Positions 1 through 64,000 of a stretch of DNA of 64,000 bases are shown piece after piece (positions within the stretch are counted from its first letter, which is position 1; each line of letters starts with the position of its first letter). The position numbers and the translations under genes were made by a program. The DNA comes from the human T2T-CHM13v2.0 reference genome, Homo sapiens. The notes below the pieces were generated by a model. The model did no database searches and was not told the DNA's origin. It saw only the letters and a program-made list of their open reading frames with translations. The DNA lies in NCBI RefSeq assembly GCF_009914755.1, contig NC_060932.1; one strand, written 5' to 3'.

Positions 1-589
1 AGAACTGTGGAGAGATGCCTTCATAACCTCAGGTGTCCCTGACTTGCCTGTTTGGCACAAAAGGGGGAAGCAGAGTGTTACCCCAAATGCTGCATTTATA
101 TCGCTTCCTCAGCTCTAGTTGTCAGCACCTGTCAAGGCAAGAGAAAAACAATGCCAAATGAAATAGGGAGCTGAAGAAAATAAACAAGTCTCAGCAGAGC
201 ACCAGGTAACACAGACTGCTTCCTGGTTGCTTCCCAAGTTTAGAAAACAGTAAGTTCTAAGAAACTAGAGTTTTATTAGAAAAGGAAAAATATTTAGCTT
301 ACACTGACCCAACATGTGTAACAATTCTTCATAAAATTGTTGGCCAAAAATGGGTGATACTCCAAAATGTTTAAATAAACAAATATTAATCCAAAACAGT
401 TTATGTTTCCAAAAGAGTGATGCTTTGAAGATTGGATACACAAGTGAACTATGTATACTCTCCAGCTAAGGAGTCAAACACCTAATCAAAATTTAGCCAA
501 TTATTCTTTACTAACGATATATTAACTCAAGAAAATCATAACCATGAAATTATGATTATATGAAAGCATTGGCTAAATATAAATCCTGT

Positions 590-3500
590 CAACAGAAGTG
601 CATAGGACTACAGAAGCAAAACCAGAAGACCCTGTCCAGCATTCACTACAGTCACATTCCCTACACAGGGAGGTAAAAGAAAGGAAAAGAAGAAAATATA
701 TACAGGGAAATAAAAAAACAAAAAAATGGTACTTGCATGAAAATAATTGCAAAGACTAGAAATGCCAGCATCTCCAGATGAGAAGGAACCAGTGCAAGAA
801 TTCTGGCACCATGAAAAATCTGAATGTGGCACCACCACCAAAGGATGGCACTAGCTCCCCAGTAATGGTCTGTAACCAAAATGGAAACTCAGAAATGACA
901 GATAAAGAATTCAGAGCGGACTGCAAGGAAGTTTAACAAGATCCAAGAGAAGGTTGAAAATCAACACAAAGAAACTTCTAAAGCAATCCAGGAAATGAAG
1001 GAAGAGATAAACATCTAAAAAAGAAAAAAAAAGAAAAGGAAAAAAAATTTTAATGGGAGTATATAAAGCGACCAAATGAATGGATTATTGGCATTCCTGA
1101 GAGAGATGGAGGCAAAGAGAACAACCTAGAAAACATACTTGAGGGGATAATTCAAGAAAATTTCCCTAATCTTGCTAGACAGGTAGACATCCAGATACAA
1201 GAAATCTAGAGAACACCTACAAGATATTATACAAAATGAACATTACCACAGCATACACTCGTCAGACTGTCCAAGGTCAACACTAAAGAAAAAAATTGTA
1301 AAGACACCTACAGAAAAAGGTCTGATCACATACAAGGGCCTACCAGGCTACTAGTGGACTTCTCAGCAGAAACCTTACAAGCCAGGAGAGACTGGGAGAC
1401 TATTTTCAGCATTCATAAAGAAAAGAAATTCCAAGCAAGAGTCTCACATCCCACCAAACCAAGCTTCATAAGCAAAGGACAAATAATTTTTTCCACTGAA
1501 GCAAGCGCTAAGGAAATTTGTTACCACTAGACCAACCTTACAAGACATCCTTAAGGGAGGTCTAAACATAGAAATGAAAGAATGATACCTGTTACCACAA
1601 AAACACCCTTAAGTACGTAGCCCACAGATCCTATAAAGCAACCATGCAATAGGAACTACAAAGCAAACAGTTGAAAACTTCCATCTCATTCTATGAAGCC
1701 AGCATCACTCTGATGCCAAAACCTGGCAAAGACACAAAAAAGAAAACTGCGTGTTACTATCTCTGATGAACAAAGATGCAAGTCCTCAACAAAATGCTAC
1801 TAAACCAAATCCAGCAGCACATCAAAAAGTCAGGCTTTATTCCTCAGATGCAACTTTGGTTCAAAATCAATAAATGTGATTCAACACATAAACAGAATTA
1901 AAAACAAAAACTATATGATCCTCTCCATAGGTGAGGAAAAAGCTTTTGATAAAAATTCAACATCCCTTCATGATAAGGTTTTTTTCAGGAAACTTGGCAT
2001 CAAAGGAACATACCTCAATATAATAAGAGCCACTATGACAAGCCCATAGCGGACATCATGCTGAATGAGTAAAAACTGGAAGCATTCTCCTTGAGAACTT
2101 TGACAAGACAAGGATGCCCACTCTCACTACTCTCATTCAACGTAATACTGGAAGTCATCGCCAAAGGAATCAGGCAAGAGAAAGAAAGAAAATGTATCCA
2201 AACAGGAAAAGAAGTCAAACTCTCTTTGCTGATAACATGATTCTATACCTAGAAAACCCAAAAGACTCTGCCAAAAGGCTCCTGAAACTGATAAATGGCT
2301 TCAGTAATATTTCAGAACACAAAATCAATGTACAAAAATCTTAGCATTTCTATACATTAATAATGTTCAATCTGAGAGCCAAGAATGGAGTCCCATTTAC
2401 AATAGCTGCAAGAAAATAAAATAAAATACCTAGGAATACATCAAATCAATAAAGTGAAAGATCTCTACAAGGAACTACAGAACACTGCCGAAAGAAATTA
2501 TAGATGACACAAACAAATGGAAAAATATTCCATGCTCATGGATAGGAAGAATCAGTATTGTTAAAATGGTCATAGTACCCAAAGCAATCTACAGATTCAA
2601 TGCTATTCCTATCAAGCTAACAATATCATTTTTCACAGAACTAAGAAAAAACTATTCTAAAATTCACACACAACCAAAACAGAGCCTGAACTGCCAAAGC
2701 CATCCTAAGCAAAAAGAACAAGGCTGGAGGCACCACACTGTCCAACTTTATCCTATTAAGCTACATTGACTAAAACAGCATGGCATGGCACTAGTACAAA
2801 ATCAAACACATAGACCAATGGAACACAATAGAGAACCCAGAAATAAAGCCACACACCTATAGCCATCTGAACTCCTATGAAGTCAACAAAAATAAGCAAT
2901 GGGAAAAGGTCTCACTATTCAATAAATGGTGCTGGGATAGCTGGCTAGCCAGATGCAGAAGACTGAAACTGGACCCCTAAGTTTCACCACACACAAAAAT
3001 TAACTCAAGATGGATTAAAGATTTAAATTTTAGACCTAAAACTGTAAGAACTATAGAAGAAAATCTAGAAATCTAAGAAAAACCATTCTGAACATCAGCC
3101 TTGGGAAAGAATTTATTACTAAGTCCTCAAAAGCAATTGCAACAAAAACAAAAATTGACAAATCAGACCTAATTACACTAAAGAGCCTCTGCACAGCAAC
3201 ATAAACTATAAACAAAGTAAACAACCTACAGAATGAAAGAAAATATTCACAGATTATGGATCTGGCAGAGGTCTAATATTCAGAATCTATCAGTAAATTG
3301 AACAAGTGAAAAACATATAACATTAAAAAACGGGCAAAACATATGAACAGACATTTCTCAAAAGAAGACATACAAGCAGCCAACAAACATATGAAAAAAT
3401 GCTCAACATCACTAATCATCAGAGAAATGCAAATCAAAACCACAATGAGATACCATCTCATACCAGTCAGAATGGCTAGCATTAAAAAGTCAAAAAACAA

Positions 3501-4197
3501 CAGATGCTAGTGAGGCTACAGAGAAAAGGGAATGTTTATGCACTCATGGTGGGTGTAAATTAGTTTAACCACTGTGGAAAGCAGTTTGTAGGTGTCTCAA
3601 AGAACTTAAAACAGAACTGCCATTAGACCCCACAATCTTATTACTGGATGTTATAGATATATCCAAAAGAAAATAAATCATTCTACCAAAAAGACACATA
3701 CACTCATATGTTCATTGGAGCACTATTCACAGCAGCAAAGACTTGGAATCAACTTACACCCCCATCAGTGGTGGATTGGATATAGAAGATGTGGTATGTA
3801 TACACCATGGAATACTATGTAGCCATAAAAAGGAACGAAATCATGTCCTTTGTAGCAACATGGATGCAGCTGATTATCCTAAGCAAATTAATGCAGGAAC
3901 ACAAAACCAAGTACTGCATGTTCTCACTTATAAGTGGGAACTAAACAATGGTACTCACGGACATAAAGATGACAACAATAGACACTGGGAACTACTAGAT
4001 AGGGGAGGGGAGGAGCATGGCAATGACTGAATAACTAATTATTGGATAATATGCTTAGTACCTAGCCGACAGTATTAGTTGTACTCCAAACCTCAGTATC
4101 ACGCGATATACCCAGGTTTGTTACCGGGGGTACATGGTACAAAGCACATGTACCCCCTGAATCTAAAAGAAAGTTTGTAATTATTTTTTAAAAAAGA
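590..4197 (+). mobile_element. Old LINE-1 (L1PA15/16 or L1PB-like), 5'-truncated and internally deleted, inactive
   Basis: ORF1 start MRRNQCKNSGTMKNLNV at 778 and ORF1 C-terminal half at 1054-1610. At ~1680 it jumps directly into ORF2 RT (SFYEASITLMPKPGKD), so the endonuclease is missing. ORF2 remnants such as [13 protein letters not shown] (~2581), then 3'UTR and A-tail. Many stops and frameshifts. Confidence 0.93.
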
Positions 4198-4899
4198 AAG
4201 CATTGTTATATGAAATCATAACCAATAATCTGATATAGAGCAAGCTTTGAAGAAACTCAAATACCCAGGTTATATTTTGGTGGAATTCATGTTTAATATT
4301 TCTGACTTTTAAGAAAAGACTCACTAAGCCTAAAGATCAGAAATTATCTCAGACATATACATTATATATACAAAACAATCTGACTTGACAGGAAACATTA
4401 TACATATATACATCATATATACAAAATAACCTGGCTTGCTTTCGCTGTCTGACCTTTAATTACCTCCTTACTCTAATTACTAGGACTTCCTCTTTCTCTA
4501 TCTTCTAATTAACCCAGGAATTTGAATTCCCTGAATCTTCTGCTCTAGGAGAAAGCTGCTTTTCTTCCTCTGTGCTCCAAGACTTTAAGTGCTCTCTTCC
4601 TTATGGCTAGCAGAAAAAAAGAAAAAGGATAAAAACCGTGGCACGCACTATATTTTCCCATGTCTTCCTTTTGTTCTACCATGAAAGAGTTGCAATTCAG
4701 TTACTTCCTTTGAATGCTTTCTCTAACTTCAATTTTTATATTGCATCAAATAACTTGTTTGCTTATCTTCGTAACTTTTAGCCCTAAGAGACTTCTTAAA
4801 TGGGTGAAACCATTTATTCCTGAATATTTTGAAATCGTGTCACACCCAAAATGTGTTTTTAGCCAAGCAATACCGTAGTTTCTTAAAATATCTGTTTAG

Positions 4900-5378
<479 letters not shown>

Positions 5379-5382
<4 letters not shown>

Positions 5383-5703
5383 AAGAAAAGAGAAGAGAAG
5401 AGAAGAGAAGAGAAGAGAAGAGAAGAGAAGAGAAGAGAAGAGAAGAGAAGAGAAGAGAAGAGAAGAGAAGAGAAGAGAAGAGAAGAGAAGAGAAGAGAAG
5501 AGAAGAGAAGAGAAGAGAAGAGAAGAGAAGAGAGAAAGAAAAGAAGGAAAGAAAGAAGGAAAGAAAGAAAGAAAGGAAGAAGGAAAGAAAAGAAAGAAAG
5601 AAAGAGAGAAAGAGAGAGAGAGAAAGAAAGAAAGAAAGAAGGAAAGAAAAGAAAGAAAGAGAGAAGGAAAGAGAGAAAGACAGAGAGAGAGAAAAAGAGA
5701 GAA
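5379..5703. repeat. (AGAAG)28 pentanucleotide plus GAAA/GA-rich polypurine tract derived from an Alu tail
   Basis: 28 perfect AGAAG units at 5391-5530, then mixed GAAA/GA repeats. Confidence 0.97.
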
Positions 5704-7166
5704 CAAACAGAAGGTTAAGAAAAACCAGTTTAGGAAATACATCCACCCTGAAATTTTAATGGGCAGGAAATCTTGTGATCTTAGCTTTTGATGACATGTG
5801 CTGTTAAAAAAGCACATGTAGATTCATAAATATGGCGGTGGCCAAATAATTAATGAATCAGAATCCAAGCACCTATCTCTGCCACTTGGAGCTTTACGGT
5901 GAGTTATATAACCATAGCAAGCTTTAGTTTCCTCATTCAAAAAATAAAAATAACGATATTGAAAAAAAAAATTCTTTACAAAAAAAATTTAAGATATTTT
6001 GTTATGCCTTCCATTATTGTCTCACCATCAAATTGGCTGAAATACCCATTTTACACATGAGCATATTAAGGCAAGTTTATTTGTCTCCAAATTTATTTAA
6101 TTTTTATCTCTGATCATTATTTAGAGTCTCTGCCTCAAAGATAGTTGTGAAAGTTACATGATTAATGTCAATTAAATTACATGTAATATAAAACACTTAG
6201 GAAAGTGTCTATGAGAAAGCAAGTAGTATAGAAATGTTAGCTGCTGCTATTATCATTTTAGGAGTGATTAAGCAGATAATGATTGATTACTCTAATAGTT
6301 GGCCTGTATTTTCTGCCTAAGAAACCTGTGGGATGTGGCTTTCTTTTTCAGAGAAGTCATGTGAAAGTCAATATTGTAAATATATTAAACTCCTTGTTTA
6401 AATGTGCATAGGGATTACTATTAACCAAAAATTTCACATTAAAACTTCAGACATATGAATGTATATTGGAAAAGAACAAACTGCAAAGCTGAACATGAGA
6501 CGGAAACTGTAGAGGAACTTTATGTTTGCTTTCATTTCCTACATAGATCTCTTGAACTTGAGAAGCTTCTGTTGAGGTTTCATCTGTCAAAATGTTGCTT
6601 CGTTCCTATTATTCATAAATTTCCCTGACGTAAGGCTCCAGTAAAAACTGTGAGTCATGGTCCACTCTTTTGTAACTGTCACAAAATACAAATTTCTGTA
6701 ACAATTGTAAAGTAGTGCCACATTTTACCATACCGTGCTGAGTTATACAGTCTTCAGGATGTGGGGAACGAGGAATGCAACTGATTGTAAGTGGGAATTG
6801 CATGGTTTAGCAAACAAGTTGATGTTTCTAGCAAAGGACAAGCTATCACCAGGACTACATGTAAGAAACAAGAAACTGTACAGAAGCCCAAATATGCGGT
6901 CTGTCATGTTGATGGTGGGGATATTTTTTTGTGTAAAAATCTACTGATCATACCCCAGTATTTAAAAAGACCATCTAAAAGCTTTACATAAATTCAAATT
7001 AATTTCAAGAGAAGAAATATAAAATAGTCCAATCACTTCATAAACTAAGAACAGATGATGTAAAACCTGACTCACAAATGTAATAAAATATATATTTAGA
7101 AAGGCAGAGAAGATGGTGTAAAAGATAAAGCACCTACAAAGGGGATGAATCAATAAAAGAGAAGGA

Positions 7167-7597
<431 letters not shown>

Positions 7598-8150
7598 TTG
7601 TGAGGAAGAAGAGGAGGGAAGAAGAGGTCTACAAAGAGAAATACTTCCCAGAATAGGGAAGAGAATGTAACTTCAGGAAAGTCATAACAGAGGCATAGTG
7701 GTACCCAGGGAACAATTAAAAGAGCTCCTTCTACATTAAATAAGAAATTGGAGGTGAAAAGTTTTTGCATATTAATTTTCAAATTTCAACATCTATTTTA
7801 AAGTATAGATTCACTCTCTGATCACATTCTGTAGATTTTTCATCGCATTGGGTCATAATGGTGTATGTATAATCATTAAATTTGGATCATGGATAATAAT
7901 ATTTAGGGTAATTTTTTATGTTTCATTTTTATTGGCTTTCACTGCAGTGGAAGTATAAATATGATTCTTATGGAAATAAAGAAAACTTACTCTGTTTGTT
8001 CTAACCAAAGGGATTAAGGGAATATATGAGGTCTCATTTGAGTTGGACCTCAACCTCCTGAATTGAAAAAATAAAGCAAAACAAACTTATTATTAAGGAA
8101 AATTACAAATAAACATAAATGTGAAGAGAATAGTAAAATAATTTCATGTA

Positions 8151-8771
<621 letters not shown>

Positions 8772-8991
8772 TACTCACCACTCAAATTCAAAGTTGATCA
8801 ATGCCTTGCCAATTTCATTGTAGCTATTCCCTTGTTTAAATACACGTGCACACGCGTGTGCACACACACACACACACAGATGGAGGCAGAGAGCCGACCA
8901 TATGTGTCCATGTATGTCTGTGTACATATATACATATGTGTAGTTTTATATGGGGGCATACACACATAGAGCTGAAGTGCAGTGTTTTCAA

Positions 8992-9175
8992 ATAGTGCTA
9001 CTCAAGGTCAGTCTGAAACCCAGCAACATCAGCAGCAGCAGGAACCCTTTGGAAATGCAAACCCTCATTTCCACTACAGACCTCCTGAATCGGAACCTCT
9101 GGGTGTGTGACTTGGTATTCTGTGTTTTAATGGGCTCTCCAAGTGATTCTGATGCATGCACAAATTTGAGAAGCA
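8992..9175. mobile_element. MER5A-like hAT-Charlie MITE
   Basis: cagcaacatcagc...ggaaatgcaaa...agacctcctgaatcggaacctctgg...gtgattctgatgca...tttgagaa. Confidence 0.8.
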
Positions 9176-9295
9176 AAGTTTGAAAGCAAATTCCATATAT
9201 TATGTCATGTCATCTGTGAAAACTCCATTATGCCTCTATAACTGATACTACTACGTCCAACAAAATTATGAGTAATTCCTTAATAACATCCAACC

Positions 9296-9424
9296 TAGGG
9301 TAGTCACAGGTCCTGGCTGGCCCAGGCCCGTCCAGTTGACACCTGCTGTCCTGGAATAATTATTAACATCACTCCTTTCACACTCAGAAGTGTCCCAGTT
9401 AGGATGACAAACGTTACGGTCACT
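9296..9424. mobile_element. MER81-like hAT-Blackjack MITE
   Basis: tagggtagtca ... taattattaa ... aagtgtcccagtt ... ggtcac, resembling tagggtgacca termini. Confidence 0.6.
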
Positions 9425-9449
9425 GTTTTCATACTTCTGAAGATTATAA

Positions 9450-10280
9450 ACCAAGATTCACCTTTGTCCTCTCTATCCTGTTCCCTCCCCTCCCTTTGGT
9501 AACCATTTTTTATTGGTTTTATTTATTCTTCATTTGTTTATTTTTGAAACTGTGAATTAACTCATCTGAGTTTCACTTGCTTTCTCTTTTAACACGATTC
9601 CACAGCTCACATTTTTAAACTTCGCAATATACAGGAGAGATAACTCTATGGCAGTGTACAGGGACCTTTCTCTTTCCTCTTACAGCTACATAATAATCCT
9701 TTTTGTGAAAGTTATAGTCATCAGACTGTTATTGATAGACATTTGGGTTGTTTACAGTCCTTTGCTATTTCAAATAGTACAGCAATGACTAACATTGGCC
9801 ATGTGGTCATTTCATAATTTTGCCCATGTGTCTGGGAGAGATTTCTAGAAGTGGGGCTGCTGGGCCAAAGTGTGAATGTACATATAATTTTGCTAGATAC
9901 TGCAAAATACCACTGTATGGGGATGTGCAAATTGGATATTTGAGTTCCTGTTTTCCCACTGCCTCCTTTAGAGGATATGTTATCTAACTTTGGAACGTCT
10001 GACTCTCTGATAAGCAGAGATATGGTATCTCAGTGTAGTTTGCTTTTTTAACTTCTTACTGACATAATATCCATATAGAAAAGTGTACATATATATACAG
10101 ATGGAAACTTCACAAACCAAACACACCTGGTAACCAGCACACTGATGAAGAAACAGAAAATTATCAGATGTCTAGAACCTCCCACAGACTCTCTTAGTAA
10201 ACTGTAATGTGTCTTTCGCTTACTTCGAGCAAAGGTAAGCTCCTTTTCATATATGTCAGGACTTTTATGCATTTCCATAC
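9450..10280 (-). mobile_element. Old L1M/L1ME fragments
   Basis: gatagacatttgggttgtttacagt ... ctagaagtggggctgctgggccaaag: antisense L1 ORF2 3'-end pattern. Confidence 0.65.
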
Positions 10281-10419
10281 TGAATATCCCAGTACGGCTT
10301 ATTAGTTTTTAGGCAACTTGTGCTAGCAGAAACATCAACTGGGACAGAAAAGGATGGAAACATTATAAAATAAAATGAGACCTTTGGGCCCAGAGACTTC
10401 TGCAGACCTCATCCTCCCA

Positions 10420-10588
10420 TGTCGCTAGGACTACCTAAACATGCCACCACATCTGGCTAATTTTTAAATTTTCTGTAGAGATGTGGTCTCACTATGTTGC
10501 CCAGGCTGGTCTCAAACTCCTTGCCTCAAGCGATCCTCCTGCCTTCCAAAGTGCTTGGATTACAGACGTGAACCACCACACCTGGCTG
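10420..10588 (-). mobile_element. AluJ/FLAM fragment
   Basis: gtagagatgtggtctcactatgttgcccaggctggtctcaaactcc. Confidence 0.8.
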
Positions 10589-10714
10589 ACTGCCTTTTGG
10601 AATGGCGGCATCCATAGCAGCTATCCTATGCTGTCCTCCCTATCGTAGGTTGCATGTGGAGAGCAGATAAATTGTATCTTTAGCTCGCAAGTCTTTAGAT
10701 TGAGAAGAAGTAGC

Positions 10715-11018
10715 CTCTGGAGCTCTGAACCACTGTGTAAGAAGCTGAGGTTGCCCTGCTTGTGAGGAAACAGAAACTAATCAGGAAGAGAGACCACACC
10801 AAGAGAGAGATGCCTCACCCATGCCTGCATGCATCAGCACACCGCTGATCCCACGGCAGCCACCATCACACTGCAACCTCGAGAGCGGAGGTGAGGCAGA
10901 AATACTCCATTGAGCCATTTCCAAAGTCCTGCTCACAAAAACCAAGAGGAATACTGCATGATAGTCATGGCTTTGAAATACCACTTGGGGGTCATTACGC
11001 AACAATAGATAACTGGGA
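10715..11018 (+). mobile_element. MLT1 (ERVL-MaLR) LTR 3' part
   Basis: Ends in ttacgcaacaatagataactgg, a typical MLT1 3' end. Confidence 0.6.
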
Positions 11019-12246
11019 CTGATTTCGATCCTTGCTCATGAAGTTAAAAAAAATCCGATTTCCTACTGAATGTAACTCAAAAAGAAACTCAGGAATCGCA
11101 GATAAAAAACAGTTTAAGTTTTGGAAATTAATTCTGGAACTCAAGAGATGTTTAATTTAATACAAATCATTTGTAATTTCAAGTTACCTGGCTGCCTCCT
11201 CACACTCTAATTTGCAACGAGACACAGTGCCTGCATTTATAGCCAACAATTACTTAACTACGAGATTTTAATTGTTCTAGGTTTTAAAAAATCTAGTCGC
11301 TACAAGTGAAGATAATCAATAATTAAAAAAACCATACTATCAAAAGCAAACACACTCTGGGAATAAAAATGGAACTATGATTCTCAGTTCTCCATCAGTT
11401 GTTGTAGCTTGGCTCTGAGTGGAAATGTCAAAGAAGTCATTGGACAGAAATTATTCTGTGGGTCAAAACAGTGTTCCTTTTAAGAACAACTGACCAATTA
11501 AATTTATCTAAAGAAAATTGGGACTTGAAAGACATTTTGAAAACCCGAATTTTATCATTTGATATTTAATATTGCCAAGGCCCAAAGCATCACCATTGGA
11601 TATAATTTCCGATTATTTTATTCCATCATGTTAAAAATAACACCAAACTCTCTCCTTGATTGAAGTAGTAACCAATAATAAAAATATTGAGTTATATACT
11701 TTTTATAAAGAAGAGCTCTCTAAGCTGACTTGTGAACGTAGGTGTGGCATTGAATTACTGAGCCAATGAGGCATAACTGCTGCTGTAATTTGATTATTGA
11801 AAAATTAGTGTTTGACTCGCCTTTTAGATGGTAAATGTGGTTTTCCTCTGAAAGCGTGTGGAGTCTCAGCACATTTCATCATATTTAATGGCTGTTTCCC
11901 TTTCTCTTTAGTGGTTTTTATTTTTAATTTTCACAGGGTATCAGGATGTGACCTGTTTTGTTTCAGTATTGCCTCAAAGACTGAGAAATAAGGGGTTCCA
12001 GGCACTGTTAAATTCCAAAGAGCACCTACACAAGGCATGTAAGAGCCAGAAGCAGATTTTACAAAGCTTAACCCTTCAGCCAACCGGAGCCGTAAAAGGA
12101 CTGAATGCAAAGAGGAAGAGAGAGTGAGGATTTCTTTGGACCATGTTGTGATGTGCGGGGTCTTCCCCTCCCACCTTTGTCCCACATGCGGGAGAGGGGA
12201 GGGGAGGTTCACCCCCACCACCGTGGGAAGGAGGCTGCAGTAGAGC

Positions 12247-12742
12247 TGAGGCAGGAGGTGGGATTTGACTCCGGAGGTGGGATTTGACTCCGGAGGTGGG
12301 GCTCAGACACCGGACCAAATTGAGGACTAGCTAAAACAGAGAGGGGACAGAAGTACTTTCCATGACACTCCTACCAGTATGCCATGTCAGTTTACCATTG
12401 CCATGGCAACACCTGGAAGTTAGGATCCCTTTCCATGGCAACAACCTGATGACCTGGAAGTTACTACCCTTTTTGGAGAAATTTCTGCATAATCCACCCC
12501 TTAATTTACATATAATTGAAAGTGGGTATAAGTATAACTGCAGAACCGCCTCTGAGCTGCTACCCTGGAGAAACTGCCCATGGGGCAGCCCTGCTTTGCA
12601 AGGAGCAGGACCTCTGCTGCTGCTGCACACTGCCGCTTCAATAAAATTTGCTGTCTAACACCACTGGCTCACCCTTGAATTCTTTCCTGGGTGAACCCTC
12701 CCAAGCTAAGCCCCAAGTTTGGGGCTCTCCTGCCCTGCATCA
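12247..12742 (+). mobile_element. MER41-family ERV1 solo LTR
   Basis: TG...CA ends, imperfect 4-bp TSD gagc/gaac, ggaccaaattgaggactagctaaaac, aataaa at ~12639, 3' end ctgccctgcatca. Confidence 0.8.
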
Positions 12743-13289
12743 GAACCAGGTGGAGAGCTTGGCACAAGCATAAGGGGTGGGCCGCAACGGCGAGGCCAGG
12801 TCAGCCTGATGTGGTGCTTGGTGTACAGCACGTTCCACCAGTGGCAGGCTCAGGAGCACATTCTTCCATTGGGCCAAGGGGGCAGCCCACAGCTGGACGT
12901 GGTCATTTACAAAGGAGGATGGTTTTCAAAGGCCTTCATCCAGGGCAAGCCTAACTGCCCCCCACAGAAAGGACTGGAGGTATTCCTTAGTCAAAGGGAC
13001 TCAAGGTTAAAAGAGGTTGAAACTGGCCAGCCAGGAAAGTCAAGATCTACCTCATTTGGCAGGAATTCAGCCAGAGGTACCCAGAGGGGATTCCTTACGA
13101 ACTCATAAAAGCCTCCTTATCTCCCAGAAAAGGAGTGGGTTGTGGGGATCCACCACACTCAGAGAGCGCTCGCATAGATGAGCCTGGGGCTGAGCCACCA
13201 GGAGCTGTGCTGTGCCTCAGCTCCCCTTCCTGGGGCCAAAGGGATGAGTTATCTAGGGTTGGGGGGAGTCAGGGGTCTGGGCAGGGATC

Positions 13290-14140
13290 AAGCAGGAGAG
13301 CAATATGGGAACAGAGAACAGAACTGCATTCATCTAGATTTCTGACGCTTTGACACCAGGGGTCTTGCTGACTGCCCCTTCCAGGGTTAGCCAATTCCTA
13401 AAAATAGTAAATGAGGCTGGGTGCGGTGGCTCATGCCTGTCATCTGTCATCACAGCACTGTGGGAGGCCAAGGGGTTTGAGACCAGCCTGGGCAACATGA
13501 TGAAACCCCATCTCTACAAAAAATACAAAAATTAGCTGGGCATGGCGACACAAGCCTGTATTCCCAGCTACCCGAGAAGCTGAGATGGGAGGATCACTTC
13601 AGCCCAGGAGGTCAAGGCTGCAGTGAGCCATGATCTCTCCACTGCACTCCCGCCTAGGTGACAGAGCCAGACTATGTCTCAAAAACAAATAAACAAACAA
13701 ACAAACAAAAGATAGCAAATGACTCACCTGGGAACGTGCCTTTCATGTGCAAACCAACCAATCCAAAGCCCTCAGCCTATCACCTCCTCTATCAGACTTT
13801 CACACTCTGAGCCACTAGCCCGTTGCCCTAATCGCGCCAGCTCCTGGGCCCAGAAAACTAGAGACAGCTCTCATCACCCCAGAGCCTTCAGAAATTGCTC
13901 AAACCAGTCAGCCCAAGCCTGCCCACCCTGCCTTGCCCATTTCCACAGAAACTAGAACAAAGGTGCTTGCTCACATTTTCCCTTCGCTCCCTCTGCCTTC
14001 AGACCAACCCTGGTACTTCCTGGCATGGCCTGCCCTGTCTCCTGCTTTGGGGGAACTGTGAGTAAACAGTTCCTCTTGCCTGACAGTCATTTCTGCATCT
14101 GCACATCTTATCATACCCGAGTAAATCAAAATCCTGGTAC
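13290..14140 (+). mobile_element. ERVL LTR (MER74-like) interrupted by AluJ at 13414-13708
   Basis: gccaattccta...tgcaaaccaaccaatcca...gggaactgtgagtaa. The Alu is flanked by atagtaaatga / atagcaaatga. Confidence 0.65.
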
Positions 14141-15080
14141 CCTACTAACAGGAAGCCACCCCATTGTAGGCTTTCCAGATGAAGCAGGCTCAGGAGAATA
14201 AGAAACTTTTCTCCCAACTCCCAGACACCCCCTTTTTTTTGAGTCAGAGTCTTGCTCTGTCACCCAGGCTGGAGTGCAGTGGCACAATCTTGGTGAAGCT
14301 TCCCCTTTGAATGAGGCTTCAGATTTGATTGTCTCACTAGATTGGACAATGAATTACTGACATGAGACTCTCCTGGAAACTAGTATTTTTAGAAGACTTT
14401 TTGTTCTTGAAAAATAAGAGGGCCTGGAAAAGCTACAGTACCCGTCTGAGTCTGCAAGTTTCTGGGAAGAAACAGTAAGTTTGAAGGATACAGTGGGTGG
14501 AAAGAATCAAGTTGTTTTCAGCTTGAATCATTTTGAGTCAGTTTATTGAAGGCTCTGGTTACATAACAAAAATGCACAAATATATCACCATCAGGTTATG
14601 TGAGAAAGGAAGTTCTTACTGACAATGTAATATTTTAAGTAATGATATATTTCAGAACATTCCAGAGAAAAGCATTTTGAGAAACAGTTGTTTGTAGTGA
14701 CGTTTTAAAGTACAATCTCACACTAGTAGTGAATTTATTAACCTTGGTAGTATGAAAAAATGTCTTCTCTTTTCTCTAGTTATAGGTATAACTAGAATTG
14801 AAAATTTCTCTGAAAAATGCCTGAATTAGAGGCCTGACTACATATTGAAAGCCTTGAAATATCCTTCAACCTTCAGTTCCTTTTCTGGCAATTGCTCTTA
14901 ACAAAATAATTGAAAAGATGCAAAAAAATATTTACTGTAAGGATGTTTATTGAAGTATTGTTTATAGTGCTATAAATTGGAATCATCCTCAATTTTCAAT
15001 AACAGAATGTCAGATAAATAAATCATGGTGCATTCATCCCAAAGGAATGCTGTCCTGTTATGTAAAATGATGTTGTTGAT

Positions 15081-15691
15081 CAGTGTTTTTCAAAATTTTT
15101 AAATTATTGTCTCTCTAAAGAGCCTGGTTTAGTCTGTTCTCACGCTGCTAATAAAGACATACCAGAGACTGGGTAATTTATAAAGGTAAGAGGTTTAATG
15201 AACTCACAGTTCCACATGGCTGGGGAGGCCTCACAATCATGGTGGAAGACAAATGAGGAGCAAAGTCACATCTTACAAGGCAGCAAGCAAAGAGAGCTTG
15301 TGCAGGGCAACTCCCCTTTATAAAACCATCAGACCTTGTGAGACTTACTCACTGTCAGGAGTCAGGACAGGAAAGACCCACCCCTATGATTCAATTACCT
15401 CCTACCAGGCCCCTCCCATAACATATGGGAATTATGGGAGCTACAATTCAAGATAAATTTGGGTGAGGACACAGCCAAACCACATCCGAGCCTTTTCAGA
15501 CTCTTTTTTTCCCTAATTGTCACCCACCAACCCCTTCTTCCCCATGAAATTTTAAGACCACAAATATATATCTGTTACGTACTATGGCCCTTTGGAGGAG
15601 TCACAGATCATTGTAATATCTAAGTTTTTTCACCCCAAAGAACCCATTTTTTCCAACTTGGGGATGATATGAAACCCATTGAGAATGCATG
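15081..15691. mobile_element. hAT-Charlie non-autonomous element inserted in an old L1M 3' fragment (~14850-15860)
   Basis: CA...TG ends (cagtgtttttcaa / ttgagaatgcatg) with a perfect 8-bp TSD ttgttgat (15073-15080, 15692-15699). Confidence 0.8.
15125..15487 (-). mobile_element. THE1 (B/C-type) MaLR solo LTR
   Basis: ctgctaataaagacatacc...ggacacagccaaacca; 5-bp TSD gagcc. Confidence 0.92.
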
Positions 15692-16084
15692 TTGTTGATG
15701 AATATTGACATGGAAAAACATTCATGATATTTTGGGAAGTAAAAAAAACTAGAACACACAAAATAATCTGTTTTCACTTATTTGTAAATAGGTATAGAAA
15801 AACTTATAGAAGTTTCTATATAAATATATTAATACTGGTTATCTCTGGGTGGAAATTAGACCTAGTATATATTAATCTCCTATTATATGTGGGTACTTTT
15901 CATGTCATTTAACACTTATAATAATGCTGTGAGAAGCTGGAGACCTACTGGGAGACCGGTGTCGGGTAGCGAGCACCGTGTTTGGCATAAATTGACATTT
16001 AGTAAATGGTAGCTATTTTTATTATTATCTTAGAGGTTATCTTTAAGAGACAGAATATGTTTTTAATTAATATGGCAAAGATGA

Positions 16085-16315
16085 AATGGTATGATGACCC
16101 ATGGGGCCAGATTGCCCAGGTTCAAATCTTTGCTCTGTTGGCTAAGTGGCCTTGGAGAGTCACTTAACCTCTGGCATTCAGCTTCCTCACTCATTAAGTG
16201 ACTATGATGACAGTAATTATAGCTACTCACAGGGTTGTGAAAATTACATACATTAGTCCTTATAAATGCTTGGAATAGCATCTGGAATATAACTAGCAGT
16301 CAACAAATGTTAGCT
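16085..16315 (+). mobile_element. MIR SINE
   Basis: ggttcaaatc...agtcacttaacctct...ttcctca...acagggttgtga...caacaaatgttagct. Confidence 0.75.
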
Positions 16316-17294
16316 TTTTATTCTTACTTAGTCTTTGCAATGAATCTGTGAGGGAATATAATAATTTCCATTTTCCAGATGAGAAAATTGAAGCTCAGAG
16401 AAGTTGAATAATGGAATGATTGCTGAGGGTCAGGACCTCAGAAAAGGATGAGACACCAGGTGTCCAGAAGTAAGGCAAAGGACCCAGCAGTTGGGTCATA
16501 AGAAGTGAAAAGGTACCAGAGATGAGTTTTTGCATTTCCTTTCCGTGTCTATAGTGGATATTGCCTACATGTATGTATAATATATATTTCACGTATCCAC
16601 ATACACATCTGCCATGTGCTCTGCATGGTCCCTCCAGGAGACCACAGATGAACAATAGGATTGGGGAAATTATGTGACCTTGGGGTTGAATTCTGTCTCT
16701 GATGCTCCCTGGTTAAGTGGCCCTAAAGGATACATCCTTTCTCTGAGCCCTAGTTTCCTTACTTGTCAAAAAGGTGATATGATATCCACCTCCTGAAGTT
16801 AGCAAAAATTAATAAGAACATAAAAACAGCCACCATGTAAAGAGTTCCAGGCATGCAAAAGGTACCATGCAAGCTATTTTACATGAATAACACAATAGAC
16901 CCTAAAAAAATACTACTTTCCCTTTCCAGCATCTTTCCTTGCCCCAGTTGAATGACTCATATTGCATGATAATGAATAATTCTTGCCTAATGCTAATCAA
17001 GGAGATACTTTATTTATTTGCTGTTCACCCAATAGGTCCTTGCTGAGTTGCCTCCAGGTGCCTGTACTTGGCCAGGCTTGGGGACGGTAAGAGGAAAAAC
17101 ATCTCATCCAGCTTTGGAGCAGTGTTTGGTCTAGTGAAAGGAACAGTAACATAAGTCACTAGAGTATAATGTGATGCAACATGCCATGTGATAGTCATAT
17201 GATATATTTAAGTGGCTTTAATAACATTTGATTTCAGCTACAAACTCTCCTGAATAAGCCTGACCTCTTTCTGCCTTCCACTGACAAAGGATAC

Positions 17295-17653
17295 TATATT
17301 ACTCCGTTTTCAAATTGCTATAAAGATACTACTAGAGACTGGGTAATTTATAAAGAAAAGAGGTTTAAGTGACTCACAGTTCCGCATAACTGAGGAGACC
17401 TCAGGAAACTTACAATCATAGTGGAAGGGAAGCAGGCACAACTTACATGGTGGCAGGCAAGACAGCATGTGAAGGAGGAACTGTTAAACACTTATAAAAT
17501 CATCAGATCTCATGAGAACTCACTATCACAAGAACAGCATGGAGGAAACCACCCCCATGATCCAATCACCTCCCACCAGGTTGACACATGGAGATTATGG
17601 GGATTACAATTTGAGAGGAGATATGGGTGGGGACACAGAGCCGAACCATATCA
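17295..17653 (-). mobile_element. THE1D/MSTA-type MaLR solo LTR
   Basis: gagactgggtaatttataaagaaaagagg ... gaaccatatca; 5-bp TSD gatac. Confidence 0.92.
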
Positions 17654-18619
17654 GATACTGTCTCTGAGATTTGCAACTATTGCTAGGGATCATTAGCACT
17701 TGCTGGTCTCATTTTCTAGGAAGCTCTTGTTCCAATAAATTGCAGTTGTTCTCTTCCCTCCAACCTCTCTGTTACAGACACAGAAAACAGTGTCATATTT
17801 CTCCTGCAAGTGACTTCCTTTCCCTTCTTTACAACCTTTCTCAAGGGCTAGAAACTCTAGAAACCGTAAATTAGGTTAAACAAATCCAGAACACAGCACT
17901 TCAAGGGCTGAGAAAGTGGTCCAACAAATCTCTTCAGATTTACAATACATATCTGCCCCCAGGTTGACTAAAAAGAATGAAAAATTTGCAGCTAAAATTT
18001 AGTTAGGTAAAAAGAAGACATGCTATGACCAAAGGCTTTAAACAATGGAGAGGGTTATCTTCCTTACAGAAATTCCCTGGAATGATGAAGTAAGAGTTGC
18101 TTCCAATAAATAAAGAAATGTACAACTTAACTTTTTCAATATCTCCCTTCTCCAACTTAATGGGGAGGCATAGACCGATAACGCTCAGTTCATACAAGTA
18201 TTTATTGAGCATCTACTCTGCCAGGGTCTGGCACCTGAAACACATCAGTGAAACAAAATCTTCAAAACCCCTGCCCTTGTTGGGCTTACATTTCTAGTTG
18301 GAGGAAGCAGACATAAACTTAATAATAGGTAAAGCTATCTTAAAATGTAGTAATCGCTACAGAAAGAATGGAAATAGGGCTAGCTGGGGCAGGGGGAATA
18401 GGGAAATTTTAATTTTAAATGGAGTAGTCAGAGTAGGTTTTACTGAGGTGCTATTTAAGCAAAGACCTGAATTAGGTGAAGGACAAAGTTTTGTTAGCAG
18501 CTGAGGCAATGAGTTCCAGGCAGATAGAACAGCCTTATGAAAGCTCTGAGGTTAGAATGTCCCCAGTGAGTTTGACAGGTCATCCATGTTGTTGAAGATT
18601 GATGCAGAGGGAGACAGAT

Positions 18620-18875
18620 GTTGTTCCAATTTATCATTTATCGTTGTGGGTTCCAGTTTATCCTGCTTTCTTCCACTTCAGGTCCAGTCCTTCTCAACTA
18701 CCTGTCCAGGTGACCTACAACAACTTCAGGTCCACCACCAGATGCCAAGCCAATAGCTTTTCATAAACTTCTCCAGCACCCCCGACACCTAGATAGGTTC
18801 TAATCCTTGCAATAGTTCCCTCATTTCCTACCACTCATAGTGGTTCTGATCTTCTGATTGAACCCTAAGCAATAC
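18620..18875 (+). mobile_element. MLT2-type LTR fragment inside L2
   Basis: 3' end agtggttctgatcttctgattgaaccctaagcaatac. Confidence 0.55.
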
Positions 18876-20476
18876 TACATCCAAGTGAGATGTCAGGTAG
18901 GTAGCTAGATATAAGAGTCTCAAGTTCAAGGGAAAGTTTCCAGCTGGATGTATAAAATTGAGAGTTATCAACATATAACTGGTATTTAAGGATATGAGGC
19001 TGGATTGTGTCACCCAAAGAGAGAGCAATATAAGTGGAAGGAAGAAGAGGTATAAGAACCACGCCCTGGAGCACCTGTAGTAAAGAAGTCAGGGAAGAAA
19101 CAGCTAAAGAGACTGAGAAAGAACAGCCAATGAGGTAGAAGGAAAACAGAAGAGTACAGAAAATGTAAAGGGAAGAAAGTGTATCAAGGAGGATGCAGTG
19201 ATCACTTGGGCCAAATGCTGCCAATTGTTGAGTAAGACTGAGAACTGATCATTACGTTTAGTAATACCAAGGTTATTATTGATATTTTCAAGAGCGGTTT
19301 GCTGAAGTGGTATGAATAAAAGTCTGATTGCAGTAGACTTCAAGAGGAGATAGGATGAGGATTGGAGAAGATCATTCTTTTGAGAAATTTGTAAAGAAAA
19401 TCAGAGAACTGGTGAGGAAAAAATGAGGTCAATTCAGAGTTGTCTTTTTAAAACAAGAGAAATAAAGCCTGTTTCCTCTTGGGAAGGATTCAGTAAAGAA
19501 GTGTAATAGTGGTGAAATTGGAGAGGAGGAGGATAATTTCTGGGGAAATATCTTTAAGTGGTGATAGGTGATGGGATCTACTTCACGTGCACAGGTGTTA
19601 GGCTTAGATAGAAGCACGGGGACCTCCTGGAGCAAGGAGTGTGGGTTCACATCTTACTGGTTAGATGAGTAGAAGGATTTCAGAAGGTCTCTGCTAATGG
19701 ACTCAGTTTTCCAGTAAGATAGAAAACAAAGCCATCAACTGAGAGACAGCTTAGGGGAAAAAATGTAGGTTTTAAGAGAGAAGCAAAGGCGCAAAATAGT
19801 TCCCTAGGAGAGTAGGAGAATATGTGAAGTAGGGAAATATAGTATAATGACCGGCAGTATTAAAGGCCTGCTTGAGGATTGTGGTCATGAATTTAAAGTG
19901 AGACCATGTAGTATGAGTATGTGTGAGTCAGGCTCAGCGGCACAGATGCAGGAGCAGAGCAGAGCAATGCGAGTGTTCAGCCAGACTTATGATTTTCACA
20001 AATAAGGCGAATAAAGAGAAGAATATGCAAGTGAGGAGGAGGCTTTATGCAAAGGAGTGATTGTAACAACTAGCCATAGAATTTTAATTGGGTAAATGGG
20101 GGGAACGACTAGATGGGAATGAATAAAGAAAAGAACAGGTGATAAAATCAATGGAATGGAGGTCTCACTGGGGGGTCTTCATTTTGGAATGAAGGTGCTA
20201 GACGGACTGAACTGGAAACATAGGAGGTAGAGGTTGGAGAATGGGATGTGTGAGATGCACGGAGGTCTGGATTTGTTGGTAACAATATGGAAGTGAACAG
20301 CTGAGATAGGGCTGAGGACAAGATCAGTAACTAAAGGTACTGACAAACCAGGATATTGCAAGAATCACATATGCATATATTGACATCAAAAAGAAGTAAT
20401 GTGGGGAAAGTGCTGAAAAGAGTGATAGTGATTCAGGAGCTAAAAGTGATCCAAAAACTGGGGAGCTTGACTGTTC

Positions 20477-20971
20477 TGATAAGCTCCCATTCACTCCACT
20501 GATGAAAGAGGGCTCTCCTGCCTTAAATAGTATGAGGTACCTGAACACCAGATACCTAGCATTGGACAGATGGGATTGGCAGCACTTTATTAGTCACGTA
20601 TACTCACAGCCCTGGACACTGCATGCCTTCCAGAACAGGGCCACACAGGGGTCCAACTCAGGAATTGAGTGAACCAGTAGAGACTGTGGGAGGCAGGCTT
20701 TGTAGTAACAGAAGGATGAGGTGCCCCTTTGTTCTCATGGGAGGACGTAACTGGCTTATTTGAATCACTCACAGGCTATCAGGAAAATGAAACTTGTGAG
20801 GTTGAACAGGTGGAGTGGAGCTGTTTGGCTGGTAAGGGAACTAGAGAGATGGGGAAGCTTTCCCACTGTGGGAGGGGTATATCTGGTGAAAGCAGGGTCA
20901 TTCACGGTCAGGCCTTTGGGGCCCTGTGAGATTCAGAGACGTCAAGGTAGCACTTGAAATTTTACCTTACA
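20477..20971 (-). mobile_element. ERVL solo LTR (MER54/MER73/LTR53-like) inside L2
   Basis: TG...CA ends; the minus strand begins tgtaaggtaaaatttcaagtgctaccttgac; AATAAA on the minus strand near 20586. Confidence 0.6.
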
Positions 20972-21651
20972 ATATACTTGACCCAGGTTGATGACTTCAG
21001 CAACGAGAGGTAGTGGGTGACATAGTCTGATGGTATGGGATTCAAAGCAGTATGACGGCATGGACTTCAAAAGTGGGAGATCTTAGGGTAAAAGAGAAAG
21101 TGTGCAACAAGTAATGAGGGCAACAGAGGACACCTTCCCCACCCACAAAGTGAGAGAGGTGCAGGAGAAGCAGAGCCCTCGAAGGAGATGCAGATTTCAG
21201 TTAAGCAGTGAAAGGAGCATTCAGAAGAACACTGTGAGCATATGGAGAAGTCAGCTGATGATGAATTGTGAGTTCCAGGGGCACATAGTAGAAGGATTTT
21301 AGGAGTTTGGGAGAATGAAAGATGAGGGGAAAGAGAGATGTGCAAAACTATATGGTGAGCAGTTACAGGAGATAACTGGTGACCCAGGGGTCTGGGGCTT
21401 CCCATGATGACAGACACAAATAAGGATGAAAGATCCAGTGAGGTTGGGCATAAAGGTTTCAAGGTGAATACTGATGACAAAGCTGACTATTTAATGGATA
21501 GGGAGAAAGAGACAGAGTGTGGTCGGCTCTGTCCCTTATTATTTATTAAATCTTGAATTAATACTTGGGCTTCACTCTCTCTGTGTGTGAAATGAGGGAG
21601 TTGGAATAGAAGATTTCATAGATACCTTTTAGCCCATAATATAAGATTTTA

Positions 21652-21990
<339 letters not shown>

Positions 21991-24900
21991 TCAATCTGGT
22001 GTAGCACTATTAGGCCACCATGGCTATGCTTAGCCCGCCCAGTATGTAATGCACATACTTTCTGTTAGCAAAGCCAAGTCAGAGTCATTCAGGGCCGTTC
22101 CTTCCTTTCAACTTGCCTCATTTTGCTTCTGACTCTTTTATTACCAACTTTACTTCTGGCTTCCAACTTCTCTCCTTGCCTTGATCGTTGGGTTTTCTGC
22201 ACACATCTGTCTTCCCTGCTATGATTGTAATGCTCCAGGGTTCTGATACCCCACTTGAGTCTTCATCTCAACCTTGTTGGATCCAACTCAGATTCACCCC
22301 AGAAAACCTCAGTTCCTCCACAGCCAAGACACTCCCTAGCCCAGCTTGGGCAAGGCTAACCCAGTTACCGCATTCTTAAATCTCCCTGGCTGACCTGTAT
22401 TTGTTTACAAAGGGAAGGAAGTCTCTCTTTCTCCAAACACAGACACCCTTTACAAAGCACAAGCAGGGAGATTCTGTTCATGAATATCCTGAGAGACAGG
22501 GTGTAAGCCCTGCAGCAGAAGCAGCCCTGGTCTCAAAGGCAGGCTTAGTTCAAAGACTTTTCTCTCCTTCTCTTGAGCCAGTGCTTTTCCTTCCAAAAGC
22601 CTGCTGATGCAAGGAGTGGTTCCTCAGCTAGCAAGTCTGCATAATATTGCCGGAAGTTCACAGGCTTTCTCAGACCCATCCAAAGATGGATCCTTTAAAA
22701 TCCCAGAGACATCTTACAGTTTCTCTGATTGGGCCAGAATTTCTTCATGGGGATTTCATGTTCTCCTTTTTGGAGAGAAGATGAGCACCCAAAAGAGGGT
22801 GGAGAGGCTCCATTCCTTTCCCCATCTCAGGAAAATGAAATTCCAAGGGCAGAGATCAGGGGGGAAATCACATCTTGATCGTTGGCAAAACGGAAACTAT
22901 TAGGCTTAGCATATCCTGTTTTGAGTAAGGAAAAAAATAAAATTCTCTATTCCACACCCCACCTACCCCTCCCCCCCAAAAAAATCCTATCCTCATGACT
23001 GAAGGAGTTATTCTGAGAAGCTTATCTTTTCATATCTACAAAAGTACATCAAATATTCCCCAGACAGTCCTACCACCTCATCACCTCCAACCTTGCCAGC
23101 TCACACTCATTTTTAAAATCTCACTCCTAGCTTATATCCTGCCCATTAACAGAATTGTGATTATGGAATTAGGCTGAAACAGTGTCTACATTCCACACAA
23201 TCTCTAACACACTGATACTTGGTCATTGTTATTAATGACATTAATTGTAACATTTATTCTCCTTAAGAATGTATAGCATGACATGAGGTTGCATGCTTTC
23301 TAATCTTTTTTTTCTAATTATTTATAAACGTTCACATTCTGTGTGGTCATCAGTTGTCTTCAAAGGAAACACTGACATTTTCTGTTAGCAATTGCTCTGC
23401 ATGGAATTGGTTATCTAATATGTCTGGTTAACAAGCCTCTCTTTGACATTTAATAAGCTGCAATGATTTCACATTCAGGTAGTTCCCTGTTTACTTGAGG
23501 GCAAAGGGCTGTATAGAAGCTAAGTTAGGGGATTTGATTACAAAAACAAAGATTTTTTTTATGGATAAGAGGAAAGTAAAAGTTCTTTTTTTCTAACTCT
23601 GTCTTTCGAAGTTTCATTGTCCAGCCTTTCTTTGGAAACACATGGCATCTTAATACTTTTACCGGTCACAGTTTTCTTTGAAATGCATTTGTCATCAACT
23701 CAATGCTTTCGCCATGACTCCATCTCTGTAACCATGAGATATTAAATGAAGGGCAAAGAGCAAAGTTTCAATTCCATTTTATTAAAACAGAACTAGATCT
23801 TCTGAATCAAGATAAACTTGAGTTTTCTATTTAAAAAAAAAATTATCCCTCAGTGTATGTTCATGAAGACTGTGTATCCAACCAGCCAATATTTCAGAAT
23901 ATATTGAAAGAAAAGCATAATTCACAGGTCATTAAGCTGCCTAAATCCTCAAATACTGTGCCACTGGTCATTTGATTTTATGCTTGAGTAGGTTTAGATG
24001 GTGAAACAAATATTTTCCTGATTCTCCTGCCTCCAAAGGAAAACATGCCCCAAAGCCGCCTAGCAAAATACCCCAAATTACCTCTGCTATTATGCAAGAA
24101 TTCCTATCTTTGCAGTTATGGATAAAACAAAGACGGAATTTTGAAGGACCCAAACACTTTCTCCTAAAATATATTCTTGCTAGTATTCCGCTTCAGATGA
24201 AAGTTCAAATCCTAAGCAGTGACTTACCAGGCTTGCATCTCTCAGCTCCTTGAAGAGGTTCTGCTTTGGTTTTGAGGGGTTATGTCTGAAACTTAAAATA
24301 TAAAATGCTTTCAGTTAAGCTGCCTGGCATGATCGACTTTGTTTATTCCAGTCATTCCATTCCAGTGAAAATTTCAATCCCTTCTCCCTGTAAAATCTTC
24401 AAATTATTTTCTTCCTCATCCTCCTTCTCTCCTAGACTCCAAGCCATGGATGAAAAAACACACGATCTTGGCTCACTTGCTAAGGAAAAGGTGTAAAATG
24501 TACATGTAATCAAGCAAATGAGGAATTGACAGTTGAAAAATGATTTAAAATTCTTCAAATAGATATAGCTAACCCTGTTAGCTCTCTGCTTATATATATT
24601 TGGTAAGAGAATAAGCTTTTTCAGCACAGGAATGATATAAGGGCAGGAAGGGACACTTCTGCAAGTCAAACAGAGAGAGAGAAGAGGAGAGGATTCGAAA
24701 AGGTGCCAGAGGGTAATTGGACTCTGGCTCTGACAGTTGATCCAAAGCACGCTACAGGAAGCACACTGGTTAGCTAAAGTTAGAGAAACAGTGGCCTCTG
24801 ATGGAGCCCCAGATGTCACACCAATTACACATGGTACAGAAACTTGCAGTTTATTTTGACAGTCATTCAAGTTAAAACATGAGATGAGAAGTTTGCAACA

Positions 24901-25291
24901 GAAAAGCCATCTTGGGCCTAATTATTTCATTTATATAAACAAGGTCAAAAGGTCTCATTTTATTATTATCTTCTGTCCTTCCTTCCCAGCACTGTTTATT
25001 TTCCACCTCCTATTTTAAAGGTGCAAACATATTCTAACAAGGTTCATCTTTAAAAATTTTGTATCAAAATGGAAACTTTTGTTTTCTGGCTCCCTCTATG
25101 TTGATATAAGCAAACAATCTTACAGTGTTTATTTTGATAATCAGTATTGAGCAAATATCTTACAACTGGGAAAAATCCTCCTGCTCTGTAGAGAGCAGTT
25201 TTGCCCACTGGTCACATACAATATAGGCTAGAATTACAGACACTGGGTAGTGAGAAAGTCAAGTTCTTCCTCTAAGCACTATGTTCATTTA

Positions 25292-25461
25292 TTTTCTTTT
25301 TTTTTCTTTTTCTTTTTTTTCTTATTTTAAGTTCTAGGGTACATGTGCACAACATGCAGGTTTGTTACAGAGATATACATGTCCCATGTTGGTGTGCTGC
25401 ACCTGTTAACTCGTCATTTACATTAGGTATATCTCCTAACGCTATCCCTCCCAGCTCCCCT
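25292..25461 (-). mobile_element. L1PA (about PA4-6) 3' end fragment
   Basis: T-tract then ttttaagttctagggtacatgtgcacaac...ggtatatctcctaa. Confidence 0.9.
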
Positions 25462-25614
25462 GACTTTTGGGTATACCCACATGTGCTAATTTCCTCGGCT
25501 GTACTCATATTTGTAAAAATGGCAGAAAAGAAAATAAATGGTATTTCTCTGGGTATACCCAAAGACTAATGACAAGCTGATCCTCAAAAAAACCAGACAG
25601 AAAGACTGAGCCCT

Positions 25615-26573
25615 TGATACAGAATTTTTCTTGGCCCTTTGTCGGACTTGCAGCAGGGGGAGCCTCATCTACTTGGCCCACGTGCTCAGCCCCTGGTGGG
25701 AGGGAGCATGTGAGTAAGCAAGTGCAGGGTCCAGTGGGCTGCTTTGAGTGCTGACACAGGAGCAAACTCCATGCAGGGCCTGCGGCCAGACCAGGCATGT
25801 CACCCTGAGGGGAATGCAGCAGCTCCCAGGCAGGGGTGCCCGTGATTCCAAAGCCCCAGAGGAGGTGTTAGTTTGCTAATTAGCTCTTTTAGTTCTGCCA
25901 TCTGCAGCTCAATAGACTGCGGTGTATTAGCAAGCTCAGTTGGCCCCTTGACTTGTTCTGGCCCACGGCTCTGGGACTGTCTTAGCTCTGCCACTGCTTC
26001 TGTTGTGTGGGGTGGCTGCCCTCCACCAGCAAGGGCAAAGGGCAAGTGTTACAGCCCTACTGGGTACCCCTGCTTGGTGGGTCCTGAGCTCTTGTCCAGC
26101 GTCCAAGAAGAATGAGGTCATGCTGACTATTGAAAGGTGATGAGAGCAGAGAAGTTTAATGAGTCACAAATCAGCTCTCAGCAGAGAGGGGAACTGGAGA
26201 GGGTTGGGAAGGTCAGGTTGTCTTTGCCAAAGTCAGGTCATCTCTTCTTGATGTGGCTGAATCTGGGGCTAGGGGTGTGCATGCTGATTGGTGTGTGAGT
26301 ATGGAAAAAAAAGGTTAAAACAAAGGCACCAGTAAAAGGTGGGCACAGCGTAAAAACAATTAGGGAAGGGTAGGTATATGTAAAATCGTTGAAGTTTGGG
26401 GCTCACTCAAAGGAAAGCATGCCAAATGGAAGACAGTTTCTCAATCCGGTCTGTGGATTTGGCTTGTAGCTTGGCCTTCAGGCTTTAAGTCATTTTTGAC
26501 TTGAAGGTGGGGTTTCACTGGGGACCTGACCACCCCTGTCTACCTAGGATTTCTCTGCTTTCTGCCTCTATCA
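25615..26573 (-). mobile_element. ERV1 solo LTR, 959 bp (MER52/LTR27/LTR28 group)
   Basis: tgatac...ctatca termini with a perfect 4-bp TSD ccct; GC-rich body. Confidence 0.8.
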
Positions 26574-27867
26574 CCCTGATTCTTTCCAGATTTGGTATTT
26601 ATTGGGTTTGCAGAGACCTCTAGTGTGCTTCATCTAGTGATAAGGTGGGGTAACACCCAGAACAGACAGTGATGGTGAACTTGGGCAAGGCCAGTGCAAA
26701 TTGCAGGGAGGAAAAAAAAACATCTGGGGGGAGTTTCCTGAACTTTGAATAGCAAATATTTGGTGGAATAACAACAATAACACACAAGTAAAAGTAAAAT
26801 AAAATCAAAGATAATTAAAGTGGAAGGCTCTATTTACCAGAAACTTACCTGTTAAAGATAGTTTCCATGGTTTTCATTTTAAGTAATAGTGAAAAATCGT
26901 GAAAAATACATTTAGCAAGAAACTGAGTCACGGGCAGTTTTGCTATTCCATATTCCCTCAAATGAGCAGCCCTGTTGTCTTATATTATCTGCTCTCTAAG
27001 CACAAAACTGAATTACCATGAATCAATATCAAGATATTAAGATAATTATTCTGTTGAGTTTCTATTATTATTCTCCTCAAGCATACATTTGTGGTCTCAT
27101 TTCCTAGACATATTTTATGTGGTTTTATATAACTTCATGAAAAATTCTCAACACATGGATGTTTCATAATGTCACTGGATGGTGGATTTTCCTTTATGCC
27201 TCAATACACATTCATTGAAAACATTGTGCAGTCCTAATGGAAAACCAAGAGGAATCCTAGCAAAGGTCTCCTTGAAGTTAGCAAACCTAATGAAATATTT
27301 TGTGCAATAAAACATTGTTTTCATTTGTGACATAAATTCATTCTTATCTACTTCCTGAGTTGATTTTGTATTTATTGGAGCTATAAACAGCTCCCAAAAC
27401 TCAGCCTACTTCACTGACAAGGACTCTGATTTCCGTTCAGTTAAAGCAGCTATCTCAGCTTTGTTACTGCAGTATTTGATCCTCTTCTCTTTTCTGCTCT
27501 CTCTCTTCTATGAAGGTCACCTCTCTCTCTTAGCCATGTGTCAGAATCTATTCCACTTCTCTCATATTTTCTAAGTCAGATAGAGAAGGATGCTACCTCT
27601 CTATTCATTCTGATATTTTATTTTGAAACAGTTATAAGGGACACATCTAAAGATTTTAAGTAGTAGTAGATAATCTCATGCCTTTTTTCTTTTTTCCTAA
27701 ATTTTTTTCATGATAAAAGTAATAAAGGCTTATTGTACAAAATTTGGAAATTCCAGAAATGTACAAAGTATAAAAATGGTAGTGCAGATCAGACACATTA
27801 CCATCAGCCAGAGATAATCTCTCTCAACCAATTCTTTTTTTCCTATTCACATATTTATTTTTAGTAA

Positions 27868-28234
<367 letters not shown>

Positions 28235-28907
28235 GTCCCCATATTCTTAAATGTGATTTTAATTTCTACATAATACTTATAATTTGTTTCATTCTTCCCC
28301 CATTATAGAGCATTTAGATATTTTCCAGTTACTATTTTAAATAATGTTATTGAGAGCATCTTTCTTGCCATCTTTAAGTTATCCTTCTTCATTAAGAGAA
28401 ATAGATTATTCCAATAATTCTATGCACATAATTTCAGTGACCTAGGGGAGATGAGGGGCCAAGAGAGACTCTATGACTTGCCTGAGGCCATATAACTACT
28501 TATTGGAAATGTGGAATTCTTTGATATTTTCAGTTTCTTTATCTATCATGATCGAACCCTAGGCTTTTTAATTGCCTTTTTTTAAACCAGTTTCATTCCA
28601 TTTTATAACAACTCCTGCCACTGCATTCCCATCCTTTCCTTGCAGCCCCACCCAAAAGCCACCTGCCTGGTCCTTAGGGCTTCCCTCTTCCCATTTGCCT
28701 GGAAAACCACTATCAGGTGATTCAGATGATCCTCCTTATATCACTATCAGGCTCAAAAACTTCATTGACTTCTTAGTGAAACCCTGCATGAAATATAAAC
28801 AACTTGCCTGACTCTCAAAGCTCCACTTTTCCCTTCAATCTTTCCTCATCCACTCCCACTTGTCTGCTGTTCCCTATCACATTCCCAGCTTCCTGCCTTC
28901 TTCTTAT

Positions 28908-29270
<363 letters not shown>

Positions 29271-30349
29271 TAACCAGTCAGAATACTCCTTTGTTCCTCC
29301 TAATCTCTTTAACTTCATGCAGTCCTCTAAGGAAGGACCAGTGTGAGTCTCATATATTCCATGAAATAGAATGAACTTCCTATTGTATCTGAAATTGTTC
29401 CATTTGAGTTGTAGTCTGAAATGAACCACTTTCACTGGAAAATGTGGGGGCAAATAATTAACTCTGCTGAGCCTATTTCTGCATATGCAAAATAAGAATA
29501 ATTTCACTAATACCTGCCCTTTCAACCTCCCAAGATCCTAGGAAGGATTGGATATGTGTTATAAAGTTTTGGTGAGCTGTTAACTGGTATACAAATGAGG
29601 GAAAATATTCTCCACTGTGTCCACTCATAGCTGTCACTTTAAACCATTTCAGTATCCAAGTCTGTACAACATATAACACAACACTGAGTTATGTTTCATC
29701 CCATCAAATTCTCTCATTGTCTTATGGATGCTAATCATTTTTCCTCAGCTTGGTTGTGAAGTCTCTCAATGTAATACAGTATCTAATATTACCTCTCTAA
29801 CCTGGGCATTGCTGTAATGACTACCAGTCTAATCTAGATAAGTCCTAGCTGGTAAGGTCTGGATGGGGTCATAATGGGATTTAGACATAAGTGGATGAGT
29901 CAGTGAGGCATCGGTGTTCCAGAATTTTTCTGGAGAAAAAAAGTGTTACACTTCAGGAGTCCAGGAAGACTGGGATTAAGGTTAGCATACACCTTGTGAA
30001 GTCTATGTACTCTCAATTTAGATTTTGTTTCTTGGATATATTTACTTAATTCTTATAGCAACCCATATTAGGCATGCTTATTGTTGGAAAGCAGAAGCAA
30101 GAATGTCCTTCAGACACCTAACCCAGCCTTTGGTTACCCCAGTCAGAAGGGTCAGGCTACCCAATCATGATATGTTGTTAAACATGGCCTCCTGATGATC
30201 TGCTTATAGATTATTCATTTAATCTGAAATTTACTTCTCAGTTTTAATTTTCTAGTTTCTAGAGTCCTAAAGAATATTTTTTCCTAACAGGTCTACCCTG
30301 AAAAAAGACAGTTCTAAGGTAAAGATTAGGACTAATGACAAGAGATAGA

Positions 30350-30570
30350 GATAAGGCTAGAGTTAGGGTTAGCACTACCTTTAGGTTCAGAGTTAAGGTT
30401 ATGATTAGGTTTATGGTTAGTGTTGGATTAGGGTTCAGTTTAGGATGATGGTGAGATTTAGGTTCAGGCTTAGGGTTAGCATTTATGCTAGGGTTAGTGT
30501 TTGTGTTAACTCTACCCTTAAGGCTACAGGTTAGGTTGATGTTAAGGTTAGGATTAAGTTAGATTCTAGG
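30350..30570 (+). repeat. Degenerate TTAGGG-like tract
   Basis: Three perfect TTAGGG plus many variants (ttaagg, ttaggt, ttagtg, ttagga). Confidence 0.65.
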
Positions 30571-30949
30571 ATACAAAGGACAGTTTTACAAAAGATATTC
30601 TTGCAAATGTTACTTCATATGATAAAAGAAAACATCTTCCACATTTTTACCCATTTCCTTGGAACTAGCAAAAATACTATTGTAGTAGAATGCCTATTTT
30701 ATAGTATTCCACGATTAAAAACAACTATAAAGTTTTCCATAGTTGATCAGAGTATTTTTAAATCTCTAGTACTGAAAAGGCAAGTAACACTTTTAATGTC
30801 AATGTTAACACCCGAGAGGTCAATTTGTCAAGGGTATTCAATTTATACTACCTTCTTCCCCTGACATTCTCAGCCACCAACATAAAAGCTGATACCATTA
30901 AAGTAAAATGCCATGATCTGAAATGCACTTACATTTTATCTGAAAACAT

Positions 30950-31710
30950 TTATATATATATAATATACAGATATTATTGCCTATTATATATGTAATATAC
31001 AGATATTATTGCCTATTATATACATAATATACAGATATTATTGCCTATTATATACGTAATATACAGATATTATTGCCTATTATATACGTAATATACAGAT
31101 ATTATTGCCTATTATATACGTAATATACAGATATTATTGCCTATTATATATGTAATTTACAGATATTATTGCCTATTATATATGTAATATACATATATTA
31201 CATATTATATATGTAATATACATATATTACATATTATATATGTAATATACATATATTACATATTATATATGTAATATACATATATTACATATTATATATG
31301 TAATATACATATATTACATATTATATATGTAATATACATATATTACATATTATATATGTAATATACATATTAATATACATATGTAACACGTATTACATAT
31401 GTATTATATGTAATATATGTATATATGTAATAGTATATGTAATATTACATATAACTAATTATTGTAACATGTAATTATATGTAATATTATATTACATATA
31501 ATATTACATATTACATATTACATATATTATATGTAATATTACATATAATATTATATATTATACATATATTATATGTGATATTACATATATTATATATGTG
31601 ATATTACATATATTATATATGTGATATATATGTTATATATGTAATATATGTATATTACATATATTAATATACTTATGTAATATACATATTAATATACATA
31701 TATATACACA
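30950..31710. repeat. Compound AT-rich minisatellite
   Basis: 7 x 32-bp units (30961-31184), 6 x 29-bp units (31185-31358), then a degenerate TA-rich tract. Confidence 0.95.
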
Positions 31711-31789
31711 TACTTTTGAAGTACCAGTCACTTGTCAAGCACCATAAACCAAAACACAATCTGTTTAATAAGGTTTCCAAATCATTAGA

Positions 31790-32485
31790 CGTCACTCAAA
31801 TAGATACTTTCAGCTAGACCTCACTCTCCAACAACTTTAAGTGTCTAGTGACTGAATGATGTCCTCACATAGCACCTGAACTTCAACAGGTCCAAACATG
31901 GTCTCCACAGCCCTCGCCCAACACACCTGCTTCTCCTTCTGTTCTTCCATTTGATTTAATGGCAGCACCATTTACCAAGTGCTCTAAACCAGAAACTTTT
32001 CATCAACTCATTTTTCCTCACCTCCCCCTGTCCCATCCTGTTGTGAAAATTACCTCAAACCTTCTTTCTGCCCCTCTCTTTATTTCTATTATTTCTTGCC
32101 TAAACCATTTGCAACAGCCTCTCAAATAACCTTGAAATAACTTTCCTACCTCCAAGTTCTTCCTTGTCCAATCTGTCCTCCCCACACTGTCACCAGAATG
32201 TGCCATCTTTGCTCTACTACCCACCAGTTGAAAATCTTTGCTAGGTTCTGTTCTAGAGTCTCTTTCATGAAAACTTTCTCATTCCTCTGTTGGCCTGGAA
32301 TTTTCCACTTCCTTCTTTGCACCCTCCCATACCTTGTACATCTATGGTTGCGCTTACCATAGTTGATTACACGTGTTTCCCTTGAGTAGCTTATAAACTT
32401 CTCAAAATCAAGATGATCTCATTCACTCCTGTACAACCAGTTCACTGAAAAGTGCCTGGCATATGGTAGGTGCTCACAACATTTT
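31790..32485 (+). mobile_element. L2 fragments
   Basis: aatggcagcaccatttaccaag ... agtgcctggcatatggtaggtgctc (L2 3' end). Confidence 0.65.
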
Positions 32486-33029
32486 GCTGAAAAAAAGAAA
32501 AATAGCTTACAAGACCAAGTAACACTCACAGATCCTCTTTATATAATAGTGTGTCCGGTCCCAAAATAAAACTTATGCTGTGTAAGGCTTCTTAAAAAAG
32601 TACACCCTGCATCTTAACAGGAAGTTACAGATTAATAAACAGCTGACAGAATGAACTAAACAGCATCCAGTGACTCACCAGGGGACCGTTCAATCGCTGC
32701 TCACTAGATTCAGGGAGAGAGAAGATGGGGCCAAACCATCATTCCCCATTGACGGGAAGATTTTGCAAAGATGCTTGAAAGCCCTGGGTATCAGGGCGAT
32801 GCCTATTTGCCTACACTGTAGTGGAAATTCAGGAACAGAAAAAGGCCATAGCAAAAATGAATTTGGGGGGCTGTGTGAATACAGACACCAGATAAATACC
32901 AAATATGTGGCCACAGAATGTCTAACACACCCTACTTCATCCCTTGTGTAACATACAGTCTTGCATGAGGTATATGCTCAGTTTTTAAGTTACTCTTCAT
33001 GAGAATATGTGGTGAATGCATAGACGAGA

Positions 33030-33450
33030 CATGGATTTACCCTGGATTTTCTTCTGCCTTTGCCACCTCTGCAACAACACCAAGACCAACCCCTTATCTT
33101 CCTCCTCCTCGCCCTACTCAACATGAAGACAAACAGAATGAAGGCCTTTGTGATGATCCACTTCCACTTAATAAATAGTAAATATATTTTCTCTTCTCAT
33201 GATTTTCTTAATAATTTTTCTCTAGCTTACATTACTATAAGAATATTTTATGTGTACAATACACATAAAATACAAAATATGTGTTAATTGTTTATGTTAT
33301 CAGTAAGGCTTTCAGTCAACAGTAGGCTATTAGTAGTTAAGTTTTGGGGGAGTCAAAAGTTATACTCAGGTTTTTGACTTCAAGAAGGGTGGGAGGATGT
33401 GGGGGTAGGAGGGGCTGTCTCTAACCTCCTAGGCATTCAAGGGCCAACTC
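33030..33450. mobile_element. Tigger2a-like DNA transposon
   Basis: gatgatccacttccacttaat ... gtcaacagtaggctattagtagttaagttttgggggagtcaaaagttatac ... caagggccaact. Confidence 0.8.
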
Positions 33451-33764
33451 TATATGGTTTTCTGTAACTACCGGCTGTCCACACTGTGCGGAACTAAGAC
33501 GAGGTTGAGGAAGCTGGCTTCACAATTTTAAAATCCAAGAGCTCAGCTGCCGGTCTTCATTACAGAGCTGAGGGCCCAAAAGGCACAGCCTTGGGCTCAG
33601 GCTGCCTGGAGCAGATGCCTCCCATCTGAAGCATTTCTCGCAGACATAATGTTAAAACCCAGCACCTTGGAAGGTTAGATCTGATTGAGAACTCCCATTG
33701 GCAGCTCTCTCCTGGAAAGGTGTATGTGGCCAGAGGAAACAGGAGAGGAGGACTGGCCAGCGAC

Positions 33765-34105
33765 AATATACACACCCATCATGGCCAGACCATATATAAA
33801 AATAGAACTCTGACCCGTGACCCCTGCAGCAACCTGACCCAGAGCGTCAAGACTTGATCAATAACCACAAGCTTCCCTAAGGTTTGCCCTTCCTTTCCCC
33901 CTTCCAACTCAGGACCAACCCGAGAAAGCCAAATATGTTTCCCAAGCTAATTGCATGGGATACCTGCCTCCAGGTCCCCGACGCCAGCAGCCTCCAATCG
34001 GGGCACAACTTAAAGCCTTCCGTTCTCCACGATGAAGGGTCCCCACTCCCCGGCCTGCCTCTGAGTCTTGCCACAGCAAGCTCTGAATAAACTGCCTCCC
34101 ACTAC
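33765..34105 (+). mobile_element. ERVL-type LTR remnant (MER68/MER77-like)
   Basis: aaaaatagaactctgaccc...aggaccaacccgagaaagccaaatatg...agcaagctctgaataaa. Confidence 0.55.
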
Positions 34106-34319
34106 CGTGGCCCTGGTGGATTTCCACCTGGGCGTCTGGAGCACACCGGGAGCTTGCCTACTGTGATGGAAGGCGCCTCTCCCTTGGTGGGGTTAGAGAG
34201 GTGGAACTGGAATTGGAAGGGTCACGTTCCAGTTCGGTGGGAGGAGTTGGGTGCAGGTAGATAGCCAGGGTGACGCCTCAGGCCAGGAGGTGGAGGTAGC
34301 TGGAGAAAGGAGGAAGGAG

Positions 34320-34880
34320 GCAAAGAAATCCTCCCTGCAGCGGTCCCCTGCGCCGGGCGCGGGAACAAGGGATGTGCGCGGCTCGTCCTTCCCCGGCCCG
34401 GCTGCTGAGGTGGCGGTGACTGTGGGGCAGCCGGGCCGTGCACGTCTGGAGACCGCCCGGGCGCTGGCCGCGGCTGGACCCCGGGAGCCGAACCGCGGGA
34501 GGGCGCTGTGCGGAGCCGGTGGTGGCCTGCTCGACGGAGGTGGCCGCCGTCACCCTACTGGTCCTGTGATACGTGCCCAAGGACTGCCCGGGAGCCAGAC
34601 CTGCCAGCGGGTGCAGGACACCAAGGTCAAGACTGGAGCAGGGAGAAATAGTGCTGCGGCCTGGAGAAGCGCATCAGCCAGGACCAGAGGACATCTGCGA
34701 GCTGCCGGGCGGCCAAGGGGAGGAAGTCCGGCTGGTGAACCTCGTGGTGGCGATGTGGCGCAGGTCCCCTAGGGTACCATGCTGCCTGCTACCACAGCAT
34801 CTTCAGGGAGGGTCACAGAAGAGGAGGAAGGCGCTGAACCCAGATTCCCGCCTGCTGTCAGCGTCCTAGGCCAGGGAGGG
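34320..34880. promoter_or_regulatory. CpG island (candidate promoter) overlapping the 5' part of the ATP2B-like pseudogene
   Basis: About 42 CpG in 34321-34760 by manual count and strongly GC-rich; the only non-Alu CpG-dense block in the window. Confidence 0.75.
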
Positions 34881-35717
34881 CTCTGGTTATAACTCACAAG
34901 CAGGCCTCATTGTTTTTCTGCTGGTTTTTTTGAAACTAAGAACAAAGGGAGTTAAAACAAAACAAAAACAGATTCTCATGGGACCAGCTGGGACACAACA
35001 GCCTGAGAGGGTGAAGGCAAAATGCGGCTGATTCAAACATACACCAAAAAACATATAATAATAATTTTGCAAGACAAACTTATAAAATTATCCATAATGA
35101 TTGGCAAGTGTGGTTGGCTCATGGCTATTTTCCTCATTGTCTCCTTAATGACAAATTTGGCAATACAGACTTTTGGGACTTGAGACAACCAAAGAATTTT
35201 AGATTGCATTGCAGTTTATACAGAATATATTATTGAGTTTTTCATTATGAGAATAACAATCTTGGTGGTGACTGTTCCTGAAAGCTTTTCTTTTGCAGTT
35301 CCCCTTTCCTTGGTTTATTCTGTAAAGAAAATGAAAGCTAATCACTCTGTGAGACATTTGGGTGCTTGTAAAACTATGGGAAATGCAACAGTCTTCTGTT
35401 CTGATAAAGCAAGCACATTACTATTCCAGGAGTCCAGGCTTCCATTGGTAAAGCTCATTGTGTAAGTCCCATATCCATTTAGAAATACGTTTTTGACAGG
35501 TATTGCTGTTCATTGTTCTTATAACAATTTTTTAGTTGTTGAGGGTCCACCCAAACAGATTGGCAATATAATAGAATGTGTCTTTTTGGGATTTCTTCAT
35601 CATTTCAGAATAGATGTTGAGAAAGAAAAGAAAAAAGAAAGTAAGGGAGGGAGGGAGGGAGAGAAGGAGGGAGGGAGGGAGGGAAAGAGAGAGAAGGAAA
35701 AGAAAGAGCATACCACA

Positions 35718-36003
<286 letters not shown>

Positions 36004-36346
36004 AGCATACCACATAAGAGTTTATAGCAAATATTAGCATATATCTTCAACTCAGAAAATCTATGACTACTGTCTTCAAACTGCCCGACGAGAGTTTTTG
36101 GTTGTTCAAAGAGGGAGTCTCAGAACTATCACTTAACAGGGGTGTCAAATCCTGAATGAAGAGGGAATCCCTGTGTTTTCCAAAGTGTCATGAAACCAAT
36201 GGCTTGTGCAGGGCTAAAAATACTGTGCCTGATATTCAGAAATTCTGCAGATACTGACAACAAACCTGGCTGAGCAATGCATAAGATATTACTACAGATC
36301 TTGCATGAATTGCTTTTGTAGGCATTGAAGATGCTATGAGAGCCAA

Positions 36347-36768
36347 GGTGTAAGTTTCCTGTGGCTGCTTCAACAAAGCTCTGCAACCTGAGTAGCTTGA
36401 AACAACAGGAATGTATTTTTATCCAGTTCTAGAGCCCAGAGGTCTCAGAGGCCATGTTCCTTCTGAAGGCTCCAGGGAAAAATTCTTCCTTGCTTTTCTC
36501 ACAGATTCTGGTGGTTGCTGGCAAACTTTGGCATTCCTTGACTTGGAGCTTCTAGCTTCATATGGCCTTCTGTCTTCTGTATTTCTGTGTCCAAATTTCT
36601 ATCTTTTTTTCAGGCCAGCACTTTACTGGATTAGGGCCCTCCGCAGTCTAATGTGACTTCATCTTGATTACATTTACAAAGACCTTATTCCAAATAAGGT
36701 CATGTTCACAGGAACCAGAGTTCGGACTTGAATACATCTTTTTGGGAGACATATTTCAACCGTCAACA
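36347..36768 (-). mobile_element. MLT1C-like MaLR LTR inserted between VGIED and PEVP codons
   Basis: agtttcctgtggctgc...gaaggctccagggaa...caaagaccttattccaaataaggtca; ATPase homology resumes at cct gag gtg cca (36769). Confidence 0.85.
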
Positions 36769-37022
36769 CCTGAGGTGCCAAATGCAGTTTCATAATGCCA
36801 GCATACTAGATTCACTGCGTGTGTGATTCTAGTGACAATCTCCACATTGTAAGGGCCGTTGCCCTGAAATATAGCATTGTAAAGGTCCCTGAAGGTTACC
36901 CATGTTTAGAGGGTACAGATTTCAAGAAACTAATGCGTAAAAATGACAATGGAGAAATTGAAAAAGAAAAAGGGCTCAAAAACAAGCGTTGGTCAAAATT
37001 TCATGTACTTGCAAGATCCAGC

Positions 37023-37497
37023 TGGTGATAGTTAATTTTCTGTGTTCATTTGACTGGGTTGAGGGATGCCTAGCTAACTGCTAGAAACATTGTTTCTGGG
37101 TGTGTCTTTGGGGCTGTTTCTGAAGGGGCTGTTAGCATTTAAATCAGTATACTAAAGATTGCCCTCACTTAATCTTTTGAGGGCCAAATAGAACTAAAGG
37201 GCAGAGGAAGGGTGAATTCATTCTCCCTGTTTGATCTGGGACATCTGTATTCTAATTCCCTGGGACATCAGCACTTCTCGGGCCTTCTTGGACTAGGAAT
37301 TATAGCAGCGGCTCTCCTGGTTCTCAGACCTTCAGACTCCGACTGAATTACACCACCAGCTCTCGTGGTTCTCCAACACACAGAAGGCTAATTGTGGGAC
37401 TTAGCACCCTCCATAATCATGTTAGTCAATTCCTATCATGAATCTTCTCCTATATAACTTGTTGCTTCTATTTCTCTAGAGAACCCTGGCTGATACC
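37023..37497 (+). mobile_element. MLT2B-like ERVL LTR inserted after VLARSS
   Basis: gtgatagttaattt...tttctctagagaaccctggctgatac; 5-bp TSD ccagc (37018-37022 / 37498-37502). Confidence 0.9.
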
Positions 37498-38168
37498 CCA
37501 GCCTTGCTGTTAAATATACTATTACTTAGTTAAAATGTGTAATGAATAATGTTTCAAGACAGAGGCAAATTGTAACAGTTACTGGTGATGGTCCTCGTGA
37601 TGGCCCAGTGTTAAAGAGAGCAGATGTTGGATCTGCAACGGGATTAACAGAAACAAAGATAGCTAAAGAAGTTTCCTATATCGTTCTTACCGATGACGAC
37701 CTTGCAAGTATTGTTAAAGCTGTCACATGCGGTAGAAATGTTTATGACAGCATCTTCACATTCCTTCCATTTCAGTTGGCTGTCAGTGTCACACTTGTCG
37801 CCTTCACAGCTGCATGTGTTGTTGTCCAGGATTCTCCTTCTAAAGCTGGTCAAACCCCTCTGGTGAATCTCATAGTGGATGCTTTTACTTCCTTCGCTCT
37901 GGCAACTGAAAAGACTATGGCATCACTTCTGCTTTGTAAATCTTATGGTGGAAAAAAATCTTTCCTGTCCATTTATAAAATTGGTGTATAACAATTTTAT
38001 ATACAGTGTATAGTTACTTTTAGTCTTATGTTTGCTATAAACTCCTTTTTTAATTTTGAAAGTGGAAGAAACACCATCCTACATGCTCTTCCTTCTCTCC
38101 TTCTACCTATTTTGTAATGATATGTTTATAATGATATATTTATAATTTAGTACTTCTGTTGGATGCAA

Positions 38169-38332
38169 CATATATATGTATATATGTATATGTATATATG
38201 TATATATGTATATGTATATATGTGTATATATGTATATGTATATATGTATATGTATATATGTGTATATATATGTATATGTATATATGTGTATATATATGTA
38301 TATGTATATATGTATATATGTATATATATATA
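38169..38332. repeat. (TATATG/TATG)n microsatellite replacing an Alu poly-T tail
   Basis: Alternating purine-pyrimidine run abutting the 3' end of the antisense Alu. Confidence 0.93.
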
Positions 38333-38612
38333 TGGAGTTTCACTCTTTGTTACCCAGACTGGAGTGCAGTGGCACGATCTTGGCTTACTGCAACCTTGCC
38401 TTCTGGGTTCAAGCGATTCTCCTGCCTCAGCCTCCCGAGTAGCTGGGATTACAGGTGCCCACCACCATGCCCAGCTAATTTTTTGTATTTTTAGTAGAGA
38501 TGGGGTTTCACCATATTGGGCAGGCTGGTCTCGAACTCCTGACCTCAGGTGATCCACCTGCCTCGGCCTCCCAAAGTGCTGGGATTACAGGCATGAGCCA
38601 CCGCACCTGGCC
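38333..38612 (-). mobile_element. AluSx/Sq-like, inserted at the MQ|LFNE codons
   Basis: ctcctgacctcaggtgatccacc; pseudogene sequence atgcaac resumes as aactttttaatgaa. Confidence 0.9.
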
Positions 38613-38696
38613 AACTTTTTAATGAAATGAATGCCAGGAAGCTTCATTGCAAAACAAACATATTTGAAAGACTTTTCGGTAATATCTTTTGTCTAA

Positions 38697-39065
<369 letters not shown>

Positions 39066-39119
39066 TGATTTAGTAAGTTATTTACTTAATTTACTAAATA
39101 TACGTCAGAGTCAGAATTA

Positions 39120-39545
<426 letters not shown>

Positions 39546-40272
39546 GATGTATTTCTTCCATTCATGCACTCTGTCAGGTCACCCAGTATAAGGAAAGGAA
39601 CCCTTTCCAAATTTATACACATTTTATCTTAAATACTTAAAATATCCTAATACCCCCAAAACAACTTCATTTTATCCTTTTCCTAAAATCTTAGATTTTG
39701 CTTTTATAATAAATGAATGGAGTTGTCATCACTTTTACTTTTAAAAGCTGTTTTTTGGAAGTGAAGGATACACAGAGAGCTGTATTTTAGACAGAAGGGT
39801 AACGTGAGAATTCCATATAACTAAAGCATGGACAAGAAAAAAATATTCTAACTGTTGTATTTCCTTTCATCTTTTAGCAGAAGTCCAAGAACAAAATTAT
39901 GAATAAGTTAATATATTATATTTGCTATTAATAAAAATCAACTATCTACATTATATGAGACAAAGACATGTTTAAAAGGCCAAGTAATTTATTGAAACTA
40001 TTGTTATTATATACTATAGATAAAGGATACATGTTATTATAAAAACACAGGCAAGTTAGGTGCTTTCTAAAAAATATAGGCAGCTATGTTCCAATGTAAC
40101 GGCTTTTGAATTAAATTGTTCTTTAAGTGCAGATACCCTTCGTGATTACTGAAAAGAAAAGGAGAAAAAATCTGAACCGTGTTTTGTCTATTTGTTATCT
40201 GGCCAAGCTACCATTGTAACTGGGTCCTTGCAGTTCATCTGAAACATAACAAGGTCTCCATAGGGAAAATGA

Positions 40273-40657
<385 letters not shown>

Positions 40658-42919
40658 TGAGTCATCTTATATTTGGACACTTTTGCCTTAAAGATTTAGC
40701 TTTAAGGTTACATTTGGAAGATTTCACGTTTGGATTTGTCACCAAACTCCAGAAATTTTGCTCTTAATTATCCATTATGGGGAACAATAGACTCTACCCC
40801 TTTCCGTGTTTCTGTTTGATTGTTCTGCATAACAAACTTACGATGAAATGATTTTAAAATATAAGGTCTACTACACATACAGAGCCAGGGAATTTGGCCC
40901 TGTAGTTTGTTTACCTCCTTGTCTGTATAGATTCTTTCAATAAATCAGGCATTTGTTTGAAAGCTCCAGTGTCAACAGCACTGTTCTAAGTATTTTAGAG
41001 CGTTAGGGACAACAGAGATATGCTCTCTCTCTTAGAGCAAATTTTTGAACAATAAACTTTATAAAGCAAGAATATACTTAAATAGACGCTTTTTGCTTAC
41101 TGGAGAACCCACTAACTACCAAATTTACGGTTCGTAACTTCATATGCACTAGAGAACCCCATGAGAATTCAGGCTTCCCAAAGTTTAAAAAGCTTCTTAC
41201 TCACTTATGATTTTGCTTTCTTTTGTTTTTTTTTATCAGTCACAACAAGCCTCAGACTTTTACTAATGGATATTGCTATTTTCTAACAAGGAGGGAATCG
41301 CTTCTCATTACCACAGTTGCAATTTGTATTTATGAGGACATAATGACAAGAACCATCTAAATATGTCTAGTAATCTGACGAGCCCAAACCCGAAGATTCT
41401 TAAGAAAATGCTTACTTTAATTCTAACATAAAAGTTAGAAACACGTCTTTTCTGAATTATTTGAATGCCTGCTAAAAGAATCAATGGATTAAAAAAAATC
41501 ATTTGCTGCTTTCTTTGATTAATACAGTTAAAATAATCAGTGATTAAAAAAAAACCATGCTGTAATTGAGCTTCTATTTGAAAGTTTTGAAGAATTGTTA
41601 ACTCTCAGATATCACACAGTGGGATATGCTTTAGTTTATGGGGAAGTTATATCCAAGAGTGATCATTACTTATTTCTGATTTCTAAACAACAATGTTTGC
41701 TACTATTTTTTTGAATTATGATGCAATAATTGACTTATGAAATACATTTTTATCAACCTTTGTATAATATCAAGGCTGTTAACATTCTGAAAAAGAAAAT
41801 GATATTAACAGTAATGATGCTTCTTAATTTCCTCCTTGTGTCCAAAGAAGTTGCTAACAGGACATCCTCCTGAGAAGGAAGGAAGGACTTCTCATTCTGA
41901 CTCAATTATTATTCGCTTCTTTCTCTAAGCAATCCGGAGTCAGCTTTGAAAGGGGAGAATTCCTCTCTGGCCACAGCCCTGTGGAGCTGGGATGTTAGCC
42001 TGTTAAATTCATAGCTCATTTGTCCGTACCTTTCCCCACCTTCCAGCTGCAGGAATTCAATCTCCAGGCCTGGCAATAACTCGGAGGAACTAGTTCCAGG
42101 GCAGAAGAATCTCAGCTGGCACTAAAAGAAGTTACGTGGCTCCCAACCACATGGCGGCAGTCTTCGTGGTCACAAAGAGAATGGGGCTGTCCTCTTTTCC
42201 TCCACTCTTTTCTAGGACTGCTTTTCTCTTTCAGGATTGCCTCAGGTGATGATTTAAATCCAATTTATTTCACTAGTATGTGTCTGTCTTGGGGAGAGGA
42301 GTTGGTTCACCAGGACTTGAGGCAGAATCTGTTAATCCTTCCTTGCCCCTGACTCATCCCCTCCAATCTTCAGGGGAAGCTCTGCTGGTTGCCATTGGCA
42401 AAAGAACTTGCTTGCATCACAATTAGTACTCTATAGCCAAGTCTTTGCCAATAGGGTTAAGGCAACAAAAAAGTGAACTCCAGAAACATCAAGGAGAGTA
42501 CTAGTGGGTTTTTTGACAAATGGGATATAACTAGCTTAGTGACCTTGTCCCACCTCATTTATTTTATGTTCTCCATTATTAGAACAATTGTCCTTCATAA
42601 GTGCTTTTCCCTACCTGTTTTCCAAAAACTATCAGTGGATCATATTTGCTATGACATTAAATGTAACTGTGACTTGGCTTTTAAAGCCTTTCAAAATCCA
42701 GCTCCACCATGCCTTTCTGAATTCACTCCCTAAAGCTCCATAATCCTGAGTAAATTCTCATTTCAATTGGAATCATTTCCATAAATATTCATTGAGCACC
42801 TAGTTAATCCCAGACACTGTGCTATGTACTAGGAATAAATAAGATAAAGTCCCTGCCCTATAGGAGTTCAGGACATATCAGGAGAATTAACACGAATGTA
42901 GCTATAATATAATCATAAT

Positions 42920-43145
42920 AATAACAATCATTAACTTTATTGAGCCCATTCGTATAGTCCAGGCACCGTTCTAAGCATTTCATATCAATGTCTTTAATCC
43001 TCACAACAAACCTATGAGGTGGTATCATCAGTATCCTCATTTTATAGCTGAACCTCAGAGAGGTTGTTTTCCAAGATCACACAGTTAATAAATGAGTAAC
43101 TGAATCCAGACAATCTGGCTACAGAACCTACTTCCTTAACTACTA
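42920..43145 (-). mobile_element. MIR
   Basis: tttaatcctcacaacaaacctatgaggt...cctcattttatag...cagagagg. Confidence 0.8.
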
Positions 43146-43453
43146 TTATTATATAGATATTGTGAAGAGAGCTGTACTGGAAATGGAACAAAGGCTACAG
43201 GAACAGAAAGGATGCAATTCATTCAGCTTGGGGATATGGGAAATGGTGTCACAGAGACAATCTTGCTCTATTCCTTATTTATGTATACCCCTACCTCCTG
43301 GAAAGGAATCAGGACAGCTCACACTGGGAAAGGTATGCATTAAAGTAATGATAAAATTTAGAAATAAGGAGTCAGAACCAGGGACAATGTAAATATTGTA
43401 AGAAAATCAAGGCCAGAGGAAAAGTAAATTTCTTCTTAAAGGCATAGCTTAGT

Positions 43454-43722
43454 TGGCCAGGCGCGGTGGCTTATGTCTGTAATCCCAGCATTTTGGGAGG
43501 CTGAAGTGGGTGGATCATAAGGTCAGGAGTTCAAGATCAGCTTGGACAAGATGGTGAAATCCCCCTCTCTACTAAAAATACAAAAATTACCTGGGTGTAG
43601 TGGCGGGCGCCTGTAATCCCAGCTACTCGGGAGGCTGAGGCAGAGAACTGCATGAACCCAGGAGGCAGAGGTTGCAGGGAGTTGAGATCACGCCATTGCA
43701 CTCCAGCCTGGGCAAAAAAAAA
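43454..43722 (+). mobile_element. AluS (Sg-like), missing about 20 nt before the A-tail
   Basis: TSD atagcttagtt. Confidence 0.88.
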
Positions 43723-44606
43723 GAATAGCTTAGTTACACCATGCTTTAGCATCTAATTTTGCTATGAAGTTTCTGGTAGTCAAAGAGAAAAGCAAGTCAA
43801 GCTCAATTGCATGTTTACTGTCATAAAGGAAAAAGCAAGCCAGTTTATCACAGGAGAAAACAAGCCTTCCTTAGAAGTATGTTCTAAAATAAAATTTTCA
43901 AGAGGGATTACTGAGAACTGTAGTAGAAACCATGTCCCCTACAATGCTCCTGTAACAAAATAATAGAAAAATTTATATGGCAGTTTCTTAAAACATTTGT
44001 TGATAAAAGCCAAGGATATAGCATTAATGTAATTTAGCAAAGATGATTCCATTAAGGATACTACTGTCTGAATTCAGAATTTTCTGGTGGTAGGATTTGG
44101 AGCTAAGTTTAGAAAAATGAGGATTTTTCTAGGTTTAGAAGCAGGGTGAAGTCATGCAAGGAGGAAAAACAATATGATGTCCAGTTTAGTGTGATTTCCC
44201 TGGTACCTATGTGTGTGGAGGGAGGAATGGAGAGAAAGTCGGTCGGTGAACAAACCTTTATTGAGTGCCTCCTCTGTGTCAGGTCCTGTGCAAGCTTCTG
44301 GTATATGAGAATGACTAGGACAAAGTCCCTACCCTCAAAGAGATTACATTCTAGTGTGTAGGTCTAGTGAAGGGGTGGAAACTAGAATAATAAAGTTGGG
44401 AACAAATAAGTAAGTAATCTCACATGAGTGCTGATCATTATGATAAAGAGAACAGGGTAAAGTAAAGTACCTGGGGTGGAGGACTGCTTAAGCTGGGACC
44501 TTCAGGAGACAGCATTATAAGTACCGGCTGAAGCGCTTTTTCAGACAGAAAACGTAGCAAATTTTAAAGACAGAAAACAAGATGGATTTTCTTTTGAGAA
44601 TAATGA

Positions 44607-44947
<341 letters not shown>

Positions 44948-45338
44948 TAAATTTTTAAAAGCTCACTTTGGCTGAGATGTGGAAGATGGAGCAGATGGAT
45001 ATTGAGAGAGAAAAATGGTGGCAGAAATGCCAGTTGGGAAGCTACTTGGAGAGTCCAGGGGACATGATGGCAGCTTGGACTAGGGTTGTACATATTTTGG
45101 AAATAAAACAAATGTGGGGTATGAATGAGAGATTTTTGTATCAGGAAAGAAAGAAGAGTACGTGGATCAAGTTACAAGTATGTTATTGGGTTTGGTGATA
45201 AGGAAATTGATTAGTTATCTTTTGTGTCTATTTTTAACGTAATGCAGAAGGCAAGACTATCACCTAGTAATGATGAAAAGAGTAGATGATAGAGATTTAA
45301 TCAAGGATGATGCATAGTCGTGTTGCCGAAGCAAGTAG

Positions 45339-45678
<340 letters not shown>

Positions 45679-46835
45679 ACCTTTTTTTAAAATAGGCACA
45701 TTTAAACTTAAACAAGACACGGAAATGGGGGAGTAGGGAAATAAGTAGTTCTGTTTTGACCAAGTTAAGTTTGAAATGACTACTGGACATCCAAGTGGCA
45801 GTGGCGATAGAAGTCAGGAGCTCAGCTGAGAAGGCAAGAATAAACTGAAAATTAAGGGGAATCTAAAAGATTTTAAATAAATACAGAGAATATATTTTTA
45901 AAATATGCTAATAACATTTTCAAATGTACCTCTGTTTTCTTTTATCTTTGCAGACAAAGATTCTCTTTAAAACCCTGAGTCCGTTCATTCATCTGGGCAA
46001 AAAAGTACAATAAATAAATATTTTCCCTGTTTCCTCTTTTTCCAAGATTCAGAGCATACATACAAAAGCCTTGAGACTGGAAAGATTATTTGGAAGTTGG
46101 GCAGAAGAGCAGGTCACAAATAGACTAAGAAAGAGAAGCCATGTTAACAGGAGGAATACCAGATAAGACAGAGGGCTTCCAGATTTATTGGTGTGATAAA
46201 TGTAAAAACACTGTCACAGAGTCTGGGGAAGAAAGTCTTTCAAGAAGAAAGGAATGGTCAATCACGCAAAAATACTGCTGAGAGGGTGAGTAAAATAGGA
46301 AGCGAGCATTGACCACTGGCTTTGGAGAAATTTAAGTCATTGGTGATCTTGGCTAGTATTTTAGAGAAGTGGTAGGAAGAAAAGCCCAATTGGTGTGGGA
46401 GGAGTGAAAAATAAGAGGTGAAGAAGCGGAGACAGCCGGGAATACAAGTCTTTTAGGTAGGTCTGCTGTGAAAAGAAATAGAGACATACGGTGGCAGCTG
46501 AAGGGACACGAGATCATGGAGGATCTTTTCCAATGATGGGTGATATTAAGCTATGTGTATATATAGATAGCAATGACCCAGTGAGTGGAAACTGATGACG
46601 TAATAGAAAAATTATATACCTTTAGAAGCGTGGTCCTTAGGAAGGGAGAGAGAACAGAACAGAGAATTCTATAGAAATTGAATGATGGAAAGAGGAGATG
46701 AGAGAAATTTAAGGAGATGTCAAGTAATCATCTTAAAGAGTAAAAAGGCAAATGTACTACAGCAAAGGAGGATTACCCAAGAGTGTTGCATGCTCATTTG
46801 ATATTTGTGGATTTAAATAAAAAAACAATTGAAGG

Positions 46836-47168
<333 letters not shown>

Positions 47169-48714
47169 AAAACAATTGAGGTATTATGAAGGAGGGCTCA
47201 ATGTCTTCTTTACTTCAGTCACTCATTTCCTAAACTCATATCTTGAGTTCCCTACATCTATTCTACCTATGAAATTTAAACTCCAATATCCCACTCTCTA
47301 ACCACAGTCTTTTATCATTCAAGTTTTCATCCACTTGGTACCAATATACCATGTATCTATTTAATGTCACAATGACCTTGTCATCTTCATTTCTCTTGGG
47401 CTATTGGGTCTCATTCAGGCTTTATTTCTCTTTATGTGTTGCTTAGATTCCATAGTTCATTACTTCAGTCATTTTCTCTGTAATGTCTTAACTTTAATTT
47501 CCTTAACCTATTGTCCATTCGTTGTGCACATTCTACAGAATTCAAGATGAGCCAAGTGATCTGCCTTTTCTATTCTTACACCTGTGCTGTAGGGCGAAGC
47601 AAGGAGAAGAAAGAAAAAATATATGAATGCTGCCACACACATCCATGGTTTGTCAATGCCCAGCCATCCTTGGTGTGCATTCTTAGTGAGTTTCTACTCC
47701 AATTCTTCCTGAGTGATTACATTTTCATCACATTTCTGAAGGTTTTGCCACTTCTGCCATCACAATTTGAAGGTAACATAGCCTTATTTATGATAGAGAA
47801 GACAGAAGTAATCAGAGGAGAACCTTTATAAATTGTCGTTCCCCTCCATCAACTTTACTCTCCTTCCTTGTTTCCTTTCTGCTTCAATAGAAGTGACAGC
47901 TCGAGTCCCATTCTATTTTAATTTCCTCCTTGAATGTTTTGCCTCCCCTATATTGTCCCTGATGGTTTTGTTTGTGATAAACACCTAATTCAAACTAACG
48001 TAGGCAAATGAACCCCAAGGATAGGGCTGGCTTTAACCACAACTAGTTCCAAGAGTTCAAATTCGGTTTTCAGGACTTTGCCTTTTTCTTGTCCCCTCTG
48101 AGCTTTTCTTTCCTCCATCCCTCAGCACAAGGAAGGTCACCTCCAGGTGGGTGGTAAAGATTGCCACCAGCAATTCTAACTTTTGTTGTCTTTACAAATA
48201 ATGACACCACATGAAATAAAATTTCATTTTCTTGGTAACTGAAACAAAAGTACCAAGAAGGACTCTGATTGCCAAACCTGAGTCACACATCCACCTCATC
48301 ACCAAGAAAATGGTCAGCCACCGTGGGTCAAGTGCTCATCCCAGGACTCAGAGAGTGGAGAGGGAAGTGGGGACATGTGAGCGACAGCCTTACCAGGTGG
48401 GAAAGTAGCATTTCTTGAGCAAAAATATGCTCAACAGACAAAACCTTATCGTATTTACACTGCATATCCCTTACTGGCCTTCCTAAGAGTTGAACTCATG
48501 AAGCAGCCCTTCTCATTCCCGTATCTTCAAACTCTTCTACTGACATTGCCATTTGTTATATAATAATAATAATGCTTAACACAAATGCCTGGCACATAAG
48601 TGTTCAGTAAGTGTCAGTAGTAGGAATAGTAATAATGATAATAACACCAACTGCTGTCCCAGCTTAAGCAAATTCTTAGGATCCTCCTCTGCCTTCCCTC
48701 TCCCTCCATCCCCC

Positions 48715-49336
48715 TGTGAAAGGAAAGTAAATCTCCGGACTCCAAAATCACCAAGCCCAGGGGAAAAGTCAAGATGGGAACCGCATTGGGCAAACCTGCC
48801 TCCCATTCTGTTCCTGAATAAGACAGCTACACAGATTAAAAAAAAGAAAAAAAGAAAAGCTACATACCTCCCTCACAATTCACCCACAAGGAAGTTCCTT
48901 CTGGACCAAAGACAGAACTCGAAGTCATCCCTCTCCTCACATGAGACAAATGCATATCTGATTGCTTCCTTTGCCCTATTGCTTGACTAAGCCAGACGAA
49001 GGCATAAGTGACTATTCCTGTAAATTGTGTATTCAGTGAAAACGCTAATCAGAAACTCAAAAGAATGTATTTTGTCTACCTATGACCTGGAAGCCCACGC
49101 TCCACTTCAAATTGTCCCGCCTTTCCAGGTTGAACCAACGTGCATTTTACAAACATTAATGTTTCATGTTTCCCTAAAATGTATAAAACCAAGCTGTGCC
49201 CTGACCACCTTGAACCCATGTCATCAGGACCTCCTGATGCCTCCACAGGCATGTCCTTAACCTTGGCAAAATAAACCTTCGGCAAAATAAACCTTCAAAA
49301 TTGACTGAGACTTGTCTCAGATACCTGGAGTTCACA
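48715..49336 (+). mobile_element. MER4A-like ERV1 solo LTR
   Basis: tgtgaaaggaaagtaaatc ... cctaaaatgtataaaaccaagctgtgccctgaccacc ... ttcaca; TSD cccc/ccca; 16-bp tandem duplication ggcaaaataaaccttc. Confidence 0.85.
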
Positions 49337-49358
49337 CCCATCTTCCCTGCTAATCATC

Positions 49359-49744
49359 TGTATTGGTGTATTAATGCTGCTATAACAAAATACCACAAAC
49401 TGAGTAATTTATAAACAACAGAATCTGGAGGCTGGTAAGTCCAAGATTAAGGCACTGGCAGGTTTGACATCCAATGAGGGCCTGATTTTTACTTCCAAGA
49501 AGGTGCCTTGTTGTTGTGTCCTCTGGAGGGGACAAACATTGTGTTCTCAAGTGGTGGCAGGGATGGAAGACAAAAAAAGGGGGCCAAACTCAGGCCCTTT
49601 TATAACAGTACTAACCCAACCCATGAGGGTGAAGCCCTCATGGCCTAATCACTTTCTAGGGGGCCCCTCCTCTTAATACTACTGTGCTGGGGATTAAGTT
49701 TCAACATGAATTTGAAAAGGGACACAAGTATTGAAACCATAGCA
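49359..49744 (-). mobile_element. MST (MSTC/D-like) MaLR LTR
   Basis: tgtatt...gctgctataacaaaataccacaaactg...gccctcatggcctaatcac...aaaccatagca. Confidence 0.85.
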
Positions 49745-50769
49745 GCATAACTATGTCTGTCCTTCCCCAACATCCACTTCCTCAGCTTACTACAGTCTGT
49801 CTTGCCCCTGTACCACTTCCCTGACACATCACCAATAGCCTTCACCAACCCAAGTCAGATAGATACTTTCCCAATTTGATTTCACTGAACACCTTCAGTT
49901 TTTGATACTATTGACAATTATATTCTTGTGACTTTCCTCCCTTCCTTTTGTAACTCTTTTCAAACAGCTTTCCTCCTTAGCATTATTCTTGTCTACCTTA
50001 ATGGCTACTTCCTGATTTCCACCGTGAATATGACTCTAATGATTTCCAACATCAGCCCCGTCTCTTTACTGAGATGGAGTTCTCTGTAATACAACTTCCT
50101 ATTGAAGAGTTCCATTTGGATGTCCCACAGGCACCTAAAGCAAAGCATTTAAAAAACTGAATTTATCATTTCCCACAGCCTATAACAAAAAATAAGTTCC
50201 CTTAATTATATTTCCTAATTTTATTGAATGGCTCTTTAAACACCTATAACTGCTAAAGCCGCAGGATTGGGAGTTATATTTTTCTCTCCCTCGCAATATC
50301 CAGAATCAAATTTAGTAAATGCTTTCTTCTAAGAATCAAATCTACTCACTTCAAATGCCACTTCTCTAATTCAGCCCATGTCATCTCTTGCCCGCATTAT
50401 TGTCAATGATCCATAACCAAATCCTCTACCTCTCCTGCAAATCACTCGCCGTATCTTTACTAAAGCAATTGTTTTCATTAAAAGCAAATCTGGTCACATT
50501 GTTCTTTAGTGGCTTCCTATGGCATCAGTCAGATCTAGTCTTCTTGCATAGGAGACCGAAAGTTCTGGCTGGCCAAATTTAAGGGACAGTTTATTTGCGT
50601 GTAGCTTCTAGAACAAAGATATTCATGTCTTTAACCTCTTCACTTTCCCAGTGCCCAAGAGAACCTCATAAACTTGACATCAACAGGCTTAGCAATAAGC
50701 CATATTCATGAATAGTCAGGGAAAGTTACAGCTCTTTCTAAAGGGGTGGGAGGGGTCTCAGTAATTTAG

Positions 50770-51165
50770 GGGAGGAAAGTCTTTACCTTCTGGTATTCAC
50801 ATCTTTATGTAATCCCCTCCCCTTGAGTATGGGGAATCACTTCTGAATTAGTTATAAATCGACTGTAGCTCTGACTTAGGTACACTCTCTTGGGTCCTCA
50901 TTCTGGGGGAAGCCAGCTGCCAGGTCCTGAGGCAGTCCTGTGGAGAAGGCCACGTGACTGAGCTTGGCTATAGATTCTCCCATAGCTTTGAGATGACTGC
51001 AGCCCTGGCCAGCATCTTGACTGTAGCCTGTAAGAGATCTTAAACCAGAACCACTCTGCTAAGCCACTCTCAGGTTCCTGACCCACAGAAACTGTAAGAT
51101 AAGAAATGCTTGTATTTCCAACTATTATATTTTGGAGTACTTTATTATGCAGTGGTAGATAATGC
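50770..51165 (+). mobile_element. MLT1 (E/F-like) LTR
   Basis: tgtaatcccctccccttgagt...ttcctgacccacagaaactgtaagataa...gcagtggtagataa. Confidence 0.75.
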
Positions 51166-52069
51166 AAAGTCTAAGGCGGAGGGCATCTCACTGCAAAAAT
51201 ACTGAAAAAGAAGAAAATTTAATAAAAATAAGAATCTCAAATAGATGCAATTAGATTTCTTTAAAAGATTCACTGTAAGTACAAATTTGGATTTAAAAGT
51301 TCACTAGAAACTAAAAACTTATGGTTGTGGTAAGAACTAAATTGATGGCACAAGACTGAAAGGGATAAATAATTCTCAACATACAACACAGAGTAAAAAC
51401 AAACAAAAATTACAAATCATGAGGGAAATTGTGAAAGACTTGGAAGGCAAACCTAAGAAAACTATTATGCAAATGAAATTTTCAGGAACCAACAGAACAA
51501 ACAGAGAAGTAAGAATAAAGGAAAACATAAGAAAAAAAATGTTCTCAAGTATAAAAATACAAAAAGTTATATTGAATGGGAGCAGAGTCTCAAGTAGGAT
51601 TGAGGGGGAAAGATACATACAAGATTTCTGAACTTCTTTGGTTTTAAAAGCATTGTATAAACTTCCGGCCAAAAAGAGCAGAATACTCTAAAGAAAAGTG
51701 GATTCAACTTATCCTCTGTAGTATCAGCAGCTAATAGATAGTGAGCAATCATTTTAGGCTACCAAGGGAACAGTGCTTAATCGAAAAGTCCTATGCATGC
51801 TGAAGACATAATTCTTGACATTTACACATTTTCGAGCTCTCAGAAAGCATACCGTCCACATATCCTATGAAAAGAAAGCACTTCAGGAAGTAACCTAACC
51901 ACAAAGACACAAAAAAATCAGAATAAAAGATCTTAAATCAGAAAATAGAGAAGCAAAACAGTATAAGAAACACTGGTGAGAACTGAATTTTGTAGTACCT
52001 GTGGCTACATCGAAAGAAATGACTGTAAAATTTCTTGATGTTAAACATACGTATTAGGAGAGTAAGAAC

Positions 52070-54605
<2,536 letters not shown>

Positions 54606-54652
54606 AAGAAAAACACAGACTAAAGAAACAAACAAACAAGCAAACAAAACTA

Positions 54653-55365
<713 letters not shown>

Positions 55366-56412
55366 GCTGGGTGCAGCAGAGAGAGCTACAAGTTGAGAAT
55401 ACGAACATCCAAAGGTCTTGTATTGATGTAGGGGAAATGGCACTGCAGATGAGTAAAACATGTTGGCAAAAGAGCACAGTTAATATTTATTATTAGTTTT
55501 TATGCTAGTAGTAAGTTTGAGGTTTACACATAGATTCAAGATGATAACATAACCACTATGGTTGATGAGGTGTGATAGAAATTATAACTGGAGGAAGGCA
55601 GAAGGGAGTGAAAAGAAAAAATATCAAACTAGCAAAAATAAGGAAAACAGGCAAGAGGAAACAACTCTAAACTTTAGGTAATAAACATTAAATATAATCA
55701 AACTGAACTTGTTTCACCAAAAAGCGTGAATGGGGTAAATTCTCTATTAAAACATGAAGTGTCACATTAGGAAGGAACAGAAACAAAATCTAGTTATATA
55801 TTGTTTGCAAGAGTCAGAAAAAACTAAAGGGATGGGTGAGATTTCTATTTCTGAAATTTATGATGGACTGGATTCCTGGAAAAACCCTCCTGATGAAAAT
55901 AACAACAAACTTGTTTTTATATGAATCTCACAATTTGAAAATAAGAATTCCACAGAGGCCTAAAACAAGAGGAAAACAACAGCCTTAGGCAGTGGGGCTG
56001 AACGCTGGAGAGCTTAAAGAGCCATCTGAGGGCTCCTGCAGGCCAATAACCCCAGAGCCTCCCTGAGATCAGAAGTCCTAAAGGAGATTCCTGTATAAAG
56101 CAGGGGCCAGGGACCTTAAAAGGCTACATTCTCCGTGTAATGCTGAAGAATAAACCTATTATGCAGTACGCAAGAGGAAGGAGCTTGCCTCTCTTGATCT
56201 TGATTCTCATTGGAAGCAAACAAACAAACAAAATCTTCCTGGTAATTCACAACTGCAAGCCAGCCTTCCACGGTTTGAGACCTGAATTCATGGTCTCCAA
56301 TATGCTGAAATGAAATAAGAGTAAGCCTGAAATTCTACATCCATTGATGACTGCAGGGTGAGATTCCACTGAGAACCATACGATTGTCAACTTTAATGAT
56401 GTAAGAGTTCTA

Positions 56413-56752
<340 letters not shown>

Positions 56753-57167
56753 TTAACAAAGATTAAGATTCTGCTCCCTGGTAGAAAGGAGGCTTGGTAT
56801 GGAAATTCAGTTGACTTATTTTTAAAATCATTATATTTCTTACATGCCTGAGTTGTGGATTCAGATTTATATCTGCTGCTTTATTTAAAAAGGAAGACTA
56901 AAAATACATTAAGTATGCCCCTTGAGACAGTTGGAAAAATACACTGAAAATAAACATTAAGATAGTACGTATAGGAAATTAAAAAGATAAAGGGCAGAAC
57001 TGATTAAAAATAAAGAAAACAAAAATAGTAAAAGGGGTAATAGAACCAAAATCTCTTTTGTCTGCATAAATAGATAATTCCCATTACATCTCATTAATGA
57101 AAAATGTGAAAAAGCAAATACAAACATATCACTATTGAGAAAGAGAAAAGATATGCCCACAAATTCA

Positions 57168-57579
<412 letters not shown>

Positions 57580-57722
57580 TTAATAAAATTTTCTCAAAAG
57601 GACACAGAAAAGTTGAACAAATAACTGAAGAAAAATGAAGGCACCTAATTCGGTTAGTTTTGCAATAATAATTTCTACATTGTTTGAACTCTTTCTTTCA
57701 GCTCATAAAAAAGAAAGCTCTA

Positions 57723-58032
<310 letters not shown>

Positions 58033-58469
58033 TAAGGAAGCTCTCAATTCATTTTAAAAGCCAACAATTCTAATATCAAAACCTGACAGAGAAAAAAAAA
58101 CCTAACATAACTTAAATTTACTCAAGGATATACATGTAAAGATTATAAATAAAATATTAGACAAGCAAACCCTATAGTACATTAAAATAATAAAACACTA
58201 CGATGAGAAAAAGTTTATTCCAGGGTGTTAATATTAGGAAATTATTGGCAAAAAATGTATTACATCAACAAATTACATCAACAGAAATAATATTGACATG
58301 GTCTAAAAACGGTTTTGATAAAATCCAGTGGTAATTTCAAATAAAAACTCTAAGTAAAGTAGGAACAAAAGAAAAATATATAAAAGTGATACAGATTAAC
58401 AAAAAAGAAGAGCAAACATCCTATAGAAAGGTAACATATTAAAGCCATTAAAATTAAAATGAAAATTAA

Positions 58470-58903
<434 letters not shown>

Positions 58904-59147
58904 TAACATTGGAGGTCATTTGGGTTCAGCCCTTGACCTTGCTTCTTCTCTCTCTGTGTATTTACTTGATACAGTACTCACAGTAGTCTCACAGCTTTAC
59001 GTACCACCTGTTTTCCCTTTCCTGCCACATTTACATCTCCAGCCTAGACCTAATCCTTGAGCTCCAAGCTGTGATGATGTCCTCCTGCCCATGGAAACCA
59101 CTGCTTGGATGCCTAATATTGACACATCTCACACACCGGACCCCTGA

Positions 59148-59486
<339 letters not shown>

Positions 59487-60094
59487 TCTTTCCCATCTTA
59501 GTAAATGGCAGTTCATCCTTCTGGTTGCTGTGACCCAAAGCCTTAGAGTCACGCTGACTCTTCACTTCCATATTTGCCCTCTTAGAGGCGAATCTCAACA
59601 CAGCAGACAGAGTGATTCATGCAAGATATGAGTCAAAACCCTTCAATGGCTACACATCACTTGGACTAAAAGCCGTTTCCTTTTCATGGCCTATGTACTC
59701 CTGAATAATCTGGTCCTCGGTGGACAGAGCCCTCTTACGTCCTTGACTTCATCTACTCCTCCTTCATTCTGCATCTTCTACTCTGCTGCAGCCATGCTGG
59801 CCTTCCTTCCCCAGGGCCTTTGCACTGCCCATTCTTCCTGTCTGGCTTGTTCTATTGCTCTTTTTCCAATCCCTTGAGTTAAACTTGTAATTTCTAACAT
59901 TTAAAAACTTTCTGTTAAATATATTTAAAGTTATAATTTTATGTAATATTACTTTTTATACGGTTCCACATATTTTGACATAAATGTTATCATTATCCTT
60001 TAACTATAAGCATCTATTAATTTACTTGATTTCCCCTTAAAACCAAGACTTACTTAATAAGTTGTTCATCTTCACACATAGAGGATTTTTTAAA

Positions 60095-60341
60095 TTTTTT
60101 ATTTCTGTAGGTTTTTGGGGAACAGGTGGTGTTTGGTTACAAGAGTAAGTTGTTTAGTGGTGATTTGTGAGATTTTGGTGCACCCATACCCCGGACAGTA
60201 CACACTGAACCCAATTTGTAGTCTTTTATCCCTCACCCCCTTCCCACCCTCTCCCTTGAGTCCCCAAAGTCCATTGTGTCCTTCTTAGGCCTTTGCATCC
60301 TCGTAGCTTAGCTCCCACTTATCAGTGAGAACATAGGATAT
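60095..60341 (-). mobile_element. L1PB1-like 3' end
   Basis: ggtttttggggaacaggtggtgtttggttac...gtccccaaagtccattgtgtc; TSD-like acatagaggatttttt / acataggggatttttt. Confidence 0.85.
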
Positions 60342-61784
60342 CCAACATAGGGGATTTTTTTAAAAAAGTTATACCTTTGTGACTAATTTCTAATTTTACT
60401 GAGTAAACTACAATTTCTACTTTAATAAATTACAAGTTGCAAGTTCTCTAGGGAGATTTTTTTTTTTTTTCCTCTCCAGAGCCTCAGCAGAAACCATGCA
60501 TGTCCTTGATCTCCTCCTGGGTGAATTCGGCCCTCCCCAAGCCTGGCTTGTGTGAGAGAGCTCACTTATTCCTCCAGCCTCTGCCCCCAAGGCAGCTGTG
60601 GCAACAGGCAAAACCGCTCTGGTTTTCAGTACCCCTTTAATTCTTAGCACCTGATTACTTTCCCCTTTTATTCCTGCAAGCTCAGCTCAGTCTTGAAAGG
60701 GATGTTTGTAATATACTAAACAGCACTGTAAAGGTCTTGAAGTGGCAGGATTTTCAGGTAATCCTGTCTTCTGTGTTGCGTATAACTGGAAGAAATTCCA
60801 ACTACACAGATGGGCATAAAAGAAAAGTCTACTCCTGCCCAGGGCAGTCATCCCAGTCTCCAGTGCTAACCAGTGGGAACAGTGTGGTCTTTTTCCCAAC
60901 AGCCTTTTCCTTCATATTTTGCAGACCTGTGTGTTTCAGGGAGTGGTAATAGAAAGACCAGATCCAGTCCCAGCTCTGCCGCAAAAGACCTATGTGACTT
61001 TGAGAAAATTCACTGACTTCTGTAGGTCTAGTTTTCTCCCTCAAGGGTCATGAATAATAAGATGTATTAGTATTAGTAAGCTTATTTTTTCTTATATAGT
61101 CTGTTTTTTTGTTTTTGTTTTTATTCTCTCTTTTTTTTTTGGCTTCTGTACTTATTTCAGAAAGTAGATTGTGGTTAGTAACGTACAACTTTCCTGGAAT
61201 TAAAAAAGAAGAAAATATGAGGATTCAGACTATATCTAAGGTCTTATTTTATTTAGCACTAAAAGCCCTCTATGCTTATCTACACGAACAACCCTGATAA
61301 CCTACACAGGTACTTCCCAAACCTGCCTATGCTTCAGAATCACCTTCAAACACTTGATAAATATGCAGGTTTGTGTTCAAAATACAGTCCACTTGTTTTG
61401 AAAAAAAGAGCCCTTGAGGACTTTGACATGCAGCCAGCTGAGTGCTGAGCAAAGCTCTGGCTTTGGGGAGTGTGGCCTTGACAACTGCACAGGGGACTGC
61501 ACAAGGGCATTGTTTATGTCACTACTGAAGCCATTTTGCACTTGGATTGTGAAGTCCCCACACTGACCTTGGCCAAGAACCTTTCCCGCCCCTGGCCTCT
61601 GCTGCTGCTTCTACAAAAGGAAGGGTTGGATTTTCTTCCAACTTGGACATTCTACTAGTTCATCATCCAGTGCTCCCTTGTACTCAAACCTGTCCTATTT
61701 AGTAGAACATTTTTGCCTAGGGGTCGTCCTCTGCAGAATTGTGAGGTGACACTGTCTTTTACACCCTGAGTTCCCAGGGCATGG

Positions 61785-62667
61785 TTCTAATAGTCTCTTT
61801 TCTTAATAAAAGTAAACGAAATCACTAATATCCATATGTTACTTTTCTCCTACTGTGAACAGATTTAATTATTCCTTTGAGAAATCTCTGATTTCCAAAT
61901 CAATTCTGAAACCTTCTTGCCTAGGAAGAAAATATTTTGCTATCACATTTATTTTAAGGGGAGTGGTCCACCCTGCCTAGGGAGGTTCATATTTTCAAAG
62001 AGGCCCTTAGGCATGGACAATATTTAAGCCGATGAAATAAATTATTGGCAAAATTAAATATCTGCTTGGCTGATATATGGGATGTGGGGGAGCTCTGATG
62101 TGTTGCAACACATACTCCTTAAGTGACCACCCGTATTCCCTGCAGATAAGGAAAATTCTATTTGTATATTAATCTTGTGTCACTAACTAGTTCATTCAGA
62201 TATTCAAGCTACTTTGAGTGAGCCAGAGTCCCCTCTCCAGGGAGCTCACACTTTAAGGGAAAGACAGATATTTACAGTATAAGTGAGCCTGAGAGGCAGG
62301 ATCAAAATGTGGAGAAGAGGTGGAGACACCACACAGAAGCCGACCTTTGATTTCCTCTTGAAGGGCGTGGAGGAAGGTGTCAGGTAAAGAGAGTTAAGGG
62401 GAGGCAGGGAACGATTGGAGCTTAACAGAGGTGGCCAGTTTTAGCAGAAGGATGGGCTGTCACGTTTGAGAAGATGTCAGTTGGGTGTTCCCCAAGAGAC
62501 TGTCTACCCTGAGTGTTCAGAGGTTCGATGTCTTTTCAGGGAGTCTTTCTTCTAGTAGTCTCTTTTCTTAATAAAAGTAAACAAAAACACTTATATCCGT
62601 ATGTTACTTTTCTCCTACTGTGAACAGATTTAATTATTCCTTTGAGAAGTCTCTGATTCCCAAATCA
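61785..62667 (+). repeat. 118-bp dispersed direct repeat (61785-61902 and 62550-62667)
   Basis: 7 substitutions in 118 bp by manual alignment, no indels. Confidence 0.93.
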
Positions 62668-63284
62668 TTAAATAATTAGTGACCTGATTGAGCACTGTTT
62701 TGAGACTTATTTGCTACTTCTTAGACTACGAAATGAGAGAGGCTCAATTTCCTAACACTTACAAACCTTAGGGAAAGGACCAAGTTAATTCTGGCAAGGA
62801 CCTCACTATATTATAAGTGATTACTGAGGAAAGGCAAAGATCTGAAGAATAGTGATGTCTCTCCAATCGGCATAATCACAATGCACTTTTTTGGAGGGCT
62901 AGGGAGAGAATGCATGGATGTGGGGAGACTGGGCACCTGGTCATAGCCAATGTTTGGACACTGGGTTAGGAAAACTAGTCCATTTCTGCAACTTGGCCCA
63001 TTTTACAGAAGAGCAAACTGACTCAGAAACATGAAAGCTCACGTAAATATGACGTGTTTTCCCATTACATCACACACAGTGGACGGTAGAGTAATACAAA
63101 GGGTCTTTGCAGCTCTGTACTAGATGCTAAGAGAATGCATTCTATGCAACTTCAGAAAATACAGACTCCCAGATCCTATTCAGACTTAACCAACACAAAC
63201 ATTCAGAAGTGGGATCGAGGAATGTTTTCCTGTTTTAAGCTAGGGTGATTCTAATGAGTATCTCTGATTAAGAACCACTCTATT

Positions 63285-64000
63285 GAGTAAACAGACAACC
63301 TACAGAATGGGATAAAATTTTTGCAGACTATGCATCTGACAAAGGTCTAATATCCAGTATCTATAAGGAATTTAAATTTACAAGAAAAAAACCAAAACCC
63401 CATCAAAAAGTGGGCAAAGGACATGAGCAGACACTTCTCAGAAGAAGACATACACATGGTTAACAGTTATGTGAAAAAAAAGCTCAACATCACTGATCAT
63501 TAGAGAAATGCAAATCAAAACCACTTTGAGACACCATCTCACACCAGTCAGAGTGGCCATTATTAAAAAGTCAAGCAATAACAGATGTTGGCAAGCTTGT
63601 GGAGAAAAAGGAGTGCTTTACATTGTTGGTAGGATTGTAAATTAGTTCAACCATTGTGGAAGACAGTGTGGCGATTCCTCAAAGACCTAAAGATAGAAAT
63701 ACTATTCAATCCAACAATCCCATTATTGGGTACATACCCAACGGAATATAAATCATTCTATTATAAAGACACACACATGTGTATGTTTATTGTGGCACTA
63801 CTCACAATACCAAAGACATGGAATCAACTTAAATGTCCACCAATGATAGACTAAAGAAAATATGATACATATACACCATGGAATACTATGCAGCCATAAG
63901 AAAGAATGAGATCATGTCCTTTGCAGAAACATGGATGGAGCCAGAGGCCGTTATCCTTAGCACACTAATGCAGGAACAGGAAACCAAATACCACAATGTT
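63285..64000 (+). mobile_element. 5'-truncated L1PA ORF2 3' region, running off the window end
   Basis: agacaacctacagaatggg...WKTVWRFLKDLK..PTIPLLG..CMFIVALLTI..WNQ.KCP. Confidence 0.92.

What the first reader, a model, noticed from the sequence alone, without database searches (positions are those of the whole stretch)
34320..34885. CpG island built from the coding sequence of a dead ATPase retrocopy
The island still translates to PMCA TM1/A-domain motifs (GRALCG; GGQ..LVV.DVAQV; KALNPDSRLLS), yet has ~42 CpG in 440 bp. The same retrocopy becomes AT-rich and almost CpG-free after ~34885. MLT insertions imply coding function was lost early in eutherian evolution, long enough for methylated CpGs to decay. 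The island therefore appears to be maintained by germline hypomethylation, GC-biased gene conversion or selection as an exapted promoter or enhancer, for example for a lncRNA (inference).
Basis: partly seen in the sequence, partly recalled or inferred. Interest (0 to 1): 0.75.

Follow-up and report, generated by a model that had tools for sequence, protein, structure and literature searches.

The report
CpG island outliving its calcium-pump retrogene
On human chromosome 8 a CpG island overlaps the front part of a broken, intron-less copy of a calcium-pump gene; the copy likely worked as a real gene long ago and gained the island as its promoter region, and the island has likely survived the gene's death by staying unmethylated in the germline.

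Summary
The island is real: 42 CpG in 441 bp, the only Takai-Jones island in 64 kb. It overlaps a processed PMCA pseudogene (LOC442382) that runs 34631-39065, beyond its annotated span. Only the 3' 255 bp (12 of 45 CpG) is firmly coding-derived; the CpG-densest 5' part is suggestive at best.

The closest parent, ATP2B1, is itself AT-rich and CpG-poor. So the AT-rich body is inherited, and the island was gained rather than spared from decay.

Two results change the reading. (1) The copy carries marks of past protein selection: pump-invariant residues are kept better than variable ones (60% vs 41%), second codon positions better than first, and stops are few. (2) Its GC gain follows codon phase: GC3 falls 0.84, 0.58, then about 0.3 from the 5' end, and exceeds GC2. 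This fits a working retrogene with a 5' GC peak.

An old repeat abutting the island also gained GC and CpG relative to sister copies, so the force likely continued after the gene died.

Methylation, transcription and present function could not be tested; no evidence of exaptation was found. Retrocopy islands and retrogene GC gain are known; this combination is a variant.

The parts
34013..34893 (.). CpG island by 500 bp / 55% GC / 0.65 o/e windows (55 CpG); dense core 34320-34760
33781..34100 (+). Old LTR-like interspersed repeat abutting the island (MER39/MER21-like by recall); richer in GC and CpG than its sister copies
   Evidence: 45 genome matches, 67-80% for the longer ones; pairwise comparison with 20 copies
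34320..34397 (.). Unassigned GC-rich 5' edge of the island (9 CpG); no PMCA similarity
34398..34630 (+). CpG-densest part (24 CpG); co-linear with PMCA TM1-TM2 (aa ~98-173), homology suggestive only
34631..34885 (+). Pseudo-coding PMCA aa 174-271 (A domain), GC3-rich, 12 CpG, with stops, frameshifts and loss of the TGES loop; outside the RefSeq span
34886..35640 (+). Pseudo-coding linker, TM3-TM4 and phosphorylation motif (CSDK kept); AT-rich like ATP2B1
35641..36009 (+). Purine-rich simple repeat plus Alu-type insertion (name recalled)
   Evidence: sequence; hub mask 35614-36012
36010..36350 (+). Pseudo-coding N domain
36351..36771 (.). Old LTR-type insertion 1 (MLT1-like by recall); no GC bias against sister copies
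36772..37025 (+). Pseudo-coding P-domain segment
37027..37495 (.). Old LTR-type insertion 2 (MLT2-like by recall); no GC bias against sister copies
37520..38096 (+). Pseudo-coding hinge and TM5-TM7; contains a 153-codon stop-free stretch
38612..39065 (+). Pseudo-coding TM8-TM10 and last recognisable codons, split by an Alu-type insertion at about 38828-39002; beyond the RefSeq span

Best explanation
The island overlaps the 5' coding part of an intron-less, now broken copy of an ATP2B1-type calcium pump gene and is likely the promoter-side GC/CpG peak of a retrogene that once worked, likely kept since by low germline methylation and GC-biased gene conversion. Steps: (1) shown - an AT-rich, CpG-poor ATP2B1-type mRNA was copied without introns; (2) shown statistically - the copy then evolved for a time under protein-level selection; (3) shown - GC rose only at its 5' end and mostly at third codon positions; inferred - because in an intron-less gene these codons lie next to the promoter, in the unmethylated, recombination-prone zone; (4) shown - the frame broke and old repeats inserted; inferred - on or before the eutherian stem; (5) shown - sequence next to the island kept gaining or keeping G, C and CpG after an old repeat landed there; inferred - an unmethylated island sustains itself, so no present function is required.
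For: Parent: all five body segments align best to ATP2B1 (62-68% nt), whose CDS has GC 0.36-0.44. Intron-less: 10 of 13 ATP2B1 junctions checked are crossed within 4 nt; the other 3 fell outside those segments and are continuous. Past selection: residues invariant out to invertebrates are 60% kept (169 of 280) vs 41% (46 of 111) for variable ones, Fisher p=0.001, 1 of 2000 neutral simulations; first positions change 1.8x more than second, p=0.0004, or p=0.0009 without Leu/Arg and CpG sites; 9 stops in 608 codons vs 16.1+-3.8 simulated, and milder amino-acid changes, p=0.005. Codon-phased gain: island GC1-3 0.63/0.53/0.77 vs ATP2B1 0.59/0.35/0.33 over 83 codons, GC3>GC2 p=0.002; position-blind GC-biased simulations reach the gap in at most 2 of 5000; GC3 falls 0.84, 0.58, 0.36, then 0.20-0.42. 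9 of 12 aligned CpGs sit where none of the four paralogs has one, 1 of 12 where ATP2B1 has. At paralog-invariant sites AT>GC: GC>AT is 23:14 in the island, 95:134 in the body, p=0.02. Later force: the abutting repeat exceeds 18 of 20 sister copies in GC and 20 of 20 in aligned CpG (155 vs 33), with the bias rising toward the island; the two body inserts show no GC bias (370:407, 451:442). Literature: functional retrogenes gain GC4 while pseudogenic ones lose it (PMC7181179, passages); 5' GC peaks reach into the ORF and are attributed to hypomethylation and TSS recombination (PMC11323403, passages).
Against: No methylation, CAGE or cross-species alignment was available, so steps 3 and 5 lack direct evidence. 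No start codon, TSS or aa 1-97 homology was found. The CpG-densest half is not shown to be coding-derived. The island test rests on 83 codons; at 4-fold sites alone GC is 0.58 (n=19), and at first positions no AT>GC bias is seen (6:12). Four-fold divergence (K 0.90) is about twice the zero-fold mean (0.32 and 0.54), as a dead-on-arrival copy would also give. The third-position control leans the same way as the invariant-site test (0.42 vs 0.51, p=0.09). Repeat comparisons share one sequence and are not independent; one sister copy has as many CpG over its whole stretch, and insert 2 also exceeds 8 of 10 sisters in CpG (40 vs 22). At DNA level the island aligns better to ATP2B2 (65%) than ATP2B1 (59%). 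Functional retrogenes usually gain GC gene-wide, yet this body did not.
Confidence: 0.58

Rival explanations
1. Exapted element: whatever its origin, the island is now kept by selection as an orphan promoter or enhancer, for example for LOC100128993, LOC105379300 or SH2D4A. This is compatible with the best explanation's history and differs only in why the island persists.
For: Persistence over long time; it lies in an intron of one lncRNA and 8 kb from two lncRNA 5' ends (hub table). Orphan islands often carry promoter marks (PMC2944787, passages). Two GC boxes.
Against: No annotated TSS, exon or RefSeq functional element here (hub table). Two GC boxes are unremarkable at 70% GC; no NRF1, ETS, E-box or ZFP57 motif (recalled motifs). 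The bias extends into an ordinary repeat, as a regional neutral force would.
Confidence: 0.2
2. Dead-on-arrival copy of a now-lost, diverged PMCA1-like paralog. Protein-selection marks and GC3 would come from that parent, or from insertion beside an existing orphan island whose gBGC spread into it.
For: A diverged PMCA1-like clade exists intact in turtles. The copy keeps ancestral Q536, C638, F548, F893 lost in mammal and lizard ATP2B1. Best tree positions are basal to amniote ATP2B1. K4/K0 near 2. The 5' half of the island may be non-coding.
Against: A GC3 peak limited to aa 174-290 fits distance from a promoter in an intron-less copy, not exons 3-5 of a spliced parent. Neutral spread cannot make GC3 exceed GC2. 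Matches to turtle-derived residues (9 of 50 changed sites) are no more frequent than to ATP2B4-derived ones (3 of 15).
Confidence: 0.14
3. Chimeric retrocopy: a GC-rich ATP2B2/ATP2B3 5' part joined to an ATP2B1 body, so the island's GC is inherited.
For: The island aligns best to ATP2B2 at DNA level; only ATP2B2 and ATP2B3 give signal in 34398-34630.
Against: Any GC3-rich recoding resembles ATP2B2/3 (GC3 0.70-0.87). At ATP2B2-diagnostic residues in the island the copy does not take the B2 state. On 79 island columns the best tree has the copy in the ATP2B1 clade; B2 and B3 placements are rejected under 1 of 3 models and not under the other 2. 9 of 12 CpGs are absent from all paralogs.
Confidence: 0.05
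4. RB1-like imprinted or germline-differentially-methylated island, unmethylated in sperm and methylated in oocytes by read-through from the lncRNA or the abutting LTR-like repeat.
For: Intronic retrocopy island, as at RB1/PPP1R26P1 (PMC3839921).
Against: In the maternal gDMR table of PMC5106035 consecutive rows jump from chr8:18.93 to 19.46 Mb, across the island's position (about 19.095 Mb in hg19, from recalled offsets). No hit for the locus names in the supplement of PMC9665137 (no neighbouring gene was found either, so weak) or in 12 of 18 supplements of PMC9255983.
Confidence: 0.03

Closest known systems
RB1 CpG85 in PPP1R26P1 and other retrocopy-associated CpG islands (PMC3839921; PMC4122923: 665 in human)
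   Same: CpG island lying in coding-derived sequence of a processed pseudogene inside another gene's intron.
   Different: There the parent exon is already CpG-rich and the copy is anthropoid-age; here the parent is CpG-poor, the island was gained, the copy is far older (46% aa identity) and no imprint is listed. 77 of 104 comparable intronic islands are heavily methylated in monocytes.
Functional retrogenes with gained GC4 and CpG-island promoters (PMC7181179; PMC4772013)
   Same: Intron-less copy, synonymous GC above the parent's, orphan island at the 5' end, signs of protein selection.
   Different: This copy is dead, the gain is confined to the first part, and no TSS is shown.
5' GC peak of amniote genes shaped by hypomethylation and TSS recombination (PMC11323403; PMC11161765)
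   Same: GC gradient falling into the ORF; AT-to-GC bias near the island.
   Different: No living gene is attached; recombination and methylation here were not measured.
Unitary pseudogenes (lost established genes; PMC2864566, search listing only)
   Same: Once-functional gene disabled and left in place.
   Different: It is processed and has living paralogs; no intact ortholog was found.
Turtle PMCA1-like clade (P0001, P0069-P0071)
   Same: Diverged ATP2B1-related pump; shares ancestral residues and a few derived ones (K902, N1059, L1068) with the copy.
   Different: Intact; intron state and synteny unknown; kinship neither supported nor rejected.

Membership tests
CpG island | Length, GC and CpG o/e thresholds | tested here: met
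   34181-34731 passes 200/0.5/0.6 windows; 34013-34893 passes 500/0.55/0.65 windows, though o/e over that whole span is 0.60
CpG island | Unmethylated in germline | not testable with these tools
   Human CAP-seq table of PMC2944787 too large to read; indirect support only
Processed pseudogene of PMCA | Homology to PMCA, closest to ATP2B1 | tested here: met
Processed pseudogene of PMCA | Parent introns absent | tested here: met
   10 of 13 junctions crossed; other 3 continuous
Processed pseudogene of PMCA | Disabled frame | tested here: met
   11 frameshifts and 11 stops over 785 aligned codons; TGES lost, PEGLP changed
Processed pseudogene of PMCA | Poly(A) tail and target-site duplication | tested here: inconclusive
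   None seen by eye after 39065; not expected at this age
Formerly functional retrogene | Purifying selection on the copy's own branch | tested here: met
   Three site-pattern tests; no branch dN/dS; K4/K0 uninformative
Formerly functional retrogene | Intact syntenic ortholog in an outgroup | tested here: inconclusive
   No long protein above 61%; one search returned none; searches are weak and give no synteny
Retrocopy island inherited from parent (RB1 type) | Parent region already CpG-rich | tested here: not met
   ATP2B1 aa 70-275: 3 CpG in 618 nt
Imprinted germline DMR | Parent-specific methylation | not testable with these tools
   Absent from the lists searched; not all files searched
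Orphan-island promoter or enhancer | CAGE, H3K4me3, Pol II or reporter activity | not testable with these tools
   No such data in session
Ortholog of turtle PMCA1-like gene | Sister grouping and synteny | tested here: inconclusive
   Best tree under JTT, within 0.5-1.5 log units under gamma models; synteny untested

The most novel reading that the evidence does not exclude
LOC442382 is the remnant of a fifth amniote PMCA gene, an intron-less ATP2B1 sister older than the mammal-reptile split and still intact in turtles, lost on the eutherian stem, whose promoter island remains germline-unmethylated and still active as an orphan regulatory element.
Probability: 0.12. Interest if true: 0.68.

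Novelty: new variant of a known kind. Interest (0 to 1): 0.42.

Why it matters
It offers a dated, internally controlled case of how a CpG island is born and how long it outlasts its gene: the starting sequence is known from four conserved paralogs, codon phase separates gain during coding life from gain afterwards, and flanking repeats act as clocks. That bears on whether orphan islands need selection to persist. It also points to an unrecognised ancient calcium-pump retrogene lost in placental mammals. The codon-phased GC test could be run across old pseudogenes to find other former retrogenes. No medical or functional consequence is shown.

Tried and rejected
Recent unrelated insertion: genome searches gave only the self-hit. 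Tandem or internal repeat origin: only short chance-level repeats. CpG decay as cause of the AT-rich body: rejected, the parent is equally AT-rich. Insert 1 as a retained intron, since it lies near the aa 685/686 junction: rejected, codons 685-687 are contiguous on its right side and it is a multi-copy repeat. Direct child of recent human-lineage ATP2B1: rejected or borderline in the tree tests (pAU 0.003-0.06), but placement with mammalian ATP2B1 is rejected only without rate variation. Tree results used a wrongly framed 21-codon tail and were discarded. The bacterial promoter scan does not apply. Mouse CAP-seq table searches were uninformative. Literature: LOC442382 in 0 papers; LOC100128993 in 12, by listing GWAS or clinical mentions, none read; searches listed nothing on this locus or on an ATP2B1 retrogene. 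Grothaus 2016 was not held and is known only through a review passage. Supplements not seen (human table of PMC2944787, files 13-15 of PMC5106035, 13-18 of PMC9255983, file 1 of PMC4122923) may list the island. No structure prediction was run; it would not bear on the question.

Full report
Observation. The island is there: 42 CpG in 34320-34760 (GC 0.705, o/e 0.78) and 45 in 34320-34885, against a window mean o/e of 0.24. It is the only stretch of the 64 kb passing 500-bp windows at 55% GC and o/e 0.65 (34013-34893). The next 725 bp hold 2 CpG. Genome-wide DNA searches with 34200-35600 and 34100-34640 returned only the locus itself; these searches miss weak matches.

What it overlaps. The downstream sequence matches PMCA structures and the four human ATP2B genes. 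Frameshift-aware alignment traces a PMCA frame from aa 174 at 34631 to about aa 1071 at 39065, with 11 stops and 11 frameshifts over the 785 codons aligned up to 38809, broken by two old LTR-type inserts and three Alu-type inserts. RefSeq covers only 35331-37767. Parent introns are absent: 10 of 13 junctions are crossed within 4 nt, and the other three are continuous. All five body segments align best to ATP2B1 (62-68% nt, 0 of 100 shuffles each).

How much of the island is coding-derived. 34631-34885 certainly is (0 of 40 and 0 of 100 shuffles), but it has only 12 CpG (o/e 0.47). 34398-34630 (24 CpG) is co-linear with TM1-TM2 yet fails protein-profile and anchored tests (56 and 24 of 100; 24-25 of 200). 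It scores only against ATP2B2 and ATP2B3, with ends chosen after the fact (9 and 2 of 1000; ATP2B1 804, ATP2B4 524). Nothing aligns upstream of 34398. The title is therefore proven for under half of the island.

Gain, not escape from decay. ATP2B1's coding sequence has GC 0.36-0.44 and 3 CpG in aa 70-275. The copy's body matches it (GC3 0.31 vs 0.31). In the island part the copy has GC1-3 of 0.63/0.53/0.77 against 0.59/0.35/0.33 (83 codons). Second and third positions start equal in the parent, so a position-blind force should leave them equal; simulations reach the observed gap in at most 2 of 5000 runs under four rate settings. GC3 falls 0.84, 0.58, 0.36 along the copy and then stays at 0.20-0.42. 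Nine of 12 aligned CpGs are at places where no paralog has one. At invariant second positions AT>GC outnumbers GC>AT 17:2 in the island and 53:50 in the body; first positions show no such bias (6:12).

The copy was once under protein selection. With a position-blind DNA aligner, residues invariant to invertebrates are kept in 169 of 280 cases and variable ones in 46 of 111 (p=0.001; 1 of 2000 neutral simulations; third-position control p=0.09). First positions change 1.8 times more than second at equal base. Stops number 9 in 608 codons against 16+-4, and changes are milder than simulated. Against this, four-fold divergence is about twice zero-fold, which a dead-on-arrival copy would also give. 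The selection marks could in principle come from a lost intermediate parent.

Age. By hand (Jukes-Cantor) the 22% change at first and second positions of invariant codons is about 0.26 substitutions per site, and the inserts' 71-77% identity to sisters is about 0.15 per copy. By recalled calibration this puts the loss at or before the placental radiation; it is rough. Protein trees put the copy in the ATP2B1 clade (support 94/73) on a very long branch. Best placements are basal to amniote ATP2B1 or beside an intact turtle PMCA1-like clade found; a mammalian-ATP2B1 origin is rejected only without rate variation. The copy keeps four ancestral residues lost in mammal and lizard ATP2B1, and three ATP2B1-specific ones, of 11 diagnostic sites. 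Shared turtle-derived residues are at the background rate. No intact close relative was found.

The force continued late. An old LTR-like repeat abuts the island. Pairwise, it has more G+C than 18 of 20 sister copies (the 20 fetched of 44 other matches, chosen for long alignments) and more aligned CpG than all 20; the excess rises toward the island. The two inserts 1.5-2.6 kb downstream show no GC excess against 10 sisters each, though insert 2 has somewhat more CpG. The comparisons share one sequence, so they rank this copy rather than give a p-value.

Mechanism. Most likely (0.58) an ATP2B1-type retrogene acquired a promoter, its first codons became GC- and CpG-rich as in living retrogenes and 5' GC peaks (PMC7181179 passages; PMC11323403 passages; PMC4772013 passages; PMC11161765 abstract), the gene died, and the unmethylated island persisted neutrally. 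Composition, codon phase, selection marks and the repeat bias are computed; promoter role, germline methylation state, gBGC and dates are inferred. Rivals: present-day exaptation (0.2), dead copy of a lost paralog or spread from a prior island (0.14), chimera (0.05), imprint (0.03).

Comparison and novelty. Retrocopy islands are common: 665 in human, and 77 of 104 comparable intronic ones are heavily methylated (PMC4122923, abstract, introduction, part of methods and passages). RB1's CpG85 came from a CpG-rich parent exon (PMC3839921, abstract and passages); that defining feature is not met here. The island is not in the maternal gDMR table of PMC5106035 (supplement rows; hg19 position from recalled offsets), nor found in PMC9665137 (abstract, supplement search) or 12 of 18 supplements of PMC9255983. 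LOC442382 occurs in no searchable paper. Each ingredient is known; an island gained in the coding phase of a since-lost retrogene from a CpG-poor parent is a variant. Interest 0.42.

Noticed in passing
P0001, P0069, P0070, P0071: Turtles (side-necked and hidden-necked) carry an intact second PMCA1-like protein, 88% among themselves and 78-79% to mammal and lizard ATP2B1; no non-turtle member among the 120 listed hits.
   Followed up: partly
window 34631-35330 and 37768-39065: The pseudogene extends about 700 bp upstream and 1.3 kb downstream of its RefSeq span.
   Followed up: yes
window 39003-39068: The last 20 recognisable codons match the turtle clade at 7-8 positions and ATP2B1 at 4; similarity then stops before the calmodulin-binding tail.
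   Followed up: partly
P0004: A Peromyscus 'ATP2B1-like, low quality' protein nests in mammalian ATP2B1 with a short branch and a triplicated linker; probably a separate young copy.
   Followed up: no
P0005: A diverged, C-terminally short fish PMCA1-like protein attracts the copy in the tree, probably by long-branch attraction.
   Followed up: partly
P0220: A 62-aa unnamed library entry 95% identical to the 37530-37988 open stretch; likely an ORF call on a related copy of this pseudogene.
   Followed up: no
window 31000-31800: Very AT-rich stretch (GC 0.12-0.22) 2.5 kb upstream of the island.
   Followed up: no
window 42030-43332: The 5' ends of LOC100128993 (-) and LOC105379300 (+) face apart about 70 bp from each other in CpG-poor sequence: a bidirectional non-island promoter 8 kb from the island.
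   Followed up: no
hg19 chr8:19458954-19460959 (PMC5106035 table): A maternal germline DMR is listed at the CSGALNACT1 promoter, several hundred kb from this island.
   Followed up: no
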